Shown in pieces: positions 1-64,000 of a DNA stretch of 64,000 nt. The stretch's first letter is position 1, and every line of letters begins with the position of its first letter. Source of the DNA: a bacterium (lineage in GTDB: Bacteria; Electryoneota; Electryoneia; Electryoneales; Electryoneaceae); NCBI GenBank assembly GCA_963669175.1, contig OY769902.1:2272001-2336000 (forward strand), given 5' to 3'. Under the pieces are notes generated by a model. It was given only the letters and a program-made list of their open reading frames with translations. It did no database searches and was not told where the DNA came from. The position numbers were made by a program, and so were the translations under genes.

Positions 1-227
1 TGGTTTGACATCGCCGGAGCATTAACCAACCCGGAATTTCCAAAGATTGGTAGGCTCGAAAAGGTCCGGTTCTATTCGAGGTCTCCCGTCCTACCGATTG
101 ATTTGTACCCACACCTTGGAAGTATTATCTTCTCCGCTAGTTAACCACCGCCTCGCACCACTGAGCGAGACATATCCAGTGGCGGGGCGATTTCATTTGA
201 GAAAGTCTGCAAAGAATCGAGGCTGTC

Positions 228-1187
228 ATGGCGAAGGATACAAAGAACAAGAGCGAATTCGAGCTTAAAGTTGGCTTGGCAGATATGCTTCGCGGTGGTG
301 TCATCATGGATGTGACCACGGCGGATCAGGCAAAAATCGCAGAAGATGCCGGCGCTGCGTCGGTGATGGCGTTGGAACGTGTTCCTGCTGACATCCGCAA
401 GGAAGGCGGCGTTGCACGTATGAGCCGGATTGCCGTGCTCGAAGAAATCATGGCATCGGTAAAGATTCCCGTAATGGCCAAGGTTCGTATCGGTCATTTC
501 GTTGAAGCGCAACTTCTCCAGGAACTCGGCGTTGATTTTATCGATGAATCCGAAGTGCTGACCCCGGCGGATGAAGAGAACCATGTTGACAAGCATGCCT
601 TCAAGGTGCCGTTTGTCTGTGGTTGCCGTAACCTGGGTGAAGCGTTGCGTCGTATCGGTGAAGGCGCGGCCATGATGCGCACCAAGGGCGAAGCCGGAAC
701 CGGTAACGTGGTGGAAGCGGTCCGTCACATGCGCCAGGTCATGGCTGACATGCGTCGTATTCACCATATGGACAAGTCCGAACTGATGGCGGAAGCCAAG
801 AACCTGCAGGCGCCGTTTGAATTGGTCAAATACGTGCATGAACATGGCAAGCTTCCGGTGCCGAACTTCGCAGCGGGTGGTGTCGCAACCCCGGCAGACG
901 CGGCCATGATGGTGCAGCTTGGCGCGGAAACGGTGTTTGTCGGCAGTGGTATCTTCAAAGCAGGCCTGCTTCCCGGCCAGACCCTGGAAGACATCGCCGA
1001 TGAGAAGACGCGTAAGGAAATCCGTTCGGCACAGGCCAAGCTGGCCGCAGCGATTGTCCGTGCGGTAACCCACGCCAATGACCCGGTAGAAGTTCTGGCT
1101 GCGCAGCGTGACCAGGGTATGGCGATGGCCGGACTGGATGTTCGTACCATGGCAGAAGAAGAACGGCTTGCGACTCGAGGCTGGTAA
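228..1187 (+). CDS. pdxS: Pyridoxal 5'-phosphate synthase lyase subunit PdxS
   Basis: Motifs [69 protein letters not shown]; C-terminal RGW. Confidence 0.98.
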
Positions 1188-1813
1188 TGATCATCGGAGT
1201 TCTCGCCCTGCAGGGCGATTATGGAACGCATGAACAGGCGATCCGCGAAGCAGGACATGAAGCCGTAGAGATTAGACGGTCCGAGGATGCCGGATTCGCC
1301 AATCCCAAAGCGCCGTGTGATGCTCGCCGGAAGGCTCAGGCGGACCCGAAAGTCGCGATGACTCGTGTCCCGGATGGGATCGTGATTCCCGGCGGTGAGT
1401 CATCAACCATCGATCTGCTGGGCAGGCGCTACGGTCTGGATATGCTGCTGGGTGCGTTTGCCGCATCGGGCAAGATCATTTTCGGAACCTGTGCCGGTGC
1501 GATCTGGCTGGGGCAGGGCGAACATCACAAGGTAACCCCATTGGGGCTTATCGATGTTACGCTTGAGCGGAATGCTTATGGCCGCCAGGTGGATTCATTC
1601 ATCACCGATATCGAGGTGGATGGTCTGGACAGCCCGTTCGAAGCAGTGTTCATCCGTGCGCCGAAAATCACACGGATTGGACCGGGCGTGGAAGTATTGG
1701 CCGAGCATAATGGTGATCCGGTGCTGGTCCGTAAGAACAATATCTGGCTGGCGACGTTCCACCCGGAACGCGTGGAAGACCGAAGAATTCATACGATGGT
1801 TTTCGGTGGGTAA
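1187..1813 (+). CDS. pdxT: PLP synthase glutaminase subunit PdxT
   Basis: GVLALQG, PGGESST, FGTCAG, RNAYGRQVDSF, FIRAP, FHPE; TAATG overlap with pdxS. Confidence 0.97.
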   Translation: MIIGVLALQGDYGTHEQAIREAGHEAVEIRRSEDAGFANPKAPCDARRKAQADPKVAMTRVPDGIVIPGGESSTIDLLGRRYGLDMLLGAFAASGKIIFGTCAGAIWLGQGEHHKVTPLGLIDVTLERNAYGRQVDSFITDIEVDGLDSPFEAVFIRAPKITRIGPGVEVLAEHNGDPVLVRKNNIWLATFHPERVEDRRIHTMVFGG

Positions 1814-1832
1814 CCGGATATACGATATTTTG

Positions 1833-1878
1833 TTTTAGAGAACAAAAGGGGGCCAATGCCCCCTTTTGTTCTCTAAAA
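1833..1878. terminator. Bidirectional intrinsic terminator between convergent pdxT and the secreted-protein gene
   Basis: Perfect 21-bp stem TTTTAGAGAACAAAAGGGGGC, loop CAAT, GCCCCCTTTTGTTCTCTAAAA. Confidence 0.8.
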
Positions 1879-1891
1879 TGCAGGTCTACTG

Positions 1892-4800
1892 CTATTTGAC
1901 AAGAACGACCTGACGAATGTCGTTCATTTTGCCGGGTACAGATGCACGCAGGAAGTACATGCCGCTGGCCATCTGGCTGCCATCGAATACGAAGGCGTGG
2001 TAGCCTGCATTCATTACACCTTGATGCAGGGTGGTGATCTCACGGCCAAGCACATCGTAGACGACTACTGTCAATTCTGAAGTGGCCGGCAATCCTACGA
2101 CTGCATGCAATGTCGGGTTGAAGGGATTGGGATACGCAGCGGCAATGGACCAGTCTTCGGGCATTCCCTGGAACTCCTGATCTGCAACATTCAGGAACGG
2201 GCTGGACACTTCGATCTCAACATGGATCTGTCCGTGGCCGTTATGGTTTACCGTGAATGAAGGCGATTCCAGGAGATTGTACGTTTCACCCTGGACAAAA
2301 GCTGTAGCAGTATAGCCTTCCGGAAGAGCTTCCAGGATTCCTTCCGCAGTGATCAGGATATCACCGGCTTCACTGGATTCAACCACGAAACGCCATTGTT
2401 CGGTCTCGTTGTTGTCGGCAAACCAGCCTCGTACATCCTTGCAGAAATCATCCGCCTGTTCGATGCCCCAGTTAGCGTGGTGTGTATAGGCACGGAGGAT
2501 ATTCCCGGATGGGCTGGCTGGCGGCAGGACGAGATCTTCAGCATCATAATCGTCTTCAGCCCATTCGTGTGCCCCGAAGCCTGCGAGTGTACTGACCTTG
2601 TCGCCGCGATCCAGCGTCAAGGTTACAAACCAGCTCAAGGGAAGCTCGTCAAGTTCGCCATCAGGCGCCTGTGCCGGTCCGGCCGGTGCAGGATCAGCAT
2701 CATATTGGACCAGGGAGTATCCGGGATCAAAAGCAAGCATCCAGTAACCGGAGAAGGGAAGCATGTGGGTATGATCAACGGTGTAGTCGTCCGCAACGTC
2801 ATCATAGGCGAACAGGGGATACGAGATCCAGTGCGCGTCTTCCGCTTCCTGCAAGCTCAGCCATTGAGTGCCGTCGGTAACCCGGCAGAAATCCCAGTCA
2901 ATGGCGCCCGGCATGCCAAGACCTGCCAGTGTCCAGCCTTCACGAAGCGGAATGACAAGGCTGTCTGTCAGGTAGTCGCCCACCATGTCAACAGTTGTAG
3001 TGCCAGTCCCTTCCATGTACAGCCAGTCACCTTCACCGATGTGCAGCGTGTCCGGATCATAAACATACCCATAATCGCCGAAACCGTATAGCGCATAATA
3101 ACCGGTCAGGATGTCGTCGCCGATCTGATCATCCGGGGTAGGCGGATCGAGCAGGCAGTTAAAGCTTGTCAGGTGCCAGCCTTCAGTGAACTCATACTCC
3201 ATCGGTCCATAGATCATGAAACGGTCAGACATGCCTGACTGAGTTTGTCCGCTGAGATCGGTAGCCTCCACTTTGATCCTGGCATTCTGACTGTAAACGG
3301 AAAGCGGGATGTCCCAATCGTATGATGTTGCTGTGCCAAGCTGGTCCGTGATGACAACCCATGTATTCCCATCATCCAGCGAATAGGACAGCACGGCAGT
3401 CTGAACGTCATTTCCGGGGATAACCGTATACTCCCACTCCAGTGTTTCTGTGGAGTTGGCATGCAGCACATCATCAAGCGCCGGGCTGATGAGGGTGATG
3501 TAGGGGCTGTCCGGATCATTCAGGATGAATGCCTGCGAAGCGCTGCCCGCATTGCCTGCCCAGTCTTCGGCGGTAACACGGACGACTGCATCGGGTTCAT
3601 ACTGGTAGGGAGGAGTCCAGGTCCAGGTGCCGGGATCATCATCAAAAGCCGCCAACTCGGTCCAGTTTGCTCCGTTGTCAAGAGAGACCTCCAGAACAAC
3701 ACTCCTGATAGCCGTAATATCAGCAATGGTCCAGGTGATTTCCTGGTCGTTGTTCGCGTTCAGGACTTCATCGGCCGTTGGGGATGTAATCGCTACAACC
3801 GGATCCGTGGCGTCACCGATAGCCAGTTCCAACTGGTACGCATCATCGGGCGCGATGAAGCTGTACGCATTATCCTCGCGAAGGTTCTGGTAGATATCGC
3901 TGGTGACGTCATACAAGACAACGCCCCAGGTTTCAGGAATGCCGTACTCAATAGAAAAGTCCATGTCTACAGCGCCGCCGAGTTCATCGGTCAGGACTTC
4001 GATTGGATACACCTTGCGATCGTTTGTCAGATCCTCAAACAGTTTGATGTCGCGCATGAAGTTGTCGCCACCCGGGGCGTTCCATTCATCATGGGGGAAG
4101 TAAGTCGTGATGTAGTTGTTCGGCGCATGCGGCGGTTCGTAAATGTCCGTCCCGATATCGTAACCATCTGTAGCATCATCCGCCATGCCCGCGATATTGT
4201 TGTTGTCGAACAGGATTTCATCCAGCTCTCCATCGACCTGAGTGTTGATCACGACCATACGCGGCCCATAGGGCAACGGGATGGTCTCGTCCGGCACCAG
4301 GGCAAAATCGTCGTAGTACTTGGTGCCGTATGTATGCATCCCCAGCACACCCTCACCGTTGAAATAAGTATCCTCGAAGGCGAAGATGTATTCGTCCGGC
4401 TTGTCAATCCCGATGTAGTACCAGTTGCCGTGTTTTTCAAAATAGGCCGTATGCCAGATATCCGGGTCCCACTCATAATACGGTCTGTTTTCTGGCGCGT
4501 TCTGCCAGGTGCCGTTCAAACGTGCCTGTACCTGCCCGGTGATAATAGTTTGCGGGCCTCCCCAGTCATTCCAACCACTCCCACCGACACTGGTACGGAA
4601 GTAATTATTACCATCCATCCAGATCAGGAAACTTGCCTCTGCACTGTTATGGCTGGGTTGTTGATCATCATCCACATTGGTGAAGCGAACCGAGGCTTGC
4701 CAGTTGTCCTCGATCTGGTGCTCATCGTTGAGAGTAATGGTGCCCTGTGCGCCATAAGCGCTGGTCAATGTCCAGAAACCATGCAGCTTGCCGTCCTGAG

Positions 4801-6151
4801 AAATGTCCCAACTGCCTGTCCGTGGCGTCCATTCGGAAAGGTCGGAATCAAAGTTGTCTTCGTAGCCCTGGATTTCATCGGCGATGACGAGGTCGTCCAA
4901 GAGGTATCCGCCCAGATTCCCATAGTATCCGCCCGGAGTATGGGAAACGAAAATGTTGTCCAGGTCTGCAAAGTGATCAGTGATAGTAGCCGTGTGCTCG
5001 TACTCGCCAAGGTAATCCCAGGTGACATCCCAGGTTCCGTCGGAGTGCCTTGCCATGCGGACATTCACCCAGCGATCCGGGTAGGTAATGGGATCATTCA
5101 CGGTCATATTGCCCTGCCAGCCAAGCATCAGGTACCAGTGACCGTCCATGTTGTGGTAGTTGATAATTGTTCTTACACCTTTGTTCTGCGTGAAGTAATT
5201 GGGCATGCCTTCGGAGAAACAGAAATCGAGTATGCTGAAGGTTTGCACACGTTTGTGAATCCAGTAGCTCACTTCGAATTCTTCCGGCAGGCTTACCGGA
5301 GAATAAAGGGTGGTGCCATCGCCGGGACTGGCATTGCAATAACTACGGTAAGCATAACCGCCATTGCGGCCAATGCCATCAACAACTTCCCAGGTGCCGC
5401 CATCGTAGGGATAGTAATACTCCCAGTGCGGGTTGTCGGTATAGTCGCCGTCTTCCCAGTCTTCTGTAAAAGGCAGTGAGTTGGGGGCAAACTCATACAC
5501 TGCGAAATCGTCGAAGTAGGAATAGCCGTTGTTCATACAGAATGAGCCAAGGGTTACCTGGTTTGGACTGAAGTCGGCAATGCCATCTGCGTATGCATCC
5601 ATTATGAGATTGAATGACGCATCGCGCACGACAACGTGCATCTCGCCATCCTGGTACGTGATCAGGTATTTGTACCACTGATTCAAGTCCAGGGTAACAC
5701 TCGGGTCCAGAACAATGTACTGGTTTCCCGGCAAATCATAGCGCACATGTCCGTCATGGTTCACATATACGTTAGCCCAAATGGCATCGGTACTCCTGAT
5801 CATGACATGCCCCGCACGACCAGCGCCCCAGGACGCCGGGTTGTCGCCCATGCCATAAGCGGTAATGTAGAACCAGGTTTCCACAGTGACACCGTTGACA
5901 GGATCGAAGGAATATGCGATCTGGCTGTTATCCTCCTGATAGGGAGGGATACCGGCGTTGGCCCACATGCCCACAGCATGGCCCTGTTTGTGATAAGGAT
6001 TCGTAACGATCACGGCATCGTTGCCGGGATCGCCCACCTGCGTCCAGTTGGTCAAGCCGTTCTCAAAGCCATCGTAGAAAGGAAGACTGAATGCTGATCC
6101 TGCAAGCAGAAGCAGAATCATGACCGATACAACCGTTGTACAACGAGACAT
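1892..6151 (-). CDS. Large secreted multidomain protein (1419 aa) with T9SS type A-like C-terminal sorting domain
   Basis: Signal peptide, RBS GGAGG; three repeated beta-sandwich-like modules (FYDGFE, FTEDWE, YEDNFD); Ig-like repeats (SLDNGANW, SLDDGNTW); CTD AYPNPFNP..YDVLGREI..ASGMYF..VVLVK. Confidence 0.85.
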   Translation of the reverse strand: MSRCTTVVSVMILLLLAGSAFSLPFYDGFENGLTNWTQVGDPGNDAVIVTNPYHKQGHAVGMWANAGIPPYQEDNSQIAYSFDPVNGVTVETWFYITAYGMGDNPASWGAGRAGHVMIRSTDAIWANVYVNHDGHVRYDLPGNQYIVLDPSVTLDLNQWYKYLITYQDGEMHVVVRDASFNLIMDAYADGIADFSPNQVTLGSFCMNNGYSYFDDFAVYEFAPNSLPFTEDWEDGDYTDNPHWEYYYPYDGGTWEVVDGIGRNGGYAYRSYCNASPGDGTTLYSPVSLPEEFEVSYWIHKRVQTFSILDFCFSEGMPNYFTQNKGVRTIINYHNMDGHWYLMLGWQGNMTVNDPITYPDRWVNVRMARHSDGTWDVTWDYLGEYEHTATITDHFADLDNIFVSHTPGGYYGNLGGYLLDDLVIADEIQGYEDNFDSDLSEWTPRTGSWDISQDGKLHGFWTLTSAYGAQGTITLNDEHQIEDNWQASVRFTNVDDDQQPSHNSAEASFLIWMDGNNYFRTSVGGSGWNDWGGPQTIITGQVQARLNGTWQNAPENRPYYEWDPDIWHTAYFEKHGNWYYIGIDKPDEYIFAFEDTYFNGEGVLGMHTYGTKYYDDFALVPDETIPLPYGPRMVVINTQVDGELDEILFDNNNIAGMADDATDGYDIGTDIYEPPHAPNNYITTYFPHDEWNAPGGDNFMRDIKLFEDLTNDRKVYPIEVLTDELGGAVDMDFSIEYGIPETWGVVLYDVTSDIYQNLREDNAYSFIAPDDAYQLELAIGDATDPVVAITSPTADEVLNANNDQEITWTIADITAIRSVVLEVSLDNGANWTELAAFDDDPGTWTWTPPYQYEPDAVVRVTAEDWAGNAGSASQAFILNDPDSPYITLISPALDDVLHANSTETLEWEYTVIPGNDVQTAVLSYSLDDGNTWVVITDQLGTATSYDWDIPLSVYSQNARIKVEATDLSGQTQSGMSDRFMIYGPMEYEFTEGWHLTSFNCLLDPPTPDDQIGDDILTGYYALYGFGDYGYVYDPDTLHIGEGDWLYMEGTGTTTVDMVGDYLTDSLVIPLREGWTLAGLGMPGAIDWDFCRVTDGTQWLSLQEAEDAHWISYPLFAYDDVADDYTVDHTHMLPFSGYWMLAFDPGYSLVQYDADPAPAGPAQAPDGELDELPLSWFVTLTLDRGDKVSTLAGFGAHEWAEDDYDAEDLVLPPASPSGNILRAYTHHANWGIEQADDFCKDVRGWFADNNETEQWRFVVESSEAGDILITAEGILEALPEGYTATAFVQGETYNLLESPSFTVNHNGHGQIHVEIEVSSPFLNVADQEFQGMPEDWSIAAAYPNPFNPTLHAVVGLPATSELTVVVYDVLGREITTLHQGVMNAGYHAFVFDGSQMASGMYFLRASVPGKMNDIRQVVLVK

Positions 6152-6578
6152 GACAACCTCCTGAGTGAGATGAAGAGAAATGCTATCCGGTTTAAATGTT
6201 GACTATCCAGCTCTAAGAAGAGATTATATTAATACTATTATATTTTAGATGATAAGAGATAGAAATAATTTATTACTATTGAAATTATTGCTCGAATATT
6301 ATATATTATATATCTTTATTTAAATTGTATTTCCCCACGTAAAATATTATTTATTTGGTTTTCGGAAAATAGTAATTTTTATCATTTTTTGTCTCAGTTA
6401 TATTTACAGGATGTAGTCTAAACTCATGTAAAAGCGTATGTAAGCGAAAGTGGAGAGAGATAGCCCCAAACTGAGTTAGGAATCACTTCAATTGGCTCTC
6501 GACGATACTGTTTGGGGGTAGAATCTGAGGTGAGAAGTATGGTCTGAATGTAGAAGGAATCAGGATTGAATGACGTTG

Positions 6579-7532
6579 TTACGGTGTCACAAGGTTTTGC
6601 CGTCCACGCCGTGGACCTTCAAGAAGTGACGCATGCAAAATACGGTAGCTTTCGTAGCGGTCGGGATGGATGAGGCCTGCTTCGACAGCACGGTTGACCG
6701 CGCAGCCTTCATCGTCAAAATGCAGGCAGTTACGGAACTCACAATCCGGGCTGAACTTCCTGAACTCGACAAAATGTTGCGCGAGTTCATCCGTTTCGAC
6801 CACGGGATGAAATTCACGTATCCCCGGTGAATCGGCAACAGTTCCGCCTGATGGGAATGGGAAGAGACGTGTGTAGGTTGTGGTATGAACACCGCGTCCG
6901 GTGTTGGTGGAAAGGGCGGAAGTATCCAGGTCAAGATCAGCGATCAGACGATTCATCAGCGTACTTTTTCCGACACCCGATGGACCGGACAGCAGGCTGA
7001 TACGGCCAGTCAGTTGTGCTTCAACGAGGTCAATGTTTGTCCCGGTTTTCGCACTGACCTTGATCACCTTGTAACCGGCCTGCCGCCAGGGTTCCGAATA
7101 CGCATCAAGCTGATCATCCGTGAAAAGGTCTGCTTTATTCAACAGGATAGTGGCGTCCATATTGCCCACACTGCAACCGACCAGCATACGGTCAACGAGT
7201 CTTGGTGATACGACAGGTTCATCCGGAGTCGCGAGGATGAGTACTTGCTCCATATTTGCGGCAATTTCCTTTATACGTCCGTAGACATAGCGATTGAGCA
7301 GGGAGGAGCGTGGCAGAATCTCCTGAACCCAGCCATCTTTTGTTTTGGTCGGAGGAGTGAAACGGATATGGTCGCCTGGCACCGGCATGCCGAAAGATTT
7401 TCCTTTTCCCGGTACACGGCAATCGGCTGGTTCGTCACCGTCCCATTTGACGATTACACCGTTACGGGTGCGTGTTAGCACGATACCCGTGGCGGAGATC
7501 TCAGCCTGTTTCTGATGTTTGTTCTTGCCCAT
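6579..7532 (-). CDS. rsgA: Ribosome small subunit-dependent GTPase A
   Basis: Circularly permuted GTPase: NKAD, SA, GPSGVGKSTL, GVHTTT, DSPGIR; Zn motif CEFRNCLH..GC. Confidence 0.95.
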   Translation of the reverse strand: MGKNKHQKQAEISATGIVLTRTRNGVIVKWDGDEPADCRVPGKGKSFGMPVPGDHIRFTPPTKTKDGWVQEILPRSSLLNRYVYGRIKEIAANMEQVLILATPDEPVVSPRLVDRMLVGCSVGNMDATILLNKADLFTDDQLDAYSEPWRQAGYKVIKVSAKTGTNIDLVEAQLTGRISLLSGPSGVGKSTLMNRLIADLDLDTSALSTNTGRGVHTTTYTRLFPFPSGGTVADSPGIREFHPVVETDELAQHFVEFRKFSPDCEFRNCLHFDDEGCAVNRAVEAGLIHPDRYESYRILHASLLEGPRRGRQNLVTP

Positions 7533-7538
7533 AGCCGA

Positions 7539-8195
7539 TCAAGAGAAAGGAAAGATGACAAAGACGACTGCATCCCAGAGCGCATGGGAAACGACACCCG
7601 GTCCGATATGACGGAACTTGATATACATCAGCCCCCAGATTCCACCAGCGACCGCCGCTGCGCCCAGAAGCGGAAGATTCATTGCGGGCAGATGGATCGC
7701 TGTGTATAACAACAGCGTGACCCAGAAGCCTTTCCATGTCCCAAGGCGGATCATCAGGGTGCGCTGAACAAAACCACGCCAGAAAAGTTCTTCTCCAGGA
7801 CCGATAGGGAACAGGAGAATCATCAATAGCAGGCGTGGCGAAATGCCATGCCCGGTTGCGTACACATTCTGTACATCCTGGGGACCGGAAGGGATCAGGA
7901 AGGTGATTTGCTTGACCAGGATATTGCCCAGGAAAAACGCGCCATACAGAACCGCTGCCGCAACAATTCCCCAGAGCATATATTTCATCCATCCCACCGG
8001 TGATGCCTTCATTGTATCGGGATAGATGAAGAAGGTGAACCCGCCGAGAGTGAGTGTGGCGGAACACATCAGAATCCAGTAAGCCGGCCCGGTTTTGATA
8101 ACCACAAACAGGAAAAACCAGACAATCGCAGCAATAGCAACGGTCCCACCCAGGAGGGTGAGACCGCTATAGGCAGTTTTTTTTGAATCGCTCAC
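7539..8195 (-). CDS. CPBP (CAAX/Abi) family intramembrane metalloprotease
   Basis: EELFWRG, YTAIH and SHALWD motifs; multiple TM segments. Confidence 0.88.
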   Translation of the reverse strand: MSDSKKTAYSGLTLLGGTVAIAAIVWFFLFVVIKTGPAYWILMCSATLTLGGFTFFIYPDTMKASPVGWMKYMLWGIVAAAVLYGAFFLGNILVKQITFLIPSGPQDVQNVYATGHGISPRLLLMILLFPIGPGEELFWRGFVQRTLMIRLGTWKGFWVTLLLYTAIHLPAMNLPLLGAAAVAGGIWGLMYIKFRHIGPGVVSHALWDAVVFVIFPFS

Positions 8196-9121
8196 CAGTT
8201 CAACCAGTTATGAAGTTGCGGGAAGAAATAACCGAGCACATAGCTGATCGTAAACAGAATACCGAACTGGAAATGAAGCTGTGCTGTCATCACATCAACC
8301 ATCGCCCAGCTTTTCCGTTCCTGGTTCAGAGACTGCATGATAACCTTGTTCACTTTCAGCGCAGCAGGGATGGTCAGGATGACCAGAGCTGCGAAGAGAG
8401 GAGCCTGCTTCAGAATGACCAGGGCAATCAAGGCTGCATAGGCGCTGAACAGCATGCCGCCATAAACCAGTCGTCCGGCCCTGTGGCCCATCAGGCTTGC
8501 CTGGGTATTGTATCCGGAAGTCTGGTCGTCCTGAATATCACGCAGGTTGTTGGCGAACAGGATAGCCGCGACAAGGAAACCGACCGGCAGTGATACCCAA
8601 AGCGGCATCAGGCTAAGTTCACCGGTTTGCACGAAATAGCCGCCCCAAACCATCAACGGACCCATCAAGGCAAATACCAGGAATTCGCCAAGGGCTTTGT
8701 ACTTGAAGCCTATTGGTCCGGCAGTGTAAAAATAGCCGCCCAGAATACCGGTAATACCGAAAGCAACAATCGGCCAGCCACGGACAATCAACAGGTACAC
8801 ACCAATCAGGGTTGCCAGTCCGAACGCGATATAACTTGCCCAAAGCATGTGCCTGGGTTTCATTTCACGGTTGACCAGAAGACGGCTGCCGCCAAATGTC
8901 TCTTCACGATCAACGCCCTTTACGAAATCATAATAGTCGCTGATCAGGTTCGTCGCCGCGTGAAGCAATAATCCGCCGAAGACAGCGGCCAGCATTAAAG
9001 GCAGGCTGAAAGCGTCTTTCATATATAAGGCGAGCGCTGTTCCAAGCAGCACCGGGGTAATCGAAGCAGTCAATGAGAACGTGCGGATGGCACGCGCCCA
9101 AATGCCCATACTGTATCGCAT
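8192..9121 (-). CDS. menA: 1,4-dihydroxy-2-naphthoate polyprenyltransferase
   Basis: NLISDYYDFVKGVD, YTAGP..KY..LGE, NNLRDIQDD; start placed at ATG 9121. Confidence 0.88.
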   Translation of the reverse strand: MRYSMGIWARAIRTFSLTASITPVLLGTALALYMKDAFSLPLMLAAVFGGLLLHAATNLISDYYDFVKGVDREETFGGSRLLVNREMKPRHMLWASYIAFGLATLIGVYLLIVRGWPIVAFGITGILGGYFYTAGPIGFKYKALGEFLVFALMGPLMVWGGYFVQTGELSLMPLWVSLPVGFLVAAILFANNLRDIQDDQTSGYNTQASLMGHRAGRLVYGGMLFSAYAALIALVILKQAPLFAALVILTIPAALKVNKVIMQSLNQERKSWAMVDVMTAQLHFQFGILFTISYVLGYFFPQLHNWLNW

Positions 9122-9310
9122 GGAGGTTCTCCTGTAATCAATGTTCAACAGCAATCGATACAAAATATAAGAGGTTAAAGGATAACGGGAAAGCGAAATC
9201 GTTCCACGAGGAGTCTTGTTTGCCTTGTGTTAAGATGGGCTAAACAACGGACCTCGCTGATCTGTATGAGGCAAAGATTTTAAAGCCAGCAAGAAAACGA
9301 CAAGTATGGC

Positions 9311-9403
9311 GGCGAAAAATGGGACTGTCACCTTTTCATGTTCTCAAAGGTAAAACAGTCCGATAATGGGTGATGAAAAGGTGACTGTACCAGATTTTTC
9401 GCC
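9311..9403. repeat. REP-like inverted doublet (family C, AAAAGG(G/T)GAC core)
   Basis: GGCGAAAAATGGGACTGTCACCTTTTCAT versus ATGAAAAGGTGACTGTACCAGATTTTTCGCC; related copies at 14239-14430. Confidence 0.6.
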
Positions 9404-9640
9404 AGCTTGTTTTCCTGGTGAATCGGTCCACTGGATCAGGTGAAAATCCTGGGACAGCTACCTTTTCTGCTCTTTGCTCTTGCCAAGAAGGCCAGTATAC
9501 ATCTTACCATCCTGTGATTAACCTTGTGTTCAGGTAATGTCTCATGCAGAAAAGTGTAGCAGTCCCGATTTTTCGACAAGTTTGATCGCGTAGTAATCGC
9601 GAGAATCCTTCGGGACAGGAGTGGCAAAATGTGCAGTTCT

Positions 9641-10591
9641 TCAGTTCGAGTTGCCCCGCTTCTCCTGCTTCACGATTCCTATCGATGATAACAGCATGGC
9701 AAAGAATACGAACGCAGCGCCCAGGAAGCCTTTCACGGTCCAGGTTTCGCCAAGCAGCAACCAGGCAAACAGGGAAGCAAATACCGGTTCAAGGGTGAAG
9801 ATAAGGGCGGCATGTCCGGCGGGGACATCGGGTTGATAACGAGTCTGCATCCAGACTGCCAGCATAGTGCCGAAAAGACCAGTATAAAAGGCAGCTAGCC
9901 AACCGAATCCTGCAATGGAAAACTTCACCGGGAAAATGAGATCGTAAACGAGTGCGCCTGCGAAAATGAACGCCACCTGGATGAAGGTCAACAACCATAC
10001 CTGCTTGACCTTCTTCGACACCGCTTCAAGGACAATCATCTGGAAAGCGAAAGCTACCGCACAACCAATGGTAAGTATATCACCAATATTGAGCCCACCG
10101 GTTTCAGGTGAGGCCAACAGGTAAATACCAAACAGCGCCGGAACCAGGCCCAGCCAGGTCAACCAGTGCGACTTACTTGTTCCGAAAAGGTGCGCCAGGA
10201 TGGGGGTGAAGATGGTCAGGAGCCCGGTGAAGAAGCCGCTACGTGAAGCGGTTGTGTGTTCCAGCCCGACTACCTGGAGGGCGAACCCGGCAAAAAGGAA
10301 AAATCCAACTGCGATTCCCCCCAGTACAACGGCTCGATTCCAGTAGCCAGTTTGTGATTCAGCGCCGTGATTGGAGGCCGATTCCCTGATGTTAAAACGT
10401 CGATGTCGGTACAGGATATAGGGAGTCAGCAGGACAGATGCAATGGCAAAACGCAGGAACAGGAAGTGCATGGGATCGGTCACTTCCAGCGCCTTCTTGG
10501 TCGCAGGGAAGGTTAAACCCCAGACAACTGTCAACAGGATCAGCATGACAGATGCAAACAGGCTGTTCTTTTTTGCGGTTCCAGCTTTCAC
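9641..10591 (-). CDS. DMT/EamA family transporter
   Basis: WGLTF..K, RFAIA, GLEHTTASRSGF, NIGDILT, LEPVFA; about 10 TM. Start uncertain; GTG 10591 chosen because a hairpin lies at 10635-10661. Confidence 0.88.
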   Translation of the reverse strand: MKAGTAKKNSLFASVMLILLTVVWGLTFPATKKALEVTDPMHFLFLRFAIASVLLTPYILYRHRRFNIRESASNHGAESQTGYWNRAVVLGGIAVGFFLFAGFALQVVGLEHTTASRSGFFTGLLTIFTPILAHLFGTSKSHWLTWLGLVPALFGIYLLASPETGGLNIGDILTIGCAVAFAFQMIVLEAVSKKVKQVWLLTFIQVAFIFAGALVYDLIFPVKFSIAGFGWLAAFYTGLFGTMLAVWMQTRYQPDVPAGHAALIFTLEPVFASLFAWLLLGETWTVKGFLGAAFVFFAMLLSSIGIVKQEKRGNSN

Positions 10592-10692
10592 TGTTTTGCC
10601 CGTACCCGTATGGAAACAGAATGCTTCAAGATAACAAACCCGGGCATTCACCCGGGTTGTCTATAACAAAAAATGCTCTGTTGCTCACGAGT

Positions 10693-12189
10693 CTACTTTT
10701 CGGACCAGCGTTTTAATGCTTCCAGCATCAGCCTTACACCTGCACCGGTTGCATACTGTTTACTGGGTACATAGCTGTAAGACTGTTCTGAGGCTGTCCC
10801 TGCGATATCCAGGTGAATCCAGGGGGTATCATCGACAAACTCCATCAGGAACACAGCCGCTGTGCTCGCGCCGCCGGGACGTCCGCCCGTATTCTTGATA
10901 TCGGCAACCTGGCTCTTGATCTGTTCGCTGTATTCTTCCCAGATCGGTAGCCGCCAGACACGTTCGCCGGTCGGCTCGGATGCAGCTTCGAAAACCTCAG
11001 CCAACTCATCCGAGTTCGTAAACATGCCGGTGCCATGATGGCCAAGCGCGATCACGCAGGCGCCGGTTAGGGTGGCGATATCCAAGATCGCGTCCGGTTT
11101 GACCGTGTCAACCGCATACGCCAGTGCATCACACATGGCAAGGCGGCCTTCGGCATCGGTATTGTCGACCTCGATAGTGATGCCCTTATAACTGGTCAGG
11201 ACATCACCGGGTTTGTACGCCCAACCGTTGGTCAGGTTCTCCGCGGCAGGAATGAAACCATGCACTTTGCAGCCCGGTTTCCATTTTTCCAGCGCCTTGA
11301 AAACGCCGAGTACCGAAGCCGCACCGCACATATCGGTTTTCATGTCACGCATGCCTGCCGCCGGTTTCAAATCCAGGCCACCAGCATCAAACGTGATCCC
11401 TTTTCCGATCATCGCGAAGGTTTTTGCATCTGCTATACCCGGATCATATTCGAGATGGATCATTACGGCGGGACGATTGCTACCCTGACCTACGGCCAAC
11501 AGGGCGCCCATCTTCAGCTCTTCCAGTTTCGCACGATCCAGCACTTCCACCTTGATGCTGTCGCCAGCGAGTTTCAGCGCTTCCTGGGCGAGTGATTCCG
11601 GGTAGATGTCCATCGCCGGGCTGGTTCCCAGATCACGTGTCAGCGTGACACCGTCAACCAGGATAGAGGCGTATTCGACTGCTTTTTCCGTAATTGCTTT
11701 CAGAGCGTCATCCACACTAACCAGTGTCAGCGATTCCATGTCCGGATGCTTTTCCTGATCACGACTGCGGTATTTTGCAAAGCGATATGTTGCCAGGGCA
11801 AAGCCTTCCAGCGCAGCCTGTAAAAAGAGGGTCTGTTCAATAGCTGTTTCGCCGAGCTTGAAACCGATAATGGCGGCATCTTTCACTTTCAATTGACGCG
11901 CCTGTTTTCCTGCGCTGCCATAGGCGCGGCGGATTTTTTCCGGGGTCAGCTTTTCCGGTTTTCCCAACCCGATGAGCAGAACACGTCCGGTCTTGCCATA
12001 CAGGAACAGGGTATCGCCTGATTCACCCTTGAAGTCTCCAGTAGAAACGGCAAGTTTAATTTGTCCCTCAAGCGTCTGGTCAAGCGCTTCCAACTCCATA
12101 TCAGCAACACTTGATCCTTCAAAAAGTCCTGCAACAACCAGTTTCCTGGAAACAATATCAACAGAATAAGAATGAGCCGAGTACTGCAT
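10693..12189 (-). CDS. pepA: Leucyl aminopeptidase (M17)
   Basis: GKGITFDAGG, MKTDMCGAA, NTDAEGRL, DIATLTGA, WIHLDIAG. Confidence 0.96.
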   Translation of the reverse strand: MQYSAHSYSVDIVSRKLVVAGLFEGSSVADMELEALDQTLEGQIKLAVSTGDFKGESGDTLFLYGKTGRVLLIGLGKPEKLTPEKIRRAYGSAGKQARQLKVKDAAIIGFKLGETAIEQTLFLQAALEGFALATYRFAKYRSRDQEKHPDMESLTLVSVDDALKAITEKAVEYASILVDGVTLTRDLGTSPAMDIYPESLAQEALKLAGDSIKVEVLDRAKLEELKMGALLAVGQGSNRPAVMIHLEYDPGIADAKTFAMIGKGITFDAGGLDLKPAAGMRDMKTDMCGAASVLGVFKALEKWKPGCKVHGFIPAAENLTNGWAYKPGDVLTSYKGITIEVDNTDAEGRLAMCDALAYAVDTVKPDAILDIATLTGACVIALGHHGTGMFTNSDELAEVFEAASEPTGERVWRLPIWEEYSEQIKSQVADIKNTGGRPGGASTAAVFLMEFVDDTPWIHLDIAGTASEQSYSYVPSKQYATGAGVRLMLEALKRWSEK

Positions 12190-12234
12190 GTAATCTCCGT
12201 AGTTCAGCCGTCAAACCTCGGCGACGATGAAAGT

Positions 12235-12585
12235 TTACGCAACAGGTCGGTTTTTGTCGTCAACCTTGATGACCTTCGGTGTGAAGCTCTTGTACTCTTC
12301 TTCGGTCAACTCACAGTATGTGACTGCAATGATCAGGTCACCGACCTCACAAAGGTGAGCCGCAGCGCCGTTGACACAAATTTCGCCGGATCCGCGCTTC
12401 CCTTCGATGATGTATGTGGTAAGCCGTGTGCCACGGGTGAGATTGTAGACATCAATCTGTTCCGCTGGAAGCATTCCCGCAGCTTCACGCAGATCCGGAT
12501 CCAGTGTTAAACTGCCTTCATAGTCGAGGTCAGTTTGTGTAACCCGCGCACGGTGAATCTTGCTATGTAAAAATCTACGAACCAT
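12235..12585 (-). CDS. panD: Aspartate 1-decarboxylase
   Basis: SKIHRARVT, YEGSLTLD cleavage site, RLTTY, NGAAAH. Confidence 0.96.
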   Translation of the reverse strand: MVRRFLHSKIHRARVTQTDLDYEGSLTLDPDLREAAGMLPAEQIDVYNLTRGTRLTTYIIEGKRGSGEICVNGAAAHLCEVGDLIIAVTYCELTEEEYKSFTPKVIKVDDKNRPVA

Positions 12586-12650
12586 GTTTGTAAGCCAAAG
12601 TTAGCCAAGTTTAAACTTAAAGTACGATGCTGGAATCCATGGGACAAGCA

Positions 12651-13628
12651 TCACGCCTCCGGGCTGGAACACTGACGAGCGATTTCCTCAACCACTTCAA
12701 GCGCTTTCATCCCGGCAACACCGCTGACCAACGGGGAAGAACCCTCCCGAATGGCCACGAGAAACGCATTAATTTCACGAGCCAGCGCATCTTCTGATTT
12801 TTTAGCGCGTGTCCGTTTAATTGTGACCCTCAAATCCTTATCATCCGCGCCTGGTATCGGTAGAGATTTCGGAGTTCCTGCAGGAACGCGACGGATAATT
12901 TCAGCGCGTTTCTTCTCGAAATCGACGGAAATATAAGCGTCCATCTGGAAAATGCGGAATTTACGCATCCGCTTCATTGAAATCCGGCTTGCGGTCAAAT
13001 TGGCGACACGTTGCCCCGAAAAGGTTATCCGGGCGTTGGCAATGTCCGGCTCTTTCGTGATCAATGGTACGCCCGAGGCATCCACTCGTTCCACCTCATG
13101 GCCCATCCAGTGCAACAAAACATCCACATCATGGATCATCAGGTCATGCACTACGCTCACATCGGCGCCACGCGGGCTGTAAGGAGCGAGACGGTGGGCT
13201 TCGACAAAACGTGGTGTTACTTGAATACCACGTAAAGCAGTCACGGCCGGATTAAAGCGCTCGATATGCCCGACCTGAAGCACCAGCTTCTTCTTTTCGG
13301 CGAGGTTTACCAGCTCACGAGCCTGCTCGGATTTTGCTGTAATGGGCTTTTCCATCAGCAGGTGGCGGCCAGCCTCGAGTACCTGCAAGCCAATCTTATG
13401 GTGCAGAGTTGTTGGAGCAGCGACACTGACGCCATCCACATCCGCCAGCAACGCTTCGATGGATGAATACGCTCGGCATTTTGTTTCGCGTGCGATCTCT
13501 TCTGCGCGAGCCTGGTCCGTATCGTAAACGCCAACCAGTTCAGTCAGTTTATCCGCTGCATGTTTCTGAGCATGGAAGCGTCCAAGCCGTCCCACGCCTA
13601 TTACACCCGTACGTAGTATGTCAGTCAT
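12651..13628 (-). CDS. Gfo/Idh/MocA oxidoreductase (GnnA-like UDP-GlcNAc 3-dehydrogenase)
   Basis: GVGRLG, EKP, GHIERFNPA, DLMIHD, LTASRIS. Confidence 0.85.
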   Translation of the reverse strand: MTDILRTGVIGVGRLGRFHAQKHAADKLTELVGVYDTDQARAEEIARETKCRAYSSIEALLADVDGVSVAAPTTLHHKIGLQVLEAGRHLLMEKPITAKSEQARELVNLAEKKKLVLQVGHIERFNPAVTALRGIQVTPRFVEAHRLAPYSPRGADVSVVHDLMIHDVDVLLHWMGHEVERVDASGVPLITKEPDIANARITFSGQRVANLTASRISMKRMRKFRIFQMDAYISVDFEKKRAEIIRRVPAGTPKSLPIPGADDKDLRVTIKRTRAKKSEDALAREINAFLVAIREGSSPLVSGVAGMKALEVVEEIARQCSSPEA

Positions 13629-13989
13629 GGTATCACCTGTTCAGGGTTTCTGTTGCGCGAAAGGTAGCGGAATGTAAAGTCAAATTCAATAATGATTTTT
13701 GCCATGTCCCCGGGCGGTCGGGTGGTCCGATTCACAAGGTCTAGAGTTGACGCTATAGCTACGAGATGGATACTGCAATTCTGTTTTTACCTGTAGTCCA
13801 ACTTCGAGTGAGTCGGGACTGTGACCAGAGTTCAGTCTTAAAGCTTGGCACAATCCCGACTTTGCCCATCAATTCCTGATCCACTGGAAACTCTTGAATT
13901 TATTTCTCACATGGTAAGAGTATCAATTTGGGAACAAGGCAAAACCGGGCTACCCAGACTTGCTGGAGTTGGAAAGTTATACTGCGTTG

Positions 13990-14553
13990 CGTCAGGTCTT
14001 GACGTGATGATGAGTTTATTGATTGTTCAACGGCTGATCTTTGTTGACATGAGTTTTCGGTTTCTTACGCAGTGGCTCCCGTCATCACGTTGTGACCTGA
14101 CGTCGAACAAACCTCATATAAGTGGCAGGTCACAACGCGACACGATTGTGGTAATATTACCATTCCCATTATTAATCCGTTATATGGTCATGTAGCATAT
14201 CAGTGAATTATCAGTTGTATAGTTGGAATAAAGGAGATGGAAAAAGGGGACAGTTTCCTTTCCCTGAGGCAAAGCCTTCCCGCTGTGAACATGGACCGGG
14301 AAAGGTGGCTGTACCCTTTTTCTTGCGAGCAGGCAGGAATCACACGAATAAGGGGACAGTTTCCTTTTCCATGAATGCTGCAAGCGTATTCTGTATGAGT
14401 GCGAGGAAAAGGATCCCGTCCCCTTTTCCCGGCAATCTCCATTATAACGGAATAATATCGAGACCAGCTATATGTATTGCAGTCTTTATGCAAGTGGATG
14501 TGGACATGAAAAACAGGTAAGATGATTTAAGTCGCGTCAAGACCTGCCACAAC
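13990..14553. repeat. REPIN-like four-motif element (family B, G(T/G)CAGGTC core) with nested family C REPs
   Basis: Motifs at 13990-14010, 14082-14102, 14122-14141 and 14531-14550 form two inverted pairs; same order as 61777-62030 read in reverse. Confidence 0.75.
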
Positions 14554-14648
14554 AAGGAGATGGTTTCCTGCATCTCTTTCCCAGCCGTTTGTAAGCAAAA
14601 CCACCTTACACCTTGCCCTTTGACGCTGTCACAGCCTATTTTCTGCCG

Positions 14649-16133
14649 ATGCCAGACACGGACCTCAAACCACACTCCACGCCGACTTCACGATTTTTCG
14701 GCACGCTGGCCGGACACACCATTGTGTACGGTTTTTCAACCTTGTTGCGTCCCTTGAGTCAGCTCCTGCTGGTACGTCTTCACACCAATACCCATTTCAT
14801 TGATGTCGATGAATTCGCGGCCTGGACACTGCTGCAAATCGCGCTGAATATCGGGATTGTCGTATTGAACATGGGAGTCGCGACAGCCTTTTTCCGTCAT
14901 TACCTGCTGGCTGAGACGGAAGAGGACAGGCAGCGTGTTCTGAGCAGAGCGTTCCGGTTGAGTGTAACCTCGGCTTTTGTATTGGGCGGTGTGCTTTTCC
15001 TGACTGCGGACTGGTGGTCGGCGTGGCTGGTTGGGCAGGGTGGGTATGGCGGCCCGGCGCGTGATGTCGCGCTGGCGATTTTCGGGAATACACTATCTAT
15101 CGTTCCCCTTGCGTTGTTACGTGCGGACAATAAGAAATTTGCTTTTGTCATGTTCAACGTGGGGCGTTTTGTCGCCCTGATCGTATGCAACGCGTGGTTC
15201 CTGATCTGGCTGGACTGGGGGCTTAGTGGTATTACTCGCGCGATGGCGGTGAGCAACATCGGGGTGGTGATCTTCTTCCTGCCCATGGTGCTGCGCAGGC
15301 TGAACCGTGAACGCTGGACCGCAGGTTGGAACGGGATTCTACGGTACGGAATTCCTTTGATCGCCATCGAAATGGTGATTTTTATCCTGAACGGGATCGG
15401 GCAGAAACTGCTTGAAATCATGTCTACGGAGCAGGATGTAGCGTTGTTCGGATTTGCCCTGCGTATTGCTTTCCTGGCACAGGTGTCGATCACGATGCCG
15501 TTTTATGTAGCGTTTCAGCCCAACCTGTTCCGGGTGCAACGGGAGGAGAAAGACCCACGTCCGCTCTACGCCCGCACCATGGGCTATATCTGGACACTGG
15601 CGCTGGCGGTTTCGCTGGGGGTTACGCTGCTTGCGCCTGAACTGGCGAAAATCTTCGGGAAGAATCCATTCTATTACCAGGCAACTCCATACGTTCTTTG
15701 GTTGGCGTTCAGCGTGGCCTTTTACGGTGTATTCGTTGTCTTCTCCAGCGGCGCCAGTTTGAAGGATCGTACCTGGGTATTCCCGCTCCTGTTACTCGTT
15801 GCCGGAATTGGTGAAGTTGTTCTCGGGTATGTTCTGATCCCGCATCAAGGTATTGCTGGGGCCGCGATTGCCACCTTTGCCGGGTATGGAATACTGGCGT
15901 TATTGACCTTTATTTCCAACCAGATGGTTTACCCGATCAAGTTCCCGTGGGGACGTGTTGCGCTGACGACTGTCGTAGCAATCGTGCTGATCGGTGTCCA
16001 GAACTGGGTGGCGTGGGGAAGTTTACTGCCGGTGCGTATCGGTCTGCTGGCGGCATTTCCGGTGCTGCTGGTGCTTGGCGGATTCCTCGATGATGGTGAG
16101 AAGGCTGCGCTGAAACGCTGGCTTTCACGATAA
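14649..16133 (+). CDS. Polysaccharide/oligosaccharide flippase (Wzx/MOP family)
   Basis: About 14 TM; HTIVYG, MGVATAFFRHY, LIP..GIAGAAIAT. Confidence 0.85.
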   Translation: MPDTDLKPHSTPTSRFFGTLAGHTIVYGFSTLLRPLSQLLLVRLHTNTHFIDVDEFAAWTLLQIALNIGIVVLNMGVATAFFRHYLLAETEEDRQRVLSRAFRLSVTSAFVLGGVLFLTADWWSAWLVGQGGYGGPARDVALAIFGNTLSIVPLALLRADNKKFAFVMFNVGRFVALIVCNAWFLIWLDWGLSGITRAMAVSNIGVVIFFLPMVLRRLNRERWTAGWNGILRYGIPLIAIEMVIFILNGIGQKLLEIMSTEQDVALFGFALRIAFLAQVSITMPFYVAFQPNLFRVQREEKDPRPLYARTMGYIWTLALAVSLGVTLLAPELAKIFGKNPFYYQATPYVLWLAFSVAFYGVFVVFSSGASLKDRTWVFPLLLLVAGIGEVVLGYVLIPHQGIAGAAIATFAGYGILALLTFISNQMVYPIKFPWGRVALTTVVAIVLIGVQNWVAWGSLLPVRIGLLAAFPVLLVLGGFLDDGEKAALKRWLSR

Positions 16134-16135
16134 TA

Positions 16136-17104
16136 TCAGTCCTTCAATCCCCACCCGGCAACAGTTCCATATTCCAGAAACAGTGCGATTTCCTTGCCCG
16201 CGCCGAAAGGCATAGCTTCATTGGATCGTGCGACAACCTGCGCCGGTTGCATCAAGCGGAACGTCCATTCGTCCGTCTGGATAACCTCTTCATCAAGGAA
16301 TCCATCCTGTACCACTTGTTCCAGCGATTCAGGCACTGAACTGATGTCTTCGTAATTGTTTCGCAACGCATTATAGATGATCATAAGCCGGTGTTTTATA
16401 TCATCCGCGATGACTGATTTTTTGTAGTCAAGAGTCGGCACAGATTCCGGGGCTTCTGCCAGTACACGCAGCATATGAGATTGCAGCAGTTTTGCCTGGT
16501 CACGCAGAACTGTATCGGGTACCGCGTCAAAGGGCTGATAGGTATCACGAGATGCAATGCTGTCGCCGATACTTTCCATTCGCGCTACGAGATACGCTTC
16601 GCGTACGTTTGCAGTCTTACGCAGAAGGTTTCCGGCTGCCACATCCTTTTCAGTCGTGATGATGCTGTCCGCAAGCATACCGTATTGCTTGACCTGCAAT
16701 CGCAGCCAAAGCTCCATCCGCCATGTTTCCAGCCCCAGGGTATGCTCACGATTTGCCATCATTGCCATGAGCGCCTGGCCCAGTTCCTGGGGTATCTCTG
16801 ACATGATATCACGCATCCCGCCGCTTTTTATCACATGGTCAAGTTCATTGGCGGCGTTGAGAAATTCACCCATCATGGAATCGGCTTGCTGGGCCGCTGA
16901 GACCAGTGATGTTCCCCCTGCAAAATACCTGACACGTATCGAGTCCAGTTTCGGGATGACGTTGAAATAGACAGCGATCATCTTTTCAACGGCAAGCACC
17001 GGTTCCGAGGGCTGGCCCTGCTCTTCCGTAGCATTGGCTGTCGCACAATACGCCAGTAAACCTGCCAGTATAAGGAGGGTGATTGGAAGCCTATTCCCGC
17101 TCAT
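16136..17104 (-). CDS. Secreted hypothetical protein with C-terminal domain shared with 31513-31923
   Basis: Signal peptide; overlaps tgt end; C-terminus resembles ORF 31513-31923. Confidence 0.7.
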   Translation of the reverse strand: MSGNRLPITLLILAGLLAYCATANATEEQGQPSEPVLAVEKMIAVYFNVIPKLDSIRVRYFAGGTSLVSAAQQADSMMGEFLNAANELDHVIKSGGMRDIMSEIPQELGQALMAMMANREHTLGLETWRMELWLRLQVKQYGMLADSIITTEKDVAAGNLLRKTANVREAYLVARMESIGDSIASRDTYQPFDAVPDTVLRDQAKLLQSHMLRVLAEAPESVPTLDYKKSVIADDIKHRLMIIYNALRNNYEDISSVPESLEQVVQDGFLDEEVIQTDEWTFRLMQPAQVVARSNEAMPFGAGKEIALFLEYGTVAGWGLKD

Positions 17105-18224
17105 GACGTTCCCGTTCCAAACCTTCCAGCACATTTTCCGACCACGTCGCAAAATCGCCTGCCTGTATGTGTTCACGCGCCGCTTTCAGCAGACGGAAGA
17201 AGAAACTAAGGTTGTGCGCGGTGCCCAGTTTTGCGGCGAGGATTTCCTTGGCACGGTACAGATGATGCAGGTAGGCCCGGCTGTATGCTGTGCAACAAGG
17301 GCAGGGACAGCCTTCCTCAACCGGGGAATCATCGTCCATGTACTTGGCATTGCGCAGGTTCAAACGGCCGTTCCAGGTGAACAGGGTAGCGTTACGGCCG
17401 TTACGGGTCGGAGTGACACAGTCGAAGATGTCAACACCACGCGCGATGCTGTTCAGGAAATCACGTGGCAGACCCACACCCATCGCATACTTGGGACGAT
17501 CTTTTGGCAGAATCTCGTTGACAATCTCAATCGCTTCGTTCCGCAACCCGGCCTCTTCACCCACTGCCAATCCACCGATAGCGTAGAAGGGACGGTTCAG
17601 CCCGGCAAGCCGTTCCGCTTCACGTTTGCGCAGCTCCGGAAAAAACGCGCCCTGAACGATAGGGACCAGGGTTTGTTCATGACCGTACAACGGTTCACTT
17701 TCCTGGAAGGCTTTAATCCCACGGATCAGCCAGCGCCAGGTACGTTGAGCGGCTTCATTGGCCTCACGTTCATTACAGGGCCAGCCGATCAGTTCGTCCA
17801 ACGGCATCACGAAATCGGCGCCGATATGACGCTGGATCTCGATCACTTTCTCTGGTGAGAACAGGTGGTAGGAACCGTCTATGTGCGAACGGAAGCGTAC
17901 GCCTTCCTCTTTTACATCACGAAAATCGGTCAGGCTCAACACCTGGAAACCGCCCGAGTCCACGAGGATAGGCCGCTCCCACGCCATGAACTTGTGCAGC
18001 CCGCCAAGCTGTTTCAGGATGCCCAGCCCGGGACGCAGGTAAAGGTGGTACGCGTTTGACAGCACAATGTCTGCGCCGAGTTCACGCACCTCACGCGACT
18101 CCAGCGACTTCACTGTCCCCTGAGTGCCCACAGGCATGAATGCCGGGGTTGGGATGTCGCCGTGATCACAATGGATCACACCCGCCCGGGCTTGTCCGTC
18201 TTCTGCTACAATGTCGAAGGTCAT
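17091..18224 (-). CDS. tgt: tRNA-guanine transglycosylase
   Basis: TPAFMPVGT, NAYHLYLRPG, DSGGFQV, AIGGLAVGE, DIFDCV, Zn motif CPCPCC..HN. Confidence 0.97.
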   Translation of the reverse strand: MTFDIVAEDGQARAGVIHCDHGDIPTPAFMPVGTQGTVKSLESREVRELGADIVLSNAYHLYLRPGLGILKQLGGLHKFMAWERPILVDSGGFQVLSLTDFRDVKEEGVRFRSHIDGSYHLFSPEKVIEIQRHIGADFVMPLDELIGWPCNEREANEAAQRTWRWLIRGIKAFQESEPLYGHEQTLVPIVQGAFFPELRKREAERLAGLNRPFYAIGGLAVGEEAGLRNEAIEIVNEILPKDRPKYAMGVGLPRDFLNSIARGVDIFDCVTPTRNGRNATLFTWNGRLNLRNAKYMDDDSPVEEGCPCPCCTAYSRAYLHHLYRAKEILAAKLGTAHNLSFFFRLLKAAREHIQAGDFATWSENVLEGLERERHERE

Positions 18225-18432
18225 CTTCTTCTGAAGTTAGAAAGTTGAAAAGTTTTAAAGTTACAAAGTTAATGAGTGTTAAAGTTCCTCTAGTATTTAT
18301 GAATATTATTGATTGTCAAAAAGTTGTCAGAAATGAATTGATTCTTGCTGTGATGTTGTGGTCTTCAATTCCTAATTAAACGAAGCTCATTCTTAATTCT
18401 TAATTTTTAATTCTTAATTAACTAAACGGTGT

Positions 18433-19800
18433 TTAACGCTCATTTAAAACTGTCCGCACAGCGTCGTCCAGCGTTTTCACCGGGATCACGTCCAGTCCTT
18501 TAGGCGCTTTGCCTTTCCAGCCTGCCGCCGGGACGAGGACATGCTTGAATTTCAGGTGTGCGACTTCAGCCAGGCGTCGATCCAGCCCACTGACCGCACG
18601 TACTTCCCCGGCAAGCCCGACCTCGCCCATCAGAACCGTACTCATATCCACCGGACGATTCAGCAGGGAAGAGGCAATCGCGGTGCAGGCCGCCAGGTCA
18701 GCCGCGGCATCTTCCAGACGTACGCCTCCGGTAGCGTTCAGGAATACATCCTGTCCAGCCAGACCCAAGCCGACCCGTTTTTCCAGCACGGCGATCCACA
18801 AGGCAAGACGTCGCGGATCAACGCCGGTCGCATTGCGTTGCGGCGCCTGAAAATAGGAACGGCTGACCAACGCCTGGACCTCGATCAGCAGGGGACGGGA
18901 ACCGCGTATCACCGGCGCAACCGCCACGCCCGGCGTGTCCGCATCTCGTTCGGACAGGAACAGCCGAGAAGGATCAGACACGCCCAGCAGTCCTTCTCCT
19001 GTCATCTCGAATACACCCAGTTCTCCAGTGGGGCCAAAACGGTTCTTCAGGGTACGGAGAATACGTACGCCCCCGGCATGGTCCCCTTCGAACAACAGTA
19101 CCGCGTCGACAAGGTGTTCGACCACACGTGGTCCGGCGATAGCGCCTTCCTTGGTCACATGGCCCACAAGCGCAACTGTGGAACCGGTCTGTTTCGCCCA
19201 GTCCGTCCACATAGACGCTACTTCGCGTACCTGGCTGACAGTACCCGGAGCGGATTCAAGCTCTGGGTGACGCAAGGTCTGGATCGAATCCACGACAACC
19301 AGCGCAGGCTGAAGCTGACGCGCCCAGTCTATCGCCGTCATCAGGTCCGATTCACCCAGCACCTGGAAATTGACGCTGTCCAGTTTCAGGCGGTCAGCAC
19401 GCATCCGTAGTTGAGCCGGGGCCTCTTCAGCCGTGACATAGAGTACGCCAATGCCACTGGCGGCAAGTGCAGCGGCTGTCTGAAGCAGCAGGGTGGATTT
19501 GCCTACGCCCGGATCACCGCCGACAAGGACACTCGACGCCGCTACAAAACCGCCACCGAGGACACGGTCCAGTTCGGCGATCTTGGTCAGCATGCGTGGC
19601 TTTTCATCCGGACGCAAATCGCCCAGCACCTGGGGGCCGGTTTGTTCGCCCGAAGAGCTACGTCGCGATTTTCCACTGCTTTTCGAAACCACCTCTTCAA
19701 CCAGCGTGTTCCATTCACCGCATGCCGGGCATTTCCCCAGCCAACGTGGTTGCGACGCTCCGCAGGATTGACAGATGTAGCGTGTTTGAGTTTTTGCCAT
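18433..19800 (-). CDS. radA: DNA repair protein RadA/Sms
   Basis: C4 Zn finger, GGDPGVGKSTLLLQ, KNRFG, Lon-like C-terminus GEVGLAGEVR. Confidence 0.97.
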   Translation of the reverse strand: MAKTQTRYICQSCGASQPRWLGKCPACGEWNTLVEEVVSKSSGKSRRSSSGEQTGPQVLGDLRPDEKPRMLTKIAELDRVLGGGFVAASSVLVGGDPGVGKSTLLLQTAAALAASGIGVLYVTAEEAPAQLRMRADRLKLDSVNFQVLGESDLMTAIDWARQLQPALVVVDSIQTLRHPELESAPGTVSQVREVASMWTDWAKQTGSTVALVGHVTKEGAIAGPRVVEHLVDAVLLFEGDHAGGVRILRTLKNRFGPTGELGVFEMTGEGLLGVSDPSRLFLSERDADTPGVAVAPVIRGSRPLLIEVQALVSRSYFQAPQRNATGVDPRRLALWIAVLEKRVGLGLAGQDVFLNATGGVRLEDAAADLAACTAIASSLLNRPVDMSTVLMGEVGLAGEVRAVSGLDRRLAEVAHLKFKHVLVPAAGWKGKAPKGLDVIPVKTLDDAVRTVLNER

Positions 19801-19869
19801 GTCGGAAGATAACCGCATTTGAGCATGAAAAAAACCACCCGATGTTCTATTCGACAATCTTGTTTACAC

Positions 19870-19907
19870 AAAAAAACCGGGACAAATCACAAAAGATCTG
19901 TCCCGGT
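19870..19907 (-). terminator. Intrinsic terminator after the OmpA-domain gene
   Basis: ACCGGGACA..TGTCCCGGT stem followed by a T7 run on the minus strand. Confidence 0.7.
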
Positions 19908-19943
19908 ATTTTGAAATCAACTATCTGAAATCAACTATCTGTT

Positions 19944-21428
19944 TCAGAACGTATCCTTCTTGGCGTTCTTGATGATGATCTCAATACGTCTGTTTTCCGC
20001 ACGACCTTCTGCGGTTTCGTTGGAGGCGACCGGACGATCTTCACCGTATCCGACGGCCTTCACCATTTCCGCTGTCAGGCTGGCGTCATTGGCCAGGAGG
20101 TAGGTACGTACTGACGCGGCACGTTCTTCTGAAAGCGCCTGGTTGGCGGCTTCTCGACCGTACGAATCCGTATGCCCTTCCACCATGATCATGCAGCCTG
20201 GGAATTCCTGGATCGCGCTGAGCACCTTGCTCAACAGGCCGTAGGATTCCGGGCTCAGCGTGGCCTTACCCGGAGGGAAGGTCAGTCCCTTCAGGCGGAT
20301 GATCAGGTCATTGGTCTCGATCATGGTCACAGCTTCGCTCTGCGTGAACAGGCTGAAGATGCGATCGAATTTGGCCTGCTGACGTTTGCGGGCTTCCTCG
20401 AGTTTCTTCTGACGTTCCAGCTCTTCGTTGTAATTACCCTGAAGCTGGCTCAGCTCTTTGCCCAGGCTGTCCGAAAGTGTCTGGAGCGAATCGATCATGT
20501 GATTCTTTTCAACAATCGCTTCGTTCATCCGGAGGCTTTCTTCACGGTTAGTCTCGAGGATGGATTTGATGGTTTGGGCCATTTCAATAATCGGCGGGCC
20601 CATACCGTTGTCATATTGCGGATCAAGGTTCAGCTCGCGAACAACACGTGTCAGGTAACCCTGAATGTCCAGGTACAGCGTTTCATAACCGGAAGCGGAT
20701 TTTTCCAGGTTCTTGGCACGGCTGGTGATGTACAACGCCATGCGAGATTGATACATCGATTCTTCCGCCTTCTGCATGGCATCGTTGGCAGCGTAACGAT
20801 CCTTGTTCAGGATACTTTCGGCCTGCATGGCCAGGTCTTTGGCCTTTTGCAGGGTGACGGGAGCGTATTCATCAGCATCGTTATCCAGGGCTTCAGAAAT
20901 CGCACGCTCCGGCTTGCCGATAATGTTTTCCTTGATGGCGAGCAATTCAGCATCACGGAAGAGACCTTCGGATTCCACCGCACGTTCTTCCGCTGCTTCG
21001 TTTTTCCCCTTTTCCAGGTATGCGACAGCATCTTCCAGCTTTTTCTGAGCGCGGGCATATTGTTCGGGCGCGTACGTACTCGCTTCTACTTCCTGGCAGG
21101 CCTGCCGCGCTTCCAGCATTTTCAGGAACATCTTTTCTGCTATATCGAGCACATAGGCTGCCTGACGGACAGCATCATTGGCGCGTTGCAGATACTTGTC
21201 TACGTTTGCACTACTGGCTCCGGACCTGAATTCTTTCGAAGCACGCTCGTAATTTTCGACCGCATCCCCGAAGTTTTCAGGTGATAGCAGTTGAGCGTTA
21301 CGTGCACGAAGGTCGTCAATCGCCTGCCCGGTCTCGTTCAAGCGTTCTTCGATCAGTTGCGCAGCAGCCGTGCCGATCAATCCGATCATCAACAGCACGA
21401 GCACACTTCCAAGCAACTTCTTCATCAT
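19944..21428 (-). CDS. OmpA/MotB C-terminal domain protein with long helical/coiled-coil N-terminus
   Basis: Signal peptide; VEGHTDSYG..NQALSEERA, GYGE..PVASN..GRAENRRIEI. Confidence 0.9.
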   Translation of the reverse strand: MMKKLLGSVLVLLMIGLIGTAAAQLIEERLNETGQAIDDLRARNAQLLSPENFGDAVENYERASKEFRSGASSANVDKYLQRANDAVRQAAYVLDIAEKMFLKMLEARQACQEVEASTYAPEQYARAQKKLEDAVAYLEKGKNEAAEERAVESEGLFRDAELLAIKENIIGKPERAISEALDNDADEYAPVTLQKAKDLAMQAESILNKDRYAANDAMQKAEESMYQSRMALYITSRAKNLEKSASGYETLYLDIQGYLTRVVRELNLDPQYDNGMGPPIIEMAQTIKSILETNREESLRMNEAIVEKNHMIDSLQTLSDSLGKELSQLQGNYNEELERQKKLEEARKRQQAKFDRIFSLFTQSEAVTMIETNDLIIRLKGLTFPPGKATLSPESYGLLSKVLSAIQEFPGCMIMVEGHTDSYGREAANQALSEERAASVRTYLLANDASLTAEMVKAVGYGEDRPVASNETAEGRAENRRIEIIIKNAKKDTF

Positions 21429-21534
21429 GCCTCCCCTCGCATGCGGTTTACCGCTTTATGCAGTTGGTACTGCCAAACTGTTAGCATCTGGTTAGTATAA
21501 CGAGTTGACCCAATCCTTGTAAAGATACGAATTG

Positions 21535-22404
21535 TTAAATTCTATCGTGTGCGGTAGCCCACAAAACAGCCGGAGTGCGTACCGGGACACCGGCAAATTC
21601 GCCAATTGACGGACACTTGATTAAAACCAGGAAACAGATATTCTTATCCATCATTTCCAGGGTCTCAAAATTTCCCTGCCCTTTTGCAATGATAAGGTCT
21701 GCTTTATCAAAGGTTTGCCGGAAGCTGTCAGAACAATCATCCAACCAGGTTCCCGGCACATTGGAGCCGTTATCGATGACAGGAACCAGTTTGTCCAGCC
21801 CGGCCTGTTCGGCATCCTCACGCATGGCATCATTGAGAACCGGAGAACCTTTCACGCTGAGAACTACCTTGTCCCGTGGAAGTGTCTCGATGATCAGACG
21901 GTCAAAGACAATCTCACCCGCATTGTCCGCCAGGTAGAGGATAGACCCGGCCTTTTGCACCTGGTCCTGTAATTTTTTCAGCGGCTCAGGGTCAATGGTC
22001 ATGGTCAACAGGTCGTTGATGGCAGATTCCATCTGTTCACGGCTGAGAGTGTGGTAAATACCAAGGTCGATGGAGTTGCCGATTATGGCGATTTTGACCG
22101 CTTCCGTAAAAGGATCGTCCGCAGCTTCTACCCGTTCACGTAACATCGGCAACAGTTCGAGGGCTATGCTGTTGTGGAGACGCTTGTCCTTTTCAAAGAA
22201 GTCCACGACACCGGTCGCTTCACGCAAAATGTCGTGGATTTTCCAAGCCAGAACTGGTGGTGGCTGGGTGTGATCCTCAGTGGCGAGCAGGTTCAGCACT
22301 TCGCGGATAGTTGTTTCCTTCAGCGAAGCATCATCTGAATGGCTTTCCAGTATGTTCACCGCCTGTGAAAGCAGGCAGGGCATGCAGGTTGGATAGGAAC
22401 GCAT
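21535..22404 (-). CDS. DUF89/ARMT1-like damage-control phosphatase
   Basis: N-terminal CMPC, GNSID, DNAGEIVFD, NDA, KGQGNFE, KC. Confidence 0.9.
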   Translation of the reverse strand: MRSYPTCMPCLLSQAVNILESHSDDASLKETTIREVLNLLATEDHTQPPPVLAWKIHDILREATGVVDFFEKDKRLHNSIALELLPMLRERVEAADDPFTEAVKIAIIGNSIDLGIYHTLSREQMESAINDLLTMTIDPEPLKKLQDQVQKAGSILYLADNAGEIVFDRLIIETLPRDKVVLSVKGSPVLNDAMREDAEQAGLDKLVPVIDNGSNVPGTWLDDCSDSFRQTFDKADLIIAKGQGNFETLEMMDKNICFLVLIKCPSIGEFAGVPVRTPAVLWATAHDRI

Positions 22405-22464
22405 AGTATGGCTTCTCGTTGTTAGAACTACTGTGTCACGCTTTTACACAATGATTTGAGAATG

Positions 22465-22669
22465 TCGTCAGGTCACACGCATGAAAAGCATATGCGCAAG
22501 ACCTGACGAAACATCCATTGCGCAAGACCTGACGAAACATCCATTGCGCAAGACCTGACGAAACATCCATTGCGCAAGACCTGACGAAAAAGCAATATGA
22601 CAAAACCAATGTGACGAACACACTCGTTGTGTCAGGTCTTGATGCGCGAAGCGGGTTGTGACCTGACAC
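22465..22669. repeat. Family B REP-like pairs plus 26-bp tandem amplification (about 3.7 copies)
   Basis: TGCGCAAGACCTGACGAAACATCCAT repeated 22493-22589; hairpin GTGTCAGGTCTTG..TGTGACCTGACAC at about 22629-22669. Confidence 0.85.
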
Positions 22670-22824
22670 TCAAACCGGCATTCGCAAGTGAATTGTGTTA
22701 TAGCAGGCAATATGAGCTTTCGGTGCAAGAAATGAAACCCTCCGGAGGGAACTCGCAGCGGGTATGGAAAAACACAGTCGTTGAGCGTATACTGCAACAT
22801 CATTGAAGAAGGACAGCAGAACCG

Positions 22825-23949
22825 ATGGGAAGTAAACAGGAAGACAACAAGCCAACCCGTTCGGCGCTGAATGTGATGAAAGGCGTCGAAGGCGGTCATG
22901 ACGGCCTGCCGGGGCACGCTTCAAAGACTGCATCCAAGCGTCCGGCCCCCAAACGGAAACTGAGTACAGAAGACTATGTTGAAGGCGTACTCTCCGGTGA
23001 TCGTACCCGCCTTGCACGCGCCATCACACTGGTGGAATCCAACGCGATTCATCACCAGGAACAAGCGCAAGAAGTGCTGAAAGCTGTGATGCCGCATACG
23101 GGCAACTCGATCCGCGTGGGCATTACCGGCGTTCCCGGCGCTGGAAAAAGCACCCTGATCGAAGCTTTGGGCACCTACCTGACCGAGTCCGGGCATAAAG
23201 TTGCAGTGATGGCGGTTGATCCCTCCTCGAGTGTGACCAAGGGGTCCATTCTTGGCGATAAAACACGCATGGAACAGCTCAGCCGTGACCCGAACGCGTT
23301 CATTCGCCCCAGTCCCAGCGGCGGCACTCTTGGCGGTGTGGCGCGTAAAACTCGTGAGACCATGCTGCTGTTCGAGGCGGCCGGCTTCGATGTGGTGCTG
23401 GTAGAGACAGTAGGAGTGGGGCAAAGCGAGATCACGGTCCGTTCCCTTGTCGACTTCTTCCTGCTGGTCCTGATCGCCGGGGCGGGGGATGAGCTGCAGG
23501 GGATGAAGAAGGGCGTGATGGAAATCGCTGACGCAATCCTGGTGAACAAGGCGGATGGCGACAATCTTCGTTCTGCGCAACTGGCGCGCGCTGAATACGA
23601 ACGTGCGCTGCACTACCTGCAACCCGCGACCAAAGGCTGGATTACCAAAGCCTACACCGCTTCCGCTTTAACCGGTGATGGCATCGCCGCACTCTGGGAC
23701 GAAGTCAAAGCGTTCGAGCAGAGTGCGCGTGAAAACAACGTTTTTAACGAACGTCGCAAGCATCAAACCCGTGACTGGCTGCATAGCATGATGGAAGAAC
23801 GGTTGCGAGACCTGTTTTACCACCATGAGGCGGTTGCGAAGCACCTGAGCGATGTGGAAAAACGTGTGATGGACGGGAGTCTTCCCGCGACACAGGGAGC
23901 GTGGGAGCTTTTAGGCCTGTTCGAGCGATCCGGAAGAAGTGGGAAGTGA
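22825..23949 (+). CDS. meaB: Methylmalonyl-CoA mutase-associated GTPase MeaB
   Basis: GITGVPGAGKST, AVDPSS..GSILGDKTRM, ETVGVGQSE, GDELQG.KKG, NKADG. Confidence 0.95.
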   Translation: MGSKQEDNKPTRSALNVMKGVEGGHDGLPGHASKTASKRPAPKRKLSTEDYVEGVLSGDRTRLARAITLVESNAIHHQEQAQEVLKAVMPHTGNSIRVGITGVPGAGKSTLIEALGTYLTESGHKVAVMAVDPSSSVTKGSILGDKTRMEQLSRDPNAFIRPSPSGGTLGGVARKTRETMLLFEAAGFDVVLVETVGVGQSEITVRSLVDFFLLVLIAGAGDELQGMKKGVMEIADAILVNKADGDNLRSAQLARAEYERALHYLQPATKGWITKAYTASALTGDGIAALWDEVKAFEQSARENNVFNERRKHQTRDWLHSMMEERLRDLFYHHEAVAKHLSDVEKRVMDGSLPATQGAWELLGLFERSGRSGK

Positions 23950-24956
23950 TTAAGAATTAAGAGTTAAGAATTAAGAATTAAGAATTAAATCACTCAATTA
24001 GGAATTGGAAATGAGGAATTGGACAAAAACCCGACAGCAAGCAGTCGGGCCAGACGTGAAAGCCCGTTTGTCAGTTTTCGGCAACTATTTTTCCTTTGCG
24101 CCTTTGCGCCTTTGCGTCTTTGCGTGAAACGAATCAGTTAGAAGGTGGTTTTCATAGAATATCCTCGAGATCCCCGTTCAAGCCGGGGATGACATATCGG
24201 GCCGGAGATGATATGAAGCAATTAAGAATTAAGAGTTAAGAATTAAAAATCAAGAATAAAGTCACTCGATTAGGAATTAGAAATTAGAAATGAGGAATTG
24301 GACAAAAACCCGACAGCAGGCAGTCGGGCCAGACGTGAAAGCCCGTTTGTCAGTTTTCGGCAACTATTTTTCCTTTGCGCCTTTGCGTCTTTGCGTGAAA
24401 CGAATCAGTTAGAAGGTGGTTTTCATAGAATATCCTCGAGATCCCCGTTCAAGCCGGGGATGACATATCGGGCCGGAGATGATATGAAGCAATTAAGAAT
24501 TAAGAGTTAAGAATTAAGAATTAAGAATTAAATCACTCAATTAGGAATTGGAAATGAGGAATTGGACAAAAACCCGACAGCAAGCAGTCGGGCCAGACGT
24601 GAAAGCCCGTTTGTCAGTTTTCGGCAACTATTTTTCCTTTGCGCCTTTGCGCCTTTGCGTCTTTGCGTGAAACGAATCAGTTAGAAGGTGGTTTTCATAG
24701 AATATCCTCGAGATCCCCGTTCAAGCCGGGGATGACATATCGGGCCGGAGATGATATGAAGCAATTAAGAATTAAGAGTTAAGAATTAAGAATCAAGAAT
24801 TAAGTCACTCGATTAGGAATTAGAAATTAGAAATGAGGAATTGGACAAAAACCCGACAGCAGGCAGTCGGGCCAGACGTGAAAGCCAGTTTGTCAGTTTT
24901 CGGCAACTTTTTTTCCTTTGCGCCTTTGCGTCTTTGCGTGAAACGAATCAGTTAGA
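23949..24956. repeat. Tandem array of a 271-272 bp composite unit (3.7 copies)
   Basis: Units start at about 23949, 24221, 24492 and 24764; each has (AAGAATT)n, a CCCGAC..GTCGGG hairpin, (CTTTGCG.)n and, in full units, GAGATCCCCGTTCAAGCCGGGGATGAC. Confidence 0.95.
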
Positions 24957-25027
24957 CAGTGGTTGAGAATTCATCTTTTCAATTCTTAATTCTTCATTTT
25001 TAATTCTTAATTCTAAGGAGTTTCAGG

Positions 25028-25570
25028 ATGATAGAGTGGTACGTCCACGCTGTAAAAGCGCACCCGATCATTTCGAGTGCGATTCAGGTAGCCATACTGG
25101 GCATGTTCGGCGAACTGCTCGCCGGGAAGATCCGACTTGGGAAGTGGTATTTCTTCGGCCCCGGACCGTGGCGCCTGATCGCCAAGATCATCATCTGGGG
25201 TTTCCTCGGCATCACCTTCAAGTATTCCTTCGCCGGCTTTTTCGGCTTCTTTGACGCCCTGGTTCACAAGGGCTTCTGGCCGGAGTTCGGCGGAAACCTG
25301 TACTGGCGGGCTGTCTCCGTATCCACATTTTGCAACCTGCTGTACGGTCCGATGATGATGCTGTTCCACCGTTGGACCGACAACTGGATTGAGAAAAAGG
25401 AGATGGATTGGCCCAGCCTGCAGAAGGCATGGAAAACCCTGCTCTGGTTCTGGATTCCTGCGCACACTATCACCTTCTCGCTGCCCTCCCATTTCCAGGT
25501 TGGACTGGCAGCAGTCTGGGCAGTTGCATTGGGGATTATCCTGGGATTATTTGCAAGAAAAGCGAGTTAG
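25028..25570 (+). CDS. Mpv17/PMP22-like membrane protein
   Basis: HPIISS near N-terminus, WFWIPAHTITF.LP..Q....A.W...L motif; RBS AAGGAG. Confidence 0.75.
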   Translation: MIEWYVHAVKAHPIISSAIQVAILGMFGELLAGKIRLGKWYFFGPGPWRLIAKIIIWGFLGITFKYSFAGFFGFFDALVHKGFWPEFGGNLYWRAVSVSTFCNLLYGPMMMLFHRWTDNWIEKKEMDWPSLQKAWKTLLWFWIPAHTITFSLPSHFQVGLAAVWAVALGIILGLFARKAS

Positions 25571-25652
25571 ACTTGATTCTAAGAGTTGTTAACGGTAGAT
25601 TATAACGCCGGATATGCTAAATTGAGTGTTTGAAGTAGACAACAGGAGGTGT

Positions 25653-26130
25653 ATGATGAAAAAAAAACATCACGTTAACTCTTACAGTTGTACTGCTACT
25701 CTTCGCGATATCGGCAATCGCCGCACCACCGCCACCAGAACCACCACCTGGCGAACTTTACGAATATACACACCAGCTTACGATGCTCCAAGATAACCCA
25801 CAATACTGTCACATCCCGCAAGGTCCGACTCACTCCTATGTGGAGGCTAATCTTTACGTACAAGCGTGGGAAACTGATGGTGATCAAGATCTTGAAGCGG
25901 TTTATGGCGAAATTGGAATAGGGGAACAGCAGGGTCAATATTACATTCAATGTTTTGTTAGTGAGTATGCTTTGTTCCATCCACCCTATGTAAATGAGAG
26001 TACATATCCTCGATCATCGATTAACCTGAACCGAAATGATTTATACCAAAGACTATACGTTTCAGATGACCATGGTGAAACGGTCTTTGATTGTACATAT
26101 TTTACAATATGTTTGGACGGTATTTGGTAA
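25653..26130 (+). pseudogene. Small secreted protein, frameshifted at an A9 tract (phase-variable or sequencing error)
   Basis: RBS GGAGG then ATGATG and A9 (25659-25667); A8 would give MMKKNITLTLTVVLLLFAISAIAAPPPPEPPPG in frame with ORF 25783-26130. Confidence 0.7.
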
Positions 26131-26196
26131 TTAGCTGGTTATAGCTTATGGGTTGCCATACAGGGTGCTATGAAGACATATTCAAGAGGTCATAAA

Positions 26197-28506
26197 GTGA
26201 AGAATAGATTTAGTTTTGCATATCTTGTCTTGTTATTGTGTTTCATTTTCACTTCTGAGCTAAATGCCTTATGGTTTTTTGAGCAACCTGGTATTGGCAG
26301 CCCAAAGAGTTATTTAGCTGACTCTTCTGGAGTAAATGCACTGTTAGGTATGAATTCTGGATTATGGAAGACAGATAATGAATTTCATGATTGGCTAAAT
26401 ATGGATAATAGCTTCGATGATTATGATTTAGAAGGAATAGAATTTATAATATCACTAAATGAATCATTAGATACATTGATAATTAATAGTTATTTTGGTG
26501 GTACAGGGATAGAAAACGCATATTCTTTTGACGGAGGGCAAACATGGCAGCTACCTGATGTAGAATATAGTGGATATAATGATTATATTTCTTATAGTAG
26601 AAATAATCACAGTAATTGGTACTATATCAGTCAAGAATCATATGCTTATTCAATAGATTTCGGCAATACTTGGACTGAAGTTCAGTTGCCATACCTTTAT
26701 TCAAAAACAGGAATTTATGTGGATCCATCGTATGAATACACTATTTACTATACATCATCCTATTATGGAAATGATGAAGTATCAAGAGGAGGATTGGTTC
26801 GTAGTGAAAGTAATTTTTCTTCATCTCAAGAATTAATTAATTTTTATGAAATGTTTGGGGTTTCAGATTTCTTTGTGGTTAATGATGTGTCTAGAATGTC
26901 GAACAATGAACTTATCGTTACTGTAGATGATTTTGACAACCGTGATTTCTGGGGTCCGCTTCCGCTTCTTGTCTCTGATGACGAAGGCGAAACGTGGGAA
27001 CGAATCGGAAGTGGATTGCCAACGCGATTTTCGCCTGGAACCATTCTTGAGGATCAAAGTGTTCCAGGCCGTGTTTATTGTGCCAGCAATTATAAAATGG
27101 GCGTGTACATTTCTAACGATTTTGGCCGTACTTTTACACGCATGACAAATGGCATGCCTGAGCAGATGACAATGGTTCACGATCTCCGGCAAAACGAATA
27201 CAGTGGCCTCTTATCTGTATGTATCGATGGATGGGGAGTCTTTACTTCGGAGGATAATGGAAATACCTGGGTTCCAATAGAAAATTATCCTCCTGTTGGC
27301 ACATCTTATTCCAGATGTAATGCTGTAGAATCATCTTTCATAGTCGGGAATGAAATGTACAGGAATTTTCTATTTGATTACGACCAGGAAGAGTGGATAG
27401 ACCTGTCATTTCCCGTGGCCGAAGATACTCTAATCCAGATGGCCGTGCCTTTCTGGCGGCAAGGCAACCTTCTTAGAACGATCTATTGGAAACTTCCCTA
27501 TATCTACAGTCTGCCAGTTGTAGGCATCGCTGCAAGCAACGATTTGGGAGACAGTTGGGAATTCGGCGAAACTCTCAGTCCGATCCCCCGGTTGGATCAG
27601 AGCTTTTTCGAGGAGGATGAATTCTGTCGACTGGTGTCCCGATGTTATAACCTGTACGATACACTGATGGTATCATTTGATAAAGGTGACTCATGGGAAA
27701 CATGGCCGCTTGATTTTAACTGTTCAAACATCATCCAAGACCGGAATACGGTCTATGCCAAGGCAGCAGAAGGAATTTACAGGACGAGTGACGAGGGAGA
27801 AACATGGGTGAACATGGATTTTCCGCAGCAAATGGAAGACTACTATTACGGATTTGAGATAATTGACGACAAGATGTTTGCATTGAATTTTCATAACCAC
27901 TTGGTGAATTGCTGGATATGGTCGGAAGAGGCAGGTTGGGAGAATCGTAGCACGCTGCCCTTTGTGTTCAATGCAGATTTCGAATTGGTTCCGACAGAGA
28001 CAGATACCTTCTTGGTCTACCCGGTTACAAGTACTGATTCCTTTTACGTCTCAAATGATGGCGGGTATACGTGGGATCAGCGCACCGTTGAGTTTCTGCA
28101 CTCGGATATCGATCACGGCAGCATCAGCAACCTCTATTATCATAGAGAATATGATCGTGTTTGGGCATCCTCGGATATCGGGGTGGTTTGGATATCCACG
28201 AATGATTTAGCCGTAGAAAACCATCCATTACGAGCGATTCCCGCTGGTTTTGGAGAAATGGAAGTCTTTCCCAACCCAACCAATTCGGCTGTAAAGGTGT
28301 ATTTCAATCTTGATGAGTACGCCCGGGGTGATATAAAGATATTCGACATTGAGGGGCGAGAAGTTCTTTCAGAGCAAGGCAGAGCCTTCAACAGGGGCAT
28401 AAACCTGCTGAATTACGATTTAAATAATCTTGCTTCGGGGACATATTTTATGCAAATAAGCGTTGGTCGCAAAGAACATACACGGAAAATCATTCTCATC
28501 AAATGA
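26197..28506 (+). CDS. Secreted beta-propeller protein with BNR/Asp-box repeats and T9SS-like CTD
   Basis: Repeated SxDxGxTW motifs; CTD FPNPTN..FDIEGREV..ASGTYF..KIILIK; GTG start with GAGG RBS (ATG 26170 is an alternative). Confidence 0.85.
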   Translation: MKNRFSFAYLVLLLCFIFTSELNALWFFEQPGIGSPKSYLADSSGVNALLGMNSGLWKTDNEFHDWLNMDNSFDDYDLEGIEFIISLNESLDTLIINSYFGGTGIENAYSFDGGQTWQLPDVEYSGYNDYISYSRNNHSNWYYISQESYAYSIDFGNTWTEVQLPYLYSKTGIYVDPSYEYTIYYTSSYYGNDEVSRGGLVRSESNFSSSQELINFYEMFGVSDFFVVNDVSRMSNNELIVTVDDFDNRDFWGPLPLLVSDDEGETWERIGSGLPTRFSPGTILEDQSVPGRVYCASNYKMGVYISNDFGRTFTRMTNGMPEQMTMVHDLRQNEYSGLLSVCIDGWGVFTSEDNGNTWVPIENYPPVGTSYSRCNAVESSFIVGNEMYRNFLFDYDQEEWIDLSFPVAEDTLIQMAVPFWRQGNLLRTIYWKLPYIYSLPVVGIAASNDLGDSWEFGETLSPIPRLDQSFFEEDEFCRLVSRCYNLYDTLMVSFDKGDSWETWPLDFNCSNIIQDRNTVYAKAAEGIYRTSDEGETWVNMDFPQQMEDYYYGFEIIDDKMFALNFHNHLVNCWIWSEEAGWENRSTLPFVFNADFELVPTETDTFLVYPVTSTDSFYVSNDGGYTWDQRTVEFLHSDIDHGSISNLYYHREYDRVWASSDIGVVWISTNDLAVENHPLRAIPAGFGEMEVFPNPTNSAVKVYFNLDEYARGDIKIFDIEGREVLSEQGRAFNRGINLLNYDLNNLASGTYFMQISVGRKEHTRKIILIK

Positions 28507-28526
28507 AGTATTTGAAACAGGGCTGA

Positions 28527-30437
28527 TCAGACCGTCATCGCAGCTTTCCAGCCTTCCTTGACCGCATCGTAGATCTGGCGCGGTTGGGAAGCATCCCCAA
28601 CGACCTGCACCGAGATGCCGTGCTCACGCAGCACAGCGCTCAACTCATCAACCGGGCTGGCTCCAACCGCTGCGACCACCGAATCAAACGGACCGATCTC
28701 ACTACGTTGCCCGCGCGATTCAATGGTCGCCATACCATCACGCATGTAGACCAGCCTGGTGTCCGTATGAATCTCCACTTTCGCAGCGGTCAGTTGCTTC
28801 ATCGCCAGTTTTCGGCTGACCGGTTCCATGTCACGTGCGATCTCTTCCAGCATTTCGACTATGACCGGGGTTTTGCCCGCCTTGAGCAGGAATTCCGCGG
28901 ATTCCACACCGACCAGCCCGCCACCGACAATAAGCACACGTTCACCCGGATCATGCCGTTCCGTCAGGATATCCTCACCGGTCAGGATACGGTCCAAGCC
29001 ATCCACTGAGATCAGGCGTGGTTGAGAACCGGTTGCCAGGATAACTTCGTCCGGACGTTCATTTATAATCCGTTTCAGGTCCGCTTTGGTGTTCTTATGG
29101 AGGGTGATATTCGCACGTTCTGCCGCGTTTACCAGGTAACTGAAGGGCCGATGCATCCGTTCCTTGCCCGGCACCAGGAATGCCAGCTCGAACTGACCGC
29201 CGAGATGATCACGCGCCTCAAACAGGGTCACACGATGGCCACGTTGTGAAGCTGTAAGCGCTGCCTGTAAACCGGCCGGACCACCACCGATTACAACGAT
29301 TTGCTTTTTCGTTGAGGGGGCTTCCTGTACACGACCTTCAGCGCCGACTTCCGGATTGATAATGCAACCGATGCCAACGCCTGTCTTTACTTTCAACAAA
29401 CAGCCTTGCAGGCAATGGCCGCAATAGGCTATTTCTTCGTCACGGTTTGCCAGCATTTTATCTGGGAGGTCCGGATCAGCGACCAGCGCGCGTCCCAGGG
29501 CAACCGCATCTGCTGCTCCGGAAGCCAGTGTCTCCTCAATCTTGTCCGGATCACCCATACGTCCCGCCACAATAACCGGCAGCTTTGTTGACTGCTTTAT
29601 TGCGGCGCAGAGTTCTTCGTTTTTCCCGGCGGGCAAGGCCATGTGCTGGTAGTACCAGGGCGGGGTATCGCAGGCGGACCCGGTGACAACGTGCAATGCG
29701 CTGACACCTTCTGCTTCCAGAAACGCTGCCATCTGTTTGGCGTCGTCCAGCGTCAGACCGCCCTCAACTTGTTCGGAAGCGGAAATGCGTGCAATGATGG
29801 GAAAGTCAGTGCCGACCATCTTACGGATTGCCTGCAACACTTCCTTACCGAAACGCTGACGATTCTCCGGTGTGCCGCCATAGGCATCCGTACGCTTGTT
29901 GGTGCGTAGCGACCAGAACTGGCTGACCAGGTAGCCCAGCCCGAACTGGATTTCGATAGCATCAAACCCGGCCGATTGCACACGCTTTGCCGCATTTCCG
30001 AACGCCTGCACGATTTCAGCGATGCGTTCAAGGCTGAGTTCTTCCGGTGTCTGACCGGTGGAAGGGCAAGGAACCGGGGAGGGAGCCTCGGCAGGCGCTC
30101 CGGCTGCTTTGGGATTGGCAGCACGTCCGGCATGATTGAGATGAGCTATTGCTACCGCTCCACCCTTGTGGATTACGTCGGCAAGGTTGCGCAAGCTGTC
30201 GATACGTTCATCCGATTCAGCGCCGAGCTGTTTGGGATGCTCACGTCCTCGTCGATCAACGGCTATCGGTTCAGAGATAATGGCACCGGCTCCTCCACGA
30301 GCCCGTCTCTCGAAATAAGCCAGGGTTTGAGGGGTCGTGTCGCCCGCCGGGGTGCCGTAACCCGTTTTTACCGGCGCCATCCAGAGCCGGTTCTTCACCT
30401 GTAACGTACCAATTGTTATAGCGTTAGCAGCCTGCAT
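28527..30437 (-). CDS. NADH:flavin oxidoreductase (Old Yellow Enzyme barrel + Fe-S + FAD domain)
   Basis: KNRLWMAP, HAGR, NKRTDAYGG, GRALVADP, CGHCLQGC..C..NP, GGGPAG. Confidence 0.92.
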   Translation of the reverse strand: MQAANAITIGTLQVKNRLWMAPVKTGYGTPAGDTTPQTLAYFERRARGGAGAIISEPIAVDRRGREHPKQLGAESDERIDSLRNLADVIHKGGAVAIAHLNHAGRAANPKAAGAPAEAPSPVPCPSTGQTPEELSLERIAEIVQAFGNAAKRVQSAGFDAIEIQFGLGYLVSQFWSLRTNKRTDAYGGTPENRQRFGKEVLQAIRKMVGTDFPIIARISASEQVEGGLTLDDAKQMAAFLEAEGVSALHVVTGSACDTPPWYYQHMALPAGKNEELCAAIKQSTKLPVIVAGRMGDPDKIEETLASGAADAVALGRALVADPDLPDKMLANRDEEIAYCGHCLQGCLLKVKTGVGIGCIINPEVGAEGRVQEAPSTKKQIVVIGGGPAGLQAALTASQRGHRVTLFEARDHLGGQFELAFLVPGKERMHRPFSYLVNAAERANITLHKNTKADLKRIINERPDEVILATGSQPRLISVDGLDRILTGEDILTERHDPGERVLIVGGGLVGVESAEFLLKAGKTPVIVEMLEEIARDMEPVSRKLAMKQLTAAKVEIHTDTRLVYMRDGMATIESRGQRSEIGPFDSVVAAVGASPVDELSAVLREHGISVQVVGDASQPRQIYDAVKEGWKAAMTV

Positions 30438-30717
30438 GTGCCCTCCCGGAAGAAGAAATTGAGTTTGTTTATTCTTTGGATGCACAATGTTTCCAAATGT
30501 TTATCCCTACTTGTGGAAGCACTGGTCCAGAATTCCATCGCAGGCACGACTAGCCCGAATATTTCATGAACGGAACATGGATATTCATCTTAACACAGTT
30601 CATATCAACACAATACAACTGATTCATACAGCATTTTTCAGGGGACAGTTTGCTCCGGTATCCCTTTGCGTGTCTATTCCCTGTTTCGCTGGCAAAATAG
30701 GCTGAGAATCGGCAACC

Positions 30718-30964
30718 GCCCCGGCAGGGGCAACCTGTATTAGCCCCGGGCAGCCGCCGTTAGTTTGGCGGCTACCCGGGGAGATAATGCGCACCATATA
30801 TTTACTCCGTAAGGAGTAACCTGATAATTATCAAAAGTATACAGTGGAAATATTCAGGCAACCCGCTGCCGGGGTTGGCAAGTAGCGTACATCCTATTCC
30901 CACCGTGAGCGCCAAACAGACGGCGCTGGACGGTGGGCTAATACAGAGAACCACTGCCGTGGTT
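30718..30964. repeat. Inverted REP-like doublet (family D: GGCA-loop hairpin + CTGTATTAGCCC)
   Basis: 30718-30780 and 30899-30964 share architecture in inverted orientation with different but still-paired stems. Confidence 0.7.
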
Positions 30965-31043
30965 CTTGTACTGGCCATTCCATCAAATACCAAATTTGAA
31001 ATTGCATTGGTGAAATATTCGGGCTAGGGATATGAAACAACAC

Positions 31044-31397
31044 TTATTGTTGTCGCGCCTTGAAAATGACCGATGTTCCCAATTCGATCAGCAGACCCCA
31101 GACAATGCCAGCGAGGATATAAATCCCGGCCACCGCAAAACCGCCTTCACCGGTCCAGATCAGGGGAAGGGCAAGGGGCAGGCTGCCAAGGAATCCCATG
31201 ACGACACCGTGCAAAGCCCATTGCATCTTCCAGGCGGAGATACCGATGACAAAGCCGATAAACATCCGGTTCAGTAAAGCGCTGACAAAGGTCAGCATGC
31301 GAATATCCTCGGGGGTATTGTCATAACCTCCCCACCCGCAGATAACACCCGCAACGGTTCCGAACACCAGTGCGAGCCAGAATCGTTTCGCGTACAT
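31044..31397 (-). CDS. Small hypothetical membrane protein (about 4 TM)
   Basis: Hydrophobic ORF with GGAG RBS. Confidence 0.7.
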   Translation of the reverse strand: MYAKRFWLALVFGTVAGVICGWGGYDNTPEDIRMLTFVSALLNRMFIGFVIGISAWKMQWALHGVVMGFLGSLPLALPLIWTGEGGFAVAGIYILAGIVWGLLIELGTSVIFKARQQ

Positions 31398-31512
31398 ATT
31401 TTCTCCCGGTTGCTTGGTTTTTTAGTAGACTACACAAATGTGCAGTAATAGTAACTGGAAATCAAGAGTAGCCATGAAGAAAAGCGAAAAACTGCTTTTA
31501 CTCCGGAGTATA

Positions 31513-31923
31513 TCAACGAAATGTAGAGGGAAGGCCAACAGAGGGAAGACTGAATCCGTAAAACTCATCCTGTTCGATGTCATAGAGAAGGCGTTGTCCT
31601 CTGCCGCCGGGCATGGCGTTCAAAGAGACTGCTACGATGCTGTCCGGCCAGTAGATCGAGAACTCCCATTGCATCAAGAGAACAGAATCAGGTTCCAGGT
31701 AATGCAGTTCCACGAGCAGGTCGTGGGTGGGAGGATCAACGCGATGATGCGCCAGGTATTGTTGCGTACTGTAATAGAGATCGCCGGTATATTCCATTGC
31801 CTGGTCAACGCTCAGATCGGATAACTTGTCCAGTTCCCCGTAGAGTATCGGAAGAGTTATAACCAGGATGATTATTACCATGACGAAGACAATGACACTT
31901 GTAGCTTTCAGCGCGCGTCCCAT
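31513..31923 (-). CDS. Hypothetical membrane-anchored protein, pilin/pseudopilin-like layout
   Basis: Single N-terminal hydrophobic helix followed by a small domain similar to the C-terminus of 16136-17104. Confidence 0.6.
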   Translation of the reverse strand: MGRALKATSVIVFVMVIIILVITLPILYGELDKLSDLSVDQAMEYTGDLYYSTQQYLAHHRVDPPTHDLLVELHYLEPDSVLLMQWEFSIYWPDSIVAVSLNAMPGGRGQRLLYDIEQDEFYGFSLPSVGLPSTFR

Positions 31924-32014
31924 GATCCTGTGATCTCCACGAAGGTTTCACTTCAGGAGTAAAATAGGGGTAATGAAACGCAGTTTCCACGCGGTAAAAG
32001 AGTGCGAGCACAAT

Positions 32015-34042
32015 TTACTTCAAATTTTCATCCACCTGAACAGTTGTTTTATTATCCAGAACTTCGCGGATCACCTGGCCGAGGGTACGGGGCAGGAAGG
32101 GTTTCCTGAGAATAATGCGTTTATGGACAAACCCGGTTTCCAGCAGTTGTTTATCAAAATCGTGGCTGTAACCTGTCATGAAAATGATTTTCAGCTTGGG
32201 ACAGATCTCACGTGCTCGTTGTGCTGCTTCAATGCCATCGATCTCAGGCATGACAATATCCGTAAGCATCAGATCCGGTTTACATCCACTTCTTTGAAGC
32301 TTACTAAGCGCATCCAATCCATCAGATGCCTGCTCGACTCGATATCCAAACCGTGTCAGCGTTTTTCTGATCATTGCGCGGACGGAGTCTTCATCTTCGA
32401 CAACAAGGATGGTTTCAGTTCCGGTAGGAATGCCATCATTTTCAGCCATGTTGCTCTTGATGATTTCTTTGTCCAACGCGCGGGGGAGCAGGACATGAAA
32501 AGTGGTTCCCTTTCCTTGAAGGGAATGCACAAGAATTTCGCCTTTGCTCTGTTTGACAATGCCATAAACGGTTGATAATCCCAGCCCGGTACCTTTGCCT
32601 TCTTCCTTCGTGGTGAAGAAAGGATCAAAAATCTGATCACGTACGCTATCATCAATACCGATGCCGGTATCACGCACACTCAGACTGACATAGTCGCCAG
32701 CATCCAGTTCAAGAGTAGCATCTTCCTTGGACAGGATGCGATTGTGGACACTGATGGTTACAGTCCCGCCATTGGGCATGGCGTCGCGAGCGTTGACAGC
32801 AAGATTCACGATCACCTGCTCAAGCTGCACCGGATCAGCTTTGACCGACCAAACGGATGAATCCAGTTCTGTTTTCAGCTTGATATCTTCCCCAATAATG
32901 CGTGTTAGTAACCTCTCCAGGTTTTCCACTACCTGGGACAGGTTTACTATAGATGGCTTGGAGGCTTGTCTACGGCTGAATGTCAATAGCTGCCGAGTGA
33001 GTTCAGCCGCATGCATGGCGGTATCAAGGATGTCATCAATAGGCTTCTGAACCTTATCATCGTTTTCGGCCCTGACATGAGCGACTTCAGCCGATCCGAT
33101 GATAGTCGTGAGAAGGTTGTTGAAGTCGTGGGCGATCCCCCCAGCCAAACGTCCGACCGCCTCCATCCGTTGGGCACGCTCCAATTGATGGTTCAGTTCG
33201 CGTCTTTTTGTTTCAGATTCACGGAACCGTCGGATTTCTTCATTCAATTCAATACGAGTATTTGCCAGATCCTCGTTGCGTCGAAGAATACTCTCTTCCA
33301 GTTCCGCTTTTACTTCTTCCAGTCTGGCTTCTGTCTGGCGGCGTTCCTCAATTTCACGTTCCAGCTTCATATTCGCGACTTCAAGGGTATGCTGTTTCAG
33401 GAACAGGAGCGCACGATTCCGATACAACAGCCTTGAAATGAACCACGCCATCGTCATGGAAGGGATAACGTAATACTGCTTCAACATCAGGTCTACGGAA
33501 TCCGGATTCAAAACTGTGCCGGTGATTCCCAGGGTGATGATGCCAAAACTGAATACCAGCAGAATAGTCAGGTTGGAAAAATACGCAAGCGCTCCCGTAT
33601 AGAAACAGGCAAGGACAAGTGTAGCCAGACCCTGCCCTGATACATGTTCAATGCCTGAGACAATTCCGGCCCAACCGACGAAGAAAAAAGCGCCAATCAC
33701 AAATGTGGACTGGTGAAGCTTTGAGACGCTTTCTTTGGATGACGGATTCAGAAGGATTGACAGGGTAAACTGCACAACAATGATTGCCAGAAAGACAGAG
33801 TCGATCGTAAAAAACAGATCATAGCCTGTAATCGTACTGTAGACATCAGAAAGATAGACATCGGATACGAGCAGGAAGATGCCTACCAATAGCAGGATAC
33901 CGGTGATCAGCGGGAGACGCTGTGCGTTTTCACGTGCCAGGTTTTTCCTGAAAGCTTCACGTTCGCTTTCAGGAATCTCCGGAAAGAGAGTTGTGTAGAG
34001 CTTCCTGGAAAGCTCTGGCAGTATGTGTCGTTTTTCGTCCAT
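32015..34042 (-). CDS. Membrane-bound hybrid histidine kinase/response regulator (CckA-like)
   Basis: AGGIAHDFNNLL H-box, NLAVNARDAM, DTGIG, FFTTK..GTGLGL, receiver VEDE..TDIVMP..KP. Confidence 0.93.
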   Translation of the reverse strand: MDEKRHILPELSRKLYTTLFPEIPESEREAFRKNLARENAQRLPLITGILLLVGIFLLVSDVYLSDVYSTITGYDLFFTIDSVFLAIIVVQFTLSILLNPSSKESVSKLHQSTFVIGAFFFVGWAGIVSGIEHVSGQGLATLVLACFYTGALAYFSNLTILLVFSFGIITLGITGTVLNPDSVDLMLKQYYVIPSMTMAWFISRLLYRNRALLFLKQHTLEVANMKLEREIEERRQTEARLEEVKAELEESILRRNEDLANTRIELNEEIRRFRESETKRRELNHQLERAQRMEAVGRLAGGIAHDFNNLLTTIIGSAEVAHVRAENDDKVQKPIDDILDTAMHAAELTRQLLTFSRRQASKPSIVNLSQVVENLERLLTRIIGEDIKLKTELDSSVWSVKADPVQLEQVIVNLAVNARDAMPNGGTVTISVHNRILSKEDATLELDAGDYVSLSVRDTGIGIDDSVRDQIFDPFFTTKEEGKGTGLGLSTVYGIVKQSKGEILVHSLQGKGTTFHVLLPRALDKEIIKSNMAENDGIPTGTETILVVEDEDSVRAMIRKTLTRFGYRVEQASDGLDALSKLQRSGCKPDLMLTDIVMPEIDGIEAAQRAREICPKLKIIFMTGYSHDFDKQLLETGFVHKRIILRKPFLPRTLGQVIREVLDNKTTVQVDENLK

Positions 34043-34355
34043 AGTTCTAGAAAAAAATGCTACTGTAGTCTTGCTTGATCTTAACAATCCTCGAAATGCT
34101 ATAGATAATATCGCTATAAAAAAATTCGAACACAAGCCTGAAGTGTGGGTTTATTTGCAGAATGAGTCACGGATTACAAGGTTCTTGCTTTTGTGGGGAG
34201 TAGTGTTGGATGTGTTGGAAAATATTGCTAGTGTGCGTGCTGTGCAAGTGAATCGGTTTTGTTGTATGATTTACCCCTGTGTCCTCGTCAAACAGGGGCA
34301 GTCGCTGGCTGGAAAAGAGTTTGTGGATTGATCGGCGTAAATCAACCTATAGGCT

Positions 34356-35717
34356 TCATTTTATTAGTTGGACTCGACGGCTGATAGAAGAGGTCGCCCC
34401 CTGTACCCGGAGCAGATAGGCGCCGGATGCGAGCTCGGATGCGTTGATGGCTAGTTCTGTTGCGGTTCGGACTCCTGCTTCCCAATGCTCTGAAAGAACT
34501 TCCTGTCCAAGCGAATTATACATGGTCAGGGTTACAGGTTGTCCATCGGGGATCGAGATTCGCAGGTGGAGCTGTGAGTTGAATGGGTTGGGCCAGGCAT
34601 CAATCGCAAGATCCGAAGGCAATCCCAGTGTTTGATCAGCAAACACGCTTAAACCACGTACGGTGAACGTATAAGTCTCTGTACTGACGATACTGTCCGG
34701 TCCGGAAATAGCTTTAACGAACCAGTCAACCTCTACGGAATCTGCATCCGAATAAGAGGCCAGCCATTCTGCCAGATCGGTCAGTGATGTGGATGGGGAA
34801 CGGAGGTTTTCCACCGTATAAGCAAGGTCCGGTCCCTGGTTTTCTGCACCATCGACTGCCAGGTACAGGGAATACCTGGTGGTGTCACCGGGGTCTGGAT
34901 CGGGAGCGCTCTGCCAGGCAAATCCCACGCTGTCGATGGCACTCCAGGCAAAGCGGGTATTATTTCCAGGTGCAATAAGGTTAAAGGGAGGAGGTGGTTC
35001 CGGAACGCTGACCTGAAAGCGCCAGATTCCCTCCGCCCAACGTCCGCCGGAATTCTCATCTACTGCACGTACAGTCCAACGATAGCTCGTGTTGTCCTCA
35101 ACCTGGATGTTGTAACCGGTGAATTCCATTCCCTGGGTCTCGAGTGGTAAATGTTCCAGTGAGTCCGGACCAACATACAGGGAATAGGAAATGGTCTCGC
35201 CGGGATCTTCCGCTGCTGTCCAGGCGAGGGCTATGGTCAGGGAGTCATGCCACGAACTATCCGCCGGGGTGACAAGGCTGAAAGCGCTGGGAAGATCGCC
35301 TGGTCCTGATTGTAGCCATGCGAGAGTGTACGGATTAGCGCCAAAGGTGCCGTTTCCGGTTGTAAGTGTGGCTTCGGCGATAACTTCCTGTTCCGTAGCG
35401 CTGTCCCAAACCCGGAACTCGATGGTATGACCGGAAGTAAATCCCGGCAGTTCATGCCCGACATCTTCCCGCCACGCATGCACATTGATCGGCCAATCAT
35501 CATAGTTGGCTGGAGCTATATCAGCGCCGACACACAGGTCGCCGTCAAACAGCCCGATTTCATCCCCCTCACCGAGAATCTCGCCGTTAAACAAGGCGGA
35601 ATCGATGATCACAGAGTACGGCTGTCCGGTCGGTTCTACCGGGGCAAAATGCTCCTGCGCCAGGACTAAAACCGGTGAAACAAGCAGGAGCATCAGGATG
35701 AACAGCCGTATCTGCAT
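34356..35717 (-). CDS. Secreted protein with FN3/Ig-like domains and T9SS-like CTD
   Basis: Signal peptide; GDEIGLFDGDLCVG module; CTD WPNPFN..YNSLGQEV..ASGAY..VQLIK. Confidence 0.85.
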   Translation of the reverse strand: MQIRLFILMLLLVSPVLVLAQEHFAPVEPTGQPYSVIIDSALFNGEILGEGDEIGLFDGDLCVGADIAPANYDDWPINVHAWREDVGHELPGFTSGHTIEFRVWDSATEQEVIAEATLTTGNGTFGANPYTLAWLQSGPGDLPSAFSLVTPADSSWHDSLTIALAWTAAEDPGETISYSLYVGPDSLEHLPLETQGMEFTGYNIQVEDNTSYRWTVRAVDENSGGRWAEGIWRFQVSVPEPPPPFNLIAPGNNTRFAWSAIDSVGFAWQSAPDPDPGDTTRYSLYLAVDGAENQGPDLAYTVENLRSPSTSLTDLAEWLASYSDADSVEVDWFVKAISGPDSIVSTETYTFTVRGLSVFADQTLGLPSDLAIDAWPNPFNSQLHLRISIPDGQPVTLTMYNSLGQEVLSEHWEAGVRTATELAINASELASGAYLLRVQGATSSISRRVQLIK

Positions 35718-35723
35718 TCGGAT

Positions 35724-36953
35724 TTACTCCGCCAGTATCGGGTTACGAACGACACCCATGAACAGGATCAGATCAGTCGGTTTATCAACAATCATGTAGA
35801 AAAATGGTTCATCAGCAGCAAAATCGAACCGTGGCCCATCAGAGGGTGGCACACTGGTTACCATGGAGATTTCTGTTACTGCCTTGGCTTCTGTCCCTTC
35901 TTCATCAACAGATATGTTTGCTTTTTGCAGTACCTGCGCCACGATTAAATGAGTATCTGACATCTTGCTGAAGTTGGCATCCCCGGAAAAGGCTACGCTT
36001 AAACCTTTGTTCTTGAGAATGTTGTTCAGAGAGATTTCTATTTTGTTTTCCCATTTCGGTAAACGAATCGAGCCTGCGCCGTGGGTGAACTGTTTTGCAT
36101 CCGCAACTTCCGGATTCAAAGCGCGAACGAAACCATCGAGACCGTGGTTTTGCGGGACGAAGACATACATATGCGCCGAGAATTCTTCGTTACTGCTGTA
36201 AATCAGGATAGTTGCGTGCAGATCTGCTTCGTTGATGAAAGGATATTTGCCGGATACCGGACGAAACATCATATCTGTCTGGATGGACTGTCCATCTTCC
36301 GTGTAAAAGGTGGCAGCATTGGTCATGTTTTGATCGAATGGAGTCACCCAGTCCCCATCAAACTCAGTGATATTGCGAAGCACCACAACGCCGGGTTGTT
36401 CCGCTTCAACAAATTCGGCATGAAAATCAGCTTGCATAGCATCCATATAGCTTTGCAGCAGGGGTACGCCGGCCTCAATCTGGTTCTCGATGCCCATCAG
36501 GTCAGAACGTCCACGTACATATTCCAGCACAGCTTCGACCTGGCCATTGAACTCCTTGCCGGAAGGAATGCCCATCACCTTTTCGAAAGCCTGTTTCGTC
36601 TCGGCGTCTGCCCCGTTATAGGCCATGCCCATGGCGATAAAAAGACTTATGGGTGAATAAACGATGTTGCCTTCTTTTTCCTGTGCGTAGACATCCTTGA
36701 AAGTGTCATAAGCGAACTGGTTGGCCTGATAGATAAAACCGGGACTGATGTCCATGGTATAGCGACGCAGCTCTTTATTGGGCAAGGGCTCTGCTTTGTC
36801 TGCGGGGGGGATTGCTTCACGTTTACCTGACTCCTGGTGAGAAAGATCAGGTTTCTTTTTCTGGATCGGTCCCTGTTCATGTTTTGGCCCGGCACATCCG
36901 AAAAGTGCCAGGGAAAATGCTGTGGTCAGTAGCAGGGTAAAAAAGTATCGCAT
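35724..36953 (-). CDS. Serpin family lipoprotein
   Basis: Lipobox LFGC; NIVYSPIS, MAYNGA, LPKW, ANFSKM, VDEEGTEA, FAADEPFFY, LFMG.V.NP. Confidence 0.92.
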   Translation of the reverse strand: MRYFFTLLLTTAFSLALFGCAGPKHEQGPIQKKKPDLSHQESGKREAIPPADKAEPLPNKELRRYTMDISPGFIYQANQFAYDTFKDVYAQEKEGNIVYSPISLFIAMGMAYNGADAETKQAFEKVMGIPSGKEFNGQVEAVLEYVRGRSDLMGIENQIEAGVPLLQSYMDAMQADFHAEFVEAEQPGVVVLRNITEFDGDWVTPFDQNMTNAATFYTEDGQSIQTDMMFRPVSGKYPFINEADLHATILIYSSNEEFSAHMYVFVPQNHGLDGFVRALNPEVADAKQFTHGAGSIRLPKWENKIEISLNNILKNKGLSVAFSGDANFSKMSDTHLIVAQVLQKANISVDEEGTEAKAVTEISMVTSVPPSDGPRFDFAADEPFFYMIVDKPTDLILFMGVVRNPILAE

Positions 36954-36992
36954 CGAACACTCCTGTCGGTTCGTTTGTTACGGTTCAATCCG

Positions 36993-38195
36993 TTATTCTG
37001 CAGATTCATTTACTACAGGATTATACACCTTTCCCATAAACAGGATCATTTCTGTCGGTTGATCCACAATGGCGAAGAGGAAAGGACGGTTGACATCGAA
37101 ATTGATTGCGGGCATAGCCTGCCGTTTTTCCGAGGCTGCCTTCATTTCGACCTCTGTTGTCGCTTCCGCTTCAACACCTTCTTCGTTGATAGTCAACTCA
37201 ATTGCCTGCCTGACCTCGGAGATCATCAGGTCCATATCGGTAATATGCGGGAATTCGGCAAGTACGGTAAAAGGACGCTCCAACCCGCAAGATGCGAGAG
37301 TACTGTTCAGAACCTGTTTTTCCGCAAAGGTCATGCGAGGCAGAATAAGTTCGCCGACTGCCGGCTGGAAATACGCCAGTGAGAAGACTTCTCCAAGATC
37401 AAATTTCAGCAGGGAATCTGGATGCTGACCCTCATTGGGAAGAATGATGATCATGCTGGCGCCGAAATTCCCGTTGAAATTGAATTCCAGCATAACAGAC
37501 TGAAAAATCTCGGTTTCATGATAATAGACCGGAGTTTCATCCGAAAGCAGACGGTGCATCATGGGGATGGAAATCGTTGAATCCGGTGAAATGTGAAACT
37601 CACCCTCGACCGTCTTACTCTTGTCAAATGTCTCCTGCCAGAAGCCTTTAAACATCAGGTTGTTCTGCAGGACCAGGGATTCATCGGGGTATTTCGAGAT
37701 GCGTACATCATAGACACGTTCCATCAGGTCTTCAAACGCTCGCATAATCATGATACGTTCACCGACCTTCATCGTGTTCTCCATGGAGATCAGATCTTCA
37801 CGAGCGAACAGGTAGCGAGTCAATTCACGGGCGTGGACATTGAAGGAATCGGAACTGAGAGTAGTGTCCAACAGCATGGTTTTTTCAAACTGCTGCTTGG
37901 TGTCAAAACCTGAACCGTAATAAGCCATGGTCAGGGCCGTGTAGAGCCCTGACGGAGAAAAGACGGCATTCTCTTCCGGGTGGTCCAGGCAGAGTTGTTT
38001 GAATGTTGTATAGGCAAACCGGTTGACATGCTGGATGGTGCTGTCCGGGAGACTTTCCAGTTGTTTCTGAGCTGCATCCTGATCCAATATCGGCGTCTGC
38101 GAAACAGTTTTACTCTGTTTCTTTTCCGTGCCGCATCCTGTGAACAGGAGCAATCCAGTGAAAATAAGTGTGATAACGATTGTCGCCGCTCGCAT
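36993..38195 (-). CDS. Serpin family lipoprotein
   Basis: Lipobox FTGC; NAVFSP, FKGFW, LPRM, INEEGVEA, FDVNRPFLF, ILFMGKVYNP. Confidence 0.92.
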   Translation of the reverse strand: MRAATIVITLIFTGLLLFTGCGTEKKQSKTVSQTPILDQDAAQKQLESLPDSTIQHVNRFAYTTFKQLCLDHPEENAVFSPSGLYTALTMAYYGSGFDTKQQFEKTMLLDTTLSSDSFNVHARELTRYLFAREDLISMENTMKVGERIMIMRAFEDLMERVYDVRISKYPDESLVLQNNLMFKGFWQETFDKSKTVEGEFHISPDSTISIPMMHRLLSDETPVYYHETEIFQSVMLEFNFNGNFGASMIIILPNEGQHPDSLLKFDLGEVFSLAYFQPAVGELILPRMTFAEKQVLNSTLASCGLERPFTVLAEFPHITDMDLMISEVRQAIELTINEEGVEAEATTEVEMKAASEKRQAMPAINFDVNRPFLFAIVDQPTEMILFMGKVYNPVVNESAE

Positions 38196-38236
38196 GACTT
38201 TCCCCCTTCGGATTCGCTGAAGATTACAAAAACCGG

Positions 38237-39988
38237 TTAATGATCCCAGCGCATGGTAATGTAACCTCTATTGCCCTTCTGCTCCAGTGATATTTCATCT
38301 ACCTGTTGAGAAACCAGAAAACCGGTCAAGCTGGAGATCTCACAATCACCGGCCATAAGAGTTGAGATATCCGGCGCCGTTGCTGGAAGTTTTGGCAAGG
38401 TGCCGCTATAATCGAAGATCATCCTCAGGTTGTACTCGTCAAAACTGGCTGATGCGTTAATCCTATTACTGCTGACATGCTTTTTATTCTCCAGCAGGTC
38501 AGCCAACTCCGTTATGGCGGCAGTCGCTTTGCCGATAACATCCGGTCTTGCTCCCCACGCGCCGCCATATTTTTTCATAGTATTGTTAATGAAATCAGGA
38601 GCATCGGGACCGAGAGGCAACTCAAAATGGACTGTCTTCTTGATCCCGATACGGAAAATGAGGTTTAATATGACAGCCGTAACTGTGCCAAGGGATAGAG
38701 ATGAACTGAAAACCGGGGCGATCCAGGGGTGGAAATGATCGTATACATGAGGCAGCATATCAGCACTCAGACCGAAGACCACCGAAATACCAATTACAAA
38801 GGTCTTGCGTGCATCCAGCATGCGTGACATCGCAAGCTGAAAACCGGTAACGATCATGAAGCTTACTACAAAAATCAGGGTAGCGCCCAAGACAGGTTGA
38901 GGAATAATGATAAAGAGTTGGGACAACTTGGGTAAAAACGCCAGCATGATCAGCATGCTGCCTATGAAGTAGGCCAGGACACGACTGGTAGAATTTGTCG
39001 CTATGGCCATACCGATATTGGAAGAACTGGTTGACTGTCCGAATGCACCCAGCGCCCCAGATAAAATCCCGCCGAGACTGTCTGCGAATATTCCCCTTGA
39101 GATATTGTTCATGTCCGGACGAAGCCATTTGGCATCGTTGATTTTCTGGCACGTTGCCAGGTCACCGACCGATTTAAGCGTGGAACAAAGAGCTGCTATG
39201 GTGAAGGGAACAATCAGGGTCGGTTCAAATTTCCAGCTCATATGGGTCATGCTTGGCAAAGTAAACCAGCTTGCTTCGCTCACTGATTCCCAATCGGCTG
39301 GAGCGATAACTCCAAGCAGGGAGCTTGCTACGAAACCAGTAACAATCCCGGTCAGGATGGCAAAAAGCCTCAGTTTACCTTTGGAGTACACGTTTATCCC
39401 GATCATCACTGCCAGGGCAAGCATACCGATGAACATGTCCTTGTAGATGATCAGGCTTTCACCGTTCTCTACATGGTAGCCCAGCAGGTTTTTCACCGCG
39501 ATAGGGACAACGACAATTCCAACCAGGGCGACAACCAACCCGGTTACTTCAGCAGGGAACAGGAAGCGCATTTTCTTGATGAGAGGCGCAAGGGAAGATT
39601 CCACCAAGCCCACGAAGAAGGTCATGCCGAACATAACCGGAAGTCCCCCAACCGCAATAGATTGCATCGAAGCACTCAGGTAAGACGGACCGCAGACTGA
39701 GGGGCAAAGATATCCTGAACCGTAAGGGCCGATGCCACGTGCCTGGATAATGGTAATAACGCCGCCGGCAATCAGGCTCATGCTGATAATAGCTTGCCCG
39801 GTTTCTTGAGAAATGCTGTCACCAAGCTGGTGAATAATCAGTACCGGGAACATCACGCCGATGAATATGATGATAATGTGCTGCAACGCAAGGATCAGGG
39901 AAACCGTCAAAGGTGGTTTATCATCCAGGCCGTAGACGAGGTTGTCGGGTTTTTTCTCGACAACAGGTTTACATGGACTTAAAAGCAT
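38237..39988 (-). CDS. NCS2 xanthine/uracil permease with C-terminal extension
   Basis: YGLDDKPP..ALQH, NCS2-like motif SSNIG..T..SR, P.PVLG; about 130-aa soluble tail. Confidence 0.88.
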   Translation of the reverse strand: MLLSPCKPVVEKKPDNLVYGLDDKPPLTVSLILALQHIIIIFIGVMFPVLIIHQLGDSISQETGQAIISMSLIAGGVITIIQARGIGPYGSGYLCPSVCGPSYLSASMQSIAVGGLPVMFGMTFFVGLVESSLAPLIKKMRFLFPAEVTGLVVALVGIVVVPIAVKNLLGYHVENGESLIIYKDMFIGMLALAVMIGINVYSKGKLRLFAILTGIVTGFVASSLLGVIAPADWESVSEASWFTLPSMTHMSWKFEPTLIVPFTIAALCSTLKSVGDLATCQKINDAKWLRPDMNNISRGIFADSLGGILSGALGAFGQSTSSSNIGMAIATNSTSRVLAYFIGSMLIMLAFLPKLSQLFIIIPQPVLGATLIFVVSFMIVTGFQLAMSRMLDARKTFVIGISVVFGLSADMLPHVYDHFHPWIAPVFSSSLSLGTVTAVILNLIFRIGIKKTVHFELPLGPDAPDFINNTMKKYGGAWGARPDVIGKATAAITELADLLENKKHVSSNRINASASFDEYNLRMIFDYSGTLPKLPATAPDISTLMAGDCEISSLTGFLVSQQVDEISLEQKGNRGYITMRWDH

Positions 39989-40027
39989 GAAGTCGCCCCC
40001 GCAGACTTTCAAAAGGTCTTGTCAAAT

Positions 40028-40183
40028 CACCAGATCCCCGGTCAGGCTCGGGGATGACATATCGCGTCCACGAGATCCCCGGTCAAGCTCGGGGATGACA
40101 TATCGCGTCCACGAGATCCCCGGTCAAGCTCGGCGATGACATATCGCGTCCACCAGATCCCCGGTCAGGCTCGGGGATGACAT
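40028..40183. repeat. Tandem 41-bp REP-like repeat, 4 copies (family A)
   Basis: CAC(C/G)AGATCCCCGGTCA(G/A)GCTCGGGGATGACATATCGCGTC starting at 40028, 40069, 40110 and 40151 (last copy partial); invariant linker. Confidence 0.92.
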
Positions 40184-40216
40184 GATGTGACGATTCCCTG
40201 GATTAACATACGATCA

Positions 40217-41716
40217 TCAGTACAGCTCGTCTACCTTCTTTGACAGGTATGCAATCAAATGGCCCGCATCCGGTTTTGCACCCGTAGCCTGCTTGACCAG
40301 GTCCGCAGGGGCATAACGGCGTCCATGATGATGCACATTCTCATGCAGCCAGTCCAGCAGTGGTGCGTATTCGCCTTTGCTGAAAGCGTTGTCCAGACCG
40401 CCGGTCGCCTTGTCCGCCGCAGCAAACAGTTGTGCCGAGTAAATATTTCCAAGTGAATATGTGGGGAAGTAGCCGACCAGGCCTATGCTCCAGTGTACAT
40501 CCTGCAAACAGCCCTTGGCATGGTTCGGGACATCCAGTCCGAAATACGTTTTAACTTTCTCGTTCCATGCGCCCGGCAGGTCGGCTGGAGCTAGGTCGCC
40601 ATGCAGGATGGCGCGTTCCAGCTCGGCACGTAGCAGGATATGCAGGTTATACGTCACTTCGTCCGCTTCCACACGGATAAACGAGGGACGAACTGTATTG
40701 ATGGCAAAATAAAAATCATCAAACGATACATCTTTCAACGCTTCAAAGGTTTCCTGGGCTTTCGGATACCAGTACTGCCAGAAACTGCGGGAGCGTCCAA
40801 CCATGTTCTCCCACATCCGTGACTGGGACTCATGCACGCCCAGCGAGACCGCTGTTCCGATGGGCAGCCCGAAGTGTTCAATCAGGGCGCCTTGTTCGTA
40901 CATGCCGTGTCCGCCCTCATGCAGGACGCTAAAGAAGGAACCCGGAAACCAGTTCTCGTCGTAACGGGTGGTGATGCGGACATCCTGCGGACCGGGGGTG
41001 ATACAGAACGGGTGTACGGTCGGATCGAGACGGCCGTTGGTGAAATTGAAGCCGAACTGCGCGACCACCTGCTTGGCGAATTCTTCCTGCTGATCCTTGG
41101 GATAGAAGCGACGCATGATGCCCTGATCCGGCTGCTTCGGGCTGTTTACCGCCTTTTCAACCAGGGGAACCAGCTTTTCACGCAAGTCCTGCAACAGCGG
41201 AACAATCTGAGCGCTACGGGCACACGGTTCGTATTCTTCCAGCAGGGCGTCGTAAGGATCATCCTCGTAACCGTAACAATCCGCCACTTCACGCGCCAGG
41301 CTGAAAACCTCCTTCAAGTGTGGTTCGAACTCGGCGAAATTTTCATTCTTGCGAGCCTGCACCCACGCCTGGTAGCTGATCGAATGCGTCTTGCTGATTC
41401 GTTCCACCAGTTCCTGAGGCAGCTTGGTAGCGCGTTCGTAGTCACGCTTCAGCTCACGGATATTGACCACTTCCGGGGATAACGGATCAAGATCCTTGCA
41501 TTCCTCGGCGGCCTTGTCCAGAAGTTCGCCCAACTTTGGAGCTGTGGCCTGCTCATGACGCAATCCTGCCAGATAGGCGGCCTGTTCCCCACGATATTCT
41601 GCGCCACCCTCGGGCAGGTACACGTTCTCGTCCCATCCCAGCAATTCCGAAATGCTGGACAACAAGCCCATCCGTTTGGCATAGGCGACAAGTTCTTCGT
41701 AGGCGGTACGTTCCAT
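40217..41716 (-). CDS. Carboxypeptidase M32 (Taq-like)
   Basis: HPF, DVRITTR, HEGGH, HESQSR, IRVEADE, GCLQDVHW, GYFPTYSLG. Confidence 0.96.
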   Translation of the reverse strand: MERTAYEELVAYAKRMGLLSSISELLGWDENVYLPEGGAEYRGEQAAYLAGLRHEQATAPKLGELLDKAAEECKDLDPLSPEVVNIRELKRDYERATKLPQELVERISKTHSISYQAWVQARKNENFAEFEPHLKEVFSLAREVADCYGYEDDPYDALLEEYEPCARSAQIVPLLQDLREKLVPLVEKAVNSPKQPDQGIMRRFYPKDQQEEFAKQVVAQFGFNFTNGRLDPTVHPFCITPGPQDVRITTRYDENWFPGSFFSVLHEGGHGMYEQGALIEHFGLPIGTAVSLGVHESQSRMWENMVGRSRSFWQYWYPKAQETFEALKDVSFDDFYFAINTVRPSFIRVEADEVTYNLHILLRAELERAILHGDLAPADLPGAWNEKVKTYFGLDVPNHAKGCLQDVHWSIGLVGYFPTYSLGNIYSAQLFAAADKATGGLDNAFSKGEYAPLLDWLHENVHHHGRRYAPADLVKQATGAKPDAGHLIAYLSKKVDELY

Positions 41717-42620
41717 CGGTTCACTCCTGATGCTGGGTGGTATGGTGTTCCCGAAAAGCTGTCCTGCTTTGCTCTTGGGCACGCAGTGTACAAACACAGC
41801 AAAGGTAGGGGTTCAACAGGGGACAGGCAAAGGTATTGAGGGGGATGGAATGAATTTGCTGTATAGTATTTCGACCGAAAGTTTTTTGCCCGACTGCTTG
41901 TCAGTCCGGTATCAAAAGGTTAGTGACGTATATATTAGATTTCCGAAATTGCTCCGTCATGTGAGAAATATTTTCATTTTCTTGCGTATCACGCTAATGA
42001 GCAAAGCAATCCTGCCAATCCTTGACAATGGCTATATTACATCATTCTAAGGTATGCAAAAAGTATTTCTGTAAATGTAATATAATTAATTTTTTAGGTG
42101 GATTTATACCTGTAATAAGATTTGAAATATACAGTTATGTGAAGATGTCACAAAACACCAAATACCCAAAAATTTCATTTATCTTTCAGACGACTCTGTT
42201 TTGAGTTGCAGTCTGCAATTCTTCTTTCCAATTTAATAACAATTTTAGTACATGCTTCTTATATACAGTACATACAATGATAGTCGGACTGTAATAGTCA
42301 GACTGTTGACATCTGAACAAAAGCTTTAAAAGCAGGTTAGGACGTTGGCGAAACACGCCTTGGGTATTTGCCCTAGTAGCATTTACCTGACGGACACAAT
42401 TGCTTAGACAGGTGATATCAATGCTTTGTCATACAAATTTGCATTTTGCTGAGAGAAATCCCGATGATGCTCTTTTCATGTGCGTCATAGGAGGACAGAC
42501 CGGCTCATTTTCTATCAGGATACGCAAGCTGTACACTAGAATTAAAATCAAAATACAGATGCAACTTATTTTTTTCTGTCCTAAATGCAATTTTTACTTT
42601 GTACCATAGGACTCCCAATC

Positions 42621-44099
42621 ATGCGCAAAAAACTGCTTACATTCATTGCTAGCCTTATATTGTTATTCATTATCCTTCCCCTAAGGCTTTACTCCCAAAT
42701 TCACATATCTGGCGAAATCAGTGGTGTTTTAACGGATACTATTTATGTGGTTGATAGTACTATTAGCATTTCTTGGCATGATACACTTATGATAAGCCCA
42801 GGTTGTAGCTTGTATTTTACTTCAGAAGCTTATTTTTTAATTAACGAAGCGGTTCTTATTGCTCATGGCACAAGTTTAGATAGTATCCTATTTACAGCAG
42901 TAGATATTACTCTAGGTTGGCCAGGAATAATATTTACAAATACCACATATGATCTATTTCAGTCTCAATTTTCATTTTGTATTTTTTTATATTCCAATAA
43001 CACTAGCATATCTTCATTATACTCATTAGCACCAGAAATAAGTCACTCTCGTTTTTCTTTTAACAACAACATCAGGTATAATAGTAGTTCATGTATATGT
43101 TATAATAACTCAAGAAATATATTCCTATATAATAATGTTTTTAAAAGCAATATCGCAATACCTATTAAGATGATTAGTGTTGTAGATGACACTTCAATAA
43201 TAAAGTACTGTCATTTTCATAATAATAACAGTGTATTATATGCCATTGATTCCAATTTATTGATTGATAGTTGTATTATTTCTGGTAACTATTGCGATAG
43301 CACTGGTTCTATCATTTCTTTACAATATTGTTATTATACAATAATGAATAGCATTCTAAATAATAATGTTTCTGGTAACACTTATGGTTGTATTAATACT
43401 AATTTTAGTAGTAATGGCAATATAGTAAATTCCACATTTTATAATAATCAAGCAAGTAATCGTGTTGGTGGTGTATTTGCTTATAGCGTAAATATAATAA
43501 ATAGTATATTTTTCAATAATTCACATATGCAATTTTATACATCTGCTTATAACAGTAATGTGTTTTATTCATGTTTCTATGCAAATGATATATCAAATTT
43601 AAATGACGGAATATTTGGATATCAAGATTATGTTAACAGTAATGGTGATTCGTGCGATTATTATAATAATATATTTACTAATCCGTTACTTTCTTTAGAT
43701 AATAATAATTTTTTAACACCATTGCAAGAATCTCCTTGTATTGATGCCGGTGATCCAAGTTATCCAACAGATCCAGACGGTAGTGTAGTTGATATTGGTG
43801 CAATATCGTACTCATATAATAATATAAGTAAATATGACAATGAGAATATTATAAACAATATTGCATTATCATTGTATCCTAATCCTACCAATAACAATAT
43901 AAGTATATCAACAAATGTTGTAAATACGATAGGTGAATGTCGACTCTATAATATTAATGGGCAATTGATAGAAATATACAATGGTGGCTATAGTAATATG
44001 ATGTCAATAGATGTTAGTAAATTATCTTCAGGATATTATATATTGTCATATAAGGTTAATGGTGTATTATATAATAGTAAATTAGTAATAACAAAATGA
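42621..44099 (+). CDS. Secreted parallel beta-helix protein with T9SS-like CTD (AT-rich paralog of 49486-50985)
   Basis: Signal peptide, SQIHISGEISG, Asn-rich repeats, SPCIDAGDP..DPDG..DIG, YPNPT..KLVITK. Confidence 0.85.
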   Translation: MRKKLLTFIASLILLFIILPLRLYSQIHISGEISGVLTDTIYVVDSTISISWHDTLMISPGCSLYFTSEAYFLINEAVLIAHGTSLDSILFTAVDITLGWPGIIFTNTTYDLFQSQFSFCIFLYSNNTSISSLYSLAPEISHSRFSFNNNIRYNSSSCICYNNSRNIFLYNNVFKSNIAIPIKMISVVDDTSIIKYCHFHNNNSVLYAIDSNLLIDSCIISGNYCDSTGSIISLQYCYYTIMNSILNNNVSGNTYGCINTNFSSNGNIVNSTFYNNQASNRVGGVFAYSVNIINSIFFNNSHMQFYTSAYNSNVFYSCFYANDISNLNDGIFGYQDYVNSNGDSCDYYNNIFTNPLLSLDNNNFLTPLQESPCIDAGDPSYPTDPDGSVVDIGAISYSYNNISKYDNENIINNIALSLYPNPTNNNISISTNVVNTIGECRLYNINGQLIEIYNGGYSNMMSIDVSKLSSGYYILSYKVNGVLYNSKLVITK

Positions 44100-44480
44100 T
44101 ATATTTTAGAGTAATGGGGGTGTTGACTGTGTGAGTAAATGGTAAGGTACTGCAACAAATAGTGTGTTAAGATAGAAAACATGGGTATACATGATAAAAG
44201 AAAGGGTTACAACGATGATTAATACAATGAGGAAATACTCTGTTGTTTTAATTTCTGCGTATTTGGTGTTGTTAATTAGTGATATCAACGCGCAAAACAT
44301 AACAACGGATACCGTATGGGATGATGATGTGTTTTTGGATAATGATATAATTGTGTCCAATAACGCAACACTTACTATAAACGCAGGTGTTAGAGTAGAA
44401 AAAAATGATGCATATGATTGAAGAGGCCCCCGTAGTTTGGACATGTATTTATCAGTTTTAAGTGATGGTTCCTGTTTGGG

Positions 44481-45308
44481 TCATGCTGCTTCTGTTCGTT
44501 GTGTTTGCCAGTATACTTGATCTGGTGTTTGACTGTTCAGCGCCTGGTGAGGTCGCTTTTCGTTGTAGAATGTAAAATACTCTCCAATACCCTTTTCTGC
44601 CTCACGCAAGGTCTCGTAACATTTCAGATACACATCCTCATGTTTCAGGGATCGCCACAGACGCTCGATGAACCGATTGTCTACCCAGCGGCCTTTGCCG
44701 TCCATGCTGATCTTAATCCCTTCATCCTGCAACCGTGACGTAAACGCCACGCTGGTAAACTGTGCGCCCTGATCAGTATTGAAAATTTCCGGTGCGCCAT
44801 ATTTCGCCAACGCTTCGTTCAACGCGTCCACGCAAAACAGGTGATCCATCGTGTTGCTCAGCCGCCAGGACAGCACTTTACGGCTGTGCCAATCCATGAT
44901 CGCCACCAAATATCCGAAGCCTCGTGCAAGCGGAATGTACGTGATATCAGTACACCAAACCTGATTGGGACGGTCAATCGTCAACCCACGCAACAGGTAG
45001 GGAAAGATCGTATGTCCCGGTGCGGGGTGACTGGTGCGTTTCTTCTTCGGATACACCGTATAGATCCCCAGGATACGCATCAGACGACGCACCTTCTTCC
45101 GACAGATCTTGTAACCTTCGCCACGCAACAGGTCACGCAACATCCGTGACCCCGCGAAAGGATAAACCAAGTGCAACTCATCCAACCGGCGCAACAGCGT
45201 CAAATCTCGCTCCTTCAACGGTTTCGGCCTGTAATACGCCGTTGATCGAGGAACAGACAGCAAGGCACACTGCTTCGTGACCGGGAGTGTCTCGGTGGGC
45301 GTGATCAT
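44481..45308 (-). CDS. IS3 transposase OrfB (DDE integrase core)
   Basis: [38 protein letters not shown]. Confidence 0.96.
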
Positions 45309-45613
45309 CGTTTTACGCTCGGCCTTGCCCCAGGTCCGAGCACACGTGATAAAAAATCACGTTCCATCGTCAACTGACCGATCTTGGCATGCAGCTCCTT
45401 GATCTCTGCGGCGGTATCATCCTGATGCACACCACGCTTGCCAGCGAAAAGACCTTCCGCCTGCTCAAGCAACTGCTTCTTCCATTGTACGATCTGGTTG
45501 GGGTGAACATCGAACTGCGAGGCCAGTTCCGAAATCGTCTTGTCACCCTTGACGGCGGCAAGCGCTACCGATGCCTTGAACTGCGCGGTTAACTTTCTGC
45601 GGGATCGCTTCAT
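45305..45613 (-). CDS. IS3 transposase OrfA (HTH)
   Basis: RRK..FK..VAL, ELASQFDVHPNQI..WKKQ; T TTT TTA slippery site with an open -1 frame into orfB; ATGA overlap. Confidence 0.93.
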   Translation of the reverse strand: MKRSRRKLTAQFKASVALAAVKGDKTISELASQFDVHPNQIVQWKKQLLEQAEGLFAGKRGVHQDDTAAEIKELHAKIGQLTMERDFLSRVLGPGARPSVKR

Positions 45614-47486
45614 CTTCCGCTCCTTCCGAAGAACCTACGGTCCTTCAATGTAGGGCGGAACCATCAACTAAACTACTGTCCAGTTTTTGGGCCCCTCTTC
45701 AATGAAGCCAGATAATATTATAATAGTAAAGAATAGAACAGAAGGGGAAAAAGGAATAACGATAACTATTGATACAGATATAGATAGTGTTAATATAGAA
45801 AATATAGTAATACAAAAGGCAAATATGGGTGTTAATATAAAAAGAGGAAATGTTATAATAAGGAATACGATTATAGAAGGAGCGAATATAGCTGTAAATA
45901 TGTCTTCAGGGATAAGTAATAAGGTAATAATAGAGGAAACTACTATAATAGATTCAGATACAAATTCTTGTGGTCTGCATTTCTATAAACCAAAACTTGG
46001 AAGTAAAATAGAAAATACTAAGTTTATAGGATTATACCAAGCGTTATATGCTGCTAATGGCGAGTTGGATATCGAAAATTGTTATTTTGGTAATGTAGAT
46101 TCTGTGGAAACTCTATGTGAAACTACTGCAATTGAATTTGTCAGTATGTCAGGGAGCATGAAGAGAAATACAATCTACGGATATTCAACAGGTGTTCTTC
46201 TTTACGATTCGGATCCTGTAATCGCAAGGAACAAGATTGAGGAATGCGGCAATGAAGGTCTGTGGCTGATTAACGATAGCTATCCGGACTTGACTGATGC
46301 TGGTAATGGTGCGTATAACTGGTTGGAGTGCAATGGCGCTAACCACGACACTTCGACACAGGTGCGCATCGCAGGCAAAGTATATCCAAACATGAAAAAT
46401 GGTCAAAACAATATTTGGCCGGCATCTGTAGGTTATGCCTTTACAACAACAGGTATTCCTCCATCCACGGTGTCATTAAAAAATAACTATTGGGGTTCAA
46501 GTTCACCGATACCAACAAATTTGTTCAACAACTGGTCAACCGTTTTAGAGATTGATCCTTTCCTCATTGCGCCAGTCGCGTCGCCTGATGGGTACAGAAC
46601 ACTCTCTGTTTACGATGATATGCTGAACCAGGCGCTGGCGGCAATAGCTATTGATGATTACTCAACTGCGATAGAGAATTTGGAGGATATTGTCCTTGAA
46701 GACACGCTTGACAACAACAGAATCGGCGCAGTTTCATTACTGACGGATTGCTGGGTCAAGGCCGAAAACGATATTCCTATGTTTATAACATTCCTGCAGG
46801 GGCTGGCAGATTCTACAAGGAATGAGCGCATTGCTCATGAAGTGCTGCATTGTAAAGCCCAGCTTAACGCTGAACTTGGAAATTATGAGGACGCAATAGA
46901 TTTTTACGAAGGTGTAATCCTTGATCCTACTTCCAGCTTCGAAGATAGTATTTGTGCAATCATTGATGCCGGACGAATCTACCTGATACAAAACGGCCAT
47001 TTTGAGCAGCTTTCGGTGCCAGGTGGTAGCTTGGCTGAGGTTACACCAACGAAGTCGAGTGATCGTCAAACAGAGGCTACGGGTGGTTATGCCAGGGATA
47101 TTCAACCCCACTCCTATGGTGAATACCTGCAACGGTCACATGAATTGATTTCACAGCTTCGTCACCAGACAAGCTCTGATGTGGAAGAAGTTGCCTTGCC
47201 AAAACAGTTCGCATTGCATCAGAACTACCCGAATCCGTTCAACCCGGCAACATCGCTTCGGTTTGATCTACCTCAAAATGCACATGTTAAAATGCAGGTG
47301 TACAACCTGCTAGGACAGCGCGTTTTGACATTGCTGGACAAGCCGATGAACGCGGGATATCACCAGGTCATGCTTGACATGAGCCCCTTTGCTTCCGGCG
47401 TCTATTTCTACGCTATCCAGGCAGGTGAGTACTCTCAGGTCAAGAAGATGGTGTTGCTCAAATAGAGGAACAGTACTGAAGTCTTT

Positions 47487-47539
47487 TGCCCGTTTCATGA
47501 TGCGCACGGTTGATGCATCGTGAAACGGGCATTGTTTTT
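47487..47539 (+). terminator. Intrinsic terminator
   Basis: TGCCCGTTTCATGATGC..GCATCGTGAAACGGGCA followed by TTGTTTTT. Confidence 0.7.
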
Positions 47540-47835
47540 ATTGTTGAATGTTTTTGCCGAGCAGTTCCGTGAACCATGCTTCTCCAACGAATTGCAGGCG
47601 AGTCATACAATCTCAACAAATGAATTCCTGATCAGGAACTCGAAAATTCACAGTGTTCAAATATTTTCAAGACCTGAATTCTTGAAACCCTTATCACAGA
47701 CTGCTTTCTTCCGTTTTCCCTCCAGGAGAAATCTTCACTTATCTATGTCTGTTTTCCGTAATTTATAGAAGTAGCATTGTTGTTTTATCCATTTACTATT
47801 ACGGGAGTTATTCCCGGGACATAAGGGTGAAGGAC

Positions 47836-49182
47836 ATGAAGACATTTGACGTTTTGGTTATCGGTGGCGGTCCGGCGGGGATTCAGTCGGCCATTTCCGC
47901 ACGTAACACCGATCCATCCTTGAGCATCGGCTTGATCCGGCGTGAAGATATCATGATGATTCCGTGTGGGATTCCGTACATCGTGAGCCGTTTGAACGCG
48001 GTGGAGGAGAACATTCTGCCTGATGTTCCGCTGGAAAAGAACAACGTGGAACTGATCATCGGCAACGTGGTACAGGCGGGCGATCATACCGTAACCCTCG
48101 AGGACGGTAGCGAGTATGGCTACAAGAAGGCGATCCTTGCGACAGGGTCTTCCCCGGTCGAGCCGAAGATTCCCGGCGCAGACAAGCAGGGTGTCTATTT
48201 CATCCGCAAGGATCACAACTACCTGCGGACCTTCCGTGAGGCGATCCTGGCCGCGAATAAGCCGTTGATCGTGGGCGGTGGTTACATCGGGGTTGAGGTC
48301 GCGGATGAATGCCTGAGGTCCGGCAAGGACGTTACCCTGGTGGAAATGCTGCCGCATCTGCTCGGCACCACCACGGACCCGGAGTTCGGCGACGCGGTAA
48401 AGAGCGAACTGGAAAGCTGCGGCGGAAAGATTCTGACCGGCGTTGGCGTGAAGGAGTTCACCGGTGAGGATATGGTTACCGGAGCGATCCTGACGGACGG
48501 TTCAACCATTGACACCGACCTGGTAGTGCTCTCGGTAGGGTATAAACCCAACCTGAAGATTGCCGAGATGTTCGGAGTGGATATTGATCCCTTTGCCGGA
48601 ATCATTGTCGATGAGAACATGCACACCTCGCAGCCGGACATTTCCGCTGCCGGGGATTGCGCGGCGAACTCCAATTTTTACAACGGCAAACGTGACCGTG
48701 TCATGCTGGCGTCCTCCGCGATGGCGCAGGGACGGATCGCCGGGTCCAACCTGCACAATATTTCCGTACTGAAGTCCTATCACGGCACCCTCGGTTCCTT
48801 CTCGACCAAGGTGAATAACCTCGCCATCGGTGCGACCGGACTAACCGAACAGGCCGCCAAAGAGCTGGGTATTCAGTATATCGTAGGGACTGCGGACACA
48901 ATGGATCGTCACCCCGGGAAACTGGCGGGAACGTCCAAGATGCACATCAAGCTGCTTTTCGCAAAGAATTCCCATACCCTGATCGGCGCCCAGATGTCCG
49001 GCGGCGATTCCATTGGCGAACTGGTGAACATGCTCGCAGTCATGATTATCAAGAAAATGACCGACATGGAAATCGATATGCTGCAGATCGGCACACACCC
49101 GCTACTGACTTCTTCGCCAATCGCCTACCCGGTTCTGCTGGCAACCGTGAACGCGATCATGAAATGGTACAAAAAAGAGTAG
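47836..49182 (+). CDS. FAD-dependent pyridine nucleotide-disulfide oxidoreductase (NADH oxidase/CoA-disulfide reductase-like)
   Basis: GGGPAG, single redox Cys PCGIPY, ATGS, GGGYIGVE, AAGDC, HP. Confidence 0.9.
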   Translation: MKTFDVLVIGGGPAGIQSAISARNTDPSLSIGLIRREDIMMIPCGIPYIVSRLNAVEENILPDVPLEKNNVELIIGNVVQAGDHTVTLEDGSEYGYKKAILATGSSPVEPKIPGADKQGVYFIRKDHNYLRTFREAILAANKPLIVGGGYIGVEVADECLRSGKDVTLVEMLPHLLGTTTDPEFGDAVKSELESCGGKILTGVGVKEFTGEDMVTGAILTDGSTIDTDLVVLSVGYKPNLKIAEMFGVDIDPFAGIIVDENMHTSQPDISAAGDCAANSNFYNGKRDRVMLASSAMAQGRIAGSNLHNISVLKSYHGTLGSFSTKVNNLAIGATGLTEQAAKELGIQYIVGTADTMDRHPGKLAGTSKMHIKLLFAKNSHTLIGAQMSGGDSIGELVNMLAVMIIKKMTDMEIDMLQIGTHPLLTSSPIAYPVLLATVNAIMKWYKKE

Positions 49183-49211
49183 CTGCCCAAGAATAGCGGA
49201 ATGGTGATTGA

Positions 49212-49245
49212 AAGGCTGCCTGATTGTTGGGTGGCCTTCTTTTTT
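49212..49245 (+). terminator. Intrinsic terminator
   Basis: AAGGCTGCC..GGTGGCCTT followed by a T tract. Confidence 0.65.
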
Positions 49246-49485
49246 GAGTTGGAAAGTTTACAAGTTGGAAAGTACTAAAGTTATACGATTGATTTAGCAA
49301 GTATTTGCTTTACGATTACTGACGAATACCGTTGTTGTTGCGGATGACACTGCTGGGGACAAAATGCTAAATATCCGAAATTACAGAATATTTTTCCAAT
49401 AGCTCCAAAACGAGTTGCATTATGTGATTTTACCTTCATAGTTTATTATCAATTCATGTAACAATTTTTTTGTGCAGGACTCAAG

Positions 49486-50985
49486 ATGATACGTCAACGG
49501 TTCCCATTGATTCTAATTTGCCTGACCTTCCTTGTGCTATTCCCTTTTGTGACCCATTCCCAAATTCATATTTCCGGCGAGATTAGCGGTACGCTGGTTG
49601 ATACTACCTACATTGTTGATGATGATATCACGCTCGCAGGTGCACTTCATATAGAACCCGGTGCACGATTGCTATTCGAACAAGGTACACACTTCACTGC
49701 GAACCGCCTGTTAGTTGCAGATGGTGAACCCGGGGACTCCATCTATTTTGAGTTGAATGATGGGGCCAACGCATGGCATGGGATTGATATTACTTACAAT
49801 TCGTCCTATGGCCATTACTTGAACTACTGTGTAATCACCGGGAGTATCAGTAGTGGTATAGACGCGTCAGAGGGAGCGGCGCTTCATTTGTTCAACAGCA
49901 GAATATCAGGAAACACATCCGAAGAAGTTGGCGGCGGAGTACGATTCAGATGTTTGAGTGGCGCAATCGATAGCTGCCTGTTTGTTGATAATGAAAACTA
50001 TGCGCTGTCAGCCAATTATTTTCTTGACAGTACTATGTTCAGCCACCTGGAGATAGTTCGTAACGACGGTGGCATACATATAGATTTTGAAGGAGGAAAC
50101 GTACACTTTTCTAATTGTAAGATCTATGAGAATTACCGTGATGGGGACGGTGCCGGTGTTTGTACCTATACAAGAACGGCATTTTATAACAGCCTATTTT
50201 ACAATAATATTTGCAGCAATAGGGGGGGGGCAATATACTCCTTCTACGTTATTGAATTGTATAATTGCACTATTGTCAACAATCATGCCGATTACAGAGG
50301 CAGTGCCATTTTTGGTTATGCCAGCAATAACCCGACCATTGTGAATACAATTGTAGCACTTAACAGTGGGAATAATGCGATAGATTTTTTGAGTCGTGAA
50401 TTGGGTTTGAACTATGATATTCACAATTCTTGCTTTTACAGTCCGGATTCCAGTGTCATACACCCTCATCCATACGACAGCCTGTTTGCCGTAATTGACC
50501 GGACAAATGCCAATGGGGATTCCTGCGACATTTTTAACAATATCTACCTCGATCCTGGATTTGTCAATGATACGCTTGATTATCATCTTTCCATGTTCTC
50601 TCCTTGCATTGATGCCGGAAGTCCCGATTCTCCTCTTGATCCTGACAACACTATCTCCGATATCGGTGTTTACTATTATGACCAGACCTTTGTCAGCGAG
50701 CACAGGGATTATAGTTGTCCAACCAATTTCGAAGTCTCACCAGCCTATCCCAACCCGTTCAACGCGACAACTTCAGTCTTGGTAGAAACCCCATTCCGTA
50801 GTCCGCTGACGATTCGTGTCTTTGATATCCTTGGACGATTAGTGTATTCCAGGAATAACCATACGGTATCAGCAGGACAACACTTGTATCAGATCAGTGG
50901 CGCCGCGTGGGGAGCGGGAACTTATTTTGTTCAAATCGAGGCTGGTGCTGAGAAAGAAGTTCAAAAGATTATCCTGTTAAAATAA
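49486..50985 (+). CDS. Secreted parallel beta-helix protein with T9SS-like CTD
   Basis: Signal peptide, SQIHISGEISG, NANGDSCD, SPCIDAG, AYPNPFN..KIILLK. Confidence 0.87.
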   Translation: MIRQRFPLILICLTFLVLFPFVTHSQIHISGEISGTLVDTTYIVDDDITLAGALHIEPGARLLFEQGTHFTANRLLVADGEPGDSIYFELNDGANAWHGIDITYNSSYGHYLNYCVITGSISSGIDASEGAALHLFNSRISGNTSEEVGGGVRFRCLSGAIDSCLFVDNENYALSANYFLDSTMFSHLEIVRNDGGIHIDFEGGNVHFSNCKIYENYRDGDGAGVCTYTRTAFYNSLFYNNICSNRGGAIYSFYVIELYNCTIVNNHADYRGSAIFGYASNNPTIVNTIVALNSGNNAIDFLSRELGLNYDIHNSCFYSPDSSVIHPHPYDSLFAVIDRTNANGDSCDIFNNIYLDPGFVNDTLDYHLSMFSPCIDAGSPDSPLDPDNTISDIGVYYYDQTFVSEHRDYSCPTNFEVSPAYPNPFNATTSVLVETPFRSPLTIRVFDILGRLVYSRNNHTVSAGQHLYQISGAAWGAGTYFVQIEAGAEKEVQKIILLK

Positions 50986-51084
50986 GGAAATACTTCCGGT
51001 AGGTTTGGCGATTTGCTTCTTGTTTGCGACCTTTGTATTCGGGTTGGCAATCGGAAGCGATCGCGTAACATGCTGGAGGACAAG

Positions 51085-51918
51085 ATGTTACATACTTCAA
51101 CGAGCCTGTATGACCGGTGTATGGAGAAGACGCCGGAGCAGGTGTTTGTGAACTCGCTTCGTCGCGAGTTTGAGCTTTCACCGGCTGCGAGTACGGGGAT
51201 ATTGGAGCTTGCCAAGCGTTGTTTGTTCGGTACGATGCCGTCAACGCTTGGCAAGCTTCGTTTTTTATGTGCGTCCAAGAAAGCTCGTCACGGTCGTCCC
51301 TTACGCGAACAAGACCTGATTCGTGTCGAACTGACACTGGATGACGGTGTTGAGGACTTGGATGTTCTGCGCGAACTGGGCGCTTCATCGCTTCGTCAGC
51401 AACGGATTCTTCGGCTAACCGAAGAGACGTACCAGCAGGGTGGGTTGCTGACACAGGAGGATCTGAGTCGTCTGCTGCACGTTTCAGATCGGACCATCCG
51501 CAAGGATATTGCGTTGCTGCTTGCTGACGGGAATACGGTGCATACGCGTGGCTACGACCATGACATTGGGCGTGGGTTATCGCACAAGGCACGGATCGTT
51601 GATTTGTACCTGGGTGGCCGGACCTATGATGAGATCATCCGTCTGACACGTCACAGCGCGTTTGCGATCAAGCGCTATGTGAGTACGTTTGGACGCTTGT
51701 TGCTTCTGCTTAGCCATGACATTACCGAGCTGACCGACCTGAGCCGTCTGCTTCAACAGAGCGAACGGTTGACGGGTGAGTACCTGGATCTGTTTGCGAA
51801 ATACAAACAGGGTGATCACTGGCCGACAAGCTATGTCGAACTTCTGGAGCAGTTGCAAGCACAGTATCCCTCAAAAAAAAGAGCGGGACAAGGTGGCGGA
51901 GGCGTCCATGAAAACTGA
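51085..51918 (+). CDS. DUF1670-like protein (element ORF1)
   Basis: RL.EE.YQQGGLLTQEDL, TRG...DIG.G.SHK, HS..AI.RY; GGAGG RBS before ATG 51085. Family assignment from memory of the motif. Confidence 0.8.
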   Translation: MLHTSTSLYDRCMEKTPEQVFVNSLRREFELSPAASTGILELAKRCLFGTMPSTLGKLRFLCASKKARHGRPLREQDLIRVELTLDDGVEDLDVLRELGASSLRQQRILRLTEETYQQGGLLTQEDLSRLLHVSDRTIRKDIALLLADGNTVHTRGYDHDIGRGLSHKARIVDLYLGGRTYDEIIRLTRHSAFAIKRYVSTFGRLLLLLSHDITELTDLSRLLQQSERLTGEYLDLFAKYKQGDHWPTSYVELLEQLQAQYPSKKRAGQGGGGVHEN

Positions 51919-52738
51919 GGTACGGAACCGTTATGAATCCCTGCCGAAGCGGAACTTTCGCACTGCGATCATCCGGTTGTTGGAAGAGCAGTACAAGATT
52001 CTTGGCAGCCACAAGGTCTTGGCCATGGTGGCGGATGACATCATGCAACTGCACCGTGAGTTCTATCCGGATATCGAGCAACGCAGCGGTGGCAGTATTG
52101 TGTGGCGTACGACAGGTGCACAGTGCCACAAGCCCAGCTATGGGACACGGGTAGAAGACTATGAGGTGAAGACCGTCATTCTTCCGCTTGTCACTGAAGA
52201 AGATGTGGTTGATCGTATTCGTCGCCACTATGGAAAAGACGGTGCGGGCAAACAGCGCGACAGGGATATTGCAGTGCTGGCGCGGTTGGTGAAAAGCGCG
52301 TACGAACAAGGCGGGTTATTAAGCGGCGCGGAATTGAGTGTGTTGTTGAACCGGTCGCTGACGACCATTGGCAAGTACATCCAACAGTATCATGAAACGC
52401 ATGATGACATCCTGCCGACGAAAGGAATCATGTTGGACCAGGGAAGCCGTCCCACACACAAGGCCGCAATCATTGACCTGTACGAACAGGGCTATCCGGA
52501 ACCGGATATCGCTCGCTTGACCACGCATACCCTTGAAGCGGTGGGTCGTTACTTGCGATCTTACAAAAACATCAAGTTCCTGATGGTCAAAGAACTTAAT
52601 CTGATGGAAATTGTGCGTACTACCGGACTCGGACGTAGTACAGTGGTCCAATATCAGAAACTGGTGATGCAGTATCATCCTGACCTTAAACCTAAAGATA
52701 AACAAAAAGATACAACGAAAAAGGACAAGAAAAAGTAA
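51908..52738 (+). CDS. DUF1670-like protein (element ORF2)
   Basis: RL..SAYEQGGLLS..EL, PTKG...DQG...THK, HT..AV.RY; GGAGG RBS; overlaps ORF1 end. Confidence 0.8.
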   Translation: MKTEVRNRYESLPKRNFRTAIIRLLEEQYKILGSHKVLAMVADDIMQLHREFYPDIEQRSGGSIVWRTTGAQCHKPSYGTRVEDYEVKTVILPLVTEEDVVDRIRRHYGKDGAGKQRDRDIAVLARLVKSAYEQGGLLSGAELSVLLNRSLTTIGKYIQQYHETHDDILPTKGIMLDQGSRPTHKAAIIDLYEQGYPEPDIARLTTHTLEAVGRYLRSYKNIKFLMVKELNLMEIVRTTGLGRSTVVQYQKLVMQYHPDLKPKDKQKDTTKKDKKK

Positions 52739-52982
52739 CCACTATCAACTGAAAACCTACCGGAAATATTTCCTAATAGTAAATAGCGGTAAATATCCTT
52801 ACTCTACCCAAACTGTCCTTCCTCATCATGTTCGTCCGGTCAATCCTCGGTGCCTGGTTCGACATAGCACGTTGTTGTGATTTGCCATCTTCATGCAAAA
52901 CATGCAATTCATTCTGGACCGACCCCCTGTTTTTCCTTACATTGCAACTCTTTGGGAGCCGGAAACCAACCAGGGAGGAGTC

Positions 52983-55900
52983 ATGAAACGCATCGTCCGT
53001 GCCGGACTGGTGACGATAATCCTGCTCACGCTTGCACTGTCCGCATTGTCCGCAGAGGAAACTACTCTGCTGTTACGTACACCCAGTATCAGCGCAGACC
53101 ACATCGCATTCCGTTATGCCGGAGATATCTGGATAGCGGATCGGGATGGCTCGCATCCCTACCGTCTCACGGTCAATCCGGATATGGAAGGATCGCCATG
53201 GTTCTCGCCGGACGGTCAGTGGCTGGCCTTCAGCGCGAATTACGACGGCAACCAGGATGTTTATATCGTGTCGATTGAAGGTGGTCAGCCGATACGCCTG
53301 ACCAATCATCCTGATGGGGATTATGTCCAGGGCTGGACACCGGATGGCAAGGCTGTGCTGTTCAGTTCCGAGCGAAGCAGGCCCATGCGTGGCGCTTCCC
53401 TGTTCACCGTGCCGGTCAAGGGGGGCCTGCCGACAGAACTGCCGATGCCGCGTGCCTATTCAGGTAGTTACACTGCTGACGGTAAGAAGATCGCTTATGA
53501 ACCTGTAAGCGGTTCGTTCGGGAACTGGAAGCACTATCGTGGCGGGACAGCGGCCAAGATCTGGCTGTTCGATTTTGCCACGCTGGATATCCAGATCCTG
53601 CCACGGGAAGATACCAACGATTTCAATCCGATGATGCTGGACGGCAAGGTCTATTTCATTTCTGACCGGGACTGGACCTGCAACCTGTTCGTCTGGGATC
53701 CGGCTACGGATGCTGTTGAACAGTTGACCTTCCATGATGATTATGATATCCTGACCGCTCAGCTCGGCGATGGGAAAATCATCTATGAACAGGCCGGATA
53801 CCTGCACGAATTCGATCCTGCCACGAAGAAGGCATCCGCGATTAACGTCTACATCAATCCGGACATGCCGTCAGCACGTCCGCATTTCATCCATACCCAG
53901 AATGAGATCAGTTGGGCTGTGATCAGCCCGACGGGTGTTCGTGGTCTGTTCGAGGCGCGTGGCGATATTTACACTGTCCCGAAGGACAAAGGTGACATCC
54001 GTAACCTGACCAACTCTTCCGATGCGAATGACCGTTACCCGGTCTGGTCGCCGGATGGTTCACGCATTGCCTGGTTCAGCGATAAAAGCGGGGAATACAA
54101 ACTGTATACCGTGGACCAGTTGGGGGAGGAAGAACCAAAAGAGTACGATGCCGGTAAAGGCTTCTTCTACCAGCCGTACTGGAACCCGGACAGCGATAAA
54201 ATCGCGTATATGGACCACGCCAACAACATCTATATCATCAACCTGGATAACGGCAAACGCACCCATGTGCGTGAGACTGTCAACCGTCATTGGGGACTGA
54301 CCTTACAGTGGTCGCCGGATGGGAACTGGCTCATGTGGGGAGAACGTATCGAAAACGGTCTGCATGCCGCGTTCCTGTATGACTTGAACAAAAAAGAAAT
54401 TCACCAACTTACCGATGGCATGTCAGATGTATTTTCCCCGAGATGGAGCCGGGACGGCAAATACATCTATTTCGCGGCCAGCACCAATACCGGCCTGAAC
54501 AACACCTCGCTGGACATGAGTTCCTACGAACGTCCCTACGAGAACAATCTGTACATGGTTGTTCTGGCGAAGGATACCGAAAGCCCCTTCCTGCCCGAGA
54601 GCGATGAGGAAGAAGTGAAGAGCGATGAGGATGAGGGCGAAGACGAAGAAGAAGCAGAGAAAGAGGATGACGAGGGCGAAGAGGAAGAGGAAGATGAGCC
54701 TATCGTGATCGATTTCGACGGTCTGGATCAGCGCATTATTCCGCTTCCCGTAGACGAAGGTTATTACGTGGGCTTGCAGGAATGCGACGGTGTCCTGTTC
54801 TACATGGATTACTCCGGCGATGATCCTGTTCTCATGAAGTTTGACCTGGAAGAGGAAGAGAGCGATGTTTTCATGGAAGGCGTTGATGGCTTTGTTGTAA
54901 GCGCCGATGGCAAGAACATGCTTTACATGCACAATTCTTCCTATGGCATCGTGGAAACCGGCGGCAGCCCCAAGCCGGGTGATGGCGATCTGGATCTTTC
55001 CGGGATGATGAAGTATGTCTACCCACGGGAAGAATGGAAGCAGATGTTCAACGAAGCCTGGCGGGTTGAACGGGATTACTTCTACGATCCGGATATGCAT
55101 GGCGCGAACTGGAACGCCATGAAGAAGAAATACGAAGTGTTCCTTCCCTATGTCAGTCATCGTGAAGATCTGAACCACCTGATCGGGCAGTTGATCGGTG
55201 AGTTGACGGTAGGGCATGGTTATGTCGGTGGTGGTGACATGCCCGGCTCGGACCATGTCAATGTAGGTATGCTGGGCGCTGATTTTGAGGTTGTCAACGG
55301 GAAGTATCGTTTCAGCCATATTTTCCAGGGCATCAATTACTATACGAAACTGCGTGCACCGTTAACTGAACCGGGTGTTATTGTTAATGAGGGTGATTAC
55401 CTGCTGGCTGTCAATGGTGTACAGCTTGAAGCGTCGATGAATGTTTATTCCCTGTTCGAGAACACGGCTAATAAGCAGGTTGTCCTTACAGTGAATGACA
55501 AGCCAACCCTGAAAGACGCTCGGAAAGTTACTGTAGTACCGGCGTATAATGATTACGCGCTACGTTTTCTGGCCTGGATGGAAGGCAACCGTGAATATGT
55601 CGACCGCAAGACCAATGGCCGTGTCGCTTATGTGTACATGCCGAACACTGCGTGGGCAGGCTATGTGTTCTTCAACCGGTATTATTTCGCCCAGTTGGAT
55701 AAGGATGCGGTGATCCTGGACGAACGCTTTAACGGTGGTGGCAGTGCGGCGGATTATATCATTGACCTGCTGGACCGTCCGCTCCTGCAATGGTGGATTC
55801 CGCGTCATGGCTATCGTTGGGCGACACCGTGGGCATCGATCTACGGCCCACGTGTTATGCTGATCAACGAATACGCCGGTTCCGGCGGTGATGCGATGCC

Positions 55901-56231
55901 GTATTACTTCCGTAAACGTGGTCTGGGGAAACTGGTCGGCAAGCGTACCTGGGGCGGTTTGGTCGGTATTTCCAACAACCCGATGCTGGTCGATGGCGGT
56001 TTCATCACTGCGCCGTCCTTCGCGATCCTCAGCGAGGATAACGAGTGGGTGATCGAGAACCAGGGTGTCGCGCCGGATATCGAAGTGGAAATGATCCCGA
56101 AGAAGGTGATCAACGGTGAAGATCCACAGCTCGATGAAGCGATCCGTGTGATCCTGGAAGAGCTGAAAGAGTATACCCCACTGGATCCGGATGTTCCCGC
56201 GTATCCGAAACGTGCGGTAAAGCCGAAATGA
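52983..56231 (+). CDS. Tricorn protease homolog (S41)
   Basis: Signal peptide, PD40-type propellers (SPDG), HYRGG, PDZ, DERFNGGG, AGSGGD, RTWGG, EN.GVAPD. Confidence 0.95.
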   Translation: MKRIVRAGLVTIILLTLALSALSAEETTLLLRTPSISADHIAFRYAGDIWIADRDGSHPYRLTVNPDMEGSPWFSPDGQWLAFSANYDGNQDVYIVSIEGGQPIRLTNHPDGDYVQGWTPDGKAVLFSSERSRPMRGASLFTVPVKGGLPTELPMPRAYSGSYTADGKKIAYEPVSGSFGNWKHYRGGTAAKIWLFDFATLDIQILPREDTNDFNPMMLDGKVYFISDRDWTCNLFVWDPATDAVEQLTFHDDYDILTAQLGDGKIIYEQAGYLHEFDPATKKASAINVYINPDMPSARPHFIHTQNEISWAVISPTGVRGLFEARGDIYTVPKDKGDIRNLTNSSDANDRYPVWSPDGSRIAWFSDKSGEYKLYTVDQLGEEEPKEYDAGKGFFYQPYWNPDSDKIAYMDHANNIYIINLDNGKRTHVRETVNRHWGLTLQWSPDGNWLMWGERIENGLHAAFLYDLNKKEIHQLTDGMSDVFSPRWSRDGKYIYFAASTNTGLNNTSLDMSSYERPYENNLYMVVLAKDTESPFLPESDEEEVKSDEDEGEDEEEAEKEDDEGEEEEEDEPIVIDFDGLDQRIIPLPVDEGYYVGLQECDGVLFYMDYSGDDPVLMKFDLEEEESDVFMEGVDGFVVSADGKNMLYMHNSSYGIVETGGSPKPGDGDLDLSGMMKYVYPREEWKQMFNEAWRVERDYFYDPDMHGANWNAMKKKYEVFLPYVSHREDLNHLIGQLIGELTVGHGYVGGGDMPGSDHVNVGMLGADFEVVNGKYRFSHIFQGINYYTKLRAPLTEPGVIVNEGDYLLAVNGVQLEASMNVYSLFENTANKQVVLTVNDKPTLKDARKVTVVPAYNDYALRFLAWMEGNREYVDRKTNGRVAYVYMPNTAWAGYVFFNRYYFAQLDKDAVILDERFNGGGSAADYIIDLLDRPLLQWWIPRHGYRWATPWASIYGPRVMLINEYAGSGGDAMPYYFRKRGLGKLVGKRTWGGLVGISNNPMLVDGGFITAPSFAILSEDNEWVIENQGVAPDIEVEMIPKKVINGEDPQLDEAIRVILEELKEYTPLDPDVPAYPKRAVKPK

Positions 56232-56254
56232 TCGGCTTGATTGATAGCTGATAC

Positions 56255-56296
56255 AACCGGGATTGATCCTCTGTGGTCGATCCCGGTTTTTTATTT
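56255..56296 (+). terminator. Intrinsic terminator
   Basis: AACCGGGATTGA..TCGATCCCGGTT followed by a T tract. Confidence 0.75.
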
Positions 56297-56439
56297 GCAT
56301 TTACAGGATGAGAAGGATGGAAAGGATAAAAACTGAATTGGGATAACTTTTGAACTTCTCAATTTTTTAACTTCAAACTCTTGAAAGGACTTAACTCTTT
56401 AATTTAATTAAAATAGACCACCGCCGGACAGCCGCTTCC

Positions 56440-56981
56440 GCTTCGCTTCAGCGTGCTTCAAGCCGGCGGGGCCAAACTGCTTCATTGAAGAGCTTCAAGC
56501 CGGTGAGTTAAAAGACTATCTTTTTTTCTTTTCTTTTCTTTTCTTTTCTTTTTTTTTCTTTGCGTCTTTGCGCCTTTGCGCCTTTGCGTGAGACAGATTC
56601 GTTGTTTGCTGATTCTGCGCTTATTCCTCGAGATCCCCGTTCAAGCCGGGGATGACATGGTTTTTAAAGAACCGACAGTGAATGAAATCTGGGAAAACCT
56701 ACAGCAAATAGTCGGGCCAAACTGCTTCGCTTCAGCGTGCTTCAAGCCGGCGGGGCCAAACTGCTTCATTGAAGAGCTTCAAGCCGGTGAGTTAAAAGAC
56801 TTTCTTTTTTTCTTTTCTTTTTTTTTCTTTGCGCCTTTGCGCCTTTGCGTGAGACAGATTCGTTGTTTGCTGATTCTGCGCTTATTCCTCGAGATCCCCG
56901 TTCAAGCCGGGGATGACATGGTTTTTGAAGAACCGACAGTGAATAAAATCTGGGAACCCGACAGCAAGCAGTCGGGCCAAA
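56440..56981. repeat. Tandem duplication (2 copies, about 260-285 bp) of a composite REP-like unit
   Basis: CTTCGCTTCAGCGTGCTTCAAGCCGG..(CTTTGCG.)n..GAGATCCCCGTTCAAGCCGGGGATGAC..AGTCGGGCCAAAC occurs twice. Confidence 0.9.
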
Positions 56982-57189
56982 CGTCAAATCGATGGCGGGG
57001 GTAATAGCAAAGAAACAACTTTTCCCATTTTCCCACTTTCTCACTTTAGAACCTTGTAACTTTCCAACATCAAATTTCAGTTCAAAGCCTTGCTTTCATT
57101 GCTCGCTTTCATGTTGCCTTGTATATTATCCATGCATGCGCAAGCATGAGGGACGCCGCATCCGAAACGATCTTTCTACGGGAGCAGTT

Positions 57190-58059
57190 GTGAAGACATG
57201 GATTCGCCTTTTACGGCCCCGTCAATGGACCAAGAACTCCCTCATTTTCGCGGCGATCATTTTCGCGCAGCAATTCCAGGATGTGTCACAGTGGATACGC
57301 GCCATTCTCGCCTTTATCGCATTTTCCCTGACTGCAAGTGCTATCTACATCATCAACGATGCGTTTGACATTGAAGCGGACCGTAATCATCCGGTCAAAT
57401 GCAAGCGTCCTCTCGCGGCCGGTGAGATTGATGTGGTAATGGCGGTGTTCATTGCACTATTGATCGCGGGAATCGGCCTGGGACTGGCGTGGTATGTCCA
57501 TTACACAGTCCTGATCTATACCGCCTGCTACTTTGGAATGATGATCCTTTATAGTTTCCAGTTCAAACATGTGCTGGTGCTGGATGTAATCATCATTGCC
57601 ACCGGGCTGACCATTCGTGCCATTGTCGGCGCAGAGGCGATCCAGGTGGATGTGTCCCGCTGGCTGCTGGTCTGCACGTTTTTCGTTGCGTTGATGCTGG
57701 CATTGGTCAAACGCAGGCAGGAACTTCTGCGGATCGGCGAGGAGCGCGACAAGGGACGCAAGAGCTTGATGAAAGCGCCCCCGGTGAAGGTATGGGACTT
57801 ATGGATCATGGCCATGTCGGGCATCACGATCCTGGCTTATACCCTTTACACCATGGACCCGGTAACCGTTGCCAAGGTGGGCTCTGAGAACCTGCTGTAT
57901 ACGGTGCCGTTTGTGGTCTACGGGATCCTTCGTTACCATATCGTCGTATACAAGTCGGACGGGGGCGAGGATCCTACGGAAACCCTGTTATCTGATCGTA
58001 CTATCTGGATTACCGTGCTCGCCTGGCTTGCCGCAGTCCTTTTCGTACTCAACGGTTGA
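57190..58059 (+). CDS. Polyprenyl-phosphate phosphoribosyltransferase (UbiA family, Rv3806c/NoeC-like)
   Basis: RPRQWTKN, YIINDAFDIEADRNHPVK..RPLAAG, KRRQE, EDP; GTG start with GGAG. Confidence 0.9.
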   Translation: MKTWIRLLRPRQWTKNSLIFAAIIFAQQFQDVSQWIRAILAFIAFSLTASAIYIINDAFDIEADRNHPVKCKRPLAAGEIDVVMAVFIALLIAGIGLGLAWYVHYTVLIYTACYFGMMILYSFQFKHVLVLDVIIIATGLTIRAIVGAEAIQVDVSRWLLVCTFFVALMLALVKRRQELLRIGEERDKGRKSLMKAPPVKVWDLWIMAMSGITILAYTLYTMDPVTVAKVGSENLLYTVPFVVYGILRYHIVVYKSDGGEDPTETLLSDRTIWITVLAWLAAVLFVLNG

Positions 58060-58077
58060 CAAGGGATAGATGCAAAC

Positions 58078-59463
58078 GTGGCTACCGAGACAACATACCG
58101 CAATACGCCGCTGGCCGGGTGGGGGCAGTTCAGGAAAGGAATTGCCCAGGTCGCCCAACCGGAAACCGAAGCGCATCTTCAGAGAATCCTTCAGGATCGT
58201 AAAACCGGATCACTGTTGCCTGTCGGGAAACAACGCAGCTATGGTGATTCCTGCCTGAATACACATCATGCTGCGTTGACGCTTGACTACCTGGACCATG
58301 CGGTCAGCTTCGATGAGAAAAACGGTGAGTTTGTCGCGGAAGCGGGGATCACACTACAGGAAATCAACAGCATCATTCTTCCGCTTGGCTGGTTTCTGCC
58401 GGTAACCCCCGGTACGGAGTACCCCAGCCTGGGTGGGTGCCTCGCGGCGGATGTTCACGGCAAGAATCATCACCAGGCGGGCGCGTTGGGCAGGCATGTG
58501 CTGTGGATGGATCTGCTGCTGGCCGATGGTACTATCAAAAGCTGTTCTCCGAAACGAAATAAAGAACTCTTCAGCGCGACACTTGGCGGGATGGGACTGA
58601 CCGGGATCATTCTACGCGCTGCTATCCAGCTTCAGAAAGTGACCAGCGGATTTATTGTGTCATCGACGATCCGCGCGAAGAACCTGACCGAGCTGATGGA
58701 TGCGCTGACCGTGCATGACGGCGACTGGCCTTATACGGTATCATGGGTGGATTGCACTGCACGTGGTGAGAAACTCGGACGCGGGCTGGTGATGCTGGGA
58801 CGTCATGCCGACATTGACGAACTTCCACGCCTGCACCGGATGCGCGCGCTTGATTTCCCGTTACGGAAAACCCTTGAAGTGCCCTGTACGCTGTCAGTCT
58901 CCGCGGTGAATCCATTCGCGTCCAAAGTGTTTAACCTGAGCTATCTGCTGTACAACGGCTTTGAGCAACGCAGAACCGAACTATTGCCTTTCAATACCTA
59001 TTTCTACCCGCTTGACATCCTCCGGCAATGGTATCGTTTGTATGGCCATCCTGGATTCCTGCAGTACCAGTTCCTGGTGCCGATGGATGCAGGGAAGGGT
59101 GCGTTTAAGCGCGTGTTGCATACGATGGTGGAACGTGGGCATCCAAGCGCGCTGGCCGTATTGAAACGCTTTGGCAGGGGAGAGGGACTGCTTTCTTTCC
59201 CACGTGAAGGTTGGAATATTGCGATGGATGTTCCGGTACGACCTGGTCTGCTGTCCTTGCTGGATGAACTGGACCGGATTGTGCTGGATTACGGTGGCCG
59301 TATCTATCTGGCGAAAGATGCACGGATGAAGCCGGAGGTGTTCCACGCCATGTATCGCGATACATTGCCACAATGGCAAAAGATCAAGCGCAAGGCGGAC
59401 CCGGACAACCTGTTCCAGTCGGACCAGTCAAGGCGGCTTCGCATTATGGAGGAACTCCCATGA
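58078..59463 (+). CDS. FAD-binding oxidoreductase, DprE1-like
   Basis: GWG, RSYGD, PVTPGT, DVHGKNHH, GGMGLTG, YG..GFLQYQ, GGRIYLAKD. Confidence 0.92.
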   Translation: MATETTYRNTPLAGWGQFRKGIAQVAQPETEAHLQRILQDRKTGSLLPVGKQRSYGDSCLNTHHAALTLDYLDHAVSFDEKNGEFVAEAGITLQEINSIILPLGWFLPVTPGTEYPSLGGCLAADVHGKNHHQAGALGRHVLWMDLLLADGTIKSCSPKRNKELFSATLGGMGLTGIILRAAIQLQKVTSGFIVSSTIRAKNLTELMDALTVHDGDWPYTVSWVDCTARGEKLGRGLVMLGRHADIDELPRLHRMRALDFPLRKTLEVPCTLSVSAVNPFASKVFNLSYLLYNGFEQRRTELLPFNTYFYPLDILRQWYRLYGHPGFLQYQFLVPMDAGKGAFKRVLHTMVERGHPSALAVLKRFGRGEGLLSFPREGWNIAMDVPVRPGLLSLLDELDRIVLDYGGRIYLAKDARMKPEVFHAMYRDTLPQWQKIKRKADPDNLFQSDQSRRLRIMEELP

Positions 59464-60203
59464 AACGATGGATGATTATTGGCGCGGGGAGTGGGATCGC
59501 ACGCTGGCTGAACCGTGGACTGGCCGCAAAGGGATACGTGCTTTACCTGGCAGATCGGGAATCGATGCAGCCAAATCTTGAGAAGCTGGCTACAGATTTG
59601 AAGGTTCGGTACAATGCAACGGTGCAGACCGGGATATTCGAAGCGCTGGATTGGGAGAAACAAGCGGCGTTTGTTAATGCAGTTGAAAATGAATTCGGCC
59701 CTCTTGATGGAGTAATCTGGCTGTCCGGGATCATGTTGTCCCAGGAAACGCTGCAAAACGATCCCGATGCCGCAAAATGTCAGCATGAGATCAATTATAC
59801 CGCCGCCATGCGTGTGCTGAGTGATATTGCCAACCGGATGGAAAAGCGTGGGCATGGGCACATCGTCGGTTTCTGCAGTCCCGCCGGGGATCGTGGACGG
59901 AAATCAAATTATCTCTACGGAGCTGATAAGGCTGCGTTCAATGTGTTTCTGCAAGGTCTGCGGCACCGTCTGGCACGGAAGAACATCACTGTTTTATCCG
60001 TCAAACCTGGCCCTACCGATACACCCATGACCGCCGGAATGAAGAACCTGCCCATGCTGGCTCGACCGCAGGATGTGGCGCGTGATGTGATCCGTGCGAT
60101 TGAGAAGAAGTCCACCGAGGTGTATACACCAGCCAAATGGCGACTGATCATGCTGGTGATCCGGCATTTGCCGTTCTCGGTGTTTAAACATCTGGATTTG
60201 TGA
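59460..60203 (+). CDS. Short-chain dehydrogenase, DprE2-like
   Basis: GAGSGIA, AGDRGRKSNYLYGADKA, GLRHRL, VKPG..DTPMT. Confidence 0.88.
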   Translation: MKRWMIIGAGSGIARWLNRGLAAKGYVLYLADRESMQPNLEKLATDLKVRYNATVQTGIFEALDWEKQAAFVNAVENEFGPLDGVIWLSGIMLSQETLQNDPDAAKCQHEINYTAAMRVLSDIANRMEKRGHGHIVGFCSPAGDRGRKSNYLYGADKAAFNVFLQGLRHRLARKNITVLSVKPGPTDTPMTAGMKNLPMLARPQDVARDVIRAIEKKSTEVYTPAKWRLIMLVIRHLPFSVFKHLDL

Positions 60204-60694
60204 GTTGAAAGAAAGAGGATTGTTTCACGCAAAGACGCAAAGGCGCAAAGAAAGAAAAATAAATAGTAAAAAATGGTAAAGAAGGTAAAAAAGTAGAGAA
60301 GGATCGTTTGCAGATAGCCTGTTACATTCGGTTTAACAATAATATATATCCTTAATATCCTTGCCATCCTTTTCATCCTGTACATTCAACGAAAGCCGGG
60401 TATTCCACCAGACCACAAAAAGGAGAACCCAATTTTCCCTTGTGTCGCTCGAGATCCCCGTTTGATCCCTGACAACATCATTCGGGGAGGGGATGACATG
60501 GAGTGCCGGGGATGACATGAAGGGAAGTGAAAAAAGTAAACAGTGAAAAAAGTGAAAAAAGCAGTACGTGTACCTGATATCTGAAAAAGTACATGATCGG
60601 GAGTAATACCAGATTCCCTCCCGGGGGCTGTCTTTCTTATCCATTTTCACTACATTGCACCGCGCGAAGAAGTTCAACCAGACAGGACAGCCTC

Positions 60695-61432
60695 ATGGCA
60701 AAGCAGAACCATACCCAGTCCACACCACCAGAAGATCGTGTCGGCAAGGTGCAGTGGATTTTCAGTCGTATTACCAAACATTATGATTTATTGAACCATG
60801 TGCTTTCAGCGGGCAATGATATCTACTGGCGGAAATTTACCGTTAAACGTCTTCCGTCTCGTTGCAACGAAGTCCTCGATGTAGCCACGGGAACTGGCGA
60901 CCTGGCGTTTGAGATCATCAATGGGCGTCAAGGCTGCAAAGCTGTCGGGGTTGATTTTGTCCCGGAGATGATCAGCGTGGCGAAAGAAAAGGGTGACAAG
61001 AAAGGACTGTTGAACAAGGTTGAATTCATGACCGGGGATGCGTTGTCCTTGCCCTTTGAGGACAATCGTTTTGATGCAGCCACCATCGCTTTTGGTCTGA
61101 GGAATATCGTGGAACGGGAAGCTGCCTTGCGTGAGATGGCTCGTGTGGTGCGTCCCGGCGGCAAGGTCATGGTCCTGGAAATGACCTTCCCGAAAAATAT
61201 CGGCATGCGTTGGTTCTACAAGTGGTATCTGAACTATATGATCCCTATGATTGGCTACCTGATTTCCGGCAATAGCAACGCCTATCGTTACCTGCCGGAC
61301 TCGATCCAGGAATTCCCGGAACCGTTGGCCCTGGTGGACATCTTTCACCATGCGGGCCTGAGAAGGGTGAAGGCATTTCCGTTGAGCCTTGGGATAACCT
61401 GGTTGCATGAGGGAGTGGTTCAGAAGAAATAA
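60695..61432 (+). CDS. menG: Demethylmenaquinone methyltransferase (UbiE/MenG)
   Basis: YDLLNHVLS.G....WR, LDVATGTGD, FGLRN, RVVRPGG, AYRYLPDS. Confidence 0.9.
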   Translation: MAKQNHTQSTPPEDRVGKVQWIFSRITKHYDLLNHVLSAGNDIYWRKFTVKRLPSRCNEVLDVATGTGDLAFEIINGRQGCKAVGVDFVPEMISVAKEKGDKKGLLNKVEFMTGDALSLPFEDNRFDAATIAFGLRNIVEREAALREMARVVRPGGKVMVLEMTFPKNIGMRWFYKWYLNYMIPMIGYLISGNSNAYRYLPDSIQEFPEPLALVDIFHHAGLRRVKAFPLSLGITWLHEGVVQKK

Positions 61433-61745
61433 AGAATTTCACGCAAAGACGCGAAGACGCAAAGAAAGAAAAAGAAGTAAAAGAAGGTAAAGAAGGTAAA
61501 AAAGGTAGCCCGGTCATGCCTGGCCGGGGAAAATAGCAGAATGAATATAAGAAGTCAGTGATAAAGAAAAGAAATGAAAAAATGAAAAAGAAAAAAGGTA
61601 TATAAGAAAAAATAGTCAAGAATACCTGTTAAGTAATTCTAAAGAAAATAAAAGCATTTGAATCATCCTTGATATCCTTATCATCCTTTGTATCCTGTAT
61701 ATTCAACAGAGAATCTTTATCCTTGCCATCCTTTTATTCTGGTTC

Positions 61746-62068
61746 CTCACAAGAATTTGTGCATCCGGGCAAAGTTGTGGCAGGTCTTGACGCGACATTC
61801 CGTTTTCGGCTTTCGCAATGTATTTCTGTATACACGATGATACTGAAACCACCTCTCGTCCTGTTATTGTCGCGTTGTGACCTGCCACCGGTATCAGCAC
61901 TCTCGCTGTCGTCAGGTCACAACGTGATGCCTGATGATGATCTATCATGCTAAATAGCAGTTGTGAAGTCGGACAGGTGTCTGAAATTGCGGAGAAGAAC
62001 AAGAAAAAGGCATCACGTCAAGACCTGACGAAACGTGCTCGTCGATAATATGCACAAATTCTTGTGAG
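61746..62068. repeat. MITE/REPIN-like element: perfect 19-bp outer IR enclosing four family B motifs
   Basis: CTCACAAGAATTTGTGCAT and ATGCACAAATTCTTGTGAG; inner motifs at 61777, 61869, 61910 and 62010. Confidence 0.75.
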
Positions 62069-62176
62069 CAGCTTTTATCCTATTATCCTGTGAGTTTAGT
62101 TTGGTGAGAAAAAAACACCTCCCGAATGGAGGTGTGGTGTACAATGTTGACGGACCGTAGTCCGCAAGAGGGCGCA

Positions 62177-62446
62177 TCAGGCCTGTACGTCGTAAGGAAT
62201 AACCTTCTCGACCCAGCGTTCAGCCACCCAGCGCAATGGCTCGTTATTGGCAGCCGTGCTCTCTTCATCGTTCGGGATGGCGAAGCTGCGGCCGCCGGAA
62301 CTGTCCACGCGAACCATAATTACGGGGAAGCGCTCCCCTTTGTACACGATATCAAACGGACGTACCAGCAGCAAATTCATGTTACTCTTCCCCGACGTTT
62401 GGCCCTTGGACTTCGCAATCGCGTCCTTCATCTGTTCGTACAGCAT
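62177..62446 (-). CDS. Small hypothetical protein
   Basis: 89-aa ORF with GGAG RBS downstream of the kinase; no recognised motif. Confidence 0.55.
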   Translation of the reverse strand: MLYEQMKDAIAKSKGQTSGKSNMNLLLVRPFDIVYKGERFPVIMVRVDSSGGRSFAIPNDEESTAANNEPLRWVAERWVEKVIPYDVQA

Positions 62447-62540
62447 ACTCCCGCCCTCGCGGTTATCACAGGTGCTTTACCGACATCCTCTGCCGGATCT
62501 TCGTTGCAGAAGGTACAGAGGGTGTTTGCGCTTTGCAAGG

Positions 62541-63998
62541 TTATTTGATCACCGCCTCCGGTTGATTCGGAACGGTGATCCGGAAGGTGGTGCCATGACC
62601 AACTTCACTATGTACAACGATAGTACCATGATGGTGTTCCACAATCCGACGTGCGATCGAGAGACCAAGCCCGGTACCATGACGTTTTTCAAATGTCGCG
62701 AACGGTTCAAATATTGTCAGCAGACGATCAACCGGGATACCAACTCCGGTATCAATCACTTCCAACGCCCAGCCGTTGAGCGCTTTCTGCGGCAGGAAGG
62801 TCAGCGTGCCGCCTTCCGGCATGGCATCAATAGCATTGCCGGCCAAGTTGTAAAGCACCCGGTAAAACTTCTCCTTGTCCAGCAGAATCGGATCAACCAT
62901 GATGTCGGTCTTGATATCAACCGTGATATTCCTGTCATCCAGTTCAGCGCGAAACTCTTCAATCACATTGTAGATCAATTCATTCAGGTCCGTCTCCGCG
63001 AATACCAGCCTCATCTCACCACGTGAGAATTCGAGTACTTCGCGTGACATCCCAACCAGCCGCTGGATCTGGTCCTGAATAGTACCGAGGTACTTCTCTG
63101 CTTTGACATCGGGATACAGCTTCCTGAGCAACTGGGTGTAACCATCAATGATGGTCATGGTGTTCTTGATGTCGTGAATGATCCCTGCCGCAAAGCGTCC
63201 CACAGCAGCCATTGCTTCTGAGCGCACCATTTTCTCCGCCACCTGGGCGCGTTCAATGGCAATAGATGCATGGGTAGAAAGGGCGGAGAGGAATTGTTCA
63301 TCCACATCGGTAAACGGTCCGGCATGTTTATTCATCAACTGCAGTACACCGATGATGGTCTGTTCATTTGTGATCATCGGCATGGTCAGCAGGTTGCGTG
63401 TACGTTGATGAGTCTGTTTATCGATCTCCGGGTTAAAACGCTCATCCTCGTAAGGATCTGAGATGTTCACATTCTGCCCGGTCTGGGCCACATACCCGGC
63501 GATTCCCTTTCCGATGGGGAGTCGGATTTCTTCAATCCGGGTGCCACGCAGGACACGGCTGTACAGTTCATTTCGTTCCGGGTCAACCAGGTAAATGGTG
63601 CCCTTTTCACATTCGCTATGTTTCGTTGCTTCACGAAGGATCAGGGACAACAGTTGATCCAGGTCCAGCGTGGAATTGAGCACATGGCTGATCTGGCTGA
63701 TGGCTTTCAGACGGTCAATGAACTTCTCTGCGTCCATTTTCGCACGCGCCAACTCATGAATCAGGTCCGAGTTGTTCGACTGCAATTCGCTGATCGCAAA
63801 GCGTGCGAGGTTCATTACAAACTGCGGCTCCTTCATGGACAGTTCATCGAACTCATCTTTTGGAAGGAGTCTGCCGGTGACATCCGTATCCGCTGTTACC
63901 TCGGCGTAATGTTTGCGCCGATCCAGCAGCGACATTTCACCAAGGTAGGTTCCGGCGCCACGCCGCAGACCGCCACGCACATCCGGATGACTTTGCAC
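62541..63998 (-). CDS. Sensor histidine kinase with cNMP-binding-like and GAF domains (5' truncated by window edge)
   Basis: LGEMSLL (cNMP-like), GAF GKGIAG..DERFN..D..T.N, H-box IIHDIKN, NAIDAM, GTGLGL. Confidence 0.9.
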   Translation of the reverse strand: MQSHPDVRGGLRRGAGTYLGEMSLLDRRKHYAEVTADTDVTGRLLPKDEFDELSMKEPQFVMNLARFAISELQSNNSDLIHELARAKMDAEKFIDRLKAISQISHVLNSTLDLDQLLSLILREATKHSECEKGTIYLVDPERNELYSRVLRGTRIEEIRLPIGKGIAGYVAQTGQNVNISDPYEDERFNPEIDKQTHQRTRNLLTMPMITNEQTIIGVLQLMNKHAGPFTDVDEQFLSALSTHASIAIERAQVAEKMVRSEAMAAVGRFAAGIIHDIKNTMTIIDGYTQLLRKLYPDVKAEKYLGTIQDQIQRLVGMSREVLEFSRGEMRLVFAETDLNELIYNVIEEFRAELDDRNITVDIKTDIMVDPILLDKEKFYRVLYNLAGNAIDAMPEGGTLTFLPQKALNGWALEVIDTGVGIPVDRLLTIFEPFATFEKRHGTGLGLSIARRIVEHHHGTIVVHSEVGHGTTFRITVPNQPEAVIK

Positions 63999-64000
63999 AA

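Follow-up and report, generated by a model that had tools for sequence, protein, structure and literature searches.

The locus and the boundaries of the element

The window, the whole stretch of 64,000 nucleotides that was analysed, carries a gene whose 499-aa product ends in a C-terminal type IX secretion sorting domain (CTD) and, inside its last codon, a mobile element with two overlapping genes. The features are the following.

49486-50985, + strand: target gene, 499-aa protein ending ...QKIILLK* (Por_Secre_tail, E 8.1e-12, 45.7 bits)
50980-50981, no strand: left copy of the 2-bp duplication (AA; bases 1-2 of the last Lys codon)
50982-52780, + strand: mobile element, 1,799 bp, delimited by seven copies, a collapsed-repeat contig, the junction rule and an unoccupied paralog
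50982-50985, + strand: left tip A-TAA, which completes the Lys/Arg codon of the target (AA+A, AG+A, CG+A) and adds a TAA stop
50986-51006, + strand: left inverted repeat, a 12-bp near-palindrome GGAAATACTTCC, then GGTAGGTTT
51085-51918, + strand: ORF1, OrfA-type DUF1670 protein, 277 aa (Pfam E 2e-45, 155.3 bits)
51873-51880, + strand: A8 run at the 3' end of ORF1 (KK/KKK), in the ORF1/ORF2 frame overlap, candidate slippage site
51908-52738, + strand: ORF2, OrfB-type DUF1670 protein, 276 aa (Pfam E 9e-49, 166.2 bits)
52753-52773, - strand: right inverted repeat, AAACCTACC, then a perfect 12-bp palindrome GGAAATATTTCC
52774-52780, + strand: 7-nt tail TAATAGT, owned by the element, outside the right repeat and the same in all seven copies
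52781-52786, + strand: original last codon and stop of the target gene (AAA TAG)
52781-52782: right copy of the 2-bp duplication (AA), within the original codon of the target

A preliminary description of this locus had recognised paired inverted ends, and these stand: the terminal inverted repeats of about 20 bp match at 21 of 22 nt, with 0 expected by chance, and the window contains two occurrences of the 21-nt pattern GGAAATAYTTCCGGTAGGTTT, one on the + strand (50986-51006) and one on the - strand (52753-52773), where 100 shuffles give a chance expectation of 0.00. The repeats are conserved across lineages, and the motif TTCCGGTAGG is kept at the left ends of different lineages. About 100 nt precede ORF1 and 42 nt remain 3' of ORF2; an Rfam search gave no match above chance.

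The outer limits had to be redrawn. The sequence AATA, read earlier as a 4-bp target-site duplication, is indeed found at 50981-50984 and 52775-52778, but all seven copies have AAATA at their left and AATAGTAA at their right side; such invariant bases are part of the element itself or of a fixed target, and AATA was rejected as the duplication. The real duplication is 2 bp long (AA, at 50980-50981 on the left and at 52781-52782 on the right); the length of the element is 1,799 bp rather than 1,790 bp. It follows from this duplication and span that the empty site proposed at first, ATCCTGTTAAAATAGTAAATAGCGG, is wrong; the inferred site reads ...ATCCTGTTAAAATAGCGGTAAATATCC.

The left junction has the form N1N2-A-TAA-GGAA in 34 of 34 complete copies, and the flanking dinucleotides (AA, AG or CG, depending on the site) are equal on both sides in 33 of the 34, the exception being L052 (CG/AG). 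The 7-nt right tail differs by lineage, not by site (TAATAGT, TAAACGT, TAATACA, TAATAGA, TAACAGT). A contig of 1,803 nt, starting at 50980, consists of the element plus AA on each side and has a depth about 6-8 times that of the flanks (about 157-220 on the element versus 23-28). An unoccupied paralogous gene (G000 1212512, ...CTGAAATAGATGTTAG) carries AAATAG+ATGT, as found behind the element, and matches copy L007 with the element removed (...TTGAA|ATAGATGTCAG), which confirms the boundaries.

Mobility and codon-precise insertion at CTD gene ends

In one closed genome the element is present in seven full copies, which differ at 0-5 of 1,790 bp (at least 99.7% identity) and each lie behind a different gene, together with one 68% copy and a 154-nt fragment. 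The copies vary at six positions, five of them synonymous, and the genes upstream of the seven are unrelated at the DNA level up to the junction. A second closed genome has six copies at about 100% and one at 93%. Relatives occur in many FCB-group MAGs; within the phylum the distribution is patchy (3 of 79 genomes), and contigs of 1-5 kb hold most of the 120 listed homologs. The two-gene DUF1670 unit moves in several bacterial phyla, and a lineage that shares only about 28% identity has it, with palindromic ends, at 12 of 12 loci examined, in different contexts. With seven copies at different places in a closed genome and relatives in many others, the early claim of a mobile element is borne out, and the 1,799-bp unit has been active recently. 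The expected near-identical copies, with identical ends and different upstream genes, were thus found, flanked by 2-bp rather than 4-bp duplications. In the contigs no empty allele of the same gene, circle junction or new insertion was directly observed, and a junction pattern search returned only two right junctions, each followed by short left-end remnants.

Insertion takes place between bases 2 and 3 of the last Lys/Arg codon of the target, with a 2-bp duplication. At the locus described here the element supplies the third base of that codon and the TAA; since its left tip A-TAA restores both codon and stop, the target protein is unchanged. To the right of the 7-nt tail, the 6-mer is a Lys/Arg codon plus stop in 33 of 34 complete copies, and as many copies interrupt a type IX secretion CTD gene in its last Lys/Arg codon; the site of copy L051 is no CTD gene end. 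All 18 upstream proteins tested match Por_Secre_tail (PF18962) at E≤0.01, 17 of them above the 27-bit Pfam cut-off. One tandem array contains paralogous genes both with and without the element.

This genome has 335 CTD-ending ORFs. When a 24-bp DNA target profile built from 23 foreign insertion sites was scanned over it, CTD ends made up 25 of the top 25 hits, 49 of the top 50 and 94 of the top 100. A degenerate motif of 21-24 bp, AAR NTN NTN YTN NTN AA|R TRR, suffices to single out the sites; this motif is the DNA that encodes the last strand of the CTD. Lineages in which AA cores predominate also use targets with AG or CG. The codon-precise targeting of CTD gene ends formed no part of the preliminary description.

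Two helix-turn-helix proteins as the only genes

Both ORFs score far above the 25-bit gathering score of DUF1670 (PF07900), so that their earlier assignment to this family stands, as does their description as overlapping paralogs: they overlap by 11 nt and share 33% identity over 132 aa (E 2e-13). The N-terminus of ORF1 agrees with its homologs. Judged from dN/dS values of 0.21 for ORF1 (against the 68% copy) and 0.09 for ORF2, both ORFs are under purifying selection, and other lineages keep just these two. ORF2 has at least 1,628 homologs; the family comprises 923 clusters at 50% identity and has archaeal members according to automatic cluster labels, with M. acetivorans positive in a control search. 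In some sources these helix-turn-helix (HTH) proteins carry regulator names ('biotin operon repressor', 'CsgD family'), and the library searched held no literature on DUF1670.

The AF2 models (pLDDT 81.4 for ORF1 and 89.9 for ORF2) predict for both proteins a small alpha/beta domain at the N-terminus and, behind it, three HTH units; neither model showed a nuclease or recombinase fold. Foldseek at E≤0.001 returned 0 matches in PDB (both models) and in BFVD (ORF2). The best fold matches (sigma factors, TFIIB, MntR/DtxR, SelB winged helices, IHF/HU) are all DNA or RNA binders; a Mos1 transpososome chain appeared at rank 50. The N-terminal helix-helix-hairpin-helix part of ORF1 gave weak HU/IHF-like matches (6lmh, probability 0.75; 1ihf, probability 0.38) with E 0.18-0.83 and TM 0.29-0.30 on the target.

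Except for matches to the HTH region, no transposase or recombinase family was found for either ORF at E≤1 in Pfam or NCBIfam. The two transposase-named matches, HTH_7 (a resolvase HTH, E 0.0044, below the cut-off) and IS21 (E 0.052, covering 42 residues of the HTH), both fall in that region, and Pfam also gave weak matches to HTH_23, HTH_28 and HTH_29, which we take to be the HTH types usual in the N-termini of IS630/Tc1-mariner transposases. The residues conserved throughout the family (R126, D177, H184, K185, H207, Y215 and Y249 in ORF2 numbering) sit in or between the HTH repeats. Two of the tyrosines occupy equivalent positions of repeated units and may for this reason be structural or DNA-contacting rather than catalytic.

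The absence of DDE, HUH, DEDD and serine-recombinase motifs noted from the sequence was upheld by these searches, which add tyrosine recombinases to the list. For the DDE class (IS3, IS4, IS5, IS630, IS21, Tn3 and others), no match to an RNase-H-like domain with a D, D, E triad came from Pfam or NCBIfam, nor from Foldseek at E≤0.001. No Y1_Tnp or Rep match was obtained for the HUH class (IS200/IS605, IS91), whose hairpin ends have neither inverted repeats nor a duplication; the inverted repeats and the 2-bp duplication of the element contradict this class as well. For the DEDD class (IS110/IS1111), marked by a RuvC-like domain and a long non-coding guide region, there was no domain match, the Rfam search was null and the element has little non-coding DNA; for serine and tyrosine recombinases (IS607, integrases, Xer) no catalytic domain (Resolvase or Phage_integrase) and no fold was matched. 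The anatomy is that of an insertion sequence, with inverted repeats, a site-dependent duplication and several near-identical copies at unrelated places, and no recognisable transposase emerged from Pfam, NCBIfam or the predicted folds. With two ORFs under purifying selection and a genome in which no master element shares its ends, the unit does not fit among MITEs or other non-autonomous elements.

In 24 of the 25 loci of the clade an A8 or A9 run lies behind TAYCC(N3). Two loci have one A fewer than their relatives and ORF1 and ORF2 in one frame. The frame relation of ORF1 to ORF2 is +1 at some loci and -1 at others, and a single ribosomal frameshift rule misfits because of this variation; the A-run may also simply encode a Lys patch. 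Natural single chains carry two or three DUF1670 modules, with the ORF1-type before the ORF2-type. The association of the two proteins, supposed in the preliminary description, is favoured indirectly by these fusions and weakly by complex prediction, with a score of 0.39 against 0.00 for the best control, at least 51% of contacts agreeing between runs and a partner pLDDT of at least 67. Of 80 solved complexes 58 reach the mark used, as do 2 of the 110 mismatched pairs; at scores of 0.60 or below, it is reached by only 7 of the 80 solved complexes and by both mismatches. That the pair is itself a heteromeric transposase of new chemistry, as first proposed, stays an inference.

Mode of movement and comparison with known systems

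We consider it probable, at roughly 0.6, that the unit belongs to an undescribed family of autonomous, site-specific insertion sequences and has the two paralogous DUF1670 proteins as its only genes. OrfA and OrfB would work together as a heteromer, and slippage at the conserved A8/A9 run might also yield a fused OrfAB. Their role would be to bind the palindromes at the ends, recognise the target motif and integrate the element; breakage and joining would be carried out by the proteins themselves, through a chemistry outside the known transposase folds, or by a recruited ubiquitous host enzyme. The element may thus move by a mechanism not yet described. Its place directly behind an intact gene probably offers both a harmless site and read-through transcription.

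The weightiest alternative, which we hold to be doubtful, is that the DUF1670 pair serves DNA recognition and architecture only (end binding, target choice, bending, autoregulation), while an enzyme encoded elsewhere breaks and joins the DNA; this could be a recombinase, nuclease or topoisomerase of the host, or come in trans from a mobile element of another kind. The absence of a catalytic family, the models as HTH arrays with a small N-terminal alpha/beta domain and the fold matches to DNA/RNA binders only, including the weak IHF/HU-like matches of ORF1, all agree with it, and IHF is itself a heterodimer of paralogs. However, a partner enzyme would have to be nearly universal, because the mobile unit spans several bacterial phyla and its family reaches archaea. 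In none of the loci read does a conserved third gene adjoin the pair, and the closed, one-contig genome contains no other element with these ends, so that the same-ends element acting in trans that was considered earlier is absent from this genome. Somewhat less likely still is conservative site-specific recombination of an excised circle, in which a junction ...TAATAGT-AA-ATAAGG... would recombine with NTN-AA-RTRR through a 2-bp crossover and the 'duplication' would be a shared core, as in serine-recombinase systems. The repeat of exactly 2 bp, the adjoining element bases ATAA that mimic the target RTRR and the strict site choice would suit such a scheme, and the unequal dinucleotides of L052 could be a mismatched core; but neither a serine- or tyrosine-recombinase domain nor, in any locus or in the genome, a circle junction was found, and the AG/CG cores in mostly-AA lineages would count against a strict core identity.

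A non-mobile, conserved regulatory operon of two transcription factors behind certain secreted-protein genes, multiplied by gene duplication, would account for the regulator names given to the proteins and for the CTD genes adjoining the element in 18 of 18 tested cases. This is already contradicted and extremely improbable: copies at least 99.7% identical follow genes unrelated in DNA right up to the junction, with sharp identical ends, inverted repeats and a 2-bp duplication; paralogs of a tandem array occur with and without the element; and the depth signature is that of a collapsed repeat, with patchy occurrence among relatives.

To our knowledge, all catalogued insertion-sequence families rest on DDE, DEDD, HUH, serine or tyrosine folds. 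A widespread family that moves with two HTH proteins only would either hide a novel chemistry of DNA breakage or show a novel way to borrow enzymes from the host, and DUF1670 would gain a function. Going beyond the autonomous insertion sequence itself, we tentatively suggest, at somewhat less than even odds, that DUF1670 is a new transposase/recombinase class made only of HTH modules and a small alpha/beta domain, in which two paralogs act as a heteromer or as one fused chain. Cutting and joining, staggered by 2 bp, would depend on residues that bacterial and archaeal members have in common (R...D-x-G-x4-H-K...H-x6-R-Y...Y), and its FCB-group clade would read the sorting-signal coding sequence as an address. 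If true, this would be a naturally occurring 'safe harbour' integrase that spares genes and serves many sites. The choice of target is itself unusual: the address is the DNA encoding the last strand of a secretion signal, with hundreds of sites per genome. Repair of the split codon makes insertion silent for the host protein, which could explain the persistence of the element. The element also bears on the annotation of MAGs, in which its copies break assemblies at secreted-protein genes. The system also suggests a compact, sequence-addressed form of integration.

The element resembles IS630/Tc1-mariner in its short terminal inverted repeats, 2-bp target duplication and recognition of DNA through tandem HTH units, to which the weak HTH_23/28/29 matches correspond; it differs in having no DDE/RNase-H-like domain, two paralogous proteins instead of one, AA, AG or CG duplicated instead of TA, and a 21-24-bp coding motif instead of a dinucleotide as target. 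IS3 and IS1 have an A-rich slippery site and produce OrfA, OrfB and a fused OrfAB, the downstream frame carrying the DDE domain. Two overlapping ORFs, an A-run (A8/A9) that could fuse them and natural fusions recall this arrangement, whereas here both frames encode HTH proteins and the shift required is +1 or -1 according to the locus, so that transcriptional slippage, if it occurs at all, fits better than a fixed -1 ribosomal shift.

Tn7 inserts at attTn7 behind glmS and leaves the gene intact. Similarly, the present element uses a conserved sequence at or just behind a gene end and the gene stays intact, and safe-site insertion is likewise reported for IS1111/IS110 and for the IS1202 subgroup at Xer sites. 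Unlike all of these, it is directed to a class of paralogous gene ends (335 in this genome) instead of one locus, splits the last codon and rebuilds it, and has neither TnsABCD-type, DEDD or DDE machinery nor a long non-coding guide region. IHF and HU are architectural DNA-bending proteins used by transposons and phages; the DUF1670 proteins resemble them in having two paralogous subunits and in the weak HU/IHF-like fold matches of the N-terminal part of ORF1, but have three further HTH units and are encoded by the element itself.

Ends of the element and the duplicated dinucleotide

The genome containing the window (G000, one contig of 5.45 Mb) carries seven full copies of the element at about 100% identity and one diverged copy at 68%. 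The seven full copies differ at six positions in total, five of them synonymous and one a Gly-to-Cys change in a single copy. Public contigs of this organism give the element as a contig of its own, 1,803 nt long (50980-52782), with depths of 156.8 and 219.6, against 23-28 on the flanks, an excess of approximately 6-8 fold. A second, unrelated closed genome holds six copies at about 100% identity and one at 93%. No master element with the same ends was found in G000.

The inverted ends reported in the preliminary description, GGAAATACTTCCGGTAGGTTT at 50986-51006 and its near-perfect reverse complement at 52753-52773, were recovered; a degenerate 21-mer of these ends occurs at only two sites within the 64 kb, where 0.00 are expected (100 shuffles). 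The outer 12 nt of each arm are palindromic, the right one (GGAAATATTTCC) fully and the left one with one mismatch. The bases outside the repeats are AAATA (left) and AATAGTAA(A/G)T(A/G) (right) in all seven copies. AATA had been taken as a 4-bp target duplication around a 1,790-bp element; as the same flanking bases stand at all seven copies, it is not a target duplication, and that reading had to be abandoned.

Three other candidates were rejected. If the right-hand conserved bases were a pre-existing target, AAATAGTAARTRR-type empty sites would be expected in G000, and the search returned one unrelated match only; AATAGTAART occurs 20 times in this genome, seven of them at element copies, and no stock of unoccupied AAATAGTAART sites was found there. 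The near-empty search therefore indicates that a 7-nt tail is borne by the element itself. A duplication of the 12-bp palindrome does not fit, since the left and right palindromes differ identically in all copies of a genome, nor does one of 5-6 bp (AAATA/AARTRR), since its right copy varies and its left one is ATAA throughout.

To place the boundaries, we compared 36 loci, eight from G000 and 28 that an alignment of ORF2 fetched from other genomes; a single-protein scan of genome contigs gave no match, whereas the alignment-based scan did. Both ends were found in 34 of the 36 (L035 is truncated at a contig edge, and L054 carries an internal deletion), and L057, a 45% partial match, was excluded. 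The left junction reads N1N2-A-TAA-GGAA in all complete copies. On the right, TTCC is followed by the 7-nt tail, which is fixed within a lineage and varies between lineages (TAATAGT, TAAACGT, TAATACA, TAATAGA, TAACAGT), and then by a 6-mer that is variable among near-identical copies and consists of a Lys or Arg codon plus a stop codon in 33/34 (AAATAG, AAGTAG, AAGTGA, AAATAA, AAGTAA, AAATGA, AGATAA, CGATAG and AGGTAG were seen). N1N2 equals the first two bases of this 6-mer in 33 of 34 copies; the exception, L052, has CG on the left and AG on the right, with a left flank of just 5 nt at a contig edge. Four copies (L046, L052, L055, L056) occupy Arg-codon sites in lineages found mostly at Lys codons, and N1N2 therefore derives from the target. 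The most economical interpretation is that 2 bp within the last sense codon are duplicated, and the limits of the collapsed contig fit the element plus AA on both sides exactly. These comparisons show that the element is mobile and flanked by a 2-bp duplication, and they define its ends exactly.

Features of the element in the window
50980-50981 and 52781-52782: flanking dinucleotides, the AA duplication
50982-52780: the element, 1,799 bp, from A-TAA-GGAA... to ...TTCC-TAATAGT
51085-51918: ORF1, 277 aa
51908-52738: ORF2, 276 aa

In many lineages (L031, L034, L036, L038-L046, L053 and L059), the inner repeat motif recurs in inverted form (CTTACCGGAG or CTAACCGGAA) about 50-82 nt inside the left end, just 5' of the ORF1 start codon, where it may serve as an operator for autoregulation. 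Antisense ORFs within the element are not kept in other lineages, which retain only the two genes. A promoter and terminator scan gave no excess over shuffles, and an Rfam search returned two rows, at chance level only.

Sorting-domain gene ends as the target

Upstream of 31 of the 32 copies that could be assessed lies an ORF whose product closes with a hydrophobic strand and then Lys or Arg (for example KIILLK, RMVLLK or KMVFLR); in the exception, L051, there is no such ORF end and the right 6-mer is not a codon plus stop either. All 18 upstream C-termini tested (eight from G000 and ten from other genomes) matched Por_Secre_tail, the type IX secretion C-terminal sorting domain (CTD), 17 of them above the 27-bit cut-off. 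G000 has 335 ORFs ending in a CTD, at least 150 by the Pfam model, and the last residue is Lys in 257 and Arg in 63. Base frequencies at the insertion sites follow those at CTD ends in general, with no conservation past the stop codon. A 24-bp profile built from 23 usable sites, taken from other genomes only, was scanned on both G000 strands, and CTD gene ends made up 25/25, 49/50 and 94/100 of the top positions. The target class can be found from a DNA motif alone, and a DNA read-out of about 21-24 bp (AAR NTN NTN YTN NTN AA|R TRR) would therefore be enough, presumably performed by the proteins of the element. Because the left tip is A-TAA, the retained dinucleotide restores a Lys or Arg codon and a stop (AA+A, AG+A, CG+A), so that insertion leaves the target protein unaltered and the site valid as a target. 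These results show both the target class and the codon-restoring design of the element.

The empty allele of the window target would read ...CTGTTAAAATAGCGG...; the nearest genome, of the same genus, gave no bridging match for an orthologous empty site and shares the downstream gene only (71% identity). Contigs from run X1, a relative at about 93-95% identity, cover both flanks and end before the junction. In public contigs of the organism there is no joint that skips the element, and the single joint listed (50762 to 50980, side 22) is the flank of another copy. Paralogs within G000 provide a comparison: at 1.195-1.216 Mb, at least six paralogous CTD genes, 74-83% identical at the DNA level, form a tandem array in which the element occupies two genes (L005, L007) and at least three are free of it. 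Without the element and one AA, L007 reads ...AAGATGGTATTGTTGAA|ATAGATGTCAGAC, and the paralog without an element, which ends at 1212512, reads ...AAGATGATCATGCTGAAATAGATGTTAGTT; what stands behind the 7-nt tail at L007 is therefore the AAA-TAG of the gene itself with the bases after it.

Two element-free CTD genes of G000 end in AAATAA followed by 14 nt of left end, matching at 14/14 positions (800638-800651) and 12/14 (2946992-2947005). GG follows unoccupied CTD ends of the form xxATAA in 9 of 53 cases, and other endings in 21 of 274. Full copies in three other genomes (L034, L037, L050) have 6-14 nt of left end right after the restored Lys-stop behind them, and the L034 remnant (GGCCATATGACCTC) bears the palindrome of the distant DUF1670 lineage described below. 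These orphan left ends look like relics of earlier occupants.

Other fragments and repeats were observed. A 154-nt left-end fragment at G000 2071034-2071187 (minus strand, 78% identity), with no ORFs behind it, is preceded by ...AACAAGTAA (Lys-stop), and in the genome of L038 a lone stretch of 26 nt (333437-333462) is identical to the right end and tail of the element in that genome, with no element adjoining. Purine-rich GGTAAAGAA-like runs lie 3' of the stop codon at many CTD genes (window ~60260; in G000 for example 706040, 1263047, 2089993, 2090139 and 2093841), and the 800638 remnant and the 2071-kb fragment each have a related AAAGTT-rich run next to them. The sequence at window 61737-62071 (G000 2333737-2334071), about 335 nt long, recurs at more than 90 other G000 places with 80-98% identity, one of them starting 22 nt behind copy L006, and is apparently a small repeat of high copy number, perhaps MITE-like.

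The two DUF1670 proteins

Between the arms lie the two overlapping paralogous ORFs noted previously (11-nt overlap; 33% identity across 132 residues, E 2e-13), and their assignment to DUF1670 held, with Pfam E-values of 2e-45 for ORF1 and 9e-49 for ORF2, far beyond the cut-off. Against the 68% copy, dN/dS is 0.21 for ORF1 and 0.09 for ORF2, indicating purifying selection on both; synonymous sites are saturated against a third lineage. AF2 models built on diverse alignments are confident for both ORF2 (pLDDT 89.9, pTM 0.70) and ORF1 (pLDDT 81.4, pTM 0.44). The predicted architecture of both is helix, helix, beta-hairpin, helix and then three helix-turn-helix (HTH) units, and Pfam gives weak matches in the two proteins to HTH_11, HTH_28, HTH_23, HTH_29 and HTH_7. 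Foldseek found no match at E<=0.001 in PDB for either model or in BFVD for ORF2; weaker matches were to sigma factors, TFIIB-like cores, MntR/DtxR, SelB winged helices and a paired domain, and the N-terminal part of ORF1 weakly resembles HU/IHF-like proteins. A profile search of PDB sequences had 8vd6 as its sole match (E 9.6e-8), a de novo designed, HTH-like repeat protein (PMC12339374); the match tells no more than that HTH-like units repeat in tandem in the C-terminal half. In the ESM Atlas, matches were to DUF1670 clusters only, and the N-terminal 115 residues had none.

H184 and Y215 never vary among 82 ORF2-type sequences, the most distant at 23% identity, and G62, L92, R126, A131, L138, P170, G173, D177, G179, K185, H207 and Y249 are almost invariant; the pattern T-R-G-x3-D-x-G-x4-H-K...H-x6-R-Y...Y is also kept in ORF1-type proteins. 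On the models, the conserved residues fall in or between the HTH repeats, and they may be structural or DNA-contacting. Domain and fold searches bear out the earlier statement that no DDE, HUH, DEDD or serine-recombinase motif is recognisable, and the same holds for tyrosine recombinases. A GIY-YIG lead, from one source's name for P0107, was dropped, as Pfam returned no GIY-YIG at E<=10 for P0107, nor for either N-terminal domain. NCBIfam gave nothing above E 8.5e-4, and its only transposase row, IS21 at E 0.052, lay over the HTH.

Several observations concern ORF1 and ORF2 as partners. Ten long DUF1670 members were scanned for domains: four of about 930-950 aa have three DUF1670 stretches each, three of 532-546 aa have two, with the ORF1-type first, and three of about 430 aa have one after an unknown N-terminal part; none of the ten contains a catalytic Pfam domain. 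Near the end of ORF1, an A8/A9 run after TAYCC(N3) is present at 24 of 25 clade loci (the remaining one, L009, is partial), and the ORF2 frame is open from inside this run up to its ATG. The shift required to pass from ORF1 to ORF2 is +1 at some loci and -1 at others, so that, if a fused OrfAB is made, transcriptional slippage at the A-run would fit better than a fixed ribosomal frameshift. At L037 and L035 (the latter equal to the L059 sequence), both ORFs lie in one frame with one A fewer than in relatives, which may be a homopolymer sequencing error. A complex prediction for ORF1 with ORF2 scored 0.39, with a best control of 0.00, on a scale where the mark was reached by 58/80 solved complexes and 2/110 mismatched pairs, and at scores <=0.60 by only seven of those 80 plus both mismatches. 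Contact agreement between runs was at least 51% and partner pLDDT at least 67, and the prediction weakly suggests that the two proteins form a complex.

Distribution, mechanism and comparison with known elements

ORF2 has 1,628 homologs at E<=1e-3 (of 3,604 candidates scored), and the family comprises 923 clusters at 50% identity at the same threshold. Most of the 120 homologs listed are on contigs of about 1-5 kb, as expected because repeats break assemblies. The family is patchy among relatives (2/41 genomes, and 3/79 genomes of the phylum, the window's genome counted), and, by a control search and automatic cluster labels, DUF1670 extends to Chloroflexota, Planctomycetota and methanogens. 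From a lineage about 28% identical to ORF2, we fetched 36 metagenome loci. An ORF of 273-312 aa lies upstream of the ORF2-type gene in 12/12 examined, and the seven of these ORFs that were aligned are ORF1-type. Five loci aligned at their ends (L065, L068, L069, L071, L072) have sharp common boundaries in different contexts, and a 12-bp palindrome marks each end (GGYCATATGACC left, GGTCATATGGCA right). One end starts with ACTATTAGG, the bases that also stand in the reverse complement of the window element's right end, and the other reads AAATAG outward; the ends share the design of the window element, mirrored relative to the genes. Its flanks carry AARTWN-like bases. No gene end adjoins these copies, so CTD targeting seems to be specific to the FCB-group clade.

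As to mechanism, the DUF1670 pair would bind the element ends and the target and bring about integration. We give a probability of roughly 0.4 to a new transposase or recombinase chemistry in these proteins. That a purely DNA-binding pair recruits an enzyme encoded elsewhere is a slightly less probable alternative. The all-HTH fold argues against self-sufficiency, and the wide occurrence of the two-gene unit, which spans phyla and probably also domains, argues for it. How the 2-bp duplication arises allows two readings, transposition with staggered cuts or a circle that recombines conservatively at a 2-bp core, and each is compatible with the junctions; against the circle, no circle junction was seen in the public contigs, and the only matches to its pattern across all loci and G000 were two right junctions that run into left-end remnants of 6-8 nt.

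By anatomy the element is an insertion sequence, and by gene content it lies outside the DDE, DEDD, HUH, serine and tyrosine families, the comparison with catalogued families having been made through NCBIfam transposase models as a proxy rather than ISfinder. A literature search found no publication naming DUF1670 or PF07900 and, judged by titles and the starts of abstracts, none on an element targeting CTD gene ends. Single traits do recur in known systems. IS630/Tc1-mariner elements combine a 2-bp duplication with HTH read-out, both of which are also seen or predicted here; IS3 and IS1 have two ORFs with an A-run, as this element does; and Tn7 inserts at a gene end and spares the gene, a likeness that extends to the end-of-gene targeting of the present element.
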